Of a stretch of 64,000 nucleotides of DNA, positions 1 to 64,000 are shown in pieces. Source of the DNA: Candidatus Limnocylindrales bacterium (GTDB taxonomy: Bacteria; Moduliflexota; Moduliflexia; Moduliflexales; JAUQPW01); contig DATMBG010000017.1 in assembly GCA_035559535.1 (NCBI GenBank), positions 1-64,000 on the forward strand, read 5' to 3'. Numbering within the stretch: position 1 is the first letter of the stretch; each line of letters starts with the position of its first letter. The notes beneath the pieces were generated by a model. The model was not told the origin of the DNA. It was given only the letters and a program-made list of their open reading frames with translations, and made no database searches. Both the position numbers and the translations under genes were made by a program.

Positions 1-142
1 CCCCGTCCCAAAGTCAGGTCACTCACGTGTTACTCACCCGTCTGCCGCTTTACTAGGGAGTTGCCTCCCGTTCTCGCTCGACTTGCATGTGTTAGGCACG
101 CCGCAAGCGTTCGTTCTGAGCCAGGATCAAACTCTCCGTAAA
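1..142 (-). rRNA. rrs: 16S rRNA gene, 5' end (runs off the left edge)
   Basis: Reverse complement reads AGAGTTTGATCCTGGCTCAG-AACGAACGC...CACATGCAAGTCGAG...GGGTGAGTAACACGTG. 27F primer site at 116-135; exact 5' end approximate. Confidence 0.98.
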
Positions 143-219
143 CAAACTCTTAAAAAATTAAAAAGTTTGATACGGGGTAGTTACGATCTCACTCAAAGGC
201 TGAAACTTCTTCCGTTCGA

Positions 220-233
220 TTTTCAAAGAGCAA
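220..233 (-). promoter_or_regulatory. rrn leader boxA antitermination element
   Basis: Minus strand TTGCTCTTTGAAAA between the promoter and 16S. Confidence 0.8.
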
Positions 234-249
234 CTTACCTTGCACTATT

Positions 250-278
250 ATTATAAGAATCCCCTTTCAATTTGTCAA
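250..278 (-). promoter_or_regulatory. rRNA operon sigma70 promoter
   Basis: Minus strand TTGACA-17 bp-TATAAT (perfect consensus), AT-rich upstream. Confidence 0.9.
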
Positions 279-402
279 GAACTTCCTCAAAAACCTGTCT
301 TTGAATTAAATTTTAATAGAAATTCTCTTGCTATAGGAAGATAAAAACCCTAAGGTTCTCTAGAACCTAACCCTATCTTTTATCCTTTGAGGAGGTAACC
401 CT

Positions 403-1356
403 ATGATCAAAATTGTAATTCCAGATGATTTCCCTTCTGTTATTTCCGGTACCCCCATGTTGGAGAGGCTTAAACCCTATGGAGAGGTTAAGGTCTGGAC
501 GACCAGGCCGGAATCTACCGAAGAGCTTATTCGGCGAATGCAAGGGGCAGAGGTCGTTATTAATATTCGGGCTTATTGTAAATTTACTGAAGAAGTTTTT
601 CAGAAATCTCCCTCCCTTCGACTCATCTCCATTTGGGGAACCGGTGTGGATAATGTAGATCTGGAGGCGGCCCAACGGTACGGGGTCACTGTAACAAATA
701 CTCCCAACACCTCCACAGAATCCGTTGCAGAACACGCTTTAGCCCTTATGTTGGCCGTAGCCCGACAGATCCCCCACCTTCATACCCAGATGAAAAAAGG
801 GGTCTGGACCCGGGGTTTTATTACCCAGCTTTTCGGTAAAACAGCCGGAATTATCGGCACCGGAGTTATCGGCCAGCAAACGGCCAGGTTATGCCGTGGA
901 ATTGGTATGCAGGTTCTTGCCTGGACCTACCATCCTTCTGAAGAAAAAGCCAGAGAAATCGGGTTTACCTACGTTCCATGGGAAACCCTTTTAAGACAAT
1001 CTGACGTGATTTCCCTCCACCTGAGACTTTCAAAAACCACCGAAGGTCTGATCGGAAAAAAGGAATTTGGCCTTATGAAACCTTCTGCTATTTTTATCAA
1101 TACCGCTCGGGGAGCTATTGTGCAAAAAGAAGCTTTACTGGAAGCTCTTAGAGAAAAAAAGATTGCCGGAGCGGGTTTGGATGTTTTTGATAAGGAACCT
1201 ATCGATCCCGATGATCCCCTCCTGGCATTAGAGAATGTGGTAGTAACCCCTCATTGCGCGCCTTCAAGTCCAGAGGTCCTGGAAAGGGGCCTCAGTATGG
1301 CCGTGGATAACGTGATAAGCTATCTGGGTGGGACCGTAAAAAACAGGGTCGTTTAA
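403..1356 (+). CDS. D-isomer-specific 2-hydroxyacid dehydrogenase (phosphoglycerate dehydrogenase-like)
   Basis: GTGVDNVD, GIIGTGVIG Rossmann motif, INTARG, AGLDVFDKEP, TPHC; RBS GAGGAGG. Confidence 0.92.
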   Translation: MIKIVIPDDFPSVISGTPMLERLKPYGEVKVWTTRPESTEELIRRMQGAEVVINIRAYCKFTEEVFQKSPSLRLISIWGTGVDNVDLEAAQRYGVTVTNTPNTSTESVAEHALALMLAVARQIPHLHTQMKKGVWTRGFITQLFGKTAGIIGTGVIGQQTARLCRGIGMQVLAWTYHPSEEKAREIGFTYVPWETLLRQSDVISLHLRLSKTTEGLIGKKEFGLMKPSAIFINTARGAIVQKEALLEALREKKIAGAGLDVFDKEPIDPDDPLLALENVVVTPHCAPSSPEVLERGLSMAVDNVISYLGGTVKNRVV

Positions 1357-1389
1357 TGGGAAAATAAGTAAGGGGAAAAACAGAGGGTT

Positions 1390-1440
1390 TAAATAAAATA
1401 AAAAATCCCGGCAAAAGTTTATAAACTTTTACCGAGATTC
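1390..1440 (-). terminator. Probable intrinsic terminator of the cold-shock gene
   Basis: Hairpin aatcccggcaaaagttt/aaacttttaccgagatt followed by a T-tract on the minus strand. Confidence 0.55.
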
Positions 1441-1482
1441 CTCCAGGATTTTATAATAAAATTAAAATTCCTATAAAAACTA

Positions 1483-1692
1483 CTAAGATTGGAGTTTGAT
1501 TACATTGGCGGCCTGGGGGCCTTTCTCGCTCTCAATGACCTCAAACTCTACGGTTTGACCCTCGCTGAGAGTCTTAAACCCTTCTCCCTGGATAGCTGTA
1601 TAGTGCACAAAAACATCGGTATCATTTTCACGTTCAATGAAGCCATAACCTTTTGCTTCATTAAACCATTTGACACGTCCTCGTACTGACAT
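1483..1692 (-). CDS. Cold-shock protein (CspA family)
   Basis: [15 protein letters not shown] (RNP1), DVFVHY (RNP2), [17 protein letters not shown]. Confidence 0.97.
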
Positions 1693-1939
1693 AATAACCT
1701 CCTGGAAAAAAAACTTATCCTACAATGTATAAACGACATGCCCAGTAAATACAGATTTTAAAATTTGTCAAGAAATTTTTTTTCTTATTAAGAAAATTTT
1801 TTACTTGATTTTTGCCTTTTCTTCGTATTAATTAAAGTTAGGATGGTCAGACAGGGAGGAAATAGATAAAGATCCTAAGCTGAGGAAACTTAAGAATCCT
1901 CAGGATATTTAAAATATTCTTAACCAAAAGGAGAATACT

Positions 1940-2554
1940 ATGAAAGCCCCGGTTCTCTACAGACGTCAGAGAGAAATTTTAGAATATATTAAAGCGTTTA
2001 TTAAAGCCAATGATTCGGCCCCTTCTTTAAAAGAAATTGCCGATAACTTTGGACTTTCTTCTCTGGCTACGGTTCATAAGCATTTAGGAGCTTTAGAGAA
2101 GAAAGGCTTGATAAGACGAACCAGTCAGGCCAGATCCATTGAAATTATAGAAAGCGATGAGAACTTTGTTTCGCTTCCTTTAAAAGGTCTTATTGCTGCC
2201 GGTAAACCCATTGAAAATTTCGATGATCCCCAAGAAACCCTCTCCATCCCCATGGAACTTATATCGGGAAAAGATCCTAAGAAGTTGTATGTGCTAAAAG
2301 TTCAAGGAAACAGTATGATTGATGAGTTTATCAACGATGGAGACTATATAGTAGTCGAAGAAAAAAATCATGCCAACAATGGAGAGACGGTGGTTGCTTT
2401 CCTCTCCGATGGAGGAGTGACCCTAAAAAAGTACTACAAGGAAAAAGATCATATTCGATTACAACCGGCTAACCCGGAATTAAAACCCTATATTCTGAAA
2501 GAAGATGTTCATATCCAGGGTAAGGTGATTGCAGTTTATCGAAAATACAATTGA
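1940..2554 (+). CDS. lexA: SOS repressor LexA
   Basis: N-terminal wHTH (PSLKEIA...TVHKHLGALEKKG), Ala-Gly site IAAG, catalytic Ser (GNSM) and Lys (TLKK). Confidence 0.95.
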   Translation: MKAPVLYRRQREILEYIKAFIKANDSAPSLKEIADNFGLSSLATVHKHLGALEKKGLIRRTSQARSIEIIESDENFVSLPLKGLIAAGKPIENFDDPQETLSIPMELISGKDPKKLYVLKVQGNSMIDEFINDGDYIVVEEKNHANNGETVVAFLSDGGVTLKKYYKEKDHIRLQPANPELKPYILKEDVHIQGKVIAVYRKYN

Positions 2555-2616
2555 GGGTTTTGGTTCGGCTTTGGAATCCGGTGCATAGACTATCCCCGGA
2601 AGGGATAAAGGGATAC

Positions 2617-2645
2617 TTGACAAATTTTGTTCCTTGCTTTATATT
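2617..2645 (+). promoter_or_regulatory. sigma70-type promoter upstream of the 5S-like element and rpoA
   Basis: TTGACA-17 bp-TATATT. Confidence 0.7.
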
Positions 2646-2787
2646 TTACTCCAGGAAAGTAGGCACTTCGTAGATAATTAACTTGGTAGAACCATCTTTT
2701 ATCTAACCGGTTTTCTTCCTTTCAGGAAAAAAGAGGTCTTCTGATATACAAGAATAAGCAAACACATCAAAACTTTAGGGCAGAAAA

Positions 2788-2907
2788 TTCCCAGTGACTA
2801 TAACAAAAGGGAAACACCTGTTTCCATTCCAGGTACAGAAGTTAGGTCCTGTAGGGCCTGCGGTCCTATAGGGCGGATTCTGTGGGGAAGCGAGTCGTTA
2901 CTGGGAA
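2788..2907 (+). ncRNA. Divergent 5S rRNA-like RNA (orphan 5S, pseudogene or leader element)
   Basis: 120 nt; terminal helix TTCCCAGTGAC/GTTACTGGGAA; 5S-like GGGAAACACCTGTTTCCATTCC..ACAGAAGTTA; helix IV-like hairpin CCTATAGGG-CGGA-TTCTGTGGG; loop C and loop E degenerate. Confidence 0.8.
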
Positions 2908-2988
2908 TTTTTTTGTTCTTTAGTTTTTAAAGCCTTGTAAAGTCTGCTCATAGGCTTGTTGCCGTGTTAGATAAGGAAAAGGGGATCT

Positions 2989-4032
2989 ATGCACTGGAAA
3001 GGTATTCAAAAACCTAAAGAACTTAAATGCGACTATGAAACGTTAACCGGAACATACGGACGTTTCTACGCCGAACCCTTTGAGAGGGGATTTGGAATTA
3101 CCATTGGAAACTCTCTGAGACGTATTCTCCTGGCCTCTCTACGTGGTATAGCGGTAACCTCTGTCAAGATCGAGGGAGTTTTACATGAATTTTCAACTAT
3201 TCCGGGAGTTGTAGAAGATGTATCTGAGATTATTCTTAATATAAAGGAGCTCATTTTAAAACCGCGTTCCGATAACCTGGAGTACCCACGGAAGCTCTAC
3301 CTCAAAGTCTCCAATTCCTCTTCAGAAAGTAAAGAGGTCACGGCTAGGGACATTCAAGGAGATCCGGATATCGAAATCCTGAATCCTGACCTGCACATTG
3401 CAACCCTGAGTAAAGAAGGGTCCCTGGATATGGAAATGGAAGTTCAGTTGGGTCGGGGTTATGTACCCAGTGAGCTCAATAAGAGAGAGGATCAGCCCAT
3501 CGGGGTTCTTCCCATCGATTCTATTTTTACACCGATTAAAAAGGTCACTTATGATGTGGATGCTTCCCGCGTTGGAGGTCGAACCGATTATGATAAATTA
3601 ACCCTGGAAGTCTGGACCAATGGGACCATATCCCCGGCCGATGCCATTGCCCACGCCGCTAAGATTCTGAAGGATCAGTTAAATATTTTTATTAACTTTG
3701 AAGAAGAACCCGAGGTTGAGGAAAAAGAGGTTGATGAAGAAGAGGAGAAATTTAATGAAAATCTCTTGAAAAGCATTGATGAATTGGAGTTATCGGTTCG
3801 ATCCAGCAATTGCCTGAACAATGCCAATATCCGGACTATAGGAGAACTGGTTCAGAAAACGGAAGCTGAACTGTTAAAAACCAGAAATTTTGGGAAAAAA
3901 TCCCTCAATGAAATTAAAACGATTCTTGCTGAAATGGGTCTGTCCCTGGGTATGAAGTTAGAGAATTTCCCACCTAAAAATAAAGGAACTTCCAAGAAAA
4001 AATCCACCACCAAGGTAGGAACATCTGAATAA
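2989..4032 (+). CDS. rpoA: DNA-directed RNA polymerase subunit alpha (stand-alone)
   Basis: [41 protein letters not shown]; alpha-[27 protein letters not shown]. Confidence 0.98.
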
Positions 4033-4057
4033 AAGAGATGGGGAAGAAGAGGTGAAA

Positions 4058-4116
4058 GGGAGAACAGGAGAGGGGAGAATTCTTATCTTCCCCTCTCCTG
4101 TTCTCCCGCTTTTTTT
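4058..4116 (+). terminator. Long hairpin terminator between convergent rpoA and hemC
   Basis: gggagaacaggagagggga/tcccctctcctgttctccc followed by tttttt; built from 8-mer repeats. Confidence 0.75.
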
Positions 4117-4121
4117 ACTCC

Positions 4122-5072
4122 TTATTTCCATCGCTCCAGAACCTGGCCGGCACCTTGTGCAAGGAGTCGCTCTGCCAATTGGATCCCGAGTTTTTCTTCC
4201 TGTTGGCCGTTTTCCCACTCTCCTACCTCACCACTTACCTGATCCCGAATCATCCATTTCCCGTCTGGTGTACTAATTAGACCTGTTAAACGGAGAATAT
4301 GGGCCTGTATCTCCCCGTGACAGGCAATGGGGACTTGACAACCCCCTTCTAGCCTTCGTAAAAAAGCCCGTTCTGCTGTAACAACCCGGGCCGTCAAGCT
4401 ATGGTTCAAACGAGCGACCATTTCATTGATGATCCCATCCTCCCGACGGCATTCAATCCCCAGGGCGCCCTGTCCAATAGCCGGTAAACTAATATGGTAA
4501 GGAAGATACTCGGTAATCCTGGCTTCCCAGCCCATTCGTTTGATACCGGCTGCGGCCAAAACAATGGCATCTAAATCCTCCTGCTCCAATTTACGTAATC
4601 GGGTGTTTACATTTCCACGAAGGGGAACTATCCGAAAATCCGGTCGATAATGGAGGAGTTGAGATTGTCTGCGCAAACTGCTGGTTCCGATCCTGGCCCC
4701 TGGAGGTAAATCGGCTAAGGTTAGATTTCTTTTAGAGATAAGTACATCCCGGGGGTCTTCTCTTTCTGTGATAGCCGGAATCCACAGCGGTTCTGGAATC
4801 TCCATAGGGACGTCTTTCATACTATGAACGGCCAGATCAACGCGATTTTCCAGGAGTGCCTCTTCGATTTCCTTAACGAAGAGCCCTTTACCACCCACCC
4901 GGGCCAGGGGAGTATCCAACAGGATGTCCCCCCGGGTCTTAATAATTTCCAGAACTATTTTTTGATCCGGGTACAGGCCTTCCAACCGGTTCTTGACCCA
5001 GTTAGCCTGCCAGAGAGCTAGCTGGCTCCCACGTGTTCCAATCCTTACAACCGATTTCATATTATCCAACAA
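4122..5072 (-). CDS. hemC: Hydroxymethylbilane synthase (porphobilinogen deaminase)
   Basis: RIGTRGSQLALWQA, GKGLFVKE, AVHSMKDVP, GTSSLRR, LEGGCQVP. Confidence 0.98.
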   Translation of the reverse strand: MLDNMKSVVRIGTRGSQLALWQANWVKNRLEGLYPDQKIVLEIIKTRGDILLDTPLARVGGKGLFVKEIEEALLENRVDLAVHSMKDVPMEIPEPLWIPAITEREDPRDVLISKRNLTLADLPPGARIGTSSLRRQSQLLHYRPDFRIVPLRGNVNTRLRKLEQEDLDAIVLAAAGIKRMGWEARITEYLPYHISLPAIGQGALGIECRREDGIINEMVARLNHSLTARVVTAERAFLRRLEGGCQVPIACHGEIQAHILRLTGLISTPDGKWMIRDQVSGEVGEWENGQQEEKLGIQLAERLLAQGAGQVLERWK

Positions 5073-5410
5073 TAAAAATGGACCCTTTCTTGTTCCGGTC
5101 GGTTAAAATTCCCTCATAGAAAATTGCCCATGGAGAAGATCCACAACTTTACGATAGAGTTGAAAGAAATTCCAGTTGGGATTACGGTCCAGCCGGATCC
5201 AATACCAGTTGGAAAGACGCATCAGGTTCTTTTTCCGAAATTGTAAACATCGGGTAGGATCGGCTACCTTTCCCAACTTTATGGGACCATTACGGTAACG
5301 CGGATAAATCGGTGACACAACTCCGACCTGTGAAGGTAATAACGACCTTCTTATGTTTCTCTTCCTGGAGAACGACCCAGGTCGTTACCACGAACTTTCT
5401 TCCTGACGTA

Positions 5411-7549
5411 TTAATCCCTAACTCCAGGCCCCGCAATAAATTCACCATTTTCGATAACAATATCGGCATTAAAACCTTCTCCCCCTTCGACCCCATCTTT
5501 TCCCAGGGAGATGAGAGAATAAGTCTGATTGTCCTCTCCAACTTCGTAGATAAATTCATTTCCCCAACCATCCCTAAGGGGAATTTCCGGAAGGTATTTT
5601 GGGACCAGCTCTTCTAAGGTTTCCGGCGGTGCACCTTTTTCAGCTATGTAGCTCTCAATGGCCGTCGTCAGAACTCTCATATCGGCCAGGGTCTTGGCCT
5701 GCTTGGCATTATCATCGGAGGACTTCAGGGTTGTGGATGATGACAGGGCTCCGACAAGCCCCCCTGCCAGGGCTAAACTCATAAAACCCCCTACCGGGGA
5801 ATAAGCCTCTGAAACAAATCCATCCTCCCGGGTTGTAGAAACCATCATCATCCCGAATAGGGTTTCGGCTATTTTACTTAACTCGGGGGGCTTCACCTGA
5901 TCCAGACCCGGCGCGGTTTCTTTCATTTGTTGTGCTAAGGAAGCCATCCCCTTATCGGCTAAAGGAGCCATCAGCTTTAAAATATCTTTAAGATTAATAT
6001 AAACACGCCCGATTACCTTTTCTTCCGAGAAATGAGTTTTAAGCTCTTTATAATCTGGAGCGTTTGCCAGGGCCGTATCTCCCTTTAAGGCGTGATTGAC
6101 TTCGCCTATCATGGATTTGGAAAGGCTGAGAACCCAAAAATCATTAATAAACGCATAATTAAGCCGAACCGGAAAATCAGGACTGGGAATATCCAGATAC
6201 TGAATAGGGGTATCTCCGATCTTGTCTCGCTTAAATTGCAACTGGAGAAGGGTTCCTATTTGCGTAAGGGTCTGTTGAAGGCCAGAAGGATTTTTGAGCT
6301 TCAACATAAACAGGAAGGGGAAATTATCCGGAGAAGGTTTCCCACCGGCCGTTAACTCATTTAACCCTTTTACATTTAAAGCCAGAACCACTTCATTTCC
6401 CAAATATTCCAGAAGATTTTTCTCTGGATCTAATTTTAATCCATCTCGCAGAAAAGCCAGACCTAATTCAAACTTCTGATATTCTTGCGGAGGCATGGTT
6501 TCCTGAAAGACCGTCAGGAGATAGCGCCAGAGTTGTACCCAATTAATCAAGCTACTCTGGTAATAAAGAATATCAGCCGGAATCATAGACTCGGAGGTTA
6601 TTGAACTTCCTTCTAAATCTTTAAGCATCTGAGTCCAGAAACCCTTCTCAGAAGGATAGGTTTGAATAAAAAACCGATCTTTCAATCCGGCCCCTTCTAC
6701 CGCTAAACTCCAGCTCAAGGAGTTCAAATTGTAGTAGTCCAAAAATTTGAGGGCTTGCTGATCAGAGGGTTTGCCGGTAGTACGTATCTGCTTTTTAGCC
6801 AGATCCAAAACCTTTCGCATATCCATATACAGATGGAATTCGCTTTTATCCCGTGCAATGGCTTCGGCTACTGATTGGTAAGAAGCATTACTGGCCATAC
6901 TTTTCTTTCCCCCCTGACCGCTCTGAAGGTCGACAACCCTTTTCATCAGGGAAGGTTTTAACGAAACGGCAAAGGTGTTACCCAGAAAAGCATAACTGAT
7001 GGCTTCTCCTTCTTTATTGGTAAGGGTCGTTAGTGAAACGGTTTTATACTTTTCTGTGGTAACCTGGGTTTGGGAATCCTCTCGCTTAATTTTAGGAAGG
7101 ATCTTCTTCTCCAGGAGATCCTTCAGTTGATCTTGATTTTTGCTTACATCGGCCAGAATAAGAACCTCCGGAAGGGCTTGTGATCCTTTTTTATTTAATT
7201 CCTCCAGGTCTAAGTTCACCAATGCAAAGGTCAGTTTCCCTCCGAAAATATCCAGAAGTTCCGTAGGCTCAAAGCCCATCTCCTCGACAAATTTGGAACG
7301 GAACTCCTCATAGCTCTTACTTATTACTTTCCAAAACCCGGAAGTGTTCTCAGATAGCTCTGGGGATTGAAGAATCTTAAAAAGGGCTGTTCCCTGAAAT
7401 TTCTCCAGGGATTGTTTTAATCCCTGAAAAGAAATCAATCCCAGACTCCCATCAGGAACAAGCCGTTCTAGAGGCTCTTCGGCTATAGAGAGTCCAGATA
7501 GCCAAAAGATCAAAATTAAGAATAAAAGACCGGCCGTAAGTTTTTTCAT
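5411..7549 (-). CDS. Exported DUF3352-like protein with a C-terminal type II secretion GspG-like pseudopilin domain
   Basis: Signal peptide MKKLTAGLLFLIL...SIAEE (start 7549). C-terminal KTLADMRVLTTAIESY...DGWGNEFIY...SLISLGKDGVEGGEG..DI resembles T2SSG. DUF3352 call by resemblance only. Confidence 0.65.
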   Translation of the reverse strand: MKKLTAGLLFLILIFWLSGLSIAEEPLERLVPDGSLGLISFQGLKQSLEKFQGTALFKILQSPELSENTSGFWKVISKSYEEFRSKFVEEMGFEPTELLDIFGGKLTFALVNLDLEELNKKGSQALPEVLILADVSKNQDQLKDLLEKKILPKIKREDSQTQVTTEKYKTVSLTTLTNKEGEAISYAFLGNTFAVSLKPSLMKRVVDLQSGQGGKKSMASNASYQSVAEAIARDKSEFHLYMDMRKVLDLAKKQIRTTGKPSDQQALKFLDYYNLNSLSWSLAVEGAGLKDRFFIQTYPSEKGFWTQMLKDLEGSSITSESMIPADILYYQSSLINWVQLWRYLLTVFQETMPPQEYQKFELGLAFLRDGLKLDPEKNLLEYLGNEVVLALNVKGLNELTAGGKPSPDNFPFLFMLKLKNPSGLQQTLTQIGTLLQLQFKRDKIGDTPIQYLDIPSPDFPVRLNYAFINDFWVLSLSKSMIGEVNHALKGDTALANAPDYKELKTHFSEEKVIGRVYINLKDILKLMAPLADKGMASLAQQMKETAPGLDQVKPPELSKIAETLFGMMMVSTTREDGFVSEAYSPVGGFMSLALAGGLVGALSSSTTLKSSDDNAKQAKTLADMRVLTTAIESYIAEKGAPPETLEELVPKYLPEIPLRDGWGNEFIYEVGEDNQTYSLISLGKDGVEGGEGFNADIVIENGEFIAGPGVRD

Positions 7550-7807
7550 ATTTGCTTTTTGAAAGTGGCTCAAGCCTGGCCAGAGAACCTAGCTCCAACC
7601 CCCTCAAAAAATTTAGAAACCCTATCTGGTTTTTAGATACTTTTCCTTCTATAAAAATCAATGTTCTCTAAAGGGATAAATATTTCTCAAATCCTTACAA
7701 AGGCTTAAAGAGACTTCTTTTAATTTAATTACTATACCTTACGTTTTAAAAAACACAACTTTTTTTAGATATACCTGTAAAGATTTTATTAAAATTCTAA
7801 TCGATCT

Positions 7808-8001
7808 GGGTCAAAAAGTCGTCTTCGTACGCCCTGTTCACCTGGGCAAAATCCAGGGACTCAACGGAAAGGAGGGGAGGCTCAAAAAGATACCCCTAAG
7901 GACTGCCCTTCTCTCCCAAGGCTTTGGGAAAGGGACCGGGGATGAGGGCAGAGAGGTTTCGGACTTACAAAGAACCTATGAAACGGTGTTATTTTTGACC
8001 T
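7808..8001. repeat. REP/MITE-like palindromic element
   Basis: ggtcaaaaa...tttttgacc ends enclosing cccttctctcccaaggctttgggaaagggaccggggatgagggc, similar (inverted) to 13569-13610. Confidence 0.55.
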
Positions 8002-8131
8002 TTTCTTTCAAAACGAGTAAAGTTCTTTGGCAAGAGATATGCAAAAATTATCTTCAGGTTATTCAGAAACCCATTTTCCCGGAAAGTGGATTTCTGAGGG
8101 AAAAATACTTTTTAAAAGGTGTTGATAAAAT

Positions 8132-9781
8132 ATGGAAAAGCCCTGGTTAGCCCATTATCCAGAAGATGTACTTCAAACAATCTCCTATCCGGAGGAATCC
8201 CTTTATCAAATTCTTCATCGTTCTGCTCAGAAATATCCCGATCATCCGGCGATTATTTTCTTTGGGAACCGGATAACCTATCGGGAATTGCTTGAGCAGG
8301 TAGATCGCCTGGCGACAGCTCTCCATAAGCAAGGGGTTCAAAAACAGGATCGGATAGCTCTCTTCTTACCTAACTGTCCACAAAGTGTTATCGCTTACTA
8401 TGCGGCCCTCCGACTGGGAGCCATTGTGGTTCAGGTTAATCCCCTTTACGTGGAAAGGGAATTGAAATATCAATTGGAAGATGCCGGGGTGGAGGTTTTG
8501 ATTGCCCTGGATTTACTTTACCCAAAAATCCGTAATATTCGAGAAACAGTCCCTCTCAGGCAGGTTATTCTAACAAGTATCAAAGACTATCTTCCTTTTC
8601 CCTTAAATCGGCTTTATACTCTCAAACAGTTTAAAGATCGAAATCGAGTTAAGATTCGTAAAGAGGAAGAAGTCCTCTATTTGACAGAGCTTATCAGAGA
8701 GCATCCTTCGGCACCTCCCAATATAGAAGTAAAACCGCAGGATATAGCCCTTTTACAATATACGGGAGGAACCACAGGAACTTCCAAAGGAGTTATCCTG
8801 ACCCATCGAAATCTTGTAGTTAATGCCGTTCAGTGCAGGAACGGGCTTCCCAAGCTTCGAGACGGAGAGGAAACAGTTTTGGCAGTTCTCCCTTTCTTTC
8901 ATGTTTTTGGAATGACGGTTGCCATGAATTTAGCTATTTATGCAGGATTTTCCATGATTCTCCTTCCGCGTTTTGAAGTGGTCAGGGTTCTTAAAGCCAT
9001 CGATAAGTATAAACCGACCTTCTTTCCAGGAGTTCCAACCATGTATGTGGCCATCAATAATTATCCAAAACTGCATCGCTATGACCTCTCCTCCCTCAAG
9101 TTTTGTTTAAGTGGAGCGGCCCCTCTTCCTTTAGAGGTTATGGAACGATTTGAAGCGATTACTGGGAGTCGGATCGTAGAAGGCTATGGATTGACCGAAG
9201 CATCTCCCGTTACACACTGTAATCCGGTTTGGGGACTCAGGAAGCCGGGGAGTATTGGATTTCCTTTTCCCGATACCGAGGCAAAGGTAGTAGATCCTGA
9301 TACAGGGGCTGACCTGCCCGTCGGTGAAATCGGCGAATTGGTTATCCGGGGGCCTCAAGTTATGCAGGGTTACTGGCATCGGGATCAGGAAACGGAAAGT
9401 ACTTTAAAGGAGGGATGGCTTTTTACAGGTGATCTGGCTAAAATGGATGAAGATGGATATTTTTATATTATAGATCGAAAAAAGGACCTGATTATTGCAA
9501 GCGGCTTCAACGTCTATCCCCGAGAGGTAGAAGAAGTGCTCTATGAACATCCCAAAATTCTGGAAGCCGCCGTGATCGGAATTCCAGATCCGTATCGTGG
9601 AGAAACCGTTAAAGCCTTTGTTGTTCTTAAAAAAGATCAAAAGGCCACAGAGGAGGAAATCCTGGATTTCTGTCGAAAAAATTTAGCGGCCTATAAAGTT
9701 CCTACTCAGATAGAATTTAAAGATCAGCTACCCAAAACCTTGGTGGGGAAGGTATTACGCAGGATGTTAAGGGAAGGATAA
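8132..9781 (+). CDS. Long-chain fatty acid-CoA ligase
   Basis: LQYTGGTTGTSKG AMP-binding motif, EGYGLTE, TGD, DRKKD, PKTLVGK. Confidence 0.93.
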   Translation: MEKPWLAHYPEDVLQTISYPEESLYQILHRSAQKYPDHPAIIFFGNRITYRELLEQVDRLATALHKQGVQKQDRIALFLPNCPQSVIAYYAALRLGAIVVQVNPLYVERELKYQLEDAGVEVLIALDLLYPKIRNIRETVPLRQVILTSIKDYLPFPLNRLYTLKQFKDRNRVKIRKEEEVLYLTELIREHPSAPPNIEVKPQDIALLQYTGGTTGTSKGVILTHRNLVVNAVQCRNGLPKLRDGEETVLAVLPFFHVFGMTVAMNLAIYAGFSMILLPRFEVVRVLKAIDKYKPTFFPGVPTMYVAINNYPKLHRYDLSSLKFCLSGAAPLPLEVMERFEAITGSRIVEGYGLTEASPVTHCNPVWGLRKPGSIGFPFPDTEAKVVDPDTGADLPVGEIGELVIRGPQVMQGYWHRDQETESTLKEGWLFTGDLAKMDEDGYFYIIDRKKDLIIASGFNVYPREVEEVLYEHPKILEAAVIGIPDPYRGETVKAFVVLKKDQKATEEEILDFCRKNLAAYKVPTQIEFKDQLPKTLVGKVLRRMLREG

Positions 9782-9958
9782 ACCTGGTTCCTACCCTCTA
9801 CAGAGGGTTGAAGGAGAAGCAGACAGAAAGGTTAACCGACGTTGTGGAAGAGAGTAGGGACTTTTTTCTTGACTTTTGTTTTTAAACAGGGGATATTTAT
9901 TTTCTTAAACTCATAAAGGCCATCGATAAAATTTTAAACAAGAAGGAGGAGGTAAAGG

Positions 9959-10345
9959 ATGGTAACCCCACATGATATAGAAATTTATCTGGATGACAGT
10001 GGGTTCCCTTTTGAAAGAATCAGTGAAGGGGTTTGGCGTGTAGAATCCCCTGCCAACAAAGTAACCAATATTATTATGAGCGTGGTGGAACCCATTTTGG
10101 TTCTACGAATCAAACTCATGCAGGTGCCGGAAAAAAATCGAGAACAGTTTTATGAACATCTTCTTAAGCTTAACGCAAAGGACATACCTCATGGAGCTTT
10201 TGGAGTGGAAGACGGCCAGGTTGTTTTGATTGATTCACTTCAAATGGAAAATCTGGACCGTAATGAACTTCAGGCATCCATAGAATCCCTCGCTTTTACG
10301 GTAGCTCAATACTATAACGAGCTGAAAGAATATTGTGAGAAGTAG
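9959..10345 (+). CDS. YbjN/CesT-like chaperone-fold protein
   Basis: Small acidic protein, FYEHLLKLNAKDIPHGAFG...LQMENLDRNEL; adjacent to pspA; strong RBS. Confidence 0.7.
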   Translation: MVTPHDIEIYLDDSGFPFERISEGVWRVESPANKVTNIIMSVVEPILVLRIKLMQVPEKNREQFYEHLLKLNAKDIPHGAFGVEDGQVVLIDSLQMENLDRNELQASIESLAFTVAQYYNELKEYCEK

Positions 10346-10418
10346 ACTTAAATCAAAAAGATAATGGGAAAGAGGCGAGTTCTAGATTCTTACCTGCTTA
10401 AAGGGAGGAGAAAAGGAT

Positions 10419-11111
10419 ATGGGAATTTTTAAAAGAATGGCTGACATTCTTAAGTCCAACATAAATGATTTGATCAGCAAAGCAGAAGATCCGGCTAAGA
10501 TGTTGGATCAAATCATCCTGGAGATGCAAGAGCAATTGAGGGATGCTAAAATTCAGGTTGCTAAAGCAATTGCCGATGAAAAAAGGCTCAAACAACAGCT
10601 GGATCAAAATCTTGCCCAGGCTCAGAACTGGGAGAGCAAAGCAGTTCTGGCGCTGCAGAAAGGGGATGAGGAACTGGCCAGAGAGGCTTTGAAACGAAAG
10701 AAAAGCTATGCAGACATTGCGACGACCCTGGAGCCTCAGTGGAAAGATCAAAATGAAGTGGTGAACAAGCTGAAAGAGAGTCTCCGAGCCCTGGAAGCCA
10801 AAATCGATGAGGCCAGAAGAAAAAAAGAAGTGCTTATTGCTCGTCAGAAGAGGGCCGAAGCCCAGAAGAAAATTCAAGAGGTCATGATAGGTATGTCGGA
10901 TACCAGTGCCTTTGATAACTTTGCTCGAATGGAACGGAAAGTTGAGGAAATGGAAGCCCAGGCGGCGGCTGCCGTAGAACTCAGTACCAATACCCTGGAA
11001 GATAAGTTTAAGGCTTTGGAATCCGATGCTGGTGTCGATGCTGAATTGGAGGCTTTGAAGGCGAAGTTAGCCCTCAAGGGAAATACCGAATCAAACCCAA
11101 AAGCCTCTTAA
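10419..11111 (+). CDS. pspA: PspA/IM30 (bacterial ESCRT-III) family protein
   Basis: MGIFKRMADILKSNINDLISKAEDPAKML, GDEELAREAL, FARMERKV, VDAELEALK. Confidence 0.95.
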   Translation: MGIFKRMADILKSNINDLISKAEDPAKMLDQIILEMQEQLRDAKIQVAKAIADEKRLKQQLDQNLAQAQNWESKAVLALQKGDEELAREALKRKKSYADIATTLEPQWKDQNEVVNKLKESLRALEAKIDEARRKKEVLIARQKRAEAQKKIQEVMIGMSDTSAFDNFARMERKVEEMEAQAAAAVELSTNTLEDKFKALESDAGVDAELEALKAKLALKGNTESNPKAS

Positions 11112-11121
11112 TGGGATTATA

Positions 11122-11883
11122 ATGAACAAAAAGCTGGATAAAGCCCTGTTTATAAACCATTTTAGAGAAGAAACGACCCGCTACATTCATCAGATCTGTC
11201 AGTGGCTCCTTCAACTCGAGAACGATCCCGACAATAACAGGCTTGTCAGCGATGTAGTTCGAGAAATTCGTAGTCTTAAGGGCGCTGCCCGATTATTAGG
11301 TTACTATGATATTAGCTCTTTAGCCCAGAAAATCGAAGAAATTGTGGTGGCCGTACAGGTTAAAAGACTGAATTTAAACCGCTCGGTTATGACGGTTCTG
11401 GTATACGCCTTAAGCATATTAGATGATCTTATCGAAGGGATTTACCAGGGTATTTCCAAAACACTTGATCTCAACGCCATCCATCGTCTTATCGATACGC
11501 TCCTGACCAAACGGGAAATCGATATAACTTACCTTTCGAAAATCGGCGGAAACTTTAAACTATCTTTCAGTAAACCCATGAGTCCATCCCTGCAATCCCA
11601 AACAGAAGTCACAAATCGACCTCCAGTACTCTCTCAACCTTCTGTACAGACCTCTGTACAGACCTCATCCCAACCTTCCGTATCGGTTTCAGATTTTATC
11701 CCCATTCAGGTAAATGATCTCTATGCGATCCTGGGCCTGGCCCAGAAGTTAGTGACTTTGACCCAGACTCTCAATAAGGACCACGAAGAAGCGCTTCAAC
11801 TGAGTCAGGCTCTACAGAATCAAATTCTACAGATTCGCCGACGCATGGAAGAATATAAAGAAAGCGGCGGGAATCGAGTCTAG
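11122..11883 (+). CDS. Truncated CheA-like protein: Hpt domain lacking the phospho-His, plus dimerization-like helices
   Basis: FREET...LLQLENDPDN...VVREIRSLKGAARLLG (canonical RxxHxLKG); C-terminal IPIQVNDL...LSQALQNQILQIR resembles CheA P3. Confidence 0.75.
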   Translation: MNKKLDKALFINHFREETTRYIHQICQWLLQLENDPDNNRLVSDVVREIRSLKGAARLLGYYDISSLAQKIEEIVVAVQVKRLNLNRSVMTVLVYALSILDDLIEGIYQGISKTLDLNAIHRLIDTLLTKREIDITYLSKIGGNFKLSFSKPMSPSLQSQTEVTNRPPVLSQPSVQTSVQTSSQPSVSVSDFIPIQVNDLYAILGLAQKLVTLTQTLNKDHEEALQLSQALQNQILQIRRRMEEYKESGGNRV

Positions 11884-11888
11884 AGATT

Positions 11889-13556
11889 ATGAATACCAAA
11901 AAGGTTTTAGTTGTCGATGATAGCCTGATTGTCAAGGAGATCCTGACCTATTTGCTGACCGATCTGGGTTGTGAAGTCATTACTGCACAGGACGGGATTG
12001 AAGCCATTGAAAAGGTCTACCAGGAAAGCCCAGACCTCATTTTACTGGATGTTATGATGCCTCACATGAATGGTTATCAGGTTTGCCGATTGCTGAAAGA
12101 TGATAAAGATACCCGCCATATTCCCGTCGTATTTCTCACAGCCCAGGATCAACCCGCAGACCGATACTGGGGATTTATGGCCGGAGCCGATGAATATCTC
12201 ATCAAGGATCTGGAACACGAAAACCTCATCGAGCGGATCGAGAGTATTCTGAAACAGGTAGATACGACCGAGGAGCGGGCTCTCCGAAAGAAACCCCGTC
12301 AGGTAACCTCTGTGGATATTCTCTCTCAGGTAAATAATTTACTGGACCGTAAACTCTATCAGTCTACCATTGTAAACGAAATCAACCAGCTCGCCGTTTC
12401 CATGCAGAATTTTGAGGAGACTTTGAAATCTGTCTTTCAACTGTTAAGTCGAATTATACAATTTCAGATCGGCGTGGTTTCCATCATCGGACCTGATCTT
12501 CAAAAAATTTACCTCTACGTCCAGGATACTCTCCATCCTTCTTTATTAAATCAAATAAGTGCCTTGTTCCAGGAAGATAGTAAAAGTAAACAAACTTTCC
12601 TGGAGTTAAAAGGTCGTATTACAGAAACCTCATCACTTCGGACCCTTGCCAGCTATTGCAAAGTTCCCCTCATCAGTAAAGGGGGTCAGATTGGAAGTAT
12701 TCTGCTCGGGGATTCCAAGACGGGGAAGTTACTGGAGGAAGATCAGAACATTCTCAAAATAGCAGCCAAAGAAGCCGCGGTGGTGATCGATAATGCCCGA
12801 CTCTATGATTACAATGCGCAACTTTACATGGACCTGGAAAAAGAAATCCAGCAAATTTCCAGTATTCAAAGATCCCTCCTTCCCCATACCAACCCCCTGG
12901 AGCAATGGGTTGAGATCCAGTCTGTCATGATCCCTGCCCGTGAGGTTGGAGGGGATTATTATGATTACTTCCTCTTAAACGATCACAAACTGGCTATTAC
13001 CATTGGAGATGTCACAGGAAAAGGAGCACCGGCCTCTCTGCTGATGGCCATGGTGAAAACCGCTCTTCAGGTTAAAGTCAGTATAACTTCTGAACTTCCG
13101 GAACTACTCTCCTTTCTCAATGCATTTGTCCGGGATCAACGGGCAGGCCAGTATATGACCTTATTTTTTGGAATTCTGGATTTATCCCACCAGGTTTTCA
13201 CTTACGTGAATGCGGGTCATAACTTTCCGTATTTAGTCTCTCCATCAACTCAGAAACTCCAATTCCTGGAATCCAGCTTTCTACCCCTGGGACTCGAAAA
13301 GTCCGGTAAATATAGGGTTTCTAAACAGAAGATAAACCCGGAGGATTTTCTATTCTTTTATACCGACGGAATCGTGGAAGCCATGGATGAAAACAGGGAG
13401 TTATTCGGCTATGAACGGCTGGAAGAGATTCTTCTGAAGAACTGTCGGTTATCTTTAGAAGAGATTAAGCAACACGTCCTGGAAGGTGTTCAGGCTTTCT
13501 GTGGAACTGCACCTGTGGGGGATGACAGGACTTTGGTTTTGGTAAGATGCAAATAA
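11889..13556 (+). CDS. Response regulator-GAF-PP2C (SpoIIE/RsbU-type) phosphatase
   Basis: REC VLVVDD, LLDVMMP, FLTA; GAF ending IDNARLY; PP2C EVGGDYYD, IGDVTGKG, NAGH, YTDGIVEA, GDDRT. Confidence 0.9.
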   Translation: MNTKKVLVVDDSLIVKEILTYLLTDLGCEVITAQDGIEAIEKVYQESPDLILLDVMMPHMNGYQVCRLLKDDKDTRHIPVVFLTAQDQPADRYWGFMAGADEYLIKDLEHENLIERIESILKQVDTTEERALRKKPRQVTSVDILSQVNNLLDRKLYQSTIVNEINQLAVSMQNFEETLKSVFQLLSRIIQFQIGVVSIIGPDLQKIYLYVQDTLHPSLLNQISALFQEDSKSKQTFLELKGRITETSSLRTLASYCKVPLISKGGQIGSILLGDSKTGKLLEEDQNILKIAAKEAAVVIDNARLYDYNAQLYMDLEKEIQQISSIQRSLLPHTNPLEQWVEIQSVMIPAREVGGDYYDYFLLNDHKLAITIGDVTGKGAPASLLMAMVKTALQVKVSITSELPELLSFLNAFVRDQRAGQYMTLFFGILDLSHQVFTYVNAGHNFPYLVSPSTQKLQFLESSFLPLGLEKSGKYRVSKQKINPEDFLFFYTDGIVEAMDENRELFGYERLEEILLKNCRLSLEEIKQHVLEGVQAFCGTAPVGDDRTLVLVRCK

Positions 13557-13567
13557 AGTTGTAACAG

Positions 13568-13806
13568 ACCCTCATCCCTAGTCCTTCACCCAGGGCTTTG
13601 GGACAATGGCCTTAAGTGAAGGAAGGGGCGGTTCATGAACCGCCCGTACTAAGGTTAAAGGCGTCCTCATCCTGTCCCTCCCCCGTTTCACAGGGGAAGG
13701 GATTTTGACTGCAACGTTCCTTCCCCTGCGAAGCGGGGGAAGGTCAGAAAGGGGGCCTTAACTTAATGTCGTTGGGGCTTCGGAAGAGGGATCTGGGATA
13801 AGGGTG
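13568..13806. repeat. Composite nested REP/MITE-like palindromic region
   Basis: Outer inverted arms ccctcatccctagtcc / gggatctgggataagggt; inner ggggcggttcatgaaccgccc; inner element bounded by actaaggttaaaggc / gccttaacttaatg with two GC hairpins. Confidence 0.65.
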
Positions 13807-13841
13807 AACAATTCACCCTTCCTTACTTTTGATTGAATTCT

Positions 13842-14429
13842 ATGCGGATCAGTAAAATCGAACGAAATACTTTAGAAACTCAAATAAAGGTGGAACTCAA
13901 CCTCGATGGTCGAGGAGACAGTATCATTCACACGGGTATAGGTTTCCTTGATCACATGCTAACACTGTTAGCCAGACATGGTCTCTTCGATCTTCAGATA
14001 GAAGCAAAAGGGGATTTGGAGATCGATGACCATCACACCGTAGAGGATATTGCCATTGCTCTGGGGCAGGCCTTCAAAGAAGCTCTGGGAAATAAGAAAG
14101 GCATCCATCGATACGGTCATGTCCTTCTTCCCATGGATGACGTACTCGTCCTGGTTGCCATAGATCTCAGCGGAAGACCTTACCTGGTCTTCGACGCCAG
14201 CTTCCATCGAGATAAGATCGGAGATCTGAGCACCGAAATGATTCCCCATTTCTTTTATTCTTTTACCATGAACGTACTTTGTAACCTGCACATCAAAATC
14301 TTCTATGGGGAATCCACCCACCATAAAATTGAAGGAATCTTTAAAGCCTTTGCCCGGGCTTTGCGGATGGCCTGTGAGTTTGATTCGAGGGCTATGGATG
14401 CTTTGCCTACGACTAAAGGGGTTTTATAG
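13842..14429 (+). CDS. hisB: Imidazoleglycerol-phosphate dehydratase
   Basis: TGIGFLDHML, DDHHTVED, PMDD, THHKIEGIFKA, PTTKGVL. Confidence 0.97.
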   Translation: MRISKIERNTLETQIKVELNLDGRGDSIIHTGIGFLDHMLTLLARHGLFDLQIEAKGDLEIDDHHTVEDIAIALGQAFKEALGNKKGIHRYGHVLLPMDDVLVLVAIDLSGRPYLVFDASFHRDKIGDLSTEMIPHFFYSFTMNVLCNLHIKIFYGESTHHKIEGIFKAFARALRMACEFDSRAMDALPTTKGVL

Positions 14430-14544
14430 GGGGCAGGGAAATCCATTGAGGATAAAGTAAACAATCCTTTCTTACCCCAGGCAGCCCCGGAAAGTTTCCA
14501 GGAGTGAAAAAAGAGGGATCGACCCTGTAACTGCACTTCCACGC

Positions 14545-16137
14545 TTAGGTATTCAAGCGTAAATCATCTATCCTCTTCATGGCTTCCATAAGGAGCTTGT
14601 GGGTTCCCATTTTAATTCGAGGTTCCCGGGTGAGAGGTTGAGGAATAAAATGGAAAGAGGCCTCTACCCAGGTTGCCAATTCCAGGAAAGCTTTTTCTCC
14701 TTGAAGATCTTTAACGGTGGCATCAATAATGTTTCCTTCCTTGATATAAATGTGACCTTCTTCGGTTTCTTTGGAAAACGTGAGGATACCGGTTTTTTGA
14801 GCGGCGTGAATGGTTTGAATAAGTTCTCCCAAGCCCATGGCGCTCAATTTCCCGGAAAAGCCTTTGCTGACTTCTTCACCGGCTTTAATGTTGGTTACCC
14901 GGAGACGTTGGGCCAGGAGTTTATGAAAGTAACGATTTAAGGCGGGAATTTCCTCCAGTATCTTTTCGAATTCGATTTTCTTAAGCGTGAACAGCTCCGT
15001 ATAAGTGGCCGCTTTAACGGTAGCCGAAGAAGGTTCTCCAGTAAGTAAAGACATCTCACCAAAACAATCCCCCGGTTTCAGAGTGGCCACCCGGGCTTCC
15101 CGAGTTCCCTCTTCGGTTAAAAGGATTTTAACAAAACCTTTTTTAATAATATAGAAGGTGCGACCCAATTCTCCTTCCTGGATAATGACGGCATCTTTAT
15201 CGAAGCTCTGAAGTTTGAGTTTTTGGCTGATCTTCTTTAAAGATTTACTGTCCAGGTTTTTAAAAATGTCATTGTTCTTTAGAATGAATTCCGGGGAGAT
15301 CTCTTTTTTATCAAATTCAGAGAACAAGTTTACAAGCTCAGCCGCCGTTTGATATCTCTGCCTGGGCTCTTTAGCCAGCATTTTTAAAATTATACCGTCT
15401 TTTTCAGAGGGAAACTTCTCATTGAGGGAAGAAGGTGGGAGGGGATTTCCTTCCAGAATGCTGGCCACCACCGATTTATAATCCTGTCCTTCAAAGGGTT
15501 TTCTCCCGGTCAACATCTCATAGAGGATGACGCCTAAAGAGAAAATATCCGATCGGGCATCGGGCGGATTTCCCTGGATCTGTTCTGGGGAAAGATAATA
15601 CAGGGTATTTCCTTCTTTGGGGGTAATGAGATTATAATCGAAAAAAGATCGGTGCAGCTCAAAATCAGTTATTTTAACTTTCTCTCCATTCCAATAAATA
15701 TTAAAGGGGTTAAGGAATTTATGGATAATACCCCGTTGATGAACATGTTCCAGAACTCTGCTGATCTGCAACGCAATATCTATAGCCTTCTCGATCGGAA
15801 AGGGTCTTTGGGATTTTAATTCATAAGCCAGGGTATTCCAGTCTATATCCTCCATAACGAGGTAGGCAAATTCCGTGTATTCAGTTTCTAAATAAGATTG
15901 TCTAAAGAACCTTCCCAGGTCATAGATCTTAACGATCTGGGGGTGTGAAAGCTTATCCGCCAGGATAACTCCCTGCTTAAACCCCTCTCGTATATTATCT
16001 TTATTCCGAATGATCGGCGTTATCCGTATAAGGACTTTCTCTTTAAGTACGGAATCAAATCCTCGATAAATGATGGAACGCCCCTCTTTCCGTAATTCTT
16101 CTATAAGCTTGTAGCGATCCGTTTGAGAAATGAACAT
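14545..16137 (-). CDS. Hanks-type pseudokinase-cNMP-binding-DUF4388 fusion
   Basis: Kinase C-lobe YLSPEQ, ARSDIFSLGVILYEMLTG; cNMP domain GDCFGEMSLL; C-terminal FSGKLSAMGLGELIQTI...KTGIL...W..ASFHF. Confidence 0.85.
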   Translation of the reverse strand: MFISQTDRYKLIEELRKEGRSIIYRGFDSVLKEKVLIRITPIIRNKDNIREGFKQGVILADKLSHPQIVKIYDLGRFFRQSYLETEYTEFAYLVMEDIDWNTLAYELKSQRPFPIEKAIDIALQISRVLEHVHQRGIIHKFLNPFNIYWNGEKVKITDFELHRSFFDYNLITPKEGNTLYYLSPEQIQGNPPDARSDIFSLGVILYEMLTGRKPFEGQDYKSVVASILEGNPLPPSSLNEKFPSEKDGIILKMLAKEPRQRYQTAAELVNLFSEFDKKEISPEFILKNNDIFKNLDSKSLKKISQKLKLQSFDKDAVIIQEGELGRTFYIIKKGFVKILLTEEGTREARVATLKPGDCFGEMSLLTGEPSSATVKAATYTELFTLKKIEFEKILEEIPALNRYFHKLLAQRLRVTNIKAGEEVSKGFSGKLSAMGLGELIQTIHAAQKTGILTFSKETEEGHIYIKEGNIIDATVKDLQGEKAFLELATWVEASFHFIPQPLTREPRIKMGTHKLLMEAMKRIDDLRLNT

Positions 16138-16426
16138 AAAGACTCTCTTTGATTCTATGCCATCCCTTTAATTAATTCTTTAATTAATTCCGGATTTTAA
16201 ACCGGGGATCTCAAATATTCAACAAAAAGATATAACTTCTCTCGACAGGAGGATATTTTTTCAATTTATTTTGAAAGCGTCAAGGGAAATTTTAGGCAGG
16301 TATTCGGAGAAGCGTGGTGTTAAACTCTGGAGCTTTGGTAACAGGCAGGCAGTCCCGGTGATTTTGATCTCCCTTAACAGTCTCGTAGTAGTGACTTGTT
16401 TCTAGCCTTCTTAAAGACATGTATTC

Positions 16427-17575
16427 TTAGACCTTCAGCCACTTTCCTTGGAAGGCATGCCATAGGAATAACCCGACCAGATAGCCTACACCTATATTTA
16501 CCAGGGAGATCCCGGCGGTGAGAATCATCACGTAGAGATCTCCTTTTTGGAACCTGGACCCTTGAATCCCGGGAATCCTGACGGCCAATTCAAGGCCCCC
16601 GAACAGGAGGATCACTCCCAGAATTGGTCGGGGAAAGAGTTTAAAGAGGATGGCTATGGAATCGGCCAGGAAGAGGCCTGTAAACAGGAGAAGGCTCCCA
16701 AGGATTACCAGTGCGCCGCCGGTTCGAGCCCCAAAGCGGACATGACCGGCCATACCTCCGGCCCCATGACACATGGGAACCCCGCCAAAGCTGGCTCCTA
16801 TAAGGTTCATGATTCCATGATCGATGGCGACGGTCCGGACCGTAATGGGTCGATCTGGAAACAGGGTATTATTTTCCTCAACTATTGCAATAATCGCATT
16901 GCTTAAGGTTAAAGCGACCTTGGGAATACTTAAGACCAGGATACCGGTCAGGAAATCTTCCCACCTGAGCTGATATAAGGTAAATTGGGGAAGCTGGAAA
17001 CGGAAAGAAAGTTTATCCAGCTCTTTAAGAAGAACCGGTTCTTTAACTATAGCCAGGATAAAGCCAGAACCCAGAAGCAATAACATCGCCGGGATCCGTT
17101 GTTGGGAGAGGAGGATAAAGGTCAGGATGGCTGTAACCCCGGCCAGGAGAAGATCTGTTTCCATCATTTTAATCCCTTCTCGCATGAACCCAAGTCCCAG
17201 ACCGAGTATAAGGCCCTGGATGACCGGACGACTGGTAATCCTGGAGATCCAGGTAACTGCATCTGTCAGACCCATGATCAGCCATAAAATCCCCATAAAC
17301 AACCCCGAGACCCAAACCGCACCTGGTGTTATGGCTCCTGGATGGCTGATCACGGCTGCACCAATCAACTTCATGGGTTGAACCGGAATAGGAGTCTTAT
17401 AATAAAGACCCATTATAATTTTAAAGAATCCAAAGACCGTAAGAATACCTACAGGATTCATCTGGTTAAGGATGATATATCCCATGAGAAAAGGAATGAG
17501 AGTGCCTAAATCACCGAAAGCTCCGGCCAGCTCTTGTAAATTATATTTATTTCCTTGGGCTTTCGTGGAGATCAT
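16427..17575 (-). CDS. Putative molybdate/sulfate transporter (MOT1 family)
   Basis: ELAGAFGDLGTLIP, PIPVQPMK, PMCHGAGGMAGHVRFGARTG. Confidence 0.88.
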   Translation of the reverse strand: MISTKAQGNKYNLQELAGAFGDLGTLIPFLMGYIILNQMNPVGILTVFGFFKIIMGLYYKTPIPVQPMKLIGAAVISHPGAITPGAVWVSGLFMGILWLIMGLTDAVTWISRITSRPVIQGLILGLGLGFMREGIKMMETDLLLAGVTAILTFILLSQQRIPAMLLLLGSGFILAIVKEPVLLKELDKLSFRFQLPQFTLYQLRWEDFLTGILVLSIPKVALTLSNAIIAIVEENNTLFPDRPITVRTVAIDHGIMNLIGASFGGVPMCHGAGGMAGHVRFGARTGGALVILGSLLLFTGLFLADSIAILFKLFPRPILGVILLFGGLELAVRIPGIQGSRFQKGDLYVMILTAGISLVNIGVGYLVGLFLWHAFQGKWLKV

Positions 17576-18951
17576 TTTTTCCTGTATTTGACAAAAGGTA
17601 ACTTCTTCCCTCTTCTACTTAACTGTGTAAGTTCTATTCTATCCTGAGAAGAGTTTGTTTTTAAGTAAAAAGGGCTCTGGGGGAGATCCATCATTCTTGA
17701 AAAGAAATATCCACCCAGTAACAAAAAATTTAAGATTAATTTTTGGATTAAAAACCAGCCCGGACTCAGTTTATTGTTCTTTTTATGTCCTGCCAGTTGG
17801 CTATAGAGTCGCTCATAGGCATCCAGGGTTTTTTCAAAATCATGATTTTGGATGAACTCTAAACTCTTTTGACCCATCTGTTTTGCAAGTTCCGGATTAC
17901 TCAAAATCTTCATTATCCGGTCTGCAGCTATCCGACTATCCCCGTGTGGGAAAGTGAACCCATTTACACCGTCCACCACCAATTCGGGTAACGCCATACT
18001 CTCCGATGAAACTACGGGTAGGCCGGAAGCCATGGCTTCCATGACCACCAGACTTTGCAGTTCAACAGTACTGGCAGTTGCAAAAAGATTAACTCCATTA
18101 TAGATTTTCATCAAATCTTCGTCTGGAACTCGGCCGAGAAATAAAACTTTATCTTCAAGGCCGGATCTTCTGGTCAATTCTTTAAGACGGTTTTCTTCAG
18201 AGCCAAAACCACAGAGGAACAGTTTTGCCATCATTTTTTGGTTTACTAATTTTAAGGCCTTTATCAAAACGTCGATGTTTTTTTCTTTCTCTAATCTTCC
18301 CACAAAAAGAATTTTTTTATCCTCTCCCTCCATACGGTATTTTTTTATCACCTCTTGGACCTCATGGGCCGGTCTGGGTTTGAATTTATTTAAATCTATT
18401 CCGTTAGAAATGACCTGGATCTCCTGTTTAAGGCTATTTTCCATCATTATTTTACAGGCTGTTTTAGACGGTGTGGTTATCACATCCACCTGACCGAATA
18501 CCCCTTTAAAATGTTTCCACGCCAGGGCTCTGAGTTTGTCCTCGATTTTGGGCGGTAAATTCAGGTAATGCACCAAATTATCCGGGTGAAAGTGATTCGT
18601 ACCGATAACCGGAATGGAGGCTTTTCTGGCATATTCTATGAAAGCCCAGCAGATAAAGAAATGATCCTGCACATGGATAATATCCGGTTTTATCTCCTCC
18701 CCCATCGAGGGTATAAAAAAATAGGCAAAAGGTGAAAAATAATAGTGAGGATGAAAAGGAATCGGTACGGAGCTTATCCGGAAGACTTCGATCCGATCCT
18801 CTTTAATTTTCTCTATACGAGGGCCATGACCGGAGGAAACCACAAAGATCTGGTAGCCCCTGGAAGCCAGTCCATGGGCCAGGCGATAGGTAGCATAGGC
18901 AGAGCCGGTCGTATGGGGATGATAAATTTCCGCTGCAATAAGGATTCTCAT
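17572..18951 (-). CDS. GT4 glycosyltransferase with a hydrophobic C-terminal extension
   Basis: ISNGID, LFVGRLEKEKN, ELQSLVVMEAMASGLPVV; stop overlaps the transporter start (ATGA). Confidence 0.9.
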   Translation of the reverse strand: MRILIAAEIYHPHTTGSAYATYRLAHGLASRGYQIFVVSSGHGPRIEKIKEDRIEVFRISSVPIPFHPHYYFSPFAYFFIPSMGEEIKPDIIHVQDHFFICWAFIEYARKASIPVIGTNHFHPDNLVHYLNLPPKIEDKLRALAWKHFKGVFGQVDVITTPSKTACKIMMENSLKQEIQVISNGIDLNKFKPRPAHEVQEVIKKYRMEGEDKKILFVGRLEKEKNIDVLIKALKLVNQKMMAKLFLCGFGSEENRLKELTRRSGLEDKVLFLGRVPDEDLMKIYNGVNLFATASTVELQSLVVMEAMASGLPVVSSESMALPELVVDGVNGFTFPHGDSRIAADRIMKILSNPELAKQMGQKSLEFIQNHDFEKTLDAYERLYSQLAGHKKNNKLSPGWFLIQKLILNFLLLGGYFFSRMMDLPQSPFYLKTNSSQDRIELTQLSRRGKKLPFVKYRKK

Positions 18952-19074
18952 ATTTTTCTATACCGCACGGACAAATTCTGGAATGGGGGGGGGTTATAGA
19001 TTGAGCAGCAAATTAATTCCTTTATCAGGATGTTTCAGGGTTTTTCTGGGATAAGATTCTTTTTTTTTCCAGAT

Positions 19075-20391
19075 TTAGAAGGAGTCTTTAGAGACGACGA
19101 CGATCCCACCTGGACTTACCACGAACTGCTGCCGATCTCGCTCAGGATTGAAGCCGATTTCAAATCCTTCAGGGACGATAACCCCCTTATCCAGTATGGC
19201 CCTTCGGATTTTAGCCCGACGACCAATTTGTACGCCTTCCAGAAGAACAGATTCATAAATTTGCGCATAACTGTTAACCCGAACATTGGGAGAGAGAACC
19301 GAATTTTGAACACGTCCCCCACTGATGATACATCCTTGAGAGACCATAGAGTTTAGCGCAATTCCCATTCTACCTCCCGGGTAGTCCTCTGCATGGACGA
19401 ATTTAGGAGGTGGAAATTGTTCTTGATAGGTTCGTATGGGCCAGTTTCGGTCATAGAGATTAAAGAGGGGAGTTACAGAGACCAGGTCCATATGTGCTTC
19501 CCAATAGGCATCTAGAGTTCCAATATCTCGCCAATATCCTGCATCCCCGGCGGGGGGATGGGGAGATGGAAATTCCGGGTTATGAATTCCAAAGGGATAC
19601 CCATAAACCGCGTTTTGCTCCAGCATGGCTGGAACAAATTTCTCGCCGATATCTTGGGTGCAATTTTCCACGGATTCCTCCCGTAACTTTTTAAGTAAAA
19701 CCTCTGTGCTAAAGAGATAGATACCCATGGAAACCCAACAATAGCCAGCTGATGGGGAGTAAGAAGGTGAGAAGATAGGGGAGTGGGTATCGGTTCCTTC
19801 TCTTTTCCATCCTCCTACTGTCTTATTCTCCCACGCTTCTATTTTCTCCGGCGAAGGTTTTTCCTCAAACCATAGAACCTGACCCTGGGGATTTAGCTCC
19901 ACGACTCCAAATCGGGAAGCCTGCTCCTTTTCTACTTGAGTGACCGCCAGGGTTAAATCTGCTTTTTTTTCCTTGTGGAAAAGGATCATTCGAGAGTAAT
20001 CCATCTTGTAAACATGATCCCCGGAAAGGATCAGGACATAGGAGGGAGATTCCTTTTCAATGGTATAAATATTTTGAAAAATGGCATTGACAGTTCCTTG
20101 ATACCATTGTTCTCCAACTCTTTGCTGAGGGGGGATGATATCGATATACTCTCCCAGTTGTCGACTTAGAAAACCCCATCCTTCTTTGAGATGACGATCC
20201 AGGGACATAAATTTGTACTGGGTAAGAACATTAATTTTACGGAGGTTGGAGTTAATACAGTTATTGAGAACAAAATCGATGATCCGATAAATCCCTCCAA
20301 AAGGGACGGCAGGTTTAGCCCGATCTTTCGTTAGGGGATATAGCCGACTTCCTTTACCACCGGCTAGAATCATGGTAAGAACATCTTTCAT
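19075..20391 (-). CDS. glgC: Glucose-1-phosphate adenylyltransferase
   Basis: ILAGGKGSRLYPLTKDRAKPAVPFGG, LSGDHVYKMDY, FEEKP, YWRDIGT; start at MKDVL. Confidence 0.97.
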   Translation of the reverse strand: MKDVLTMILAGGKGSRLYPLTKDRAKPAVPFGGIYRIIDFVLNNCINSNLRKINVLTQYKFMSLDRHLKEGWGFLSRQLGEYIDIIPPQQRVGEQWYQGTVNAIFQNIYTIEKESPSYVLILSGDHVYKMDYSRMILFHKEKKADLTLAVTQVEKEQASRFGVVELNPQGQVLWFEEKPSPEKIEAWENKTVGGWKREGTDTHSPIFSPSYSPSAGYCWVSMGIYLFSTEVLLKKLREESVENCTQDIGEKFVPAMLEQNAVYGYPFGIHNPEFPSPHPPAGDAGYWRDIGTLDAYWEAHMDLVSVTPLFNLYDRNWPIRTYQEQFPPPKFVHAEDYPGGRMGIALNSMVSQGCIISGGRVQNSVLSPNVRVNSYAQIYESVLLEGVQIGRRAKIRRAILDKGVIVPEGFEIGFNPERDRQQFVVSPGGIVVVSKDSF

Positions 20392-20543
20392 ACAGAGGGT
20401 AAAACGCAAAAGGCAAAAGGAAGTAAGGATTCACCGCCCAGGATGGTTTGAGAGACCCCGGAACCTGGGGACACAGGGATAAGAAAACTCCTTCTGTTCT
20501 TTCGTCACCGGGTTTCCGGGAAGAGAGTTCTCACAGCTCAGGG

Positions 20544-22955
20544 TTAAACAGCTACTTTTGCCTTTGGGTGTTTGCCTTTTGGACTTTGATTTTTCTCCAA
20601 GGCAACTTCCAGGACTTCATCCATGGTTTGGACGAAGAGGAATTTAATATCTTTTTTAATATGTTCGGGGACTTCTTCCAGATCTTTTTCGTTTTTCTTA
20701 GGCAAAATAACGGTTGTAATTCCGGCCTGTTTAGCGGCCAGGACCTTTTCTTTGATTCCACCGACCGGAAGTACCTGTCCTCGCAGGGTGATTTCACCGG
20801 TCATAGCCACGTCACTTCGTACGGGCCGTCCGGTTAGAAGAGAAGCCAAAGCCGTCATCATGGTAACTCCTGCGGAAGGTCCATCTTTAGGGATGGACCC
20901 GGCCGGAACGTGGATATGGATATCGTTCTTTTCGTAGAAATCCTCCGGAATTCCAAGATCCTTTGCTTTAGAACGGATGTAACTTAAAGCGGCCTGTGCC
21001 GATTCTTTCATGACATCCCCCAGTTGCCCGGTCAGGATAAGATTTTTTCCCCCACGCATCATCGTGGCCTCTACAAACAGGATATCCCCTCCAACGGGAG
21101 TCCAGGCTAATCCGGTAGCTATACCGGGGACAGAAGTTCGTTCGGCCACCTCCGAGAAAAATTTGATAGGCCCGAGGTACTGAGGAACTTTATCCGGCGT
21201 GATAACTTCCGTGGTCTCCTTTCCCAGAGCGACTTCTTTGGCAACCCCTCGACAGATAGTTGCAATTTGGCGTTCCAGATTTCTTACCCCGGCCTCTCGG
21301 GTATAGGATCGGATAATCAAGCGAAGAGCTTCGTCCTCGACTTGGAGATGCCTAGGTTCCAGACCATGGGCTTCCAATTGCTTAGGTAATAAGTGGGTCT
21401 TGGCAATCATGAGTTTTTCTTCTTCGGTATAGCCTGGAAGATCCAGCACTTCCATCCGATCTCGGAGAGCCGGAGGAATCGTATCCAAAACATTTGCCGT
21501 AGCAATAAACATAACCTTGGAGAGATCAAAGGGAACCTCTAGATAGTGATCTGAGAAAGCGTAATTTTGTTCAGGATCCAGGACCTCAAGCAAAGCCGAG
21601 GAGGGATCCCCTCGAAAATCCGTTCCCACCTTATCGATCTCATCCAGCATAAAAACCGGATTGTTGGAGCCGGCTTTGCGAATTCCTTGAATGATACGGC
21701 CAGGCAGCGCTCCAATATACGTTCGCCGATGTCCACGGATCTCAGCTTCATCCCGGACTCCTCCCAAGGATACACGAACAAACTTACGCCCCAAAGCTCT
21801 GGCGATGGATCTACCAAGGGATGTTTTTCCAACTCCGGGCGGACCCAGGAAACAGAGAATCGGACCTTTCATATCCTTTTTAAGTTTGCGAACAGCCAGA
21901 TACTCCAAAATACGCTTCTTAACCCGCTCTAAATCATAATGATCTTCATCGAGGACTTTCTGTGCAGATTCTATATCCAGATTATCCTCCGTAGAAATAG
22001 ACCAGGGCAGCTCCACTAACCATTCTAAATAAGTACGGGAAACGGTATACTCGGCGGCAGCAGGTGGCATTTTTGCCAATCGATTCAGCTCTCTTTCGGC
22101 GGCTTCTTTGGCTTCTGGAGGCATGTTGGCTTTCTCGATTTTTTCTTTAAACTCCTCAATTTCAAGGGTTCGCTCGTCTTTCTCTCCCAACTCCTTCTGG
22201 ATAGCTTTGAGCTGTTCCCGTAAGTAATACTCCCGTTGGCTCTTATCCATCTCCCCTTTAATTTGGGATTGGATCTTTTCCCGAACTTCCATGATCTCCA
22301 GTTCTCGATTAAGGAAAAAGGTAATCCGCTCTAATTGTTGCCGAATATCCTGGAGTTCCAGAATTTCTTGTCGTTCCTGGGTCGAGATATTGATACTGGA
22401 GGCGATTAAATAGACCAGCTCACTGGGCTCTTGGATATTGAGCGCCATAATTTCAATTTCATCGGAGAGATAGGGAGCCATACTTACGACCTTTTGAAAA
22501 AGGCTCCGTACATTCATGGTGAGAGCTTCCACTCGAACGTCTTTCGTATACTGATCTGGAATCGCTTCCACCTTAGCCCGATAATAAGGCTCGGTTTGAA
22601 TGTACTCCTGGATGCGAATTCGAGAAAGCCCTTGAATTAACAAACGGAGGCTCCCATCGGGCATTTTGATCATCTTTAGGATAATGGCCGCAGTCCCAAC
22701 CGTATACAGATCTTTAATTTCCGGATTCTCTATCTTGGAATCTCTTAAAGCGGTTACCCCGATGATCCGATCCCCCATCAGGGCATCATCCACCAATTTA
22801 ATCGAGCGCTCTTTACCCACCACCAACGGTAAAACCATCTTGGGATATAAAACAGAATCCCGCAAAGGAAGTATCGCTAACGCCGGAGGTAAAACAGCCT
22901 TATCTTTTTCAGAGGGACCCAAACCAGTTGGTTCGCTGATGCCAGTTTGTTCCAT
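20544..22955 (-). CDS. lon: Lon protease
   Basis: Walker [24 protein letters not shown] (Ser), VGGIKEK (Lys). Confidence 0.98.
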
Positions 22956-22979
22956 CCTGATTCCTCGTATGTTTTAAGA

Positions 22980-23032
22980 AAAAATTAGAAATCAGAAGTT
23001 AGAAGCTCCTTTCTTCTGACCCCTGACTCCTG
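22980..23032. repeat. Inverted 7-mer tandem repeats between hsp20 and lon
   Basis: aaattag aaatcag aagttag ... ttctgac ccctgac tcctgg. Confidence 0.55.
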
Positions 23033-23052
23033 GTTATAGAAGTTACGGCTTT

Positions 23053-23499
23053 TTATTCTGCTAAAATTTCCACTTTCCGACTTACCGGTACATTCTGTTT
23101 AGGTAAATGGATCCAAAGGAACCCATCTTTATAAGAAGCAACAATTTTATCGTCCTGGATAGGAATCGTCAGTTTAATAACCCGCTCAAAATAACCAAAA
23201 TCGATCTCTACCTGGTGCATTTTCTGTCGGGCAACGAATTGAGTCGGATTAATCCGCTTACCTGATATAATTAACAGATCTTTATTAAACACGATCTGGA
23301 TATCTTCCTTCTTTATACCGGCTATATCTACAAGTACCACAATGTTATCAACCGTTTCATAGATATCTACCAAGGGTTTCCAGACTCTGTCGCATGAAAC
23401 ATTTACGGAACCCATTGCGCGGATATCCTTGATCATCTTCTCCATTTGATTCTGAAGATCCTCAAAATACTTGAGGTTATCCAGGTCTATGATATCCAT
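23053..23499 (-). CDS. Hsp20/alpha-crystallin small heat-shock protein
   Basis: WKPLVDIYET, DIAGIKKEDI, FGYFER, ASYKDGFLWIHLPK; upstream of lon. Confidence 0.92.
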   Translation of the reverse strand: MDIIDLDNLKYFEDLQNQMEKMIKDIRAMGSVNVSCDRVWKPLVDIYETVDNIVVLVDIAGIKKEDIQIVFNKDLLIISGKRINPTQFVARQKMHQVEIDFGYFERVIKLTIPIQDDKIVASYKDGFLWIHLPKQNVPVSRKVEILAE

Positions 23500-23719
23500 A
23501 ACTTGATCTCCTGTTGCATTCTCTGTCTTTAATCCAGGAATGCCTGTGGGGTTTATCCTGTGATTTTAATCAGAAGGTTATAACTACACGATGAAACTAA
23601 AATCAGGTTCTGTCAATAGTTATTCTGGGTTCCGGAAGAGCCCCCTGAGTCCTCAAACTTGAAGGATCCTCTGCTTTTCCATTGACAAATTTTAAACTCC
23701 TATGCTACAGTCATGTCCC

Positions 23720-24583
23720 ATGACACCGTTGACTCTTAAGGAATTTGAGAAATTTCGCGATCTCATCTATCAGCATACCTCGCTTTTCTTCACGGAAAAG
23801 AAAAAGACCTTTTTAGAGAGTAAATTACGGCAACGCATGGAGATGCTGGACCTTTCTTCTTATGAAGCTTATTATCAGCTCCTAAAAGGGGAGAAGGCTT
23901 CTTCTAAAGAACTTTCGGCTTTGATAGAAACCCTGGTCATTCCCGAAACTTCCTTTTTCCGAATCCGGGGGCATTTTTTGGAACTCGAACGAAGTATATT
24001 TCCCAAGCTACTCACCCAAAAGTCCCAAGAAAGCCAGTCCCTGCCTCTACCTCAAAAACCCCAAATTCGGATATGGTCGGTTGCCTGCTCTACAGGGGAA
24101 GAACCCTATTCTATCGCCATGTCCCTTTTAGAAGTCCTTGGAGATCCTGCCGCGTGGAATATTGAGATCCTTGCTACAGATATCAGTAACTCGGCTTTAG
24201 CTAAAGCCCAAAGGGGTATTTATTCTAAGGATAAAGTAAAAAAGGTAGAATCCAGATATGTTGACAAATATTTTAAAGATCTGGGAGGGAAAGAGTATCA
24301 GATAGCCGCTGAAGTCCGGCGATGGATAAGATTTCAATACCTCAATCTCAGGGATCTGGATAAATTTCATTCTGCAAGTTATGATCTCATTTTCTGCAGG
24401 AATGTCTTGATTTACTTTGATCGAAAAGCCCAGGACCTTCTTATGGAGAGAGTGACGAATCTACTTCTTCCGGGAGGTTACCTGTTTTTAGGCGATGCCG
24501 AACCCCTCCATACCTTTCCCCAAATTGCAAGAAAGTTTGAATTTATCGAAATAGAAGATGCTATGATTTACAGAAAAAAGTAG
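23720..24583 (+). CDS. cheR: CheR-type methyltransferase (copy 1)
   Basis: ETSFFR, IWSVACSTGEEPYS, ATDIS, IFCRNVLIYF; start 23720 preferred over 23702. Confidence 0.93.
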   Translation: MTPLTLKEFEKFRDLIYQHTSLFFTEKKKTFLESKLRQRMEMLDLSSYEAYYQLLKGEKASSKELSALIETLVIPETSFFRIRGHFLELERSIFPKLLTQKSQESQSLPLPQKPQIRIWSVACSTGEEPYSIAMSLLEVLGDPAAWNIEILATDISNSALAKAQRGIYSKDKVKKVESRYVDKYFKDLGGKEYQIAAEVRRWIRFQYLNLRDLDKFHSASYDLIFCRNVLIYFDRKAQDLLMERVTNLLLPGGYLFLGDAEPLHTFPQIARKFEFIEIEDAMIYRKK

Positions 24584-24592
24584 GAGAGCCCT

Positions 24593-26926
24593 ATGTATGA
24601 AGATGATCTCGAACTCTTAGATTCCCCGGATGAGGATATTCGATGTGCCGCCCTGGTTCGGTTGGCCGATAGAGATGTTAACTGGATTCTCGAACCTCTT
24701 ATGTTGGCCTTAGCAGATCCCAGTTGGCGGGTTCGGAAAGCTGCTATCAAGGCTTTAGAGAAAGCGGATAAACATCGACTTATTCCCCTTCTCCTGAAGG
24801 CTCTTCGCGAGGATCATGCCGGGGTACGGAATGCTGCCATGGAGTGTTTGATAAATATCGGAAAAGAAGCGGTAAGCCCTTTATGCCAGCTTTTATCAGA
24901 TCCTGATAAGGATTTAAGGATCTTTGCCGTAAACACCTTGGGTGCCATAAGAGATCCCACGGCTTATCCTTGCCTGATCAAAGCTTTAACAGATCCTGAA
25001 AAAAATGTCTGCCACGCTGCCATCGATGCTCTGGCTAAAGTAAAAGATCCACGGGCCGTAGACCCTCTGATCCAGATTGTTCAAAGAGAGGATATTTGGC
25101 TAAAGCTTCCGGCCATAGCCACTCTGGGAGAACTCGGAGATCCACGGGCAATTCCGTATCTACTTCCCCTGGCCCAAGACTTTCTCTTCAAACAAACCGT
25201 TATAGAAGCCCTGGGGGCCATTGGAGATGAAGCCGGTATACCTCTTATGATCCCAAACCTGGAAGATCCTGACCCGGATATTCAGAAAGCCGCTCTGCTG
25301 GCTTTAAAAAAGATCCTATTCAAAACGGATCGGATCAATCGAATGATGGATAAGATCTCCCCACTTCGGCAGCAATTTAATCAGGCTTTTACCTCAGGAG
25401 CTTTAAACTACCTCATGAGGGCTATAGGGGATGAAAATCCTGAAATAGCCGAAGCTGCTGTTTTCTTGCTGGGATGGTCAGAGGCACCTGAAGCTACAGA
25501 GACTCTGCTGGAACTTCTAAACCATGAAAGGTTATCCGATTCGGCCATGGAGGCTTTACTTAATCAAGGGACTCGAATCCTCTCCGGTCTGGAAGAACGG
25601 TATGAATTTAACGAGTATGACCAGAAACTTCGTATCCTGGAGTGCCTGAATCGATTGAGCTGGAACCTCCTGTCGGATCTGGAAGAAAAGGAGCCCATCT
25701 CCAGGGACTCCGGGGACAGATTTGGAGAGAATTTTGAGTCCGTTGAAGGAATCGTTTCTGAAGGGTACTCGCAGGGACTAAAAGATGTGTTAAAAGTCCT
25801 CCAGATTTTTATAGATCTGTTTAAAAAAGAGGGGGAAGAAGAACTCCAGGCGGAGATTCTGAGAGGGCTTGCTTCAGAAAGATTTATTAAATTTCTGAAA
25901 CTTCAGACCATCTCCACGCTTCCCCTTTTCCGGGAGCTCCTTGTTTTGATTGAAGAAGCCTTGCAGTCCCAGGATGCGTTTTTACGGGCAGAAGCCATCA
26001 AACTCATGGGGCAGTTAAAAGGAGTTACCGCTTTAAACCTGCTACATCTTGCTACCAAAGACCTGGACGGAAGAGTACGGGCTGCAGCCATTACTCAACT
26101 CGGCTGGCTAGCCCGACGCGATTCCGGCTTACTGGATTCTGTTACCCTGGCTTTATCCGATGAGGATCCAAAAGTTCGTGAGCAGGCCGCTTTGGCCCTG
26201 GGATCTATTCCAGAGCCTAAAGCCTTGGAGGCTCTCCTCCAGGCCATCCAGGATGAAGATTTCCGGGTTAAACGGGCGGTCATTAATACCCTGGGAAAGT
26301 TTAAAAACCTCCGGATAATCGATACCTTAGCCGGTATCCTTCCCTACTGTAAGCGGCGAGAAGATGGGACCCTCCGGGTAGCCATTTGTGAAACGTTGGG
26401 TCGGTTTCTAAATTCGGAAAAAAGTATTACGCTTCTGAGCGAAATGCTTACGGATTACGACTTTGTAGTACGCCGGGCAGCCGTTTACGCCCTGGGGAAT
26501 ACCAAAGACCATCGTGAACGTGTTAAAGGTCTCCTGATCCAGGCTTTGGAGGACCCCCACTGGAGTGTTCAGGAAGCCGCCATAAAATCCCTTGGAAAAT
26601 TGGGGATTAAGGACTGTGAAGATCTCTTCCTCCATCTTCTGAATCATCCAAAGATAGGTCTTCGAAAAGCAGCCATTCAGGCTTTGGGAGAAATAGGTTC
26701 TGAAAAAGCTCTAGAAATGCTCATCTCCCTCCTGATAGATGAGGACCTATGCCAAGAGGCCTATCAGGCTCTTCTTATCTGGGTAGATAAAAATGATCGG
26801 TCCGATGTCCTTACACTTCTTATGGAAGAAAAAGGACGATCCCATCCAAATCCTCTGGTGTACCGTCTCGTAAAGAGTATTTTGAATAAGGGTAACCATG
26901 GAAGATCACAATCAAGAAGCCTTTAA
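24593..26926 (+). CDS. HEAT/PBS-lyase repeat protein
   Basis: Repeated LxDxDxxVRxxAxxALG units in N- and C-terminal blocks. Confidence 0.92.
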   Translation: MYEDDLELLDSPDEDIRCAALVRLADRDVNWILEPLMLALADPSWRVRKAAIKALEKADKHRLIPLLLKALREDHAGVRNAAMECLINIGKEAVSPLCQLLSDPDKDLRIFAVNTLGAIRDPTAYPCLIKALTDPEKNVCHAAIDALAKVKDPRAVDPLIQIVQREDIWLKLPAIATLGELGDPRAIPYLLPLAQDFLFKQTVIEALGAIGDEAGIPLMIPNLEDPDPDIQKAALLALKKILFKTDRINRMMDKISPLRQQFNQAFTSGALNYLMRAIGDENPEIAEAAVFLLGWSEAPEATETLLELLNHERLSDSAMEALLNQGTRILSGLEERYEFNEYDQKLRILECLNRLSWNLLSDLEEKEPISRDSGDRFGENFESVEGIVSEGYSQGLKDVLKVLQIFIDLFKKEGEEELQAEILRGLASERFIKFLKLQTISTLPLFRELLVLIEEALQSQDAFLRAEAIKLMGQLKGVTALNLLHLATKDLDGRVRAAAITQLGWLARRDSGLLDSVTLALSDEDPKVREQAALALGSIPEPKALEALLQAIQDEDFRVKRAVINTLGKFKNLRIIDTLAGILPYCKRREDGTLRVAICETLGRFLNSEKSITLLSEMLTDYDFVVRRAAVYALGNTKDHRERVKGLLIQALEDPHWSVQEAAIKSLGKLGIKDCEDLFLHLLNHPKIGLRKAAIQALGEIGSEKALEMLISLLIDEDLCQEAYQALLIWVDKNDRSDVLTLLMEEKGRSHPNPLVYRLVKSILNKGNHGRSQSRSL

Positions 26927-27728
26927 ACTCATTCGGGAAGTGATTTACCAATATTCCGGGATGTACTTCTCCGATGATTACCAAAAGATCTTGCTTAAAC
27001 GGCTGGAAAAGCGCCTGGATTTTCATAACTTAAGTTCCTTCTATGATTACTACTACTACCTGAAGTACAATAAAGATAGCGATCAGGAACTTAAAATTGT
27101 TATGAATCTTGTAACGATCCGGGAAACCTATTTCTTTCGAGAAGAAGGTCAATTGAAAGCCCTGGTTGAAGAGGTCATTCCGGAGATTTTGAATAAAAAA
27201 TCGGATCCGAGTCCAATCCGAATCTGGTGTGCAGGATGTTCTTCAGGAGAGGAACCCTATTCCATCGCCATACTTATTCTGGAACAGGAACTCCACCAAA
27301 GGGGCTTCAGTCTGGAAATTTTTGCAAATGATATCAGTCAGGAGGCCATTCAAAGGGCAAAAATCGGGGAATATATGAAATCGTCCTTTCGAACCATGCC
27401 GGTCTTTTATAGGGAAAAGTACTTCACCCCCAAGGGAGATAAGTATGTAATAAAAAGCGAAGTAAAATCCCTTCTGAATTTCTCCTGCATGAACTTACTG
27501 GATAGAAATAAATTGACATTTCTCCCCCTTTTTGATGTGATCTTTTGTCGTAACGTAATCATATACTTCAATAAAAAATCTAAACAGGAGGTTATCACGC
27601 AATTTCATAAATCTTTAAAAAAAGACGGATATTTATTCTTGGGGCATTCGGAATCCCTGATGGACTTTACGGATCTTTTCAAATTAAAGCATTTTAAAAA
27701 TGCCCTGGGATATGAAAAGGTTGGTTAA
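26898..27728 (+). CDS. cheR: CheR-type methyltransferase (copy 2)
   Basis: ETYFFRE, IWCAGCSSGEEPYS, IFCRNVIIYF, LGHSES. Confidence 0.95.
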   Translation: MEDHNQEAFKLIREVIYQYSGMYFSDDYQKILLKRLEKRLDFHNLSSFYDYYYYLKYNKDSDQELKIVMNLVTIRETYFFREEGQLKALVEEVIPEILNKKSDPSPIRIWCAGCSSGEEPYSIAILILEQELHQRGFSLEIFANDISQEAIQRAKIGEYMKSSFRTMPVFYREKYFTPKGDKYVIKSEVKSLLNFSCMNLLDRNKLTFLPLFDVIFCRNVIIYFNKKSKQEVITQFHKSLKKDGYLFLGHSESLMDFTDLFKLKHFKNALGYEKVG

Positions 27729-27779
27729 GAAAACGGTAACCTTTCTAAGGTTTTAAATCCTTGAAAGATGGGAGTTGGA

Positions 27780-28835
27780 ATGAATTCCAAAGTAAAAGTT
27801 CTTGTTGTAGATGACTCGGCGTTTGCCCGAAGAACCCTCACCAAAATCCTGGAACAGGATCCCAGGATTCAGGTGATTGGAACAGCCTGGGATGGGCGAG
27901 AAGCCCTGGAAAAAATCCAAAGATTAAAACCCGATGTGGTCACTTTGGATATTGTCATGCCGAATATGACCGGGCTTCAAGCCCTGGATGTTATCATTAA
28001 GGAAATGCCGACTCCCATCATTGTGGTTAGTTCCTTAAATCCAGAGGTTATCAAAGAAACTTTAATGGCCCTGGAGCGTGGGGCCGTAGACTTTATTTTG
28101 AAACCCACCGAATTTGCCTCCGAAAAACTCTTCCAGATAAAAACAGAGTTGATCAATAAAGTCATTACCGCGGCTTCCCTTAAAGGGAAGGCCTTACAGG
28201 ACCGGGTGATACAACCCACCATATCCCAACAAGAGGTCAAAGTCGTTACGCGAAAGGAGAAGCCCCTCCGGATTGATTGCGTATGTATCGGTGTTTCAAC
28301 GGGGGGACCGACCGCCCTTCATCAAATTATCCCTAAATTGCCGGCAGATTTTCCGGCCAGCATCCTCATCGTTCAACATATGCCGCCGGGTTTTACGGAG
28401 TCCCTGGCAGACCGCTTAAATCGCAACAGCCAGATTGAGGTCAAAGAAGCCAAAGAAGGAGACCTGGTCAAACCGGGAAGAGCCCTTGTCGCCCCGGGGG
28501 GTTTTCACCTGAGTCTGGAAAGAAAGAAACATGCAGTTACGACCCGAATTCATCGTGAACCTTCCGATATCATTCATATTCCTTCCATTGACATTACCTT
28601 TAGTTCCGTAGCAGATATTTATGGCGAGCGCAGCTTAGGTGTTATCTTAACAGGTATGGGGAGAGACGGAATCCAGGGCCTTCAAAAAATCAAACAGAGC
28701 GGAGGGCTTTCCATTGCAGAAGATGAAAGTACTTGTGTGGTCTTTGGAATGCCTCAAGTAGCCATTAATACAGGAATCGTAGATAAGGTCGTCCCTCTCT
28801 ATGATATTGCAGGAGTAATCATGGAAATGGTTTAA
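27780..28835 (+). CDS. cheB: Chemotaxis methylesterase CheB (REC plus esterase)
   Basis: VVDDS, TLDIVMP; Ser/His/Asp in GVSTGGP, VQHMP, LTGMGRDG. Confidence 0.96.
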   Translation: MNSKVKVLVVDDSAFARRTLTKILEQDPRIQVIGTAWDGREALEKIQRLKPDVVTLDIVMPNMTGLQALDVIIKEMPTPIIVVSSLNPEVIKETLMALERGAVDFILKPTEFASEKLFQIKTELINKVITAASLKGKALQDRVIQPTISQQEVKVVTRKEKPLRIDCVCIGVSTGGPTALHQIIPKLPADFPASILIVQHMPPGFTESLADRLNRNSQIEVKEAKEGDLVKPGRALVAPGGFHLSLERKKHAVTTRIHREPSDIIHIPSIDITFSSVADIYGERSLGVILTGMGRDGIQGLQKIKQSGGLSIAEDESTCVVFGMPQVAINTGIVDKVVPLYDIAGVIMEMV

Positions 28836-29075
28836 ATTCCTCGCCCCCAGAGCCTGGACATTTTTAATCGGAATTTTTCCCTTTAAACCTTTTTGTTAAA
28901 ATCCTCGTCTACTACTATACCAGATATAATACCAGGCTTGAAGAGAAAAATAGGACATAAGCCAGGTTTTTTTAAGATCTGTATCCATGGTAGCAATTTA
29001 ATAGGTGAAAGAAAAAACAGGTTATACTTATCAGATTGATACCGATACTTTAAAAATCCCGAATTTCAGAAAATT

Positions 29076-31085
29076 ATGGCTAAATTCAGAATTGGAGAAA
29101 TTCTTTTAGAAAAAGGTTTAATTACCGAGGATCAACTTCGACAGGCCCTCAAAATCCAGGAAATGACAGGCAAGAAACTGGGGTCGATCCTCGTCGAGTT
29201 GAAATACCTCCGTACTCGCAACCTCGGTCAGATACTTGCCAACATTTATAAAGTACCTTCCATCGATTTGGGGAATTATTCTATTAAAGTAGAGATGGCC
29301 CGTATCCTCCCAAAAGAATACTGTTATCAAAAGCATATCGTTCCATTACAAATCAAAGATAAAAATCTGATTGTAGCCATGACCAAACCTAATGATTACT
29401 CGACTATTCGGGAGGTAGAGTTTATTACAAATTTGAGGGTTACTGCGGTCGTTGCGCCAGAAACTTCCATCGATAGAGCTCTCGAGGATTTATTCAACCG
29501 GGCCCAAAAAGAAGAAGAGAAGGCTACCCTTGAGCAAACTTCCCATGAATACCGGGGGAAGCGGCTGGATAGAGATAGTTATTTGATGTTACGATCTCCT
29601 GAGGGTCTTTCCCGGGAAGATTCTTCCCTGCCGGACCAGGATCTTCCCTTTACCTATGCTCTAAACCCGTCGGAATCCCAGGTCGAGAGCGCTCCCGGAA
29701 TACCTTCTGAAAAGGCTTCTAAAGCTGGGATAACCTCGGGGGAGTCTCCAGAAGTTTTAACTTTTCAGGTGGATCAACCTGCACCTGAAATCTCTCCGGT
29801 TATTCCCGACGAGGAGTTCAAAACCTGTAGTTCGGATCAAACAGTTTCAGATAAAACCGACAAACCCTTGATAGTTGGAAAAGATGAGAAGGATCAGATT
29901 TTAAACCGGGAGCTTTCTAAAGCTATCGAAAAGGGGGCAGAGTATGTTCACCTGGAATTAAATGAACGAGGTTTTGAAATTAAAGTCCGAATCTCCGGTA
30001 AATTGGAGATTTTATCCACCTTATCCAGAGATTTATTCAGGCCCTTAATCCGGGAACTTAAAGAACTCTCCTCGGTAGATCCCATGACATGGGGATGCCC
30101 TCAAAAAGGTTTTTTTAAGTTTCCTTACCAGCAAAGTGAGATTCCCATTACTTCTCACTTCTTTCCCTATAGGGATTTAATCCGGGTGGTCCTTCATATC
30201 CAGAGACGTTTTGATTCGAGTTGGAGCCTGGATCGCCTGGGATTCTCTCCCAGCATGTATAAGTCTTTCCAGGAAGTGCTCTCTTATCCCCGAGGGATTA
30301 TTCTCTTCTCAGGCCCTCCGGGCAACGGAAAAACAACAACCATCTATACTGCCTTGAAGGAGCTTATCTCGGAAAAAAGGGCTATTGTAACCTACGAGAG
30401 TCCCATACGATACCAGTTACAAGGGGTCTTTCAGACCGAGCCGGAAAATAAATACGAAGCAAACTATATAACAGGCCTCAGTGATATCCTGGACCAAAAT
30501 CCAGATGTTTTATACGTAGATAGAGTGGTCGATCCTCAATCGGCTCAATTACTCTTTCATGAGAATTCTTCTTATGCCAAGATTTTTATTCGATCCACAC
30601 TGGATAGCTCCCTGGCAGCCCTCTCTTATTTTCTGGAATTGCTGAGAAATTCTCACGTTTTACTTACCTCTTTGAATGCCGTCCTTACCCAACGGTTGGT
30701 GAACCGCTTATGCGATCACTGCAAAAGTGCCTATACCCCTTCTCCACGAACCCAAGAACGCATCAAACAGCTTTTAGGGATTACGGATTTCGTCCTTTAT
30801 AAAAGTGATGGCTGTGAGAAGTGTCAGCATACGGGTTTTAGAGGACGAACGGCTATTTTCGAGTTGCTGGTCATGGATGATAAAGTCAGGTCCAGATTGA
30901 TCGCCGAATCCAAGGAATCCCTATCTTCCTTGCTTTCCGAGGTAACCCTCAAAAAAATCTTCTATTCACCTGAGACCGTTACTCTTATGAATGATGGATT
31001 GGGAAAGGCCTTACAAGGCGTGACAACCATTGCTGAGGTGGCTCGAGTAATAGGACTCGGTAACTATACCCGAATGCTAGGCTAG
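29076..31085 (+). CDS. MshEN-domain GspE/PilB-family ATPase, degenerate
   Basis: RIGEILLEKGLITEDQLRQALKIQ; Walker A GPPGNGKTTT; CDHC/CEKC zinc site; GRTAIFE, GVTTIAEV. Confidence 0.88.
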   Translation: MAKFRIGEILLEKGLITEDQLRQALKIQEMTGKKLGSILVELKYLRTRNLGQILANIYKVPSIDLGNYSIKVEMARILPKEYCYQKHIVPLQIKDKNLIVAMTKPNDYSTIREVEFITNLRVTAVVAPETSIDRALEDLFNRAQKEEEKATLEQTSHEYRGKRLDRDSYLMLRSPEGLSREDSSLPDQDLPFTYALNPSESQVESAPGIPSEKASKAGITSGESPEVLTFQVDQPAPEISPVIPDEEFKTCSSDQTVSDKTDKPLIVGKDEKDQILNRELSKAIEKGAEYVHLELNERGFEIKVRISGKLEILSTLSRDLFRPLIRELKELSSVDPMTWGCPQKGFFKFPYQQSEIPITSHFFPYRDLIRVVLHIQRRFDSSWSLDRLGFSPSMYKSFQEVLSYPRGIILFSGPPGNGKTTTIYTALKELISEKRAIVTYESPIRYQLQGVFQTEPENKYEANYITGLSDILDQNPDVLYVDRVVDPQSAQLLFHENSSYAKIFIRSTLDSSLAALSYFLELLRNSHVLLTSLNAVLTQRLVNRLCDHCKSAYTPSPRTQERIKQLLGITDFVLYKSDGCEKCQHTGFRGRTAIFELLVMDDKVRSRLIAESKESLSSLLSEVTLKKIFYSPETVTLMNDGLGKALQGVTTIAEVARVIGLGNYTRMLG

Positions 31086-31143
31086 GTAAATCGATACTTT
31101 TGCAGTCCTTTAGGAACGAATAAAATCAAGCACCAAGGATGTT

Positions 31144-32436
31144 ATGATCGAACGTTACACCCGCCCTGAAATGGGACAGCTTTGGACTCAAGAAAATAAA
31201 TTTAAGACCTGGTTACAGGTGGAGATTCTGGTCTGTGAAGCCCTGGCGGAATTGGGAAAAATTCCTCAGGAAGCGGTAAACCGGATTCGAGAGCGTGCTA
31301 AGTTTGATGTCAAAAGGATTGAAGAAATCGAGAAGGAAGTAAGGCATGATATGATCGCTTTCCTAACCAATGTGGGGGAGTTTGTAGGAGAAGATGCCCG
31401 CTATCTCCATCTTGGATTGACCTCCTCCGATGTGATTGACACTGCGCTGGGGATTCAATTGAAACAGGCTTCGGAAATTTTAGAAAATGATATTCAACAC
31501 CTGTTGGAGGTGATAAAGAGCCGGGCCCTGGAACATAAAGATACCCTTATGATAGGAAGAACCCACGGGATTCATGCAGAGCCTATTACCTTTGGTCTGA
31601 AAATGGCCGTTTGGTATACTGAGATGAAAAGGAATCAAGAAAGGCTTCGACGGGCTAAAGAAATGGTCAGTTGTGGAAAGATATCTGGTGCCGTAGGCAC
31701 TTTCGCGAATATAGATCCTTTTGTGGAAGCTTATGTGTGCCAGAAAGCCGGGTTAACTCCGGCTCCGGTTTCAACCCAGATTGTTCAAAGGGATCGGCAT
31801 GGGGAATTTGTATCGGTCCTTGCCCTTATTGCCAGTTCTCTGGATAAATTTGCCACGGAGATTCGAGGGCTCCAGAAGACCGAAATCAGAGAAGTTGAAG
31901 AACCTTTTTATGAGGGGCAGAAGGGTTCTTCGGCCATGCCTCATAAACGGAATCCTGTTTCTTGTGAGCAAATCTCGGGTCTTGCCCGGGTCGTTCGCGG
32001 ATACGTTGTGGCAGCTTTAGAGGATATCCCGTTGTGGCATGAGCGGGATATCTCCCATTCCTCGGTAGAACGGATTATCCTCCCCGACAGTACCATTCTC
32101 CTTGACTATATGTTGACGCACTTTACAAGAATCCTTCGAGATCTGAGGGTATATCCTGAGAATATGAAGAAAAATCTAGGATTAACCCGTGGTTTGATTT
32201 TTTCTGAAAGCCTTCTGCTCCTCCTTACCACTAAAGGCTTATCCCGGGAAAGGGCCTATAAACTGGTTCAACGAAACGCCATGCAAGTCTGGGATCGAGG
32301 TGTTGAGTTTAAGAAATTGATTTTGGAAGATCCTGATATTCGCACCCACCTGACTGAAGAGGAAATCGAAGCCTGCTTCAACCTGGAACACCATCTCCAA
32401 AGGGTAGATTTTATTTTTCAGCGGGTATTTGGGTGA
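31144..32436 (+). CDS. purB: Adenylosuccinate lyase
   Basis: MIERY, RHD, HLGLTSSD, GRTHGIHAEP, GSSAMPHKRNP. Confidence 0.98.
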   Translation: MIERYTRPEMGQLWTQENKFKTWLQVEILVCEALAELGKIPQEAVNRIRERAKFDVKRIEEIEKEVRHDMIAFLTNVGEFVGEDARYLHLGLTSSDVIDTALGIQLKQASEILENDIQHLLEVIKSRALEHKDTLMIGRTHGIHAEPITFGLKMAVWYTEMKRNQERLRRAKEMVSCGKISGAVGTFANIDPFVEAYVCQKAGLTPAPVSTQIVQRDRHGEFVSVLALIASSLDKFATEIRGLQKTEIREVEEPFYEGQKGSSAMPHKRNPVSCEQISGLARVVRGYVVAALEDIPLWHERDISHSSVERIILPDSTILLDYMLTHFTRILRDLRVYPENMKKNLGLTRGLIFSESLLLLLTTKGLSRERAYKLVQRNAMQVWDRGVEFKKLILEDPDIRTHLTEEEIEACFNLEHHLQRVDFIFQRVFG

Positions 32437-32654
32437 TCCCCTTTTAACTCCAGATCAGTTCACCTATAACCGAACCATCCTGATACCCTGAGTTTCGAGA
32501 CAAAAACATGATTTAACCCTGCCAGACCTGTCACCTTCCCTAATCCTCAGGGTTTTAAAGAAACTTTCTATTTTTTTCCATACTTCAGGACCGGGCTTTA
32601 TCCCCATCGGTATTGAAAAGGGGTATAAAGGATGGGGAACCGCGCTTCATCAGC

Positions 32655-32695
32655 GGGGGGACCCTGTCCTACTATAAACAGGCCGCTCCTACCAG
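32655..32695. repeat. REP-like unit shared with the elements at 51673 and 60749
   Basis: Minus strand ggagcggcctgt...acagggtcccccc matches ggagcggcctgtgaaacaggtcccccc at ~60853. Confidence 0.55.
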
Positions 32696-32885
32696 GTTCA
32701 TCTTCTGTCAAAACTTGAGAATTCCATCAGATTTTTCTTGAACCCTTATGGGATAAGTGGTAACATAGGTAAAAACAAATGTTATTTATCCAAGACCTGG
32801 GCCGGGAGAGAGGCCCCATACATTCCAGATGAGTCCCTGCATATCCCATAGGTTTGAAAACTGAAATAATGACTCCAAAGATTTT

Positions 32886-35800
32886 ATGTATCGAAAGATA
32901 GAGCTTGCTTTTTTAAGCCTGGAGCATCGGATTATTGAGCTTTTCCGATTAAACCGGATGTCCCATAATTTGATCTGGCTGGCCTTGGGACTTATTTTGT
33001 TTGTCTGGTTTATAAGTAAATGGCTCTTCTCGCTGCATCCGCAACCGGATACAGAGTTTGTACTGATTCGAGATCCTTCCATAGCCAGTGGCCATGCAGA
33101 AGTGTATTATGAAGATGGCTCCTTTTATCTGAAACCCCTCCATGGAAAAGTATTCTTCAATAGCCAGGAGGTGAACCGGGCTCTTCTCTTAAAGGAAGGT
33201 GATCAGTTTATCCTGGGTCATACCATTCTTCAGCTCAGGGATACCCACGGTTGGTTACCTCAGCTTAAAGTTGTGGGGTATTATCTAAATGAGCGTCTGC
33301 TCAATTCAAAAAAAATATCGGTCGGGCGGTCCCCTCGTCCGGAGGAGGAAAATAAATGGAAGCCTAATGATATTGTGGTTTCGGATACCTTCTTTGAACC
33401 GGTTCAGTTCTGGATTTTTCCCATAAAAGGAACCTCCGAAGCAACAGCTCCCTTAAGTTTTTTCATTGAAAACCGGGGTAAAAAAAGTATCGAGATTGAT
33501 CATGGGGATACCCAGGGTTGGAGTTCTGTTCGCAATAAGCAGCCCCTTAAAATGGGAGATAAAATCAGGGTCGGTGAAACCATCCTTCAGTTTGTTCCCG
33601 GTAGAACTGGAAGGGGAGTCGAATTGAAGATCCTTCGAGGTCTCACCCCAAGTTTTCGAGTTTATCTTGATAAACGCACGATTTTAAGCGGTTCAGATAC
33701 CATCCCGGGAGGATATATTCCCGATGCCCTGGTGGATGAAGAATTCCTGGAGAATGTTCGAAGGTGTATTGAAGCCCGGCTTATTTATCTCGTACACGAG
33801 ACCCAGAAACCTACCTCGGACCGAAGCGAAGGGGCAGAAAGAAAAAGATGGACGCAAGAAGGTGAAGGAGAAGAATCCTTTCTGAGTTTTCTACGGGTTA
33901 AAGGTTTTACAAAAGAAGGAAAACTCATGGCACCGGAGTTTGATGCGCTTACCAAGCGAGAAAAGCAACTCCTAGAAGGGGTATTTCGATTTTCCCCTAA
34001 AGAGGGCTCCCGACTCCGATGGAAAAGACCTTTTAATCGAAATCAAGAAGATCCCCACGTGTTTGACGGCACCGAACTGGAGAACTTTATCATAAAAGAT
34101 GATGAGCTAAAAGGAATTTATAATTTTGCAGCCCGACTATCCAATCCCCATAAACTTCAGAAGGAACTTCTGGTCCGAAGGGGTGTAATATATGATCGGG
34201 ATCAACAGACGCTCCCCCGATTGATTTTATCCAATCCCCAGGTATTGGAAAAGGTTCAACTGGTCAGTCAAAGTTCAGCCGGGGCCAATGCGGTCCCAAT
34301 CAAAGGACCTGTCCAGTTCTTATTGATAGATTATGACGATCCGAATACCGTACTTGAAATCAATCTAAATAAACCCCTGGAGAGTAAGATATATGTGGGT
34401 AGTGGCTATTTATTTATCCCTGGGGTAGGAAGGGGTTTAAAACCCGACCTTACGACAGAGATCCCCAAAACTCCCCCGACCTCGAAGGAGCGTATCATTG
34501 TCAGACGAATAGCAAACCAGGTTAAATTGGCATTGGGTTGTTTATTCAGCCGGCCGTCTGGACAAGCTGGGACCCGGCATATGCCCCCTCCACTCCCGTC
34601 GGATGGGGTAACAGATGGAGAATTTCCCGGTTCAAGTCTGTTACCCAATTATACCTGTACAGAAGAGAAGGAATTGGCGGACGGGGAAACCTTTGAGATA
34701 GGAGACTTAAGTTTTACTTATCAAAAGGGAGGTTCAGGACTTCTAGCCGGAAATAAAGAGTCTGATCCCGATAGACCAAAGGCCCAAGACGGGGGACAGA
34801 CCCGATATTATCCTTTAGGGGAAAAGCTGGTCCATGTGATCGGCTATGATTATCCCCGAAGTAATTTTAAAGCAAATCTGGAGGATATTTTTGATCAGGT
34901 ATTACTCGGGGAAGAGCGTAAGAAACCCTGGTATATGTTTACTTCCAGGTCAGACAGGCGGGTAGGGAACAACCTCATTCTGACTTTAGATGATGATCTT
35001 CAGCAGATTATTTATGAAGCTCTGAAGAAAAAACTGGATGAATTAAATCGGCGGGTAGAGGAGGGAAAGCAGAAACCCGATGAGCCGGAAATGAAGGATG
35101 AAGGTCCTGATGTAGAGAGCGAGGAATATTCCAAAGAAGCTGTCTTTCGGGGTGCTGCGGTTGCCATCAATTCAGACGGAGAGATTCTGGCTTCTGTGAG
35201 CCTTCCAACTTATAATCCTCACAATATCCATAGTATTCTGGCTGCCTTAAAAGAATCTTCTTTAGATAACTGGAATAGCTCTTTTATCAATAGAGCCTTT
35301 CACAAAACCTATCCGCCGGGATCAACCTTCAAACTCATCATGTCCTCCCTGGCCCTTGAGAACAAAGATCGGTTCCTGTGGGAAAATAAAAATTACTTGA
35401 TTAGAGATGGGGCTGGAGGATTTTACTGTACCGGAGTTTTGAGTAGTTTTGAAGGGGTCCGTATCGGTAAACCCATACCGGACTTTCGAGGTGGAAAGCA
35501 TGGAGGACCCTTGCATTTGGAAGATGCTCTGGCCCAATCTTGTAATAATGCCTTTGCTTTCCTGGCTCTAAAGGCTGGAAGTGACCTTATTACCCAGTAT
35601 GCCGAGCGATACGGGTTCAATCAACAGGACGATCTTTTACCTTTATCGGTATTTGAAGGGGATGTAAAAGCCATCGGACGTATCAACCGTGAAGAAGGGG
35701 ATACTCTATTTGCTCTTAAAAGCCAGGTACCCCTCCCGGAGGAAGATCTCCAGATGTCAAAGGTGGCCCGAATGGGGATTGGACAGTGGGAGATCCAGGC

Positions 35801-36344
35801 GACCCCCCTGGAGATGGCTTTGGTAGCTATGACCATTGGAAACTCCGGCTTGCGCCCTTATCCCCACCTGATCAAAGGAATCCAGGACGGGGAAACCGGG
35901 CAGATAAAATATTTCCACTACCCGGATAAAAAACGGGTTCTCTCTAGGGAAGCGGCTGAAGCCTTGAAGCCTATGATGCAAAAAGTCGTTCAGGAGGGGA
36001 CGGCCATTCGGATCTCCCTGAGTAAAATTCCCTACTACTCTTTAAAACACCATGTATTTGGGAAAACCGGTACTGCCGAAGTCCAGGGGGAAAACGGAAA
36101 AAAATCCAACATCGCCTGGTTTTTGAGTGTAGCCCCCATAGAAAACCCTAAGATAGCCATTGCCCTTGTCATCGAAAAAGGGGCCATCATCTCCCGAGAA
36201 CCTGTGATGGTTGCCCGAGATATTTGGGAAAAAACCGTGTTGCTCTACCACGATCAATTTCTCCCGGATAACGTTGAAACTCTTAAACCTTCCGAGCATC
36301 CAACGCTTCAGAAGCCTAAAGAACCGAAGAGTTTGAGAAGATAA
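32886..36344 (+). CDS. Class B penicillin-binding transpeptidase with FHA-like domains
   Basis: N-terminal TM; FHA-like segments; TRYYPLG, LTLDDDLQ; SxxK (PGSTFK), SxN (QSCN), KTG (GKTGTAE). Confidence 0.88.
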   Translation: MYRKIELAFLSLEHRIIELFRLNRMSHNLIWLALGLILFVWFISKWLFSLHPQPDTEFVLIRDPSIASGHAEVYYEDGSFYLKPLHGKVFFNSQEVNRALLLKEGDQFILGHTILQLRDTHGWLPQLKVVGYYLNERLLNSKKISVGRSPRPEEENKWKPNDIVVSDTFFEPVQFWIFPIKGTSEATAPLSFFIENRGKKSIEIDHGDTQGWSSVRNKQPLKMGDKIRVGETILQFVPGRTGRGVELKILRGLTPSFRVYLDKRTILSGSDTIPGGYIPDALVDEEFLENVRRCIEARLIYLVHETQKPTSDRSEGAERKRWTQEGEGEESFLSFLRVKGFTKEGKLMAPEFDALTKREKQLLEGVFRFSPKEGSRLRWKRPFNRNQEDPHVFDGTELENFIIKDDELKGIYNFAARLSNPHKLQKELLVRRGVIYDRDQQTLPRLILSNPQVLEKVQLVSQSSAGANAVPIKGPVQFLLIDYDDPNTVLEINLNKPLESKIYVGSGYLFIPGVGRGLKPDLTTEIPKTPPTSKERIIVRRIANQVKLALGCLFSRPSGQAGTRHMPPPLPSDGVTDGEFPGSSLLPNYTCTEEKELADGETFEIGDLSFTYQKGGSGLLAGNKESDPDRPKAQDGGQTRYYPLGEKLVHVIGYDYPRSNFKANLEDIFDQVLLGEERKKPWYMFTSRSDRRVGNNLILTLDDDLQQIIYEALKKKLDELNRRVEEGKQKPDEPEMKDEGPDVESEEYSKEAVFRGAAVAINSDGEILASVSLPTYNPHNIHSILAALKESSLDNWNSSFINRAFHKTYPPGSTFKLIMSSLALENKDRFLWENKNYLIRDGAGGFYCTGVLSSFEGVRIGKPIPDFRGGKHGGPLHLEDALAQSCNNAFAFLALKAGSDLITQYAERYGFNQQDDLLPLSVFEGDVKAIGRINREEGDTLFALKSQVPLPEEDLQMSKVARMGIGQWEIQATPLEMALVAMTIGNSGLRPYPHLIKGIQDGETGQIKYFHYPDKKRVLSREAAEALKPMMQKVVQEGTAIRISLSKIPYYSLKHHVFGKTGTAEVQGENGKKSNIAWFLSVAPIENPKIAIALVIEKGAIISREPVMVARDIWEKTVLLYHDQFLPDNVETLKPSEHPTLQKPKEPKSLRR

Positions 36345-36402
36345 AGTATAAACCTGTTAAAAGGATTAAAGACGGGTTTTTTGAAAAGACCTATGAGGAA
36401 TT

Positions 36403-37872
36403 ATGACTATCGAGGCTTTTATTACTGCAAAATCCAAAGGCCGCTATCAGGACATTACCGAAATGCACTATGAAGAGGGCGGCTTTGGCAGGCTTTATAA
36501 AGCTAAAGATTCTCATCGAAATGGAGCGGAAGTTTGTATTAAAGTCATTAAACCCAATTTGCCCCGGGATCTTCAATTAAAACTCTGGCAGGATGAAGTT
36601 CGTGCGCTCAGCAAGTATGCCAGACGCTCGAATATAGCCAACCTGGTCGACAAACCTTACGAATTTACAGACCAGGATCCTTACCTGTTTTTTGTTATGG
36701 AATATGTGCACGGAGACCGGTTGGGTTCCAGTAAGTATAAGATCGAGCTAAATTTGGAACAAGACCTTGCCGTGCTTGCACTCTTCCAGCTCTGTTCCGC
36801 AGTTTATAGTATTCACCAGCGGGGGGAGTACCATCAAGATATTTTTCCAGATAACATTAAAATGGACGGAGATAATCTGATTCTGTTGGATATGGGAGGT
36901 ATGCGGGAAGCTGCAAGGCGGTCCGGCACGGTTATCTTTGGAGGGGAAATCTATTCGGCTCCAGAAGTATCCCCTACCCGACTTAGAATCAAAAAATTCC
37001 GAACTCTGCGAAAAAGTAAAATGGGGAGTTTCGAAACAGCCGATATTTTTTCTATTGGAGCTATTTTTTATGAAATGATCACGGGGAAAACTTTTTTTGA
37101 CAACCCCGATGAGTCCAATCAATTGAAAGAATTTATTTATGATTACTACGCTGAGTTGCCCGAGATTACTCCGCCGGCCGGTGTAGATATCAAGACCCAT
37201 AAGGCCGAACTCATCAAGCAGCTCATCAAAATGAAACAGGAATACGGAAGTATTATCCGGAAATATGTTCAAAGAATGGAGAACTACAAAAATTTCCTGG
37301 ATAAGCAAGGGTTTTCTCAGACACTGGCCGAGCTTCTTACCAATACCTTATCCATATTCCCACCGGAACGTCCAAAAGCAGAGGAAATTCTTACGGCCCT
37401 TTTCTCCTATTTGATGAAACAGGCAAAAAAACATTTCTCAAAAGGGGATTGGGAGGCGGCTCTCCGGGACTTCAAACATCTCGAACGGCATTTTGATGAA
37501 ATCGCTTTGGAAAGCGAGGATGAAGATCCCCTTTTTAGGGAGCGGATGATCCGACACTTGCAGACTCACCTGGACTTGTATTTGAAGGTCTGTCTGGGGT
37601 CCGGTGCGACGCTCTTTCACTCGGGCTCTTTCACCCTGGCAAGGGATAAATTTCTCAAAGCCGAAACTATCCTGATGCAACAATCCCAGGTTCTTTCGGT
37701 TAAAGCACGAGAAACCTATATTTTGAAGATTCGTAACAACTTAGCCGCCTGTACCTTTATGTCCGGTCAGATTAAAAAGGCTACGGAAGAGTTTGAGCGT
37801 CTTTTAAAGGCGGTAGAAGGGACCAGTCCAATTGTACGAAATAATTTGGCAGTTTGTGCCAGGTATCAATGA
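36403..37872 (+). CDS. Ser/Thr protein kinase with a C-terminal TPR-like region
   Basis: EGGFGRLY, VCIK, HQDIFPDN, LLDMG, YSAPE, ADIFSIGAIFYEMITG. Confidence 0.85.
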   Translation: MTIEAFITAKSKGRYQDITEMHYEEGGFGRLYKAKDSHRNGAEVCIKVIKPNLPRDLQLKLWQDEVRALSKYARRSNIANLVDKPYEFTDQDPYLFFVMEYVHGDRLGSSKYKIELNLEQDLAVLALFQLCSAVYSIHQRGEYHQDIFPDNIKMDGDNLILLDMGGMREAARRSGTVIFGGEIYSAPEVSPTRLRIKKFRTLRKSKMGSFETADIFSIGAIFYEMITGKTFFDNPDESNQLKEFIYDYYAELPEITPPAGVDIKTHKAELIKQLIKMKQEYGSIIRKYVQRMENYKNFLDKQGFSQTLAELLTNTLSIFPPERPKAEEILTALFSYLMKQAKKHFSKGDWEAALRDFKHLERHFDEIALESEDEDPLFRERMIRHLQTHLDLYLKVCLGSGATLFHSGSFTLARDKFLKAETILMQQSQVLSVKARETYILKIRNNLAACTFMSGQIKKATEEFERLLKAVEGTSPIVRNNLAVCARYQ

Positions 37873-37946
37873 AGATCCGTTGTGTGTTGTCTGTTGTTTT
37901 TTGTTACGGTATCAAATAACGGACAACGGATAGCGGACGACGAAGC

Positions 37947-38711
37947 TTGCTTTCTTTTCAAAGTTACGTGAGTAGTCAGCCGGGACCAAAAAGGGCTTTC
38001 AATGAAGACAGTTATCTGGTAAGTACAGAACTGGGTCTTCCTAAAGATCTTTTGACGCGGTGTGGAATCCTCTACGCTGTGGCCGATGGAATGAGTGGTC
38101 ATGCGGCGGGTCAGGTGGCAAGCAAATTGGCTGTAACCACACTGAAAGAGTATTACACTCAACCCAATTTTAATTTATCCCCTCTAAACAGATTGGAAGC
38201 TCTTTTTCAGAATGCCCACGAGAAAATATTAGCAACTGCCTATCGTAACGCGGCCTATAAGGGAATGGGCACGACCCTTACGGCAGTGGTACTTAAAGAG
38301 GGTTGGCTTTATTACGGACATGTAGGAGATAGTCGACTGTATCTTATTACGGGTGCTACGGGAAGGTTGGAACAGATAACCTATGACCATACGCTGGTCG
38401 CCCGATACCTTCGAGAAGGAAAATTAAGTGCGCAAGAAGCTGAACAAGAAGACAGTAGCATTTTGGAACAGGCCCTGGGATTTACCCGAAACGTGAAAAT
38501 CGATTTGGGCCAACTGGCTATCAAATCCGGAGACTATATTATCCTGGCGACCGATGGTTTAACCAAATCGGTATCGGTATCTAAGATGAAATCGATTGTC
38601 TTAAACTCTCAGGATGCTGAAGATATTTGTAAAAAGCTGGTTAGAAAAGCCACCGAGAATGGGTTAATCGATGATATCACAGTTATTGTCATTGAGGTTG
38701 TGGGAGATTGA
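37947..38711 (+). CDS. PP2C/PrpC-type Ser/Thr phosphatase
   Basis: RAFNEDS, VADGMSGHAAGQVAS, GMGTT, HVGDSRLY, ATDGL, DDIT; TTG start. Confidence 0.92.
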   Translation: MLSFQSYVSSQPGPKRAFNEDSYLVSTELGLPKDLLTRCGILYAVADGMSGHAAGQVASKLAVTTLKEYYTQPNFNLSPLNRLEALFQNAHEKILATAYRNAAYKGMGTTLTAVVLKEGWLYYGHVGDSRLYLITGATGRLEQITYDHTLVARYLREGKLSAQEAEQEDSSILEQALGFTRNVKIDLGQLAIKSGDYIILATDGLTKSVSVSKMKSIVLNSQDAEDICKKLVRKATENGLIDDITVIVIEVVGD

Positions 38712-38712
38712 A

Positions 38713-39372
38713 ATGCTGCCGATTTTAATTCCTCTTGTGACCATGATTCTGGCGGGGGTTTTAATCTTTATCTTCCTGAAAGATCGGGAAGCCAATCTGG
38801 CCATCATTTACTATAATACCGGCGTTTCCTATCTCCAAACAGGAGAGGCCGATAAGGCCATTGCTCAGTTTCAGAAAGCCCTGGAAAAAAATAAATCTTT
38901 ACTGGATGCGCATTATGGTCTTGGACTTGCATATGCTTCTGAAGAAAAATACCCGGAGGCCATTCAAGAGCTTGAATTTGTCCTCAGACAAAAACCTATG
39001 AACCCGGTCATTTATTACAATCTGGGAAGCATATATCTATATGCCGGAAATTATAACCAGGCCCTGGCCAATTTTGAAAAGGCCGTGGCTTTAAAGCCCC
39101 GAATCAAAGAACTTTACTTTAATTTGGGATGGATTTTGAGAGAAAAAGGCGACTGGGCCGGAGCCAGGGAAAACTTTTTAAAGGCTCTGGAACTGGATAG
39201 TCAATATCAGAAGGCCCAGAATTATTTAAACCTCCTGGAAACCCTGGAAAAGGAAAAGAAAAAAGCCGAAATACCCGTGATCCTCAAACACTTTGACAAA
39301 GCAGATACGGAATTTATGATTCAGCTCGATCCCGATCGAAAACCCGAAGGCCCGCGAACTATCGCCTTTTAA
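38713..39372 (+). CDS. Membrane-anchored TPR protein
   Basis: N-terminal hydrophobic helix then about four TPR units (YYNTG, HYGLG, YYNLG, YFNLG). Confidence 0.88.
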   Translation: MLPILIPLVTMILAGVLIFIFLKDREANLAIIYYNTGVSYLQTGEADKAIAQFQKALEKNKSLLDAHYGLGLAYASEEKYPEAIQELEFVLRQKPMNPVIYYNLGSIYLYAGNYNQALANFEKAVALKPRIKELYFNLGWILREKGDWAGARENFLKALELDSQYQKAQNYLNLLETLEKEKKKAEIPVILKHFDKADTEFMIQLDPDRKPEGPRTIAF

Positions 39373-39477
39373 AAGGACTATGCAAGGAGGAAAGCATGGG
39401 GAAGTAGGAATGTGTAGAGAGGGAATCTATTTTTCTCTACTTCCACAAGCTTATCCTTTTTATTTATTTTGCTTATA

Positions 39478-40626
39478 ATGAAGGATTACGAACCTTTAAT
39501 TATTGACTTAAAGAAGAGCGATCCTATACGGAGTGCGCGCGGCTCTCTCACTTTGTTTTTGCTGGCTTTACTGATGGGGATTGTGAGTGCTACGACGTTT
39601 TTAATCTTTACGCTTTATAAAACCCCTTCTCTAACCCCTTCTTCAGAAATCATCCATCTTAAAACGGAAGGACCGACTGGAAAGGTTGCTGCAAAACAGG
39701 AATCTCCTCCTTTACTACCTACCGAGACTCCCAAGGCAGAGTCTATGCAACAAGCTGCCCGGGGTTCAGATTCTGGAAGTTCAGATCGCAAAGACTCTTC
39801 CACCCGACCTCCAGAACCTAAGCTTTCCCCAAAGCCGACAGAGGAGGCTTCTGCCGGGTTGGACAAAACTATTGCCGCCACTCCAATTCCTAAGAAAGAT
39901 AAAGGAACGGGCTCCCGCCCAGGGGATAAACCTTCCCCGGCAGGGGAGATGAAGGTCTCAGAACTGAAAGGCAATTCCGAAGAGTCTTCAGAACGTATAC
40001 GCTCCGATAGGTTTTCTTTATGGGGCGAAATTAAAGCGGCAGAACAGAAAGGGGGCCTGGGAGACCGTACCGAGCGGGGACGCCCCGATAGAAATCGGAT
40101 ACCAGAACCCATGGGTTTCGGATTTATAACCGTTCGCACCATACCGGAAAATGTTTCGGTTTATCTCAATGAAAGGTTAATAGGCATCACCCCTCTCATC
40201 GAATTCCAGGTCCCGGCCGGCCGACATGAACTCAAACTCATTTACAAGGATGCGCCCCCGATTTCTCAATTGATTACCGTGAATCCTTTAGATACGGTTT
40301 CGGTTTTCCAGAGATTTGAGAACATGGGAACCCTTATTATAAATTCCTCAAGTTCTGGAGCCGAGGTTTCTTTAGACGGAACCTATCGAGGCCAGACCCC
40401 TCTGACTATTGAAGATTTGCCCACGGGAACTTATCGGCTAATGGTCCGAAAGGATGGATTTGAGACGGTTACACGGACCATTGAAGTCGTTGATGGAAAA
40501 GCAACCGAAGTATTTGTAACCCTTAAACGTCTGGGAGTGCCCTATCCCGATCGAAGACCTTTCCCGCGTATGGGATTTCCCAATAGATTTCCAGGAGAAC
40601 GGCGTCCGGAAAGACCTTACCGATAG
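39478..40626 (+). CDS. Membrane-anchored PEGA-domain protein (two PEGA repeats)
   Basis: TM, Pro/Ser/Lys-rich linker, VRTIPENVSVYLN..IGITP and SSSGAEVSLDG..RGQTP..LPTGTY. Confidence 0.85.
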   Translation: MKDYEPLIIDLKKSDPIRSARGSLTLFLLALLMGIVSATTFLIFTLYKTPSLTPSSEIIHLKTEGPTGKVAAKQESPPLLPTETPKAESMQQAARGSDSGSSDRKDSSTRPPEPKLSPKPTEEASAGLDKTIAATPIPKKDKGTGSRPGDKPSPAGEMKVSELKGNSEESSERIRSDRFSLWGEIKAAEQKGGLGDRTERGRPDRNRIPEPMGFGFITVRTIPENVSVYLNERLIGITPLIEFQVPAGRHELKLIYKDAPPISQLITVNPLDTVSVFQRFENMGTLIINSSSSGAEVSLDGTYRGQTPLTIEDLPTGTYRLMVRKDGFETVTRTIEVVDGKATEVFVTLKRLGVPYPDRRPFPRMGFPNRFPGERRPERPYR

Positions 40627-40627
40627 A

Positions 40628-40718
40628 AACTGGAGACTAGAAGTAAGAGGCAAGAGGCAGGAGGCAAGAAACTCGGCTTCTTGCTTCTTACTTCTTACTT
40701 CTTGCTTCTTGCTTCTAG
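40628..40718. repeat. Inverted array of 7-mer tandem repeats
   Basis: aagaggc aagaggc aggaggc, then about six copies of cttcttg/cttctta. Confidence 0.8.
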
Positions 40719-40722
40719 TTAT

Positions 40723-42078
40723 ATGGAACAAAATTTTTACCCTCAGATAAAAACCCAGCTTCCAGGTCCTAAAGCCCGGAGGTTGATAGAAGAAGATCAC
40801 CGATTTGTATCCCCGTCTTATACGCGATATTACCCCTTAGTAGCCGAAAAAGGCGAAGGGTTCGTGGTTGAAGATGTAGACGGAAATCGATTTTTGGACT
40901 TTACCGCCGGGATCGCTACCTGCTCAACCGGCCATTGCCATCCAAAAGTGGTAGAAGCGATAACCAGACAGGCCCAAAAGCTCATTCACATGTCTGGAAC
41001 CGATTTTTACTATCAACCCCAGATCGAATTGGCTAAAAAATTAGCTCAACTCTTTCCAGGGCGAGGACCGGCTAAGGTTTATTTTGGAAATTCCGGCACC
41101 GAAGGTATCGAAGCTGCCATGAAATTGGCCAGATACCATACACGACGCCAATATTTTATCTCCTTTTTGGGAGGATTTCATGGGCGAACCTATGGATCCT
41201 TATCCTTAACCGGTAGCAAAGTAGTCCAAAGAGAAAGATTCGGTCCTTTAATTCCAGGAGTTGTTCAAGCTCCCTATGGTTATTGTTACCGTTGTCCCTA
41301 TAACTCAAATCCGGAAAGCTGCAGGATAGATTCTGCCGAATGGATTGAAGAGGTTTTATTTCGAACCATCCTTCCCGCAGAGGAAGTAGCCGGTATTGTC
41401 GTCGAAACCATCCAGGGAGAAGGCGGTTATGTGGTCCCTCCGCTCAACTTTCATCAGAACCTTTCCAGGCTGGCCCAAAAGTATGGAATTCTCTATATTG
41501 TAGACGAAGTCCAGTCTGGTATGGGTCGTACCGGTAAAATGTTCGCCATTGAGCATTACGGAGTCCAGCCCGATATTGTGGTAACGGCCAAAGGAATCGC
41601 TTCCGGTCTCCCTCTGGGAGTCATGATCGCCTCGGCGTCCATTATGGATTGGGGACCCGGTTCCCACGCCAGTACTTTTGGTGGGAATCCCGTTGCCTGC
41701 GAGGCAGCATTGGCTACCATCGAGCTATTAGAAAACGGACTTATGCAAAATGCCGCCGATGTGGGAGCCTACCTGCTGGATAATTTGAAAAAACTACAAA
41801 TCCAACATCCTTTAATTGGAGATGTCCGGGGTATGGGACTCATGATCGGTATAGAGTTGGTTCAAAACTTAGAAACCAAAACTCCGGCAATCCAACAAAG
41901 GGACAAGCTCATCCATAAGTGTTTTGAAAAAGGCCTGCTGATTCTGGGATGTGGTCTAAGTGTAATCCGCCTTGCTCCCCCTCTTATTATCTCTCGCCAT
42001 GAGGCCGATGTGGCCTTAGCTATCCTCGAAGAGAGTTTAATAGAAGTGGAGAAAGCTATGGAGGGCACGGGATCCTAG
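40723..42078 (+). CDS. Class III PLP aminotransferase (4-aminobutyrate/acetylornithine type)
   Basis: DVDGNRFLDF, NSGTEG, FHGRT, IVDEVQSGMGRTG, TAKG (PLP Lys), STFGGNP. Confidence 0.92.
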   Translation: MEQNFYPQIKTQLPGPKARRLIEEDHRFVSPSYTRYYPLVAEKGEGFVVEDVDGNRFLDFTAGIATCSTGHCHPKVVEAITRQAQKLIHMSGTDFYYQPQIELAKKLAQLFPGRGPAKVYFGNSGTEGIEAAMKLARYHTRRQYFISFLGGFHGRTYGSLSLTGSKVVQRERFGPLIPGVVQAPYGYCYRCPYNSNPESCRIDSAEWIEEVLFRTILPAEEVAGIVVETIQGEGGYVVPPLNFHQNLSRLAQKYGILYIVDEVQSGMGRTGKMFAIEHYGVQPDIVVTAKGIASGLPLGVMIASASIMDWGPGSHASTFGGNPVACEAALATIELLENGLMQNAADVGAYLLDNLKKLQIQHPLIGDVRGMGLMIGIELVQNLETKTPAIQQRDKLIHKCFEKGLLILGCGLSVIRLAPPLIISRHEADVALAILEESLIEVEKAMEGTGS

Positions 42079-42718
42079 AAGAGGGAGAGGCCTGTCCGGG
42101 GGTCCCTAGGTCCATTAACTTTTTATAAACCTCCTCTACCTGTCTTCGCGTTTCCTCCAGGGAACCTCGATTGTCTATGACATAATCCGCATACTTAACT
42201 TTCTCCGATAAGGGCATCTGAGAGCGGATACGGGCCCAGCCCTCTTCGGCTGAGATACCGTCTCGAAGCATCAACCGATGCAATTGGGTCTGCTCGTCTA
42301 CATAAACAACAATGAGCTTATGGAATCGTTGATATGATCCCGATTCAATCAACAGGGCCGCGTCTACAATAATTAAAGCCTCGGGATATTGACGGCGAAG
42401 TTCCTGATAAAGACGTTTTTCCTCTTCAAAAACTCTGGGGTGAACAATCCGGTTGAGAACTTCCCGTTTAGCCGGATTTTGAAAAACAATAGCCCCAAGT
42501 TTTTTCCGGTCAATGCTCCCGTCGGGAAGGAGAATATCCCTTCCAAAAGAATTTACGATATCCTGCCAGGCCGGTTTTCCAGGTTCTACAACCTGTCTGG
42601 CCAGGACATCGGCATCGATAACCTGAGCGCCCAGAGAACGGAAAATGTGAGACACAGTACTTTTTCCACTGGCAATCCCACCGGTTAACCCGACCACTTT
42701 AAAATCTTCAACCGTCAT
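42056..42718 (-). CDS. coaE: Dephospho-CoA kinase
   Basis: GLTGGIASGKSTV, IDAD, IVHPRV, LLIE, RIRSQM. Confidence 0.96.
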   Translation of the reverse strand: MTVEDFKVVGLTGGIASGKSTVSHIFRSLGAQVIDADVLARQVVEPGKPAWQDIVNSFGRDILLPDGSIDRKKLGAIVFQNPAKREVLNRIVHPRVFEEEKRLYQELRRQYPEALIIVDAALLIESGSYQRFHKLIVVYVDEQTQLHRLMLRDGISAEEGWARIRSQMPLSEKVKYADYVIDNRGSLEETRRQVEEVYKKLMDLGTPGQASPSSRIPCPP

Positions 42719-42817
42719 ACCTTCTTATTTCATAACTTTTTTATTGACGCAACAGTTTTTTCAAGGTAAAAACATTTTAACTTAAACCAACTTGAAAGGC
42801 TTAAAAGGGGGACAGGC

Positions 42818-44047
42818 ATGCTGGTTTGTATCAGTGATTTACATCTTACTGACGGTTCCACCGGTCGGTATAACGTGGATGTGACGACCTTTAGTAATTT
42901 CTGGGATAAAATCCTTGAGATTGCCCAGAATTTTAGTATCAAAGAAATCGAGCTGGTCATCGTAGGAGATCTTTTAGATCTTCTTCACTCCACGAGATGG
43001 CTGGAAGGTCCGGAAGAAGCCAAACCATGGTTTGAGAAAGGAGAAGAACAATTTAAAGTTGTAGAAGACATTTTAAACCGTATCTTTCAAGAAAACCAGG
43101 AGCTGATTACCTATCTGGCAGATACACCCCGGTCCGATGAGGTAAATATTAAAATCGGGTATATTCTTGGAGATCATGACTGGCTTATCAATCGATATGA
43201 GAGTTTGCGAGAAAAGGTCTGTAAAGAGCTTCAGCTAAACCACAACCCGACCGAACGGTTTCCTTCCTTCATTCGAAGGGAAGAATATCATGTCTTTGCC
43301 CGCCATGGTCATGAGTATGATACCTATCACTTTGAAGGGGATTATGATGCGCCTTCCATAGGAGATGCTGTGGCTATCGAGTTAATCAGCCGATTTCCAC
43401 AAGCACTGGTGAAGACGCTGGGGGAGAAAGTCGATGAAAAGATCCTCCAGAAATTGAGGAAAATTGAAGATGTTCGACCTCTTTTGGAGGTACCCAATTG
43501 GATATCTGCTGTAGCCGATGAGTCCACTACGCCGGAGTTAGCAAAGGCTATCAAGAGGTGTTGGGATGATCTTGTAGACCAGTTTAACAACCTGGCCTAT
43601 GTGCAACAGTGGTATAAAACCCACCATAGTTGGGCCCCTCTGGATGAAGCGGATCGATTAAAAGATTTGCTGAAAACAACCGCTTTTTCCTCTAAAACCT
43701 TCGTTGGAAAGCAGATACCTTTATCTAAAGCCATGAGCCAGTTTATTCGAGGGGAAGATCGGCATCCTCGAGAGGCCTATAATGAGGATTTTATACGACT
43801 GGATCCGATTCAATATATTGTTTCAGGGCATACCCATCAAAGTCGCCTTTTGTCTATGGATCGTATTAACGGAATCGAAAAACTTTATTTCAACACAGGA
43901 ACATGGCGCAGCGTACATACCCGAAATAAATTTGGAAGGGATAGGGTTCTGTTTACCTCCTGGCAAACCCTCAATTATGCCATTTTCTATAAGAAGGGAG
44001 AGCATCCCAGTCGGGAATTTGAGTTTTGGAGCGTCGCTTTAAGATGA
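42818..44047 (+). CDS. Calcineurin-like metallophosphoesterase
   Basis: SDLH, GDLLD, GDHD, RHGH, SGHTH, FNTGTW. Confidence 0.85.
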   Translation: MLVCISDLHLTDGSTGRYNVDVTTFSNFWDKILEIAQNFSIKEIELVIVGDLLDLLHSTRWLEGPEEAKPWFEKGEEQFKVVEDILNRIFQENQELITYLADTPRSDEVNIKIGYILGDHDWLINRYESLREKVCKELQLNHNPTERFPSFIRREEYHVFARHGHEYDTYHFEGDYDAPSIGDAVAIELISRFPQALVKTLGEKVDEKILQKLRKIEDVRPLLEVPNWISAVADESTTPELAKAIKRCWDDLVDQFNNLAYVQQWYKTHHSWAPLDEADRLKDLLKTTAFSSKTFVGKQIPLSKAMSQFIRGEDRHPREAYNEDFIRLDPIQYIVSGHTHQSRLLSMDRINGIEKLYFNTGTWRSVHTRNKFGRDRVLFTSWQTLNYAIFYKKGEHPSREFEFWSVALR

Positions 44048-44172
44048 ACCCGGTAGATTTAAGCTCTTTCCAGGGGAATAGGGAAGACTTACCCGGGAAG
44101 CGATCCGGTGAAGCAGGAATACAATAAGCTCTGGGAAAAGTGAGGATATCAGATCAGAAAGGAACTTGGGAT

Positions 44173-45783
44173 ATGAAGGGTATGATTGTAGCTCCTCAAC
44201 CCGTTGCGGTTGAGGAAGGAATTAAGGTGTTAAGAAAAGGCGGAAATGCCATGGATGCAGCGGTTACCACCGCACTGGTTCAGGGCGTGGTGGATCCCCA
44301 GATGTGTGGTATAGGGGGTTTTGGAACGATGCAGGTTCATATGGCCAGGACCGGAGAAGAAAAAATGATCGATTTTCATGCAACGGCCCCTTACCTGGCA
44401 TCTCCGGATATGTGGAAGGATTTGGTTATTGGAATGGCTAAGGACGGTTTTGGCTATCTCCTCAAAGGGAATGTTAACGACGTAGGATATCTTTCGATTG
44501 CCGTACCCGGAACCGTCCTGGGACTTTACGAAGGATTAAACCGGTACGGAACCTGGAGTTGGAAGGAAGTCATTCAACCGGCCATTCGCTATGCAAGGGA
44601 AGGGTTTCGGGTTACTCCGAGCTTAAAGAACTGGTGGCTCAGTAAAACAGATTCCGGGCGGGTTAATTTTTGGGAAAGAATACAAACCACGGCTGCCTCG
44701 GCCAGGCTTTACACCAAAGGCCCCCAAGAATGGTACGAGGAGGGTGAGATACTCACCAATGAGGATATGGCCCACTCCCTCGAGAGAATAGCCGAGGAAG
44801 GTCCTGACGTCTTCTATCGTGGCGATATAGCTCGGGCTATTTCACAAGATATGGAAAAGAACGGGGGGCTTATTCGGGAAAAAGATCTCCAGAACTACCA
44901 GGTCGTCTTTACAGAACCCCTACGAACCACCTACCGGGGATATACCATTAAAACCAACCCTCCCCCCGGTGGAGGAATTACCTTGATCCAGATCCTCAAT
45001 ATATTAGAAGGATACGATCTGGATAAGCTGGGTCATAATACTGCCCGATATATTGACCTGGTATCTAAAGTCATGCGAATCGCCTTTGCTGACCGGGATA
45101 AGTGGGTCGGAGACCCTGCTTTTGTCCAGGTTCCCATAGAAAAACTCATTTCTAAAGAATACGCCGACGATTGTCGAAGGAAGATTCAGAATCCAAAAAC
45201 TAGTTCTTCAACTTCAAAACCGGTCTTCGATTCTCCGGATACGACCCATGTGTCCGTCCTGGACAAAGACGGGAATGTCGTGGCCCTGACCCATTCTTTG
45301 GGTATGTCTTCCGGCGTGGTTACGCCGGGATTGGGATTTACCTACAATAATGCCATGATTGCCTTCGATCCCATACCCGGCGGCGCAAATTCCATTGCCC
45401 CCGGTAAACGTCGTGTGACCGGTATGTGCCCCACCATTGTCTGGAAGGGACGGGAACCTTTTCTTATCCTGGGTGCCCTGGGAGGTGCCCGCATTATTAC
45501 GGGGGTTCTTCAGGTCATCCTGAATGTCATCGATCATAAAATGAGCCTGGTAGAAGCCATTGTAGCTCCTCGATTTGATTGTCAACGCGGACCAATTATC
45601 CTGGAGGCAAGGATTCCCTATGATGTTTGTGAAGAACTGCAAAGAATGGGAAATCAGGTGGAACGGACGGTCAAGAGCTATGGGACTGTAGCCCGTGTGC
45701 ATGGAATCTGGATGGATAAATCCCGTGGAATCTTACAAGGTGGTGCAGATCCGGCAGGGGATGGGGTAGCCTTAATGGCTTAA
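44173..45783 (+). CDS. ggt: Gamma-glutamyltransferase family protein
   Basis: GGNAMDAAV, GIGG, AVPG, autocleavage site DTTHVSV, PGKR, APRF. Confidence 0.92.
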   Translation: MKGMIVAPQPVAVEEGIKVLRKGGNAMDAAVTTALVQGVVDPQMCGIGGFGTMQVHMARTGEEKMIDFHATAPYLASPDMWKDLVIGMAKDGFGYLLKGNVNDVGYLSIAVPGTVLGLYEGLNRYGTWSWKEVIQPAIRYAREGFRVTPSLKNWWLSKTDSGRVNFWERIQTTAASARLYTKGPQEWYEEGEILTNEDMAHSLERIAEEGPDVFYRGDIARAISQDMEKNGGLIREKDLQNYQVVFTEPLRTTYRGYTIKTNPPPGGGITLIQILNILEGYDLDKLGHNTARYIDLVSKVMRIAFADRDKWVGDPAFVQVPIEKLISKEYADDCRRKIQNPKTSSSTSKPVFDSPDTTHVSVLDKDGNVVALTHSLGMSSGVVTPGLGFTYNNAMIAFDPIPGGANSIAPGKRRVTGMCPTIVWKGREPFLILGALGGARIITGVLQVILNVIDHKMSLVEAIVAPRFDCQRGPIILEARIPYDVCEELQRMGNQVERTVKSYGTVARVHGIWMDKSRGILQGGADPAGDGVALMA

Positions 45784-45969
45784 GCCTCCGGGTTGGGTAT
45801 GCTTTTGAATCCAGAAGGGAGGCCATTTCTGATTCATCCCTCTTTCTCTTTTCGGCCTCCCAGGGGCCAGGATAAAGTCAAATATTCCCACCCTACTCCC
45901 TTTGAAAGCAAATCCGTATCAGGAGAATTACCTGATCCGACATTGGAGAAACCTAAAGGAGGTTAATCA

Positions 45970-46944
45970 ATGAGAGCCTGGCAAGTGCAGGATTGGGGAG
46001 AACCCGAGCAAATGAAGCTGGTAGATATTCCAAGACCGGAGCCTCGACAGGGAGAGGTTCGGATACGGAACCGGGCAGCAGCCCTCAACTTTTTTGATAT
46101 TCTTCAAATTCAGGGAAAGTATCAGGTGAAACCACCGTTACCTTTTATACCTGGAGCAGAAGTTGCAGGCACAATTGATGCGATAGGTCCCGGGGTTACC
46201 CAATTTTCCATTGGAGACCGGGTACAGGCCCTGGTCTCCACCGGTGGGTATGCCGAATACTCCCTGGCTTTAGCCGGTAAGACCTTTCCTATTCCCTTAA
46301 AGATGAGTTTTGAAGAAGCCGCTGCAATGATTATTACTTATCAAACTTCTTATTATGCCCTGAAGTATCGAACGGTCCTCAAACCCGGAGAATGGTTGCT
46401 CGTCCATGCAGCCGCCGGAGGCGTGGGTACCTCTGCCGTGCAAATCGGTAAAGCCTGGGGCGCTCACCTCATTGCTACAGCCGGTAGTCCGGATAAGCTG
46501 AATTTCTGTTTAAGCCAGGGAGCTGACCATGCCCTGAACTATCGCGATACAAACTGGGTGGAGGAGGTCAAAAAGATCACAGATGGACGGGGAGCCGATG
46601 TAATCTATGATCCCGTAGGAGGGGATATCTTTGATCTCTCAACCAAATGTATCGCAGTTGAAGGACGGCTCCTGGTGATCGGCTTTGCCGGCGGTCGTAT
46701 TCCAACCCTTGCAGCCAATCGGATTCTGCTTAAAAATATATCTGTCATCGGATGCTATTGGGGTGGTTATGTGGAACACCATCCCGAATTCCTGGGAAAG
46801 GCCCAGGCAAACTTGCTTGCCATGTATGAAGCCGGTCAGATTAAACCAGTCGTCTCCCAAACCTATCTGCTATCTGAGGCCGTTATCGCTTTAAGAGCCC
46901 TTGCAGAGCGAAAAACATACGGTAAAGTAGTTCTTCTCATGTAA
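45970..46944 (+). CDS. NADPH:quinone oxidoreductase (Zn-independent MDR)
   Basis: GKYQVKPPLPFIPGAE, HAAAGGVG, YDPVGG, GKVVL. Confidence 0.9.
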   Translation: MRAWQVQDWGEPEQMKLVDIPRPEPRQGEVRIRNRAAALNFFDILQIQGKYQVKPPLPFIPGAEVAGTIDAIGPGVTQFSIGDRVQALVSTGGYAEYSLALAGKTFPIPLKMSFEEAAAMIITYQTSYYALKYRTVLKPGEWLLVHAAAGGVGTSAVQIGKAWGAHLIATAGSPDKLNFCLSQGADHALNYRDTNWVEEVKKITDGRGADVIYDPVGGDIFDLSTKCIAVEGRLLVIGFAGGRIPTLAANRILLKNISVIGCYWGGYVEHHPEFLGKAQANLLAMYEAGQIKPVVSQTYLLSEAVIALRALAERKTYGKVVLLM

Positions 46945-46994
46945 GAAAGTAAAAGGGTATTAAGGGGTCTGAGGATAAGAGACCCTTAGGAGTA

Positions 46995-48071
46995 ATGATC
47001 GAGTATCTGGATAAAACACAACCTGTTCGGAGGGGTGAAGAATTAGATCTTCATCGCCTTGAGCCCTACCTGCGAGAGCATCTACCGGATTTCTCCGGAC
47101 CGCTTAGGGTCGAGCAGTTTCCCGGAGGTCACTCCAATTTGACTTATCTTCTACGCTGGAATGGAAAGGAAATGGTACTGCGTCGCCCGCCATTCGGCAA
47201 TCGGGTTAAATCGGCCCACGATATGAACCGGGAGTATCGGGTGCTGAGCAAACTGTATAAGGTTTATCCACCGGCCCCACGTCCGTTCCTGTATTGTGAG
47301 GATGCCTCTATCCTCGGGGCTCCCTTCTACTTGATGGAACGAAGGTATGGGATCGTTCTCCGCCAGAGTCTGCCCCCCGGTTTTCACCTGGATCCCCAGA
47401 CCGTTCGGCGTATGTCAGAATCATTCATTGATAACCTTGCTGATTTGCATGGTATCGATTATCAAGCCGCAGGTCTGGGAGACCTGGGTCGACCCGAAGG
47501 TTATATCCGGCGACAGGTGGAAGGATGGATCCAGCGCTATAGGAATGCCCAAACCGATGAGATTCCTTATATTGGCCAGATCAGTAAATGGCTGATGGAA
47601 CGGATACCCCGGCAGGGCGGTGCCACCCTCATCCACAATGATTATAAATACGATAACCTCATGCTGGACCCCCAAGATCCTTCCCGCATTGTTGCCGTGC
47701 TGGATTGGGAAATGTGTACCCTTGGTGATCCGCTGGCGGACCTGGGTACCACATTGGGATATTGGGTCCAGGCCGATGATGAAGAGTTTCACCAGATGGC
47801 TGCCGGAGGTCCGGGCCCAACTACCTGGCCGGGCAGCATGACCCGATGTGAGCTTGCCGAACGTTATAACAGAAAAACCGGCCGTGACCTCTCAAACCTT
47901 CTTTTTTACTATTGTTTCGGACTTTTCAAGACCGCCGTCATTGTCCAGCAAATTTACTATCGCTATGTTAAAGGATACACGCAGGATGAACGATTTGCTA
48001 ACTTGCTTCAACGTGTAATTCTCCTGAGTAGAATCGCGGTTCGGGCAGCCGAGAGGGGAAAGTTTTATTAA
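46995..48071 (+). CDS. APH-family phosphotransferase (ACAD10/11 kinase-like)
   Basis: QFPGGHSNLTY, LRRPP, SAHDMNRE, IHNDYKYDN, VLDWEM, GDPLADL. Confidence 0.9.
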   Translation: MIEYLDKTQPVRRGEELDLHRLEPYLREHLPDFSGPLRVEQFPGGHSNLTYLLRWNGKEMVLRRPPFGNRVKSAHDMNREYRVLSKLYKVYPPAPRPFLYCEDASILGAPFYLMERRYGIVLRQSLPPGFHLDPQTVRRMSESFIDNLADLHGIDYQAAGLGDLGRPEGYIRRQVEGWIQRYRNAQTDEIPYIGQISKWLMERIPRQGGATLIHNDYKYDNLMLDPQDPSRIVAVLDWEMCTLGDPLADLGTTLGYWVQADDEEFHQMAAGGPGPTTWPGSMTRCELAERYNRKTGRDLSNLLFYYCFGLFKTAVIVQQIYYRYVKGYTQDERFANLLQRVILLSRIAVRAAERGKFY

Positions 48072-48124
48072 AAAAATGATCTGTACTTGGTTATCTTGGT
48101 TTTGATAATCGGAGGATATGTTAT

Positions 48125-48248
48125 TACTTTGTAAAGTCAATTTTGGGTTATTCTCTCCCCTCTTCCCCGCCTCACCCCCTCCCTCCCCGTGGACGGGGAG
48201 GGAGGGGGAGAGGGGAGAACGGTTTTTCAAATCTAACTTTACAAGGTA
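48125..48248. mobile_element. MITE-like element, family A
   Basis: Inverted ends tactttgtaaagtc / aactttacaaggta enclosing a long CCCTCCCC..GGGGAGGG hairpin. Confidence 0.65.
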
Positions 48249-48408
48249 CTCCTTCCTCCGTTTGCCTCGAGTCGGGTCGAGGGGTAATCCTCAACCTCTA
48301 CACCAGAGCAGATAGTCAAAGATCATTCTTCAACGCGCTCAGGACAGGTAAAGGAAGGGCCGATCCATCAAAGTCAAATAAACCAGATACAGAAATGTGA
48401 AGGGTTAT

Positions 48409-49602
48409 ATGAATTTCGATTATTCTGATAAAGTCAAGAAGCTTCAGAAACAACTTATGGAGTTTATGGAGGCCTATATCTACCCCAACGAGAGGATTTA
48501 TTACGAGCAGATTGAACGAAATCGCTGGCAACCTCCCCCCATTCTTGAGGAATTAAAGGCGAAGGCCAGGGCAGAAGGATTATGGAATCTGTTTCTGCCG
48601 GATAGTGAATATGGAGCCGGTCTTACCAATTTGGAATATGCTCCCCTGTGTGAGATCATGGGCCGATCCCCTATAGCCCCTGAGGTTTTTAACTGCTCGG
48701 CCCCGGATACGGGTAATATGGAGGTTCTAGTACGTTATGGGACCCAGGAGCAGAAGGAGCGATGGCTCAAACCCTTGCTGGCTGGGGAAATTCGCTCCTG
48801 CTTCGCCATGACCGAACCCGATGTGGCTTCGTCAGATGCCACTAATATCCAATCCAGTATCGTTCGAGATGGGGATGAGTATGTTATTAACGGTCGCAAA
48901 TGGTGGAGTTCCGGGGCCGGGGATCCTCGGTGCAAGCTTATTATCTTTATGGGTAAGACCGATCCAACAGCTCCCAAGTATAAACAACAATCCATGATCC
49001 TCATCCCCATGGACACCCCGGGGATTACCGTTAAACGGATGCTGACGGTTTTCGGTTACGACGATGCCCCCCACGGGCATGCCGAGGTTATTTATGAAAA
49101 TGTTCGAGTTCCGGTATCGAACATCTTGCTGGGTGAAGGTCGGGGTTTTGAGATTGCCCAGGGTCGGTTAGGACCGGGCCGTATCCATCATTGCATGCGT
49201 CTAATCGGATTAGCCGAACGTTCCCTGGAAGCCATGTGCAAACGTGTTAAATCTCGGGTTGCCTTCGGTAAACCCCTGGCCGAGATGGGTACCATTCGAG
49301 CAGATATTGCCAACTCACGAATAGAGATCGAACAGGCTCGACTCCTCACGTTGAAAGCCGCTTATATGATGGATACCGTGGGTAACAAAGCAGCCCGTGC
49401 TGAGATCTCCATGATTAAAGTCGTTGCTCCTAATATGGCTTTGAGGGTGATCGACCGGGCCATCCAGGCCCATGGGGGTGCCGGGGTATGTGAGGATTTT
49501 GGCCTGGCCAGGGCCTGGGCCCATGCGCGTACCCTGCGTCTTGCAGATGGACCCGATGAAGTGCATCGTGAAGCCATTGCCAGGATGGAACTGAACAAAT
49601 AA
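48409..49602 (+). CDS. Acyl-CoA dehydrogenase (ACAD10/11-like)
   Basis: [53 protein letters not shown]. Confidence 0.95.
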
Positions 49603-49609
49603 CCAGGGT

Positions 49610-50035
49610 ATGATTCAAATTACACCCTCTCTGGCCATTGATGAGAGCGAGATTCAGGAGGATTTCATCCGTACCTCCGGTCCAGGCGGACAGAACGTCA
49701 ATAAAGTTGCTACCGGTGTGCAACTTCGCTTCGATGTGGTTAACTCCCCTTCTTTACCGGAAGATGTCCGTAAGCGTTTAATTCATCTGGCCGGTCGACG
49801 GATCACCAAAGAGGGGATATTGAGGATCGACGCCCGGCGATTTCGTACGCAAGAACAAAATCGTCGGGATGCTCTGGATCGATTGATAGAATTAATCCGC
49901 AAAGCTTCCGAAGAGCCTAAGCCCCGTCGTAAAACGAAACCATCTCCGGCTTCAAAAGAACATCGGCTAAAGACCAAACGCCATCGAAGTGAGACCAAAC
50001 GCAGACGGAGGTCGGTTTCACCCTCGGAAGATTAA
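49610..50035 (+). CDS. arfB: Alternative ribosome rescue factor ArfB
   Basis: RTSGPGGQNVNKVAT, RTQEQNR, basic C-terminal tail. Confidence 0.95.
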   Translation: MIQITPSLAIDESEIQEDFIRTSGPGGQNVNKVATGVQLRFDVVNSPSLPEDVRKRLIHLAGRRITKEGILRIDARRFRTQEQNRRDALDRLIELIRKASEEPKPRRKTKPSPASKEHRLKTKRHRSETKRRRRSVSPSED

Positions 50036-50038
50036 TCT

Positions 50039-51352
50039 ATGCTCCAACTCAAACGAGAACTGGGAATTTGGGGGGCCATCCTCATGGGTCTGGGTTCCAT
50101 GGTTGGGACGGGAGTATTCGTGAGTATTGGTATTGCGGCAGGAATTGCCGGCCCATCGGTAATTCTGGCGGTCATATTGGCCGCAGGGGTAGCCCTCTGT
50201 AATGGATTGAGTAGTGCCCAGCTTGCTGCCAGCCATCCGGTCAGCGGAGGTACCTATGAATATGGCTATAAATACCTTACTCCCTGGTTGGGCTTTACAG
50301 CAGGTTGGATGTTTTTACTGGCTAAATCTACCTCTGCGGCAACCGCAGCTTTGGGTTTTGCCGGTTACTTGCTAAACTTTCTGGGTGTTTCGCGAGAATT
50401 TTTAATCCCCAGCGCTCTGATGGCCGTAATTCTCTTTGTTGGGATCGTCCTGGGTGGCATTCAACGCTCCCATCTTGCCAACCTCTTCATCGTGACAACG
50501 ACCCTCTTTTCTCTGGTTTTCTTTGTAATGGTCGGTCTACCCCTGGTCATCTCCGGCGGTTTTATGAATCTTACCCCTTTCTTCAAAACCTCTGGAGAAG
50601 GAAGTGGCCCCCTGGCCGCGCTATTCCATGCTACTGCCTTGATGTTTGTTGCCTATACAGGGTATGGACGGATTGCCACATTAGGTGAGGAGGTTCACAA
50701 CCCCATCCATACAATTCCCAGAGCCATTATAGCCACTATGCTGATCACCATGGGGCTATACACCGCAGTGGCACTGGTGGGTGTTGGCACCGTAGGAGCC
50801 GAAAAATTGAGTGTGGCGGCCAACACCCAGGTAGCGCCCCTGGCAGTTGCTGCACGGCAATTCAAAGTACCTTTCAGCTCTCAGATTCTGGCCATTGGAG
50901 CTATGACGGCGATGCTGGGTGTCCTCCTCAATCTCATCCTGGGTCTGTCCCGTGTACTTCTGGCTATGGGTCGTCGCCGGGACATGCCCACCTCACTGGC
51001 ACGCCTTAATAAAGCCCAAACAACACCCTACTGGGCCGTATTGGTGGTTGGCTTTGTCATTGCAGGACTGGTGCTTATCGGTAACGTCAAAACAACCTGG
51101 TCGTTCAGCGCCTTTACAGTTCTGATTTACTATGCCCTTACCAATTTAGCCGCCCTACGCCTTTCAGCAGAGCAAAGACTTTATCCACCCTGGATATCAG
51201 GCTTAGGTCTGATAGCCTGTCTTTTTTTGGCCTTCTGGGTGGAACGACAAACCTGGCTCGTCGGACTGGGGCTGATTTTCGGTGGTCTCCTCTGGCATGC
51301 TCTGGCCAGATGGATAATCCCCTTTCCCCGGCAAACCATTAGCACGGACTGA
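50039..51352 (+). CDS. APC-family amino acid permease
   Basis: LKRELG, GSMVGTGVF, SGGTYEY, FVAYTGY, LGEEV. Confidence 0.9.
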   Translation: MLQLKRELGIWGAILMGLGSMVGTGVFVSIGIAAGIAGPSVILAVILAAGVALCNGLSSAQLAASHPVSGGTYEYGYKYLTPWLGFTAGWMFLLAKSTSAATAALGFAGYLLNFLGVSREFLIPSALMAVILFVGIVLGGIQRSHLANLFIVTTTLFSLVFFVMVGLPLVISGGFMNLTPFFKTSGEGSGPLAALFHATALMFVAYTGYGRIATLGEEVHNPIHTIPRAIIATMLITMGLYTAVALVGVGTVGAEKLSVAANTQVAPLAVAARQFKVPFSSQILAIGAMTAMLGVLLNLILGLSRVLLAMGRRRDMPTSLARLNKAQTTPYWAVLVVGFVIAGLVLIGNVKTTWSFSAFTVLIYYALTNLAALRLSAEQRLYPPWISGLGLIACLFLAFWVERQTWLVGLGLIFGGLLWHALARWIIPFPRQTISTD

Positions 51353-51629
51353 AACGATCTGAATGCCCCAGATCTTTACCCGGGGCAACACGATCACGAA
51401 TCCGTTGTTTCAGTTCTTTTAGGTCGGGAAAGCGTCCCTGATCTTTACGTGACCAGACGGTTTCCCCGTCCACCCGTACCTCGAAAATACCCCCGGTCCC
51501 CGGAATCAAGGCAACCTCTCCCAATTCTGTCTCAAACGTCGTCAGGAGTTCTTGAGCCATCCAGGCCGCACGTAGGAGCCAGCGGCACCGGGTACAGTAT
51601 TCAATCTCTATGCGGGGTCGATTTTTCAT
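51339..51629 (-). CDS. SelT/SelW/SelH (Rdx) family protein
   Basis: IEYCTRCRWLLRAAWMAQELL, GGIFEV, FPDLKELKQ. Confidence 0.92.
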   Translation of the reverse strand: MKNRPRIEIEYCTRCRWLLRAAWMAQELLTTFETELGEVALIPGTGGIFEVRVDGETVWSRKDQGRFPDLKELKQRIRDRVAPGKDLGHSDRFSPC

Positions 51630-51672
51630 GACTCGATTATCGGACCTGGGATCTAGACACCCCCTTGCCCCC

Positions 51673-51795
51673 CTATGCGTCAGGTTAAGCTGAAAAGCCC
51701 CATTAGGGGATTCGGAAATTCAGAATTTCTTCAAGCTTTGTAGCTGTTAAACAGGTCGCCCCGCCGAGGCTAACCCTCTTATCCTGGCACGTAGA
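51673..51795. mobile_element. MITE/REPIN-like element, family B (short copy)
   Basis: Ends ctatgcgtcaggttaag / cttatcctggcacgtag; flanks ccccttgccccc / ccccttgcctcc. Confidence 0.7.
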
Positions 51796-52107
51796 CCCCT
51801 TGCCTCCTCCAGGGGGATTTAGAAAGTTGCTCACCCCATTCCCCCCTGGAGGGAATCTTTCAAGGGAATCTTTTTTACTAACCTGGCCCTCTTCCTGCAT
51901 CGGGAAAGGGGAACTCGGGGATTGCCTAGGTCTCAATGCTCCCTCTTCCCTGGAAGGGAAGAGGAGTCAAAAGGGTTATCGTATAATGAGATCCAATCTA
52001 ATGGAGGCCATACTTAAAAACATAAAAAATCTTCCACTAATCCTTGACACAGGCGAATAGAACCTATTATGTAATAGTAGAGTCTGTTTTTACCGAAGTT
52101 TAAAGAA

Positions 52108-53742
52108 TTGCGGCGATTTTCTTTAAAATCTCTTACAACTTCCAGGTTTACAACCTTTCGAGATCTTCCTCATCGATCCGATAGAAGATTTATATCCTTA
52201 TCCCGGAGTCTGAAGGACAAATATCGAACAAGCAGACACCTACAGGTCATTCTGATATTAGTTTTTATTTTTGTTAATCTTATTCTGTATATCAACCGGG
52301 TTCCTTTATTCCACGAAGAGCCAAGAAGGGCTATCATTGCCCAGGAAATGATCCTAACCGGAGACTATATCATTCCAAAAGTTTATCAAGAATTTTATCA
52401 TAAAAAACCTCCTCTACATAACTGGCTAATGGTGGCTGTTTCCATCAGAGATGGGATTGTTTCAAATTTTAATGCCCGGATAGTCTCTGTGGCTTCTCTA
52501 CTGTTGGTGGGTATAACCGTTTACCTCCTTTTGTTACGAATTTCCGTTGATATGGCCTTTGTTGCTTTTGTTGTGTCGGTGACCAATTATTCAATGTTAT
52601 ATGAGTATGGAAACAAAGCAGAGCCTGAAATCCTGCAAGTTTTGTTCACCTGGCTGGCCTATTTTTTCTATATTAAAAATCCTGCTGATATAAGATATAT
52701 TATGATCTCTTCGGTATGTATGGGGTTGGGAATTCTAACCAAGGGGGTATCACCCTTATTTTTCTATCCCGGCCTGATCCTTCACGCTCTATTGAATCCG
52801 GAGATCAGGATTAAAAGATTAAAGTCTTTATTTTTTCATTTGCTGTTCTCGTCAATACTTCCATTAACCTGGGTCGTATTATATTATTTTCGCACCGATA
52901 GCCATAGCTTTATAAATGGATTTTTATTCGAGGTGGGAGGGAGAGCAAAGGGAAATTTTAAGAAATTTTTATCTTATCTGCTGATTTATCCCTGGGAGGT
53001 TTTGGCAGCTTTACTACCCTGGTCCTTGGTTCTATTTTTTACCTTCAAAAAGGAGAAAATCAAAAACGAGGTTTACGAATCCAGTTTCCTGATCTTTGCC
53101 AGTTCGTTTTTAATTTTCATGATAATTGCCGGTAGTAGAAGCAGGCATCTGATGCCGGCATTTCCGTTTTTTGCTGTCGTAGCCGCCTTTCATATAAACC
53201 CTCCTAAGCCCTTAAACCAAACATTTAGTCGACTGTCTTTTTGGATTTTCTCAGGAGTGTGTTTATCGGCAGGAATTTACTTTTTGAGAGGGAGTTTTTA
53301 TGTTAATGGGGTTGTCTTTTTTCTATTAGCCATTATCTCCAGTTTAATATCCCGAAGACAGTACCGGATTCTGGATTACATTCTTATCCTTTCCCTCCTT
53401 TACCTGGTCGCTTATGAAAATGGGATTTATTTTCATAGGATAGAAACGCGTCCAGATTATAAAGATACGGCGGGTCTTCTTGTTAAAGACCTTGATAAAA
53501 ACAAACCTATAGTGATTGATAACGAGGTAGTCCATATGCGCCTGGCTTTAGATATTGAAAGAACCATCAGAAAGCCGATTTATTCCAGGCGTAGTGCAAA
53601 TTTTGGTGACTATTATCTGATAGCAGGGCCTCAGTCCTTGAATCCTTATTGTAGAGAGCTATCCCGGATAAATTATCCGAAAGAGATCTTACAAATAGTT
53701 TCGGTTTCTGTAGCCCATTGTAACAAAAAAAATATTCCATAA
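52108..53742 (+). CDS. ArnT/PMT-like GT-C membrane glycosyltransferase
   Basis: EEPRRAIIAQEM..GDYIIP, KPPLHNWL, LTKG, LLPWS, many TM helices; start uncertain. Confidence 0.85.
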   Translation: MRRFSLKSLTTSRFTTFRDLPHRSDRRFISLSRSLKDKYRTSRHLQVILILVFIFVNLILYINRVPLFHEEPRRAIIAQEMILTGDYIIPKVYQEFYHKKPPLHNWLMVAVSIRDGIVSNFNARIVSVASLLLVGITVYLLLLRISVDMAFVAFVVSVTNYSMLYEYGNKAEPEILQVLFTWLAYFFYIKNPADIRYIMISSVCMGLGILTKGVSPLFFYPGLILHALLNPEIRIKRLKSLFFHLLFSSILPLTWVVLYYFRTDSHSFINGFLFEVGGRAKGNFKKFLSYLLIYPWEVLAALLPWSLVLFFTFKKEKIKNEVYESSFLIFASSFLIFMIIAGSRSRHLMPAFPFFAVVAAFHINPPKPLNQTFSRLSFWIFSGVCLSAGIYFLRGSFYVNGVVFFLLAIISSLISRRQYRILDYILILSLLYLVAYENGIYFHRIETRPDYKDTAGLLVKDLDKNKPIVIDNEVVHMRLALDIERTIRKPIYSRRSANFGDYYLIAGPQSLNPYCRELSRINYPKEILQIVSVSVAHCNKKNIP

Positions 53743-53894
53743 GATGGGTCTTGCTTCACCTTGCCGGGTAAAATTTGAAGTGGATATTCCGACCCTTTTA
53801 GTTGCAAAGAGGGGGCTATTACTATAACTTACAGGTAGTGTCTAAAACTACCCGGGATAGTCAATTTAATTGAGAATGTCTTATTCAAAATTAG

Positions 53895-54803
53895 ATGGAA
53901 AAAGGTAACAGGATGAAAGGATCCTGGTGGAAGGGAAAAATGCGTTTCAACGCAATAACTGAAGTTCTAAGAAGGGGGATTCCTGGAAGGGAAAAAATCG
54001 TTGGATACTTTCTCTATCCCATGATGTTTCTTAGTTTTATCGTGGGACTTATTTTTTCACAGGACGGGCTTTTTGCCTCTCCAACGTCCTCAACTCCTGG
54101 GGAATTTACAAACAGTATTGGCATGGAGTTTGTGTTAATTCCAGCAGGTAGTTTTTTAATGGGTGCCGATAAGAGTCGAGAAGAGGAAGCAACACGGGAA
54201 GAAATGCCTCAGCACAGGGTAACGATCAGTAAGGCATTTTACATGGGCAAATATGAGGTCACTCAGGAGCAATGGGTTGCCGTCATGGGAAAGAATCCGA
54301 GTAGATTTGAAAATCCTAAAAATCCGGTGGAGAGCGTTTCCTGGCCCGATGTTCAGGAGTTTATCGACCGGCTGAATGCCCGGGAAGGTGGAAAGCACTA
54401 TCGCCTGCCGACAGAAGCGGAGTGGGAGTATGCCGTGCGAGCGGGAACTACAACCAAGTATTTTTTTGGGGATGATAAAGAGCTGTTAGCCCAGTATGGC
54501 TGGTATGCGAAAAACTCTGGAAATCGAACCCATCCGGTGGGTCAGCTCAAACCTAATCCCTGGGGTCTTTACGATGTATATGGGAACGTATGGGAATGGT
54601 TACAGGACCTGTATGATGAGAATTATTATCAATACAGTCCGGATATAGATCCACCGGGACCGTCTGAAGGTATAAATCGGGCGGTTCGTGGGGGTGGTTG
54701 GAACGTTATCGCACGGTTCTGTCGATCCGCAAACCGGGATTGGTATGCTCCGGATAATCGTCTTGGTCGACTGGGTTTTCGTTTAGTGCGGACGATGGAG
54801 TAA
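53895..54803 (+). CDS. FGE-sulfatase (SUMF1) domain protein
   Basis: NSIGMEFVLIPAGSFLMG, EVT, RLPTEAEWEYA, GNVWEW, RGG, GFR; start uncertain. Confidence 0.9.
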   Translation: MEKGNRMKGSWWKGKMRFNAITEVLRRGIPGREKIVGYFLYPMMFLSFIVGLIFSQDGLFASPTSSTPGEFTNSIGMEFVLIPAGSFLMGADKSREEEATREEMPQHRVTISKAFYMGKYEVTQEQWVAVMGKNPSRFENPKNPVESVSWPDVQEFIDRLNAREGGKHYRLPTEAEWEYAVRAGTTTKYFFGDDKELLAQYGWYAKNSGNRTHPVGQLKPNPWGLYDVYGNVWEWLQDLYDENYYQYSPDIDPPGPSEGINRAVRGGGWNVIARFCRSANRDWYAPDNRLGRLGFRLVRTME

Positions 54804-54856
54804 TTCGGGTTCTTTGATCCTGTCCAACGTAACCTGATTCGAGAGGAATTAGACCT

Positions 54857-56032
54857 GTGCCAAAAATCCTAAGCTTATTTCTTGTCTTGTTCCTGGTTCT
54901 CCACACTATGTCGGTTCAGGGCAAACCCCGGGCCCGGGATCTGGGGATTCCGTTTGAAGGAACGCCAGGACCGTTCAATGCTATTACCGATGTGAAAGGG
55001 GTAGAGGTTGGACATACGACTCTCATCTTCGGTCATGGAAAACTCCAGGTGGGAGTTGGGCCTGTTCGAACAGGGGTTACTGCCATATTGCCCAGGGGCA
55101 AAAAATCCAAAGATCCGGCCTTTGCAGGCTGGTTCTCGCTGAACGGTAATGGAGAGATGACGGGAACTACCTGGGTGGAGGAATCCGGCTTTTTAGAGGG
55201 TCCGGTTATGCTCACCAATACCCATAGTGTGGGAGTCGTTCGAGATGCTGTTATAGCATGGCAGATAAAGAATGGTCTGCTGTTTCAACCCTTTTCTTAT
55301 CCGGTGGTAGCTGAAACCTATGATGGTTTTTTAAATGATATTAACGGATTTCACATTCGGAGGGAGCATGTATGGGCAGCTCTGGAAAATTCCAGATCGG
55401 GAGAGGTCTTGGAGGGGAATGTCGGCGGAGGTACCGGAATGATTTGCTACGGGTTCAAAGGGGGTATTGGGACAGCCTCGAGAAAACTTAGCGAACAATC
55501 CGGTACTTACACATTAGGTGTGCTGGTACAGGCCAATTTTGGTCGCAGGGATCAACTTCGAATTGCAGGAGTTCCGGTCGGTCTTGAGATTAACGAAGAT
55601 CCACCTTATGCTCCCAAGGAAGCTCATCTGATTCCTGAAATCGACGGTTCCATCATTGTGGTTGTTGCAACAGACGCACCTCTATTACCCCATCAATTGA
55701 AACGGATTGCTCGACGGGTATCTCTGGGCATTGCGCGAACTGGAGGGGTAGCTCTGAATAGCTCGGGGGATCTTTTTATCGCCTTTTCAACGGCAAATCC
55801 TGGAATTGCTGGCTCTGAAGGGGTTGCACCCTTAAGGATGCTTCCAAACCAACAACTGAATCCTTTCTTTGAAGCAACGGTGCAGGCAACCGAAGAAGCA
55901 ATTATCAATGCCTTAATTGCTGCAGAAACCATGGTAGGAGTTGACGATCATAAAGTAATCGCTATTCCCCAGGATCGTCTGAGAGAAGTAATGGGAAAAT
56001 ATAATCGTTTAAAGGAACCGAACCAAGAATAG
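54857..56032 (+). CDS. DmpA/BapA-family (P1) aminopeptidase, exported
   Basis: RARDLGI, NAITDV.GVEVGH, NGNGEMTG, G-S autocleavage site DGSIIVVVATDAP. Confidence 0.93.
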   Translation: MPKILSLFLVLFLVLHTMSVQGKPRARDLGIPFEGTPGPFNAITDVKGVEVGHTTLIFGHGKLQVGVGPVRTGVTAILPRGKKSKDPAFAGWFSLNGNGEMTGTTWVEESGFLEGPVMLTNTHSVGVVRDAVIAWQIKNGLLFQPFSYPVVAETYDGFLNDINGFHIRREHVWAALENSRSGEVLEGNVGGGTGMICYGFKGGIGTASRKLSEQSGTYTLGVLVQANFGRRDQLRIAGVPVGLEINEDPPYAPKEAHLIPEIDGSIIVVVATDAPLLPHQLKRIARRVSLGIARTGGVALNSSGDLFIAFSTANPGIAGSEGVAPLRMLPNQQLNPFFEATVQATEEAIINALIAAETMVGVDDHKVIAIPQDRLREVMGKYNRLKEPNQE

Positions 56033-56048
56033 ATTCTTGGTTCGATAG

Positions 56049-56549
56049 TCTGAAGGGAAAGAAGTTGGTACCTCACCGGAGCAAACCCTTCAAATCTTCA
56101 GTGAAACCCTCAGTCAACGTCCACCGATCGTTGCTCCGATAACCCTGGAACCCGGTGAAGCCCTTTTCTGGTCCTGGCGAACCCATACGGATCCCTTTTG
56201 GTTTCGTAGTGTTCTACCCCGTGTAGAACGTCGCCGCCATATTCGTAAATACGCAGAGGGAGAGCTTGGCCCGGATAAAAGCTTTTACTTCCGAGGCCCT
56301 GGGGGAAAACTTAATTTACGCGCCCAAAATCTCGTGCTTTTCATCCAACTGGCAGAAAGAGTCGATGATACCACTTGGCTCTACCATCTCCAAAGAGGAG
56401 ATTATTCCCGCTGGTTCCGGGAGGCAATCAAAGACGAAGATCTTGCAACCGAAGTTAGCCACATCGAGGAACAAACCAACCTTTCTCCTCAGGAAAGTCG
56501 TCATCTGATCAAAGCAGCTATTGAGAAACGCTATACGACCCCCGCCTGA
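56049..56549 (+). pseudogene. 5'-truncated fragment, probably the C-terminus of a multidomain HAD-IIB (Cof-like) hydrolase
   Basis: Frame open from 56049 with no start codon until 56334: LEPGEALFW...RRHIRKYAEGELGPDKSFYFRGP..LNLRAQNL..FIQLA..VDD.TW.YHL..GDYSRWF. Confidence 0.7.
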
Positions 56550-56662
56550 TCTCATCCAAAATCTTTCCCTTCCTTTCCAATTAACTCCAACGGTTTTGGA
56601 ATGGTTATAGACTTTCCTTCTTTAACAAAGAATTTAAATCCTAAACCATCATCCAATTTTCT

Positions 56663-56691
56663 TTGACACTTTGGAAGATACCTGCTAAGGT
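56663..56691 (+). promoter_or_regulatory. Candidate sigma70 promoter
   Basis: TTGACA-17 bp-TAAGGT with an extended TGn. Confidence 0.5.
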
Positions 56692-57136
56692 CAGATTAAT
56701 ATCCTGATGCCCATTCGTTATGAAAAGATTACCTGCTTGCGTAAGGGTGATCCTTGTAATTACCCCTGAATAGGGTAGCCAGAAGTAGAGCTACCCTCAG
56801 GGTTTATACGGTGTTTCAATGGGAAAATGGTATCATTCCATATAAAAATGTTGCTGGATGTTTAGGAACAACCTGTGGAGTCGCCCTTAGAGAAAGTAGC
56901 TATTAGATAGCGTAGCAACTGGAAGTTGTCCCTACCACTCTACAACATTTCAAGTAGAAATAGGATTAGCCTGCCTCTTTGAAAAATCCCGTTGAGGAGT
57001 TAACTCATCCCCTACTGCCGTGTTTCTAATTTTAGAAGATAAAAAACCTGAAGGATATTCAGGATAATTCAAAACCTCGAATAAATCCAATCTTGTCGTA
57101 GGTTAAACAACCTATAGACCTAAAGAAGGAGGACCT

Positions 57137-59047
57137 ATGAAATACTTTTTTATGCTATGGGCGCAAAAGCCCCGCTTACGAAGTTTACTGGTTTCCACCC
57201 TGGGGATGGTCCTGGTAGGGCTGCTTCTATCCCCGTATGGCTGGGCCGAAAATCCAACAGGTTATATTCCCTCTTTTAAGGCCCGGGTGACGGCCTTATG
57301 GTTTTTTGAAAGTGGGGCCACCGCACCACCTCTCAAAGAAAGGAACTATGATATTCGTTTTGGAGATTCAGAGGCACGATTCATTTTTTGGGAGCTGAAT
57401 CTTGAACATCCAGCCCCGGGTCGTCAGGTTAACCTTGCCATCGAGGCTTTCTGGTACCGTCCCGATGGAAGTCTTCTTAGAAAACAGGTTCTAAAGACTT
57501 CTATAGAACCCAATTGGACCTGGTCTTATCAAACCTTTGGTTATGGCTGGGATGAGCCGGGACATTGGGAAGCCGGTTCTTATCATGTAGATTTGTATGT
57601 GGAAGGGAATATGATCGCCAGGGGTTCGTTCAAAATATCTAAGACAAAAGATTTCGGCTTCCTGGACAATATCAGTAAAAAAATGTTCGATGAAGATACC
57701 AGTAAAAAAATGCTTGATACCTCAACACCCACGAATCTTATCCCATCTATTAAAGCCAAAGTAACTTCTTTAAAATTTTTTGAGAGCGGTTATGATATGA
57801 CTCCCCATAAGGAGAGAGTTTATAGGGATCGTTTTGCAAAGTCAGATACCAGGTACATTTTTTGGGAACTTAATCTTGAACATCCGGCTCCGGGTCGCTG
57901 GGTTAATTTGCCCCTTGAAGTTTTCTGGTACCGTATGGATACTAATCCTATTACGCTCGTTAAACGGCAGGTTCATCAAACCTCCCTCCAGTCTGACTGG
58001 ACCTGGTCTTATCATAATAACGGTTATGGTTGGGATGAGCCTGATCGCTGGGAGGCCGGCTCTTATCAGGTGGATATATTTGTTGAGGAAACGAAAGTTG
58101 CAAGTGGTACCTTTGAAATTTATGGGGCAGGTCCCTCCACCGGAAAGGTTACAGACAAGACCCCAGAACCTGAAAGCCCGGCAACTTATATTCCTTCCCT
58201 TCGGGCTACAGTAAATTCGTTGCAGTTCTTCGAGAGTGGTAAAGAAGTACCTCCCTATGGGCAAAGGGCTTATGAACATCGCTTTGCCAAATCAAAGGCC
58301 CGACTCATTAATTGGGAATTACTCCTGGATTGGGAACCTACGCCTCCTACTCAGAAACCTGTAACGGACTTTACCATTAAATCTATCTGGTATCGTCCAG
58401 ATGGCAGTGTTCTTACAAGACAACCAAAAGAAGCGCATCGAGATGCCGACTGGACCCAATCTTACCATCTCCTAGGTTATGGTTGGGAGAATCCTGGGAA
58501 CTGGGAGCCTGGCTCTTATCGGGTAGACTTATATATCGAGGGGAAGAAGGTAGCCGGTGGCTCATTTGAAATTTATGAGGATTATTCGGCTCCGACTCAT
58601 TCGGATCTTGGGGAGGAAGCTAAGAAGGCAAAGGAAAAAAATGAATCCAAAATTACGTGGTTCAGAGATCTCAATAAAGCCCTGGAAGCTGTTTTTCTTC
58701 TGGAAAAACCTCTTGTGATTATGTTCTCGGGGGGAATGAATGTGGATGGAATTATCTATGATGATAAAATGGTTGCTCTGGCCGATAAAGCGGTATTTCT
58801 CGTTGTGGATTCTGGAACGGTGACGGGTACGAAGAACACGCAAGCAGAAAGGATTGAAAAGCTCTTTGGAGTCCAGGGAACATATCCCCAGGTTCTCCTG
58901 GCAAGGGTCTACTTCGACAAAGGGCCAGATACCTCCCTAAAGTGGCAAGAAAAGCCGGGAGATGATCCGGTATGGTTCAAAGTGTTAGGATACTCAAAGG
59001 AACAGGGCGGCTATCTCGAAAAAATCGTATCGTGGCTGGGTAAGTAA
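57137..59047 (+). CDS. Secreted protein with three ~125-aa beta-rich repeats and a C-terminal thioredoxin-like domain
   Basis: Signal peptide; 3x IPS..A.V..L.FFESG...WEL...WYR.D...GYGW..P..WE.GSY.VD..VE.......G.F.I; strong RBS. Confidence 0.85.
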   Translation: MKYFFMLWAQKPRLRSLLVSTLGMVLVGLLLSPYGWAENPTGYIPSFKARVTALWFFESGATAPPLKERNYDIRFGDSEARFIFWELNLEHPAPGRQVNLAIEAFWYRPDGSLLRKQVLKTSIEPNWTWSYQTFGYGWDEPGHWEAGSYHVDLYVEGNMIARGSFKISKTKDFGFLDNISKKMFDEDTSKKMLDTSTPTNLIPSIKAKVTSLKFFESGYDMTPHKERVYRDRFAKSDTRYIFWELNLEHPAPGRWVNLPLEVFWYRMDTNPITLVKRQVHQTSLQSDWTWSYHNNGYGWDEPDRWEAGSYQVDIFVEETKVASGTFEIYGAGPSTGKVTDKTPEPESPATYIPSLRATVNSLQFFESGKEVPPYGQRAYEHRFAKSKARLINWELLLDWEPTPPTQKPVTDFTIKSIWYRPDGSVLTRQPKEAHRDADWTQSYHLLGYGWENPGNWEPGSYRVDLYIEGKKVAGGSFEIYEDYSAPTHSDLGEEAKKAKEKNESKITWFRDLNKALEAVFLLEKPLVIMFSGGMNVDGIIYDDKMVALADKAVFLVVDSGTVTGTKNTQAERIEKLFGVQGTYPQVLLARVYFDKGPDTSLKWQEKPGDDPVWFKVLGYSKEQGGYLEKIVSWLGK

Positions 59048-59056
59048 TAGTAAAAA

Positions 59057-59095
59057 CCCAAAGTAGGGCGAAATGATGTCTCGCCCTACTTTGGG
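59057..59095. terminator. GTAG-type REP-like hairpin between convergent genes
   Basis: cccaaagtagggcga-aatgatgtc-tcgccctactttggg. Confidence 0.65.
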
Positions 59096-59136
59096 CAGGT
59101 TTAAGAAAGGGGGGGTTTTGAAAGAGTTTCTTGGCA

Positions 59137-60540
59137 TTAATCTTCAATATAATCGGCCAGTTCCCTCACCTCTGCCTGGGGTAGAAGCGTTCGCATTTCA
59201 AAGATAGAAATCATGGGGAGGAATCGAATAAATAGAAACAGCAGGGCAAGAAATAAGCCGATGGTTCCTATAAAGGTTACTACATCCCATACAGTGGGAT
59301 AGTACATGTCCCAGGATGAGGGGAGGAAATCTCGATGTAAACTTGTAATAACAATAACAAAGCGCTCCAACCACATCCCCGTATTGACGATAAGTGCAAT
59401 GATAAAGAGTCCCCACACACTTGTTCTCACCCGTTTAAACCAAAGTACCTGGGGTACGACTACATTGCATGCCATAAGGGCCCAATAAAATGGGGCATAG
59501 GGTCCATAGATCCGGTTGAGAATCAGATACTCTTCGTAACGGTTCCCACTGTACCACGCCATGAAAGTCTCCATCAGATATCCGTAAGCGACCATGAGTC
59601 CGGTGGCCAGGAGGATTTTCGCCATATTCTGGAGGTGCCGTAAGGTAATGAAATCTTCAAGTCCATAGACGGCCCGAAGGGGAATGGCCAGGGTTAGCAC
59701 CATAGCAAAACCGGAATAAATGGCCCCTGCGACAAAATAAGGGGGAAAAATCGTTGCATGCCAGCCTGGAAGGATGGATATGGAAAAGTCAAAACTGACA
59801 ACGGTATGAACCGAAACCACCAGAGGCGTGGCTAATCCGGCGAGTAAAAGATACGCAGTCTCGTAACGGTGCCAGTGTCTGGCAGAACCCCGCCAGCCCA
59901 TGGCCAAAACACCATAAATAATTTGACCCAGGCGGCTTTGCGCCCGGTCGCGTAGAGTGGCTAAGTCCGGGATTAATCCAACATACCAAAATAACAGCGA
60001 TACAGTAAAGTAAGTCAGGACGGCAAATACATCCCATACCAGGGGGCTTCGAAACTGGGGTTGAATCCCCATGGTGTTTGGATAGGGAAGTAGCCAATAG
60101 AAGAACCAGGGCCGTCCAAGATGAAGAAGCGGGAAGAGGCCTGCACAGGCCACTGCAAACAACGTCATCGCTTCAGCAAAGCGGTTGATAGAGGTCCGCC
60201 ATTCTTGCCTCAACAGTAATAAAATAGCCGATATCAAAGTTCCGGCATGACCGATTCCAATCCACCAGACAAAATTAACAATGGCAAAACCCCAGGCAAC
60301 GGGAATATTTATACCCCAGATTCCAACTCCCTTTATCAGGAGATAGCCGGTTGCGAACATCAGTAGCATAACGATCATAAACGATAGCCCGAAACCCACA
60401 TACCAACCCCAGGAAACTTTACGGGTTAATACAATGGAGCTGATTTTATCTGTGATGGATTCAAAGGTATATCCCGGCTGGATGACCGGAGGAGGCCCAA
60501 CAGATTCCCGTGTTTGTTTGTGCATGCGTTCCGCCTTCAT
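59137..60540 (-). CDS. actC: NrfD/PsrC-family membrane subunit, alternative complex III ActC-like
   Basis: [67 protein letters not shown]. Confidence 0.85.
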
Positions 60541-60704
60541 GATGGTCAGAGATGGATAATTAGTAAGCAGAAATTTTCTTTATCGACCTCTGATTCTGCC
60601 TTACTATTTATCCTTCAACAACTCCTGTAAAACCATTTCTGATTGAATAGGCCGCGTAAACCTCTCAGAGGAGTGACCGGCCCATCACTCCTCTTCTTGA
60701 ATAC

Positions 60705-61052
60705 TACCTTGTAAAGTTTAAACCTCAGCTCTACCCCCCCCCAGCCCCATACGCGCTAGGTTAAGCTGAAAAGTCCCGTCAGGGGCGAGCTGTCGGTAGC
60801 CCCCGACACAAGTCGGGGGATCCAGTCATTCAGAATTTTTTCAAGCTCCGGAGGAGCGGCCTGTGAAACAGGTCCCCCCATCGGGACTAACCTTCTTATC
60901 CTGGTGCATAGGCCCCAACCCCCTGTCCTGAAGCCTCGGAAGAGAGGGCGCTTAGGGGGTTGATTTAGAGATTTGCCGGCGCCCTTCTCCCACAAGGGGA
61001 GAGGGGCCGGAGGTGAGAGCAGAGAACTATATAGAATTAACTTCACAAGATA
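60705..61052. mobile_element. MITE-like element, family A, carrying a nested family B element
   Basis: Ends taccttgtaaagtt / aacttcacaagata; internal cccttctcccacaaggggagagggg hairpin. Confidence 0.65.
60749..60912. mobile_element. MITE/REPIN-like element, family B (long copy)
   Basis: Shares aggttaagctgaaaag, ttcagaatt..ttcaagct, aaacaggtc and cttatcctgg with the 51673 copy; flanks ccccagcccc / ccccaacccc. Confidence 0.72.
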
Positions 61053-61382
61053 CTCCATTACACTCCTTAAAAAACTATCCTGCTTCTTTTACTCTTCTGT
61101 CAAGGATTTATCCAAACTTGAAATATTATACTTCGGTTTTATTAAATTTTTAATATATTGTGAAAATCTATTCTCCTTGTAAGAAGAGGATAATTTCAAC
61201 TTTATGGTAATAAGACAACCCCCCAGGTTTTATCCATTTTGAGTTATTTTGGATCTTTAGAATTTAACTTCGGAGCAGTTTGTTAAGGGAACCCTAAGGA
61301 CTTAAGAAAAAAAGATTGAAAGAGAGAGATTCCACTCTTCATTTTATTCATATAAAGAAGTAAATAGATTTAATAAAGCTAA

Positions 61383-62504
<1,122 letters not shown>

Positions 62505-62649
62505 GGGATGGAGGATGCTTCTGCAGAGACAGGCGTTCCAACCACTTTCCAACAAAGGGAGAAATATAAAGAGCTTTATCGTCCTGGGATGTTACGGTTT
62601 ATTTTCTTAGAAGAACATCCGTTATTTACTCAGGTGGATAGAATTTATC

Positions 62650-63213
62650 ATGAAACGTTGTCCATGGGCTAAAACAGAATGGTATATAGCTTATCATGAT
62701 AAAGAGTGGGGTGTACCGGTGCATGATGACAGGATCTTATTTGAGTTTCTAATTTTAGAAGGTATGCAGGCTGGATTGAGTTGGGAAACTATCTTAAAAA
62801 AACGTGATACCTATGGTATGGCTTTTGACCGTTTCGATCCACGTATCATAGCCGGGTACGATATCCATAAAGTCAACGAACTTCTTGCCAATCCGGGTAT
62901 TGTTCGTAATCGGCTCAAGATCATGGCTGCCATTCAAAATGCTAAAGCATTCCTTGCCGTGCAGAGGGAGTTTAACAGCTTTGACGCCTATATTTGGCGA
63001 TTTGTAAACGGAAAGCCCAAACAGAATAGCTGGAAAACGCTCCAGGAGATTCCGGCCCGAACACCCGAATCTGAGGCATTAAGCAAAGATTTAATACGTC
63101 GTGGCTTCAAATTTGTCGGTTCAACCATCTGCTACGCTTTTATGCAAGCTGTGGGAATGGTCAATGATCACCTGGTAGATTGCTTTCGGTATACGGAAAT
63201 AGCGAGACTTTAA
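62650..63213 (+). CDS. tag: DNA-3-methyladenine glycosylase I
   Basis: RCPW, YHDKEWG, LEGMQAGLSW, RNRLKI, GMVNDHLVDC. Confidence 0.96.
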   Translation: MKRCPWAKTEWYIAYHDKEWGVPVHDDRILFEFLILEGMQAGLSWETILKKRDTYGMAFDRFDPRIIAGYDIHKVNELLANPGIVRNRLKIMAAIQNAKAFLAVQREFNSFDAYIWRFVNGKPKQNSWKTLQEIPARTPESEALSKDLIRRGFKFVGSTICYAFMQAVGMVNDHLVDCFRYTEIARL

Positions 63214-63315
63214 ATCCGGACAAATCTCAAATCGAGAAGACAGATACAGATTAACCTATATGATTTTTAAAATTCCTTTTAATTCCCTTTTAGTTATGGG
63301 ATCAGGAGGAGGCCT

Positions 63316-64000
63316 ATGATACTTGTAGATACCCATGCCCATATCTATTCTGAAGATACGACGCAGTATCCTCAAATTCCAGAACCCTATTTACCACCCC
63401 CCGGTCGAGGAACCCTTGAAGATTTAAGGAACGAGATGCGTACGAGTGGGGTGGATCGGGTGGTGGTTGTGCAAACCTTCACCGCTTATGGCCATGACAA
63501 TCGTTTGATTCTTGACACTGTACGGGATAACCGGTCCTGGATGACAGGGGTTGTGAACGTTGATCCCTTCGATGTTCACTCCCTGGATATTTTGGAACAG
63601 GCCCTTTCTGTGGGAGTACGGGGTAATAGGGTATCCCAGGGATGGCCCACAGACGGTTCGGTACTTGCCGGGCATCGCCGATTATGGGAAGCGGCCAGGC
63701 GATTGAAGATGGTGGTGTGTGCTTTACTTAATCCACCGAATCTTCGATCTCTGGCCAGTCTACTCAATGAATTCCCGGATGTACCGGTTGTGCTGGATCA
63801 TTGTGCAAACCTGAAAGCTTCTGACCACCCGCAGTCGGAATATCTACAAAAGGTTCTGGATTTAGCCCGATTCGAAAATTTGTATGCGAAGTTATCATTT
63901 GTCGTTATGGGATCGGAACAAGAGTTTCCTTGCCGGGATATGTTCGAGATGACACGACAGATCATCGATGCCTATACGCCGGAGCGGTGTATGTGGGGGA
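63316..64000 (+). CDS. Amidohydrolase_2-family protein (partial; absent from the ORF track)
   Basis: RBS AGGAGG; MILVDTHAHI...GVDRVVVVQ...YGHDN...PVVLDHCA...NLYAKLS; runs off the right edge. Confidence 0.85.
   Translation, partial: MILVDTHAHIYSEDTTQYPQIPEPYLPPPGRGTLEDLRNEMRTSGVDRVVVVQTFTAYGHDNRLILDTVRDNRSWMTGVVNVDPFDVHSLDILEQALSVGVRGNRVSQGWPTDGSVLAGHRRLWEAARRLKMVVCALLNPPNLRSLASLLNEFPDVPVVLDHCANLKASDHPQSEYLQKVLDLARFENLYAKLSFVVMGSEQEFPCRDMFEMTRQIIDAYTPERCMWG

Follow-up and report, generated by a model that had tools for sequence, protein, structure and literature searches.

Results

The sole rpoA gene of the genome studied here is preceded by a full-length duplicate of the 5S rRNA gene that carries 27 derived substitutions, is predicted to take up a new fold and has changed little between sister species. 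We judge the chances to be about even that rpoA has recruited this duplicate as a cis-acting module of its leader and that the new RNA is kept by selection. The evidence consists of homology, derived changes, conservation, a predicted fold and conserved complementarities; from these we infer transcription, read-through, processing and an effect on translation.

A 5S rRNA copy lies between a promoter and rpoA

The analyzed window is a 64,000-nucleotide stretch of DNA. The locus was compared in three lineages only, two of them nearly identical: the window genome (G000), its sister species (G001) and the syntenic locus of a metagenome relative (L204). The features of the locus were as follows.

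2617-2645, + strand: sigma-70-type promoter, TTGACA-17-TATATT, 11 of 12 consensus matches
2652-2789, + strand: leader of about 137 nt ahead of the 5S-derived module, with two changes against G001
2790-2906, + strand: 5S-derived module of 117 nt, RF00001 match of 55.8 bits, 27 derived substitutions against the L204 5S
2908-2914, + strand: T-tract of seven T, read from the sequence
2981-2984, + strand: rpoA RBS, GGGG, read from the sequence
2989-4032, + strand: rpoA, sole copy in the genome, starting 83 nt past the module

This layout agrees with the first-pass annotation, which had described the promoter, the T-tract, a spacing of about 80 nt to rpoA and the lack of a 23S remnant upstream. cmscan gave no 23S match in the window, and the sole other rRNA match there was the 5' end of a 16S gene at 1-142 (- strand). 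The promoter was unchanged in G001 and conserved in L204, and its 11-nt -35 block also occurred near 283-255 on the minus strand, as part of the promoter of the 16S operon. The leader was strongly diverged in L204, with indels. Scanning of the + strand revealed no further promoter-like or classical terminator-like site in 2646-3526, and the small ORFs in 2600-2990 were unsupported, chance-sized frames of 20-47 aa only. Genome search indicated that rpoA is missing between S4 and L17 and is detached from the S13-S11-S4-L17 operon. L204 had the gene order of the window locus, csp-lexA-5S-rpoA-hemC, and its RpoA was 92% identical.

The module matched RF00001 over its full length (model positions 1-120, E 5.6e-09), well above the gathering score of 38 bits, so the 5S-like shape noticed earlier withstood a profile search. 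Two normal 5S genes were present in G000, both at contig ends (C58:74-190, 112.9 bits; C46:34166-34282, 110.2 bits). The module was a divergent third copy, about 73% identical to them and with about half their score, and the alignment contained no indels across 117 nt. Its flanks resembled those of the normal copies. Elsewhere in G000, matches to the leader were limited to the 5S part, and no leader paralogue was found.

Synteny with rpoA, which had been proposed as a check, held in both relatives: G001 carried the module, and L204 had, at this position, a normal 5S scoring 111.7 bits. At all 27 sites where module and L204 differed, L204 had the state of the normal G000 copies, and at all five sites where L204 differed from those copies, the module carried the L204 state. 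Because the syntenic L204 locus keeps a normal 5S, the 27 substitutions arose within the genus of G000 and G001. All nine pairs of helix I were intact and the flanks lengthened it to 15 pairs, as had been claimed. The reported changes in loops C and E were also confirmed: loop C read CCAGGT, with four adjacent derived changes, whereas CCGAAC was kept in both normal G000 copies, the normal copy of G001 and the L204 5S, and the loop E columns were altered on both strands. Three pairs were broken in helix II and one in helix V, so that 30 of the 34 model pairs of the 5S fold were still possible. Judged by its sequence, the module is a 5S copy but not an ordinary 5S.

The module is predicted to adopt a new fold

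The MFE of the module was -53.2 kcal/mol (z -4.8), and the best fold enforcing the possible 5S pairs reached -26.8 kcal/mol. For the L204 5S and the C58 5S, the MFE structure was the 5S fold. The G001 module gave the same predicted new fold as that of G000 (-54.5 kcal/mol), and the closed module domain was predicted to be very stable, at -53 to -61 kcal/mol. In these predictions, the 27 substitutions have replaced the 5S fold by one in which helix I is combined with a small hairpin and a long rod.

2784-2798, + strand: 5' strand of extended helix I, made of six flank nt and the module's first nine nt; 15 of 15 pairs in all three sequences
2897-2914, + strand: 3' strand of extended helix I, running into the T-tract (T at 2908-2914); terminator-like
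2810-2825, + strand: predicted small hairpin (6-bp stem, 4-nt loop); pair probability about 0.86
2827-2889, + strand: predicted rod-like arm of 4-bp, 7-bp and 13-bp helices; pair probabilities 0.58-1.0, same in G001
2846-2874, + strand: predicted hairpin whose perfect 13-bp stem encloses a 3-nt loop; stem identical in G000 and G001

The ancestral 5S already had 10 of the 13 pairs of the longest stem. Seven substitutions in this stem repair the three mismatches or compensate, and three of its pairs are G-U. Over the whole new fold, 16 substitutions fell at paired positions and none broke a pair: nine make six new pairs, two form a compensatory double change and five are switches between Watson-Crick and G-U. 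When random sets of 27 substitutions were placed on the L204 5S, 17 of 2000 sets reached -53.2 kcal/mol or lower, which is rare yet not negligible, and the 13-bp stem appeared in one of 2000. Template switching can perfect quasi-palindromes at the DNA level. As an origin of the 13-bp stem it fitted poorly and was rejected, with three G-U pairs and with two of the repaired mismatches changed on both arms. Since three stem pairs are G-U, the constraint appears to act on RNA and not on a DNA palindrome. The new-fold helices showed zero variation within the genus. As to the four changes in the G001 module, one breaks a terminal pair of the 7-bp helix, one improves another pair and two are unpaired, and these changes do not discriminate between the folds.

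The 5S three-way junction was not favoured in the module. Helices III and IV had been said to persist; their pairs can still be drawn, but the predicted probability was about 0 (for helix III as for helix IV) because the module sequence prefers another fold. The alternative ACCTG/CAGGT hairpin fared similarly: the complementarity exists, but its ensemble probability was about 0 and forcing it gave -46.2 kcal/mol against the MFE of -53.2 kcal/mol. It was rejected as a main structure or a switch.

A conserved predicted pairing connects the leader with the rpoA RBS

Folding of the whole region placed two further elements around the module.

2697-2710, + strand: 5' half of a leader-trailer helix, pairing with 2962-2976 in MFE and centroid folds
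2962-2976, + strand: 3' half of this helix (trailer), ending 5 nt before the RBS GGGG at 2981-2984
2940-2957, + strand: spacer hairpin (7-bp stem, 4-nt loop) that is not followed by a T-tract; all 7 pairs present in each of the three sequences

The leader-trailer helix was predicted independently in G000 and L204, by MFE and centroid folds alike. Its duplex energy was -20.8 to -22 kcal/mol, compared with -8.4 +/- 3.2 kcal/mol for random windows, and 2 of 3000 windows were equally good. All 14 pairs were kept in the three sequences, with two one-sided compatible changes. In the spacer hairpin, one pair had changed on both sides and one pair on one side. Covariation among the three sequences lacks statistical support, since 169 of 500 shuffles reached the observed score. 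Among contigs from four DNA runs, X7 represented the G001 type, and X2 and X5 a third close strain, 95-99% alike; among the differences listed for that strain, only 2896 C>T lay inside 2607-2988, and it therefore added no covariation. The best duplex in G000 and G001 ran over the RBS to position -1, which was not seen in L204; the predicted RBS masking is specific to the genus (G000, G001).

With one strand upstream of the module and the other ending at the rpoA RBS, this helix implies co-transcription of module and rpoA. Because this conserved pairing ties the 5' leader to the RBS, a cis role in the rpoA leader, as suggested by the first-pass annotation, is the best-supported reading. The same pairing bears on the idea of a stable, trans-acting RNA of about 117 nt that would adopt the new fold and bind a protein or an RNA, its position before rpoA being merely historical. 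Such an RNA could be excised by the nucleases that mature 5S, since helix I and the flanks are kept. In its favour, helix I and its extension are fully preserved, the flanks are like those of normal 5S copies, G000 and G001 do not differ over the initial 85 nt of the module, and the domain is predicted to be closed and very stable. Strict interior conservation with 5S-like processing flanks would fit an excised RNA equally well. However, a trans-acting RNA leaves the conserved leader, the spacer hairpin and the RBS-reaching helix unexplained, and no Rfam family other than 5S, RF00013 included, matched 2600-3000 at E up to 10. A genome search with 6S RNA (RF00013) gave no match at E up to 1, with a control that recovered just 5 of 14 known genomes. 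We consider a trans-acting RNA unlikely.

Extended helix I and the T-tract

Intrinsic terminators and attenuators consist of a GC-containing stem with a small loop, followed by a T-run, upstream of the regulated gene. The 15 pairs of extended helix I followed by seven T upstream of rpoA resemble this arrangement, but the stem closes a 99-nt branched domain and no competing anti-terminator was identified. The terminator scan made no call here because the "loop" is this branched domain. The normal 5S on C58 was followed by a separate 12-bp terminator hairpin, and the rpoA-leader locus was without such a hairpin, which speaks for a link to rpoA. The normal 5S on C46 had no obvious separate terminator, and therefore helix I with the T-tract may terminate efficiently, which would argue against read-through. 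Attenuation at this site is possible.

The element evolves slowly

Comparison of G000 and G001 revealed 4 changes in the 117 nt of the module, 2 in the 268 nt of 2607-2874 and 10 in the 382 nt from promoter to RBS. Three flanking genes had a pS of 0.22-0.33, and unconstrained intergenic bins differed by 20-35%. At this pS, 26 to 38 changes would be expected in the module, so that it has evolved about ten times more slowly than synonymous sites; the binomial probability for the module alone was 1e-8 or lower. The conserved block began sharply at the -35 box, and the preceding 60 nt differed by about 24%.

These values speak to the null hypothesis raised earlier, that the module is a functionless 5S pseudogene, seemingly conserved because the promoter-proximal leader around it is essential, or because nothing but helix I and the T-tract counts, serving as a terminator or spacer. 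In favour of it, the module has lost the known functional sites of 5S, GC-to-AT changes make up 16 of the 27 substitutions, as expected under relaxed constraint with mutation bias, and 5S remnants and displaced stand-alone 5S genes are described in other bacteria (PMC7812874). However, neither the neutral rate nor the indels or truncation of a neutral pseudogene were found: the module had 4 of 117 positions changed and no indels against the normal copies, its interior rod was invariant, its substitutions ran towards a new perfect stem and its conservation had a sharp upstream edge. The pseudogene hypothesis was rejected on these grounds, and we regard it as improbable.

The 5S-binding sites are altered

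The first-pass annotation had proposed a sensor or decoy for the 5S-binding proteins uL18, uL5 and bL25 that would couple alpha synthesis to ribosome assembly. The module is derived from 5S and placed in a leader, and rRNA-mimicking leaders are an established form of r-protein gene regulation (PMC7247131). However, helix II has three broken pairs, loop C has four adjacent changes, loop E is changed on both strands, and the MFE is lower than the energy of the 5S fold by about 26 kcal/mol. The leaders of that type precede the gene of the binding protein, and the gene downstream here is rpoA, which does not encode a 5S-binding protein. L5, L18 and L25 had one match each in the genome, without paralogues, and lay on other contigs (L18 and L5 on C7, L25 on C3). 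The sensor proposal was not borne out and appears very improbable.

A specialised 5S variant built into some ribosomes is comparably improbable. In favour of it, the module matches RF00001 at full length with a score exceeding the gathering score, can still form 30 of 34 model pairs and has its own strong promoter, but loops C and E differ from both normal G000 copies and from the L204 5S, the best 5S-type fold lies about 26 kcal/mol above the MFE, and the local 13-bp hairpin would presumably have formed by the time the polymerase transcribes the 3' strands with which the 5S helices pair. The module is probably not a ribosomal 5S.

Occurrence in other genomes

When the phylum's 9 genomes in the set were all searched at the DNA level, the leader was detected in G000 and G001 only. 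For the sister family, 14 rpoA loci were scanned without an Rfam match at E up to 1, and among 11 further rpoA loci a 5S was present in L204 only. A profile made from the 5S genes of 28 diverse sources, which recovered 5 of 5 control loci, found a 5S at 2 of 174 rpoA loci, L204 and L052 (the G001 contig). In the literature searched, we found neither a bacterial mRNA leader derived from 5S nor a 5S-rpoA unit; the supplement on 5S remnants of PMC7812874 lay outside this search and may hold similar cases.

Discussion

Orphan 5S genes have been reported from Francisella and Helicobacter. According to Stepanov and Fox (2021, PMC7812874), 5S remnants in bacteria lack one or both ends, carry large insertions, stand behind terminators and are judged untranscribed. 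The module resembles such stand-alone genes and remnants (PMC7812874) in that it is a 5S copy diverged from normal 5S, is not part of an rRNA operon and has transcription signals of its own. Unlike the remnants described there (PMC7812874), it is of full length and without indels, has a strong promoter on one side and an essential gene on the other, evolves slowly and has a new predicted fold.

In precursor rRNA, complementary segments flank each rRNA of the E. coli operon, in an account whose analyses centred on 16S and 23S (PMC11404451). The leader-trailer helix described here is likewise a long-range helix flanking an rRNA-type gene, with 14 pairs in three lineages; it differs from those precursor helices, as that account presents them, in that the unit it flanks is a 5S, or a derivative of one, standing alone, and in that its trailer extends to the RBS of a protein-coding gene (PMC11404451).

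Leaders of r-protein genes (PMC7247131) offer another comparison: there too, a gene for part of the expression machinery has an rRNA-related structured RNA in its 5' leader. Those leaders mimic rRNA by convergence and control the protein that binds them, whereas the module is a true duplicate of a whole gene. S4 leaders precede rpsD-rpoA-rplQ operons (PMC7247131); in contrast, the known binding sites of the module are eroded and its rpoA is detached from the S4 operon.

Eukaryotes have SINEs with 5S heads and transcribed 5S pseudogenes. These share with the module the reuse of 5S outside the ribosome; they are mobile or Pol III elements, and no bacterial counterpart of them was found in the literature searched.

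For the cis-acting leader module, we propose the following course of events. A stand-alone 5S copy with its own strong promoter would have landed directly upstream of rpoA in an ancestor. Within the genus, this copy would have ceased to serve as ribosomal 5S when 27 substitutions altered the parts that contact proteins and 23S and moved the stable fold, and selection would now maintain the remodelled RNA. Transcription would begin at the promoter at 2617-2645 and pass through the module and T-tract into rpoA. The helix formed by 2697-2710 and 2962-2976 would close the whole module and abut the rpoA RBS, which in this genus it could also cover. Alpha output may then be set by the promoter, by read-through at helix I and the T-tract, and by whether the bracketing helix is opened or is cut by an RNase III-type enzyme; an RNase III gene was present in the genome (260 bits).

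The most far-reaching form of this proposal is tentative: the refolded 5S rod, closed by an RBS-masking leader-trailer helix of rRNA type, might gate synthesis of the sole alpha subunit from an rRNA-type promoter. Less likely than such gating is a form in which the excised rod would be a 6S-like RNA that binds RNA polymerase itself.

Bacterial duplicate rRNA genes are normally kept identical or lost. Here selection has apparently retained a duplicate 5S that took on another fold and another role, which may represent one origin route for structured regulatory RNAs. The L204 locus with its normal 5S and the G000 and G001 loci with the remodelled copy, in the same context, form a natural before-and-after pair that is directly testable. 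The host belongs to a candidate phylum with just 9 genomes in the searched set, and its sole rpoA, outside the S4 operon and behind a 5S unit with an rRNA-like promoter, suggests a different matching of RNA polymerase and ribosomes. If the gating holds, production of RNA polymerase would be wired to the ribosome-synthesis programme.

Results

In a cmscan search, RF00001 matched a full-length 5S rRNA-derived module upstream of rpoA (score 55.8 bits, cut-off 38; E 5.6e-09), and this was its only match in the window. cmscan gave no 23S match in the window, and the sole other rRNA signal was the start of a 16S gene. These results bear out the first-pass annotation, which had described a 5S-like copy between a promoter and rpoA, with a T-tract 3' of it and no 23S remnant upstream.

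Features of the rpoA locus
1-142, minus strand: 16S gene, first 142 nt
2617-2645, plus strand: promoter-like site TTGACA-17-TATATT, 11 of 12 matches
2790-2906, plus strand: 5S rRNA-derived module
2908-2914, plus strand: run of seven T, 3' of the module
2989 (start), plus strand: rpoA (NF003513, 482 bits)

The gene order was 2-hydroxyacid dehydrogenase, cold-shock protein (minus strand), lexA, the 5S-derived unit, rpoA and hemC (minus strand). A motif scan revealed the promoter to be the only plus-strand site of its kind between 1985 and 3526, and its -35 region had a block of 11 nt in common with the 16S operon promoter (minus strand, near 283-255). The 16S gene that opens the contig is preceded (143-300, minus strand) by its operon promoter, TTGACA-type with TATAAT, and by a boxA-like motif.

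Elsewhere in the assembly (5.6 Mb, 58 contigs, 95.8% complete), two normal 5S copies were found, to which the module was approximately 73% identical, without indels; it is a divergent third copy. Only the 5S part, and not the rest of the leader, had a paralogue in the genome.

Normal 5S copies
C58:74-190: 112.9 bits, 73 nt from the contig end
C46:34166-34282: 110.2 bits, 73 nt from the contig end

On C58, the 5S was followed by a classical 12-bp terminator (214-241) and a sigma-70 family factor gene (279-1148), RpoD/RpoS-like with scores below the equivalog cut-offs. Thus, two 5S-type genes of this genome precede RNA polymerase subunit genes.

The 5S-type unit before rpoA was also syntenic in relatives. 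The genome set contained one further species of the genus, G001, which had the same locus with a low-scoring 5S copy (54.7 bits) and two normal copies. L204, a metagenome contig whose RpoA was 92% identical, kept the order csp-lexA-unit-rpoA-hemC and carried a normal 5S (111.7 bits) in the place of the module, approximately 70 nt before rpoA. When 174 rpoA loci from public genomes and metagenomes were searched with a 5S profile, just two had a 5S next to the gene, namely L204 and the G001 contig. Among the 9 genomes of the phylum in the set, the leader was found in the genome under study and G001 only. In the sister family, Rfam models gave no match (E up to 1) within 1.5 kb of either rpoA paralogue (14 loci), and 5S genes followed 23S in 3 of 3 loci examined.

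The cold-shock gene (1483-1692, minus strand) and its 5' untranslated region were near-invariant between the two species of the genus (approximately 2 changes in the 250 nt of 1601-1850); for L204 (its positions 1399-1692, minus strand), the cspA thermoregulator family scored 41.7 bits, below its cut-off of 78. The normal 5S copies of G001 (L013, L034) carried the helix III C-G to U-A exchange of the remodelled copy (model columns 30/48) and kept a normal loop C, which looks like parallel change rather than gene conversion.

Of the 117 module sites, 27 differed from the L204 5S. L204 agreed at every one of these with the normal copies of the genome under study, and at the 5 sites where L204 departed from those copies, the module had the L204 state (5/5). 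The 27 substitutions are therefore derived, having arisen in this genus on a copy whose positional orthologue is a normal 5S.

We compared the two species of the genus across the locus.

Changes between the two species of the genus
Module, 2790-2906: 4 of 117
Leader, 2653-2789: 2 of 137
Spacer, 2907-2988: 4 of 82
Promoter to RBS, 2607-2988: 10 of 382
2607-2874: 2 of 268
59 nt before the -35 box: 14
Normal 5S: 3

Synonymous divergence (pS) was 0.275 in the dehydrogenase, 0.327 in lexA and 0.221 in rpoA (dS 0.26-0.43), and other unconstrained intergenic bins differed by 20-35%. With 0.22 taken as the neutral rate, the counts observed had binomial probabilities of 1.3e-8 (module) and 3e-28 (whole block). 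The block started sharply at the promoter and ended within rpoA, which argues against a recombination patch. Since the normal 5S differed at 3 sites, the present pace of change in the module is close to that of a functional 5S. A decaying pseudogene, the null hypothesis of the first-pass annotation, which had preferred co-option, is rejected by these few changes and the absence of indels.

Of the 34 pairs of the Rfam 5S structure, 30 were still possible in the module; three helix II pairs and one helix V pair were broken. As had been noted earlier, loops C and E were altered, the former at four adjacent positions and the latter on both strands. The predicted fold instead comprised helix I, a 6-bp hairpin (2810-2825) and a rod (2827-2889) of 4-, 7- and 13-bp helices, with an MFE of -53.2 kcal/mol (z-score -4.8; 0 of 200 shuffles as good), compared to -26.8 kcal/mol when the remaining 5S pairs were enforced. 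The same program gave the 5S fold for the 5S of L204 and C58, and the same new fold for the G001 module (-54.5 kcal/mol). Pair probabilities were 0.98-1.0 in the 13-bp stem and approximately 0 in 5S helix III. The ACCTG/CAGGT hairpin proposed earlier as an alternative structure found no support (pair probability approximately 0; forcing it cost 7 kcal/mol).

Mapping on the predicted fold placed 16 of the 27 substitutions at paired positions, where they broke no pair: nine made six new pairs, two formed a compensatory C-G to U-A exchange, and five were swaps between Watson-Crick and G-U. The long stem has 13 pairs, of which the ancestral 5S already had 10; all three mismatches were repaired. 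When 27 random substitutions with matched transition/transversion numbers were placed on the L204 5S (2000 trials), the mean MFE was -38.6 (sd 5.6); -53.2 was reached in 17 trials and a 13-bp stem in one. Template switching can perfect quasi-palindromes in DNA. The stem contained three G-U pairs, and two repairs required changes on both arms, so that selection on RNA fits better than a DNA palindrome or template-switch event. Being local, the 13-bp hairpin would form during transcription while the 3' partners of 5S helices II and V have yet to be synthesised.

Separate folds of the leader (2652-3000) and the L204 leader, both MFE and centroid, predicted a long-range helix, 2697-2710 with 2962-2976. 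Its duplex energy was -20.8 kcal/mol (G001, -19.0; L204, -22.0), compared to -8.4 ± 3.2 kcal/mol in random contig windows (2 of 3000 as good), and its segments were the best-conserved motifs between L204 and this genome amid a diverged, indel-rich leader. When the three sequences were aligned, 108 of 108 cells were paired across the leader-trailer helix (14 pairs), helix I with its extension (15 pairs), intact as first described, and a small spacer hairpin at 2940-2957 (7 pairs); the share fell to 37-53% when the partner was slid by 1-3 columns. Changes in these helices were four one-sided compatible and one double; with three sequences only, the shuffle control did not discriminate, 169 of 500 shuffles reaching the observed covariation score.

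The trailer ended 5 nt before the RBS (GGGG), and the best duplex ran over the RBS to position -1 in both species of the genus, but not in L204. As its halves flank the T-tract, the helix would form only on transcripts reading through it, and its conservation therefore points, indirectly, to co-transcription of the unit as far as the rpoA RBS. No classical terminator-like site was found by motif scan on the plus strand around the unit. The terminator comparison was mixed: the C58 5S had its separate terminator 24 nt past its own T-tract, whereas none was obvious for C46. The 5' half of the helix appears to resemble a boxA antitermination motif. Upstream of it, a 7-nt copy of the trailer-motif core (2671-2677), present in both species of the genus and missing from L204, could rival the trailer, giving an alternative pairing.

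rpoA was single-copy in the assembly. The ribosomal protein cluster on C7 read infA-S13-S11-S4-L17, with a 61-nt gap between S4 and L17 that lacked rpoA (L215, 4314-5403). All 7 sister-family genomes had two rpoA paralogues, one flanked by S4 and L17, one stand-alone (examined, e.g., in L038 and L046 of G007). In the region approximately 35-110 nt before the stand-alone rpoA of the sister family (L044, L046, L047, L049, L050), several loci had a hairpin and T run approximately 35 nt upstream of the RBS, placed like helix I and the T-tract; it may be an attenuator or merely the terminator of the upstream gene.

Discussion

The homology and its polarity, the constraint on the block, the predicted folds and the conserved pairing potential are established here. 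Every step that RNA takes in the cell is inferred, and to the following course we give about even chances. Transcription would start at the strong promoter and read through helix I and the T-tract; the module would fold into a closed, very stable domain; the leader-trailer helix would close the whole module, adjoining or covering the RBS; and its opening, or RNase III-type cutting, would free translatable rpoA mRNA. Partial termination at the T-tract may be a second control point. An RNase III gene is present in the genome. An excised RNA acting in trans is unlikely; the conserved pairing reaches to the rpoA RBS. A passenger pseudogene within a constrained leader is less probable still. The sole rpoA lies outside S4-L17, so the alpha gene of the genus depends on this leader, and that dependence is enough to account for the strong constraint on the block. 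A ribosomal protein sensor and a specialised ribosomal 5S, both suggested earlier, are very improbable, since loops C and E are altered, helix II and V pairs are broken and the 5S-type fold is far less stable.

Bacteria are known to have both stand-alone 5S genes and 5S remnants, the latter being truncated, with insertions, behind terminators and thought silent (PMC7812874), whereas the module is full-length, under purifying selection and placed upstream of a relocated rpoA as part of its leader. Leader-trailer helices, a general feature of precursor rRNA (PMC11404451), resemble the helix around the module. Operons for ribosomal proteins can be under the control of leaders that mimic rRNA, among them the S4 leaders that precede rpsD-rpoA-rplQ (PMC7247131); in contrast, the module is a true duplicate of an rRNA gene. 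The module has parts in common with all three systems and fits none. The literature search, supplementary files aside, returned no bacterial precedent for a 5S-derived rpoA leader. With moderate confidence, based on prediction and three lineages, the locus is best explained by co-option of the 5S copy as a cis-acting module of the rpoA leader. Orphan 5S genes and structured leaders are known; here, a full-length rRNA duplicate, refolded and constrained, stands before a relocated rpoA.

Follow-up and report, generated by a model that had tools for sequence, protein, structure and literature searches.

A phylum-conserved class B penicillin-binding protein with forkhead-associated folds that are probably periplasmic

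The gene at positions 32886..36344 (plus strand) encodes a penicillin-binding protein (PBP) of 1152 aa, which is probably an accessory, PbpA-like class B enzyme whose N-terminal extension with forkhead-associated (FHA) folds is exported, does not read phosphothreonine (pThr), and works with an orphan SEDS protein. According to this interpretation, the protein would be a third class B PBP, its transpeptidase being most similar to those of PbpA-type enzymes, and an extension of roughly 380 residues, consisting of two tandem FHA folds (M1 and M2) and a novel alpha/beta domain (MID), would part the membrane anchor from the pedestal. The entire extension would be exported to the periplasm together with the transpeptidase. 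The FHA folds would have stopped reading phosphothreonine and would most likely form an arm that binds proteins or the wall, or else a spacer. The SEDS partner would be held by the N-terminal helix and the transmembrane (TM) helix of the PBP, as in RodA-PBP2. All coordinates refer to the window, i.e., the whole analyzed stretch of 64,000 nt (positions 1 to 64,000 of the forward strand of contig DATMBG010000017.1, assembly GCA_035559535.1).

The open reading frame called in the first-pass annotation proved to be real and intact according to the ORF listing and its translation. One copy of the gene was found in each of the nine genomes of the KSB3/Moduliflexus phylum, a count (9/9) that takes in one partial frame of 445 aa, and in all of them the architecture is a single uninterrupted frame. 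The PBP is a core gene of the phylum and is conserved across it, with 28–61% identity over its full length. An exhaustive homology search, in which aa 1-680 was compared with 1.84 billion representatives, yielded 13 matches at E<=0.001; those outside the family were ordinary cytoplasmic multi-FHA proteins aligned to M1, and no stand-alone or split extension was seen in this search beyond short fragments. For the distant relative P0012, no relative was found in the species genome collection. All family members derive from metagenome-assembled genomes, and the full-length AF2 model (9 rows) had a mean pLDDT of 41.8, and not even the transpeptidase reached 50. Both facts would fit an artefact of assembly or gene calling, for example an FHA gene joined to a PBP gene in a chimera, or a decaying pseudo-enzyme. 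However, such an origin is hardly credible, given the recurrence of the same one-frame architecture in all nine genomes, the identity over the whole length, the invariant catalytic motifs, and the presence of one member in a 7.29-Mb single-contig genome.

The transpeptidase domain (aa ~750-1120; 35133..36245, plus strand) matched PF00905 with 146.9 bits (cutoff 22.1; E 9.4e-43). Its intactness, proposed from the window alone, was borne out by the family: the SxxK (S813-K816; 35322-35333), SxN (S885-N887; 35538-35546), and KTG (K1060-T1061-G1062; 36063-36071) motifs, all on the plus strand, were invariant in 17/17 sequences. No Pfam match to GT51 (Transgly) was obtained for the protein at E<=1, whereas the two class A PBPs of the genome do match. 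Judged by its sequence, the protein is a class B PBP with intact catalytic motifs and a transpeptidase that is predicted to be active. The best NCBIfam match was pbp2_mrdA (TIGR03423); as it scored 190.3 bits (cutoff 455) and no rodA is adjacent, identity with the MrdA equivalog was rejected.

The nearest solved relatives of the transpeptidase were PbpA-type PBPs, 4mnr and Mycobacterium tuberculosis PBPA (3un7/3lo7), with E values of 9.7e-32 and 2.4e-23 for the two. The likeness extends to P0012, which carries the PBPA dimerisation domain PF21922. In PBPA, however, a short pedestal directly follows the helix, and the chain has no FHA domains. In the window protein, about 380 residues (two FHA folds and MID) come between the helix and the pedestal, an additional beta module splits the pedestal, and no SEDS gene is adjacent.

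M1 and M2 are true FHA homologues. M1 (aa 50-124; 33033..33257, plus strand), which lacks the N-terminal Gly-Arg strands, matched Pfam PF00498 over aa 60-111 with 37.2 bits (cutoff 20.7; E 3.9e-9) and aligned with 19 canonical FHA domains in hhalign at 98.9% (E 3e-17, 62 columns); its AF2 model was all-beta and confident (pLDDT 75-92). M2 (aa 130-243; 33273..33614, plus strand) gave weak Pfam FHA matches in six of seven members (best E 0.0014). The M2 of the window protein by itself scored 15.5 bits, under the Pfam cutoff of 20.7, and the relatives P0011 and P0012 exceeded that cutoff. Against the same 19 domains, M2 reached 96.7% (E 3.6e-10). In the fold search (VIA) with AF2 model residues 79-196 (aa 127-244), solved FHA domains occupied 50/50 rows with Z 7.5-10.9 and an rmsd of about 2 A; the lists were filled by M2 matches, and these results speak to M2, not to MID or M3 (the pedestal insert described below). 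The AlphaFold and Foldseek check that had been proposed for the FHA-like segments gave the same picture, with M2 modelled as an FHA fold, which is an eleven-stranded beta sandwich, and its best Foldseek matches all FHA. The profiles of M2, M3, and MID found nothing below E 0.03 among PDB sequences.

The canonical phosphothreonine-binding set of FHA domains comprises Gly-Arg, Ser-x-x-His, and Asn-Gly/Asn. In the hhalign alignment to canonical FHA domains, this set was incomplete in both modules, in agreement with the earlier impression that the binding residues are only partly retained. In M1, the Gly-Arg strands are missing, and the Ser and His positions are never kept together. M2 has kept Gly-Arg (G147-R148), with Glu171 at the Ser position, Gln174 at the His position in the window protein, and Asn-Gly unaligned; in P0012, the Arg of M2 is lost as well. 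We infer from these substitutions that phosphothreonine reading has been lost by M1 and M2. Given that the canonical binding set is no longer kept and that the modules apparently lie outside the membrane, the FHA fold seems to have been put to a new use.

The question of location arises from the membrane topology. FHA domains are textbook intracellular readers of phosphothreonine and are otherwise cytoplasmic or nuclear. The window protein has one hydrophobic peak at aa ~25-48, all else being <=1.5 on the Kyte-Doolittle scale, and its sole TM helix (aa 28-48; 32967..33029, plus strand; peak 2.11) follows an N-terminal tail (aa 1-27; 32886..32966, plus strand), a basic helix with the motif EHxxIxxFRxxRMSxN, which is predicted to be cytoplasmic and, in the alignment, is conserved across the clade of the window and that of KSB3. 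One TM-grade segment apiece was found in 12 family proteins, and by hydropathy a second membrane-grade segment was absent from 17/17 family sequences; the next-best Kyte-Doolittle window was <=1.47 and fell inside the transpeptidase core in 15 of the 17. The first-pass annotation had placed the only evident TM helix at about aa 28-48, and the same single peak was present in all 17 sequences, with no second TM between the FHA segments and the transpeptidase. As no second membrane-grade segment exists in these 17 sequences, the topological puzzle that the annotation raised stands: two FHA folds come after the only helix and before an intact transpeptidase. The N side of the helix was net positive in most of the 17 sequences and the C side neutral or acidic, a modest bias that was missing in some rows (L006 and two N-truncated gene calls).

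Further evidence on the orientation was provided by the putative partner. The genome of the window encodes three class B PBPs and as many SEDS proteins. Two SEDS and two class B PBPs among them form the adjacent pairs PBP2-RodA and FtsI-FtsW, and SEDS genes are located only on contigs C55 and C22, with none on the contig of the window (C17). The third, orphan SEDS (500 aa) is present in 9/9 genomes of the phylum. The complex model of this SEDS with aa 1-130 of the PBP obtained scores of 0.78, 0.69, and 0.79, the best control being 0.00; the score mark was attained by 116/157 solved complexes and 2/215 mismatched pairs. At least 69% of the contacts were common to the runs, and the partner pLDDT was at least 69. 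The modelled contacts involve aa 6-51 of the PBP (the tail and the TM helix) on the C-terminal SEDS helices and are antiparallel to the SEDS helix located after the invariant H386-D387-F-I-F, which in the model puts the N-terminus of the PBP on the cytoplasmic side. In solved SEDS-bPBP pairs, the PBP helix likewise packs on the C-terminal SEDS helices. Because such complexes have already been solved, the pass may stem from likeness to them, and it does not discriminate between the three SEDS as partners. The most likely partner of the PBP appears to be the orphan SEDS glycan polymerase. PBP2/MrdA, which pairs with RodA (Thermus thermophilus 6pl5), likewise belongs to class B and is anchored by one helix; the window protein is set apart from it by a genome that already has adjacent PBP2-RodA and FtsI-FtsW pairs.

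With one helix and N-in topology, the FHA modules must be outside, and the invariance of the catalytic motifs means that the transpeptidase must reach the wall. Taken together, the hydropathy, the flank charge, and the complex model suggest a periplasmic position of the FHA folds as the simplest way out of the puzzle. Another solution would keep the FHA modules in the cytoplasm as pThr readers tied to a kinase and a phosphatase, with a cryptic amphipathic or re-entrant crossing between M2/MID and the pedestal; the protein would then be a fusion of an FhaB/FipA-like anchor with PbpA. FHA domains elsewhere do occupy this side of the membrane, M2 retains G147-R148, and the genes downstream are the classic company of cytoplasmic FHA domains. 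The PBP gene ends 58 bp upstream of a gene for a soluble Ser/Thr kinase homologue with TPR (36403..37872, plus strand; Pfam Pkinase E 4.9e-27, no TM), which is followed by one for a soluble PP2C phosphatase (37947..38711, plus strand; Pfam PP2C_2 E 1.4e-15, no TM), and both also follow the PBP gene in L001, whose PBP is 93% identical. The operon of actinobacterial PBPA, the nearest relative of the transpeptidase, likewise contains FHA proteins, PP2C, and kinases, and in the genus of the window a kinase and PP2C follow the PBP gene in the same way. However, both genes were missing beside the PBP gene at 5/5 more distant KSB3 loci, so the idea that the kinase and PP2C define the function was rejected as a family feature; the link is confined to the genus of the window. 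Nothing past the first helix exceeds the hydropathy value given above in any of the 17 sequences, the Ser, His, and Asn-Gly positions are unconserved, M1 is without Gly-Arg, and the complex model orients the helix N-in, with the FHA modules outside. The cytoplasmic arrangement is therefore very unlikely.

Returning to the periplasmic extension, we considered what its folds might do there. Six of the seven invariant M2 positions fall in aa 147-167, and M2 contains a conserved 9-residue insert, PEExNxW. The old ligand-binding loop thus appears to be still the most conserved part of M2, probably rebuilt with Glu, Asn, and Trp residues that are invariant. It is possible, if on the whole not likely, that M2 represents the first FHA fold working outside the cytoplasm and that its loop binds a wall component or a partner, thereby positioning or switching a third SEDS-PBP synthase specific to the phylum. 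In the periplasm of KSB3 filaments, such a wall component might be a glycan strand, a stem peptide, or the head group of lipid II, and the synthase might perhaps be dedicated to the septa of the filaments.

By comparison, a purely structural extension without any ligand, a rigid stalk lifting the transpeptidase toward a distant wall layer or septum in the filaments, is doubtful. The about 380 additional residues between anchor and pedestal and the degenerate pThr site would suit a stalk, and degenerate FHA folds that do not bind pThr scaffold EssC and YscD, both of which were among the fold matches. On the other hand, the invariant residues of M2 gather not in the core but in the loop that formerly bound the ligand, and in SEDS-bPBP complexes the pedestal has to contact the SEDS loop, which a long rigid stalk would hinder. 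The conservation of MID (aa 244-432; 33615..34181, plus strand) also goes beyond the needs of a passive spacer. No other part of the extension is as well conserved as this family-specific domain, which has 41–48% identity to the KSB3 members and 22 invariant positions. MID had no Pfam match, no PDB profile match, and no usable ESM Atlas match, and its hhalign value against canonical FHA domains was 0.6%.

Comparison with known systems revealed partial parallels to an exported arm with an FHA fold. PBP2a of Staphylococcus aureus and PBP5 of enterococci also have an extra folded domain between the membrane anchor and the pedestal, which is of the NTF2-like fold. The extension of the window protein is FHA instead, and PBP2a and PBP5 show no sequence relation to aa 49-432, having surfaced only as matches of the transpeptidase. 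The N-terminal tandem FHA of EssC (5fwh/1wv3), YscD (4a0e), and CT664 (3gqs) were among the best fold matches of M2 (Z 7.8-10.9) and, as in the window protein, use tandem or single FHA folds as building blocks beside a membrane helix. The FHA folds of these three proteins are without canonical pThr binding and face the cytoplasm in the machines to which they belong. In the window protein, by contrast, the FHA fold would be located between an anchor in N-in orientation and a periplasmic enzyme.

The proposed periplasmic location found no precedent in the literature: our search returned neither an extracytoplasmic forkhead-associated domain nor an FHA-PBP fusion, and the matches for "periplasmic FHA" concerned the filamentous haemagglutinin of Bordetella. 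A word search of the KSB3 genome paper (PMC4312070, main text) gave no mention of FHA, peptidoglycan, or cell wall. The phylum comprises uncultured bacteria that form gliding filaments and are responsible for bulking in wastewater reactors, and across the whole of it there would be a conserved third SEDS-PBP pair in which the arm from anchor to pedestal is unusually long. If the interpretation is true, an FHA fold resides outside the membrane, where there is no kinase or ATP, and the fold would be reusable for another ligand. This would also caution against annotating each FHA match as phospho-signalling.

The pedestal itself has an unusual organization. Its first motif, RRGVIYDRD (aa 431-439; 34176..34202, plus strand; R432, G433, and D437 invariant), is separated from the remaining pedestal, which starts with RYYPLG (aa 640-750; 34803..35135, plus strand; R640, Y642, P643, L644, and G645 invariant), by the all-beta insert M3 (aa 440-640; 34203..34805, plus strand). 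Both flanking motifs, in the form RGxIYDRD and RYYPLG, are conserved in the family, and in P0012 the stretch equivalent to RRGVIYDRD lies within the match to PF21922 (PBP_dimer_2). No Pfam match to a pedestal or dimerisation domain (PF03717 or PF21922) was obtained for the window protein (P0001), because M3 splits the region. M3 occupies the usual site of the pedestal head, ends with LADGETFEIG, and is modelled with low confidence (AF2 pLDDT 26-81); its length is about 105 aa in KSB3, compared with about 200 aa in the window protein, where it has disordered loops. Of three FHA-like segments distinguished in the first reading of the sequence, the first two hold (by Pfam and hhalign, and for M2 also by the fold search), whereas the third, M3, found no support as an FHA module: 0/7 members matched Pfam FHA, and hhalign against canonical FHA gave 19% over 27 columns, or 8% with the short KSB3 forms, involving the last two strands only. 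The KSB3 M3 region with its flanks produced a sub-threshold lead to PBP_dimer in the ESM Atlas (score 0.89), and M3 is missing from P0012. In addition, the alignment revealed a clade-specific acidic insert in the pedestal at about aa 724-748.

The forward-strand stretch 32886–36344 is an unbroken ORF of 1152 aa, in which Pfam detected a transpeptidase domain (PF00905, E = 9.4e-43) of a type nearest to PbpA, and no GT51 domain. The active-site motifs S813-x-x-K816, S885-x-N887, and K1060-T-G1062 were invariant in the 17-sequence family alignment. The first-pass annotation had described a class B PBP in which FHA-like segments follow a single helix; its coordinates, helix, SxxK/SxN/KTG motifs, and first FHA segment were each borne out, at a level well beyond chance, by the ORF, Pfam, hydropathy, and alignment data. 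Between the pedestal and the transpeptidase, an acidic low-complexity insert rich in Glu, Asp, Lys, and Pro (aa ~724–748, window ~35055–35129) was clade-specific and was absent from the KSB3 members.

For comparison, the protein was divided into five parts, namely M1 (aa 50–124), M2 (aa 130–243), the alpha/beta domain MID (aa 244–432), M3 (aa 440–640), and the transpeptidase domain. The family sub-alignment of each part was compared by hhalign with 19 canonical FHA domains aligned as a reference, among them that of the FhaA-like protein of the source genome itself. M1 (98.9%, E = 3e-17, 62 columns) and M2 (96.7%, E = 3.6e-10, 75 columns) matched the FHA alignment, and each other (92.8%); the controls, MID (0.6%, E = 0.094, 48 columns) and the transpeptidase (1.0%, E = 0.057, 23 columns), did not. 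Pfam assigned an FHA domain (PF00498) to aa 60–111 of the window protein, scoring 37.2 bits (cutoff, 20.7; E = 3.9e-9). On M2 it gave weak FHA matches in six of the seven single members (best E = 0.0014), and in the relatives P0011 and P0012, the latter a distant one, the above-cutoff FHA match was M2. AF2 gave a poor model for the full-length protein (pLDDT 41.8). A model of aa 49–660 built from 11 rows was confident in M1 and M2 (75–93 in 10-residue blocks, with a single dip to 58), mixed in MID (33–91), and low in M3 (26–81). A Foldseek search of the PDB with this model returned eight matches at E ≤ 0.001, comprising seven TIFA rows from five entries and the FHA domain of ArnA, followed by the N-terminal tandem FHA of EssC, CT664, EmbR, OdhI, and FhaA. 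The VIA search, which is independent of Foldseek, gave FHA proteins in all 50 rows, mostly recognized by title; in a few complexes among them we presumed which chain was the FHA one. These matches had Z values of 7.5–10.9 over 79–106 aligned residues, with an rmsd of about 2 Å in the top rows (1.6–2.6 in the first ten, up to 6.2 lower in the list), and nearly all of them lay on model residues ~79–196, which correspond to aa 127–244, i.e., M2. Thus, the hhalign, Pfam, and fold-search results indicated that M1 and M2 are FHA domains, as had been proposed from the sequence.

The same proposal for the third segment was not supported. No FHA match to M3 was obtained by Pfam in any of the seven single members, and its hhalign match (19%, E = 1e-3, 27 columns) covered the terminal L-x-D-G-x-x-F-x-x-G strands only and fell to 8% when M3 was taken from the short KSB3 forms alone. 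M3 is therefore an all-beta insert whose FHA membership is unsupported. It is placed between the pedestal motifs RGxIYDRD and RYYPLG, a location occupied in other class B PBPs by part of the pedestal. KSB3 members have an M3 of about 105 aa and the window protein one of about 200 aa, the surplus being low-confidence loops; P0012 lacks M3, and its pedestal matches the PBPA dimerisation domain PF21922. In the clade-specific part of M3, two cysteines, C551 and C590 (region of window 34536 and 34653), were kept in the window protein and three other family members (P0001–P0004). A disulfide could join them, in keeping with a location in the periplasm.

A 19-residue Kyte-Doolittle scan of the window protein revealed one membrane-grade peak at aa ~25–48 (maximum 2.11) and no other window above 1.4. 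A second TM separating the FHA segments from the transpeptidase would have removed the topological puzzle; by hydropathy, no second window above 1.47 was present in any of the 17 family sequences, and in 15 of them the runner-up fell on a buried strand located past KTG in the transpeptidase core. The 15 residues before the helix were net positive in most family sequences and the 15 residues past it were neutral or acidic, a modest bias to be read with two gene calls that are N-terminally truncated; the conserved tail EHxxIxxFRxxRMSxN favours the upstream start codon. Since an active transpeptidase must be extracytoplasmic, a single membrane crossing predicts that M1, M2, and MID must lie outside the membrane as well.

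In the window, the PBP gene is followed after 58 bp by four genes, whose products are two soluble proteins (a Ser/Thr kinase homologue and a PP2C), a membrane TPR protein, and a PEGA protein, and the gene order was identical in the same-genus locus L001, whose PBP is 93% identical. This neighbourhood invites the explanation that the FHA modules are cytoplasmic, as such domains normally are, through an unseen second membrane crossing, and are tied to the adjacent kinase. We consider it improbable in view of the hydropathy profiles and of the KSB3 loci, none of which (0/5) had a kinase or PP2C beside the PBP gene; the link to the kinase thus characterizes the genus and not the family as a whole. 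The KSB3 loci carried a DUF155 gene divergently upstream in four of five cases and, in three of five, a ~350-aa gene directly after the PBP (L002:11083-12120, L003:10995-12059, and L006:10996-12060). In two of these three loci its product matched nothing in Pfam, and in the third it weakly matched phosphodiester glycosidase (NAGPA); it could be a conserved partner in the KSB3 clade.

Canonical FHA domains bind phosphothreonine through Gly-Arg, Ser-x-x-His, and Asn-Gly. The first-pass remark that these residues are only partly retained agreed with the hhalign alignment. M1 begins past the Gly-Arg strands, its Asn-Gly turn is deleted, and its Ser-x-x-His site reads Ala67 and His70 in the window protein and Ser with Ala/Val in the KSB3 proteins. 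M2 keeps G147-R148 (the Arg is lost in P0012), carries Glu171 at the Ser position and Gln174 (His in KSB3) at the His position, and has no aligned Asn-Gly. A 9-residue insert follows its Gly-Arg. Seven positions of M2 are invariant, and six of them (G147, S149, E153, N156, N161, and D167) fall in the Gly-Arg/insert stretch, so that, judging by the alignment, constraint on M2 is strongest at the old ligand face. The chemistry of this face appears to have changed from phosphate-binding to acidic and aromatic. The rebuilt M2 loop may bind a protein or a wall ligand, a reading that we prefer to that of a passive spacer.

A word-indexed search with aa 1–680 as the query returned only nine proteins (33–86% identity), one carrying the name candidate division KSB3. 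When 1.84 billion representatives were searched exhaustively with HMMER, 13 matches had E ≤ 0.001, among which the family members were only P0002, P0011, P0012, and some fragments; the remainder were ordinary multi-FHA proteins aligned to M1 alone. The gene was found in genomes titled Candidatus Moduliflexus, Candidatus Vecturithrix, and KSB3, plus one MAG, P0011 being GAK51047.1 of “Ca. Moduliflexus flocculans.” Each of the nine phylum genomes examined had exactly one MID match, always inside one long frame (one of the nine frames is partial, 445 aa). Thus, the PBP gene belongs, in single copy, to the core genome of the phylum, and an assembly accident was rejected. The KSB3 genome paper (PMC4312070) describes these organisms as Gram-negative, filamentous, and gliding; a word search of its main text found no mention of FHA, peptidoglycan, or cell wall.

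In the source genome, FtsI (634 aa) is encoded about 3 kb from an FtsW gene on the same contig, PBP2 (634 aa) adjoins RodA, and two class A PBPs are present. A third SEDS (L025:10303-11814, contig C22), 503 aa long, is extended at its N terminus by about 170 residues that contain further hydrophobic helices; it is followed by a DUF4388 protein gene, and at a distance of about 5 kb there is an FhaA-like gene (L025:4893-5735; FhaA_N and FHA, 280 aa). This SEDS was found in all nine genomes including the source, with 96% identity in the same-genus genome and 53–58% in the seven more distant ones, and three SEDS matches were obtained in eight of nine genomes (one match in the ninth, which is incomplete). 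The source genome thus encodes three SEDS and three class B PBPs, two of each forming obvious pairs.

The third SEDS and PBP aa 1–130 were modelled as a complex, from alignments of 8 and 9 rows, respectively. Three runs scored 0.78, 0.69, and 0.79, the best of three controls 0.00; of 157 solved complexes, 116 attain the mark applied, as do 2 of 215 mismatched pairs. Contacts agreed between runs to at least 69%, with a partner pLDDT of at least 69. The modelled interface joins PBP aa 6–51 to SEDS 249–253, 292–302, 359–367, and 394–462, the closest pairs running from SEDS 406 with PBP 40–44 through SEDS 417 with PBP 29–33, so that the PBP helix and the SEDS helix beginning past the invariant H386-D387-F-I-F lie antiparallel. 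If D387 is periplasmic, as we assume in taking it for the catalytic residue of SEDS proteins, the modelled PBP helix would enter from the cytoplasm and exit towards the periplasm. Because solved SEDS-bPBP complexes exist, the pass may reflect memory of them; the model shows a predicted likeness to a canonical anchor and does not single out this SEDS as the partner.

Taken together, the protein is probably a phylum-specific third class B PBP. Its anchor and pedestal would be parted by an arm in the periplasm, made up of the two degenerate FHA folds and MID, a novel domain, and the PBP probably works with the third, orphan SEDS. There are precedents for class B PBPs, for SEDS pairs, and for degenerate FHA scaffolds; full-text literature searches found no periplasmic-side FHA fold within a PBP.

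Several further features were observed. The kinase homologue (36403–37872) has the motifs HQDIFPDN and DMGG in place of the usual HRDxKxxN and DFG, and may be atypical or inactive. The start of the PP2C (37947–38711) is uncertain, with 254 aa from a TTG in the window and 285 aa, from a start overlapping the end of the kinase gene, in the near-identical locus L001. In a class A PBP on contig C22 (L025:17567-19873, 768 aa), a stretch between the glycosyltransferase and transpeptidase domains matches the S1 RNA-binding domain (E = 1.2e-6) and is probably an OB-fold linker. The window also carries a chemotaxis-type cluster (23702–28835), with two CheR methyltransferases around a 777-aa HEAT-repeat protein and then CheB, and a PilB/T2SSE ATPase with an MshEN domain (29076–31085).
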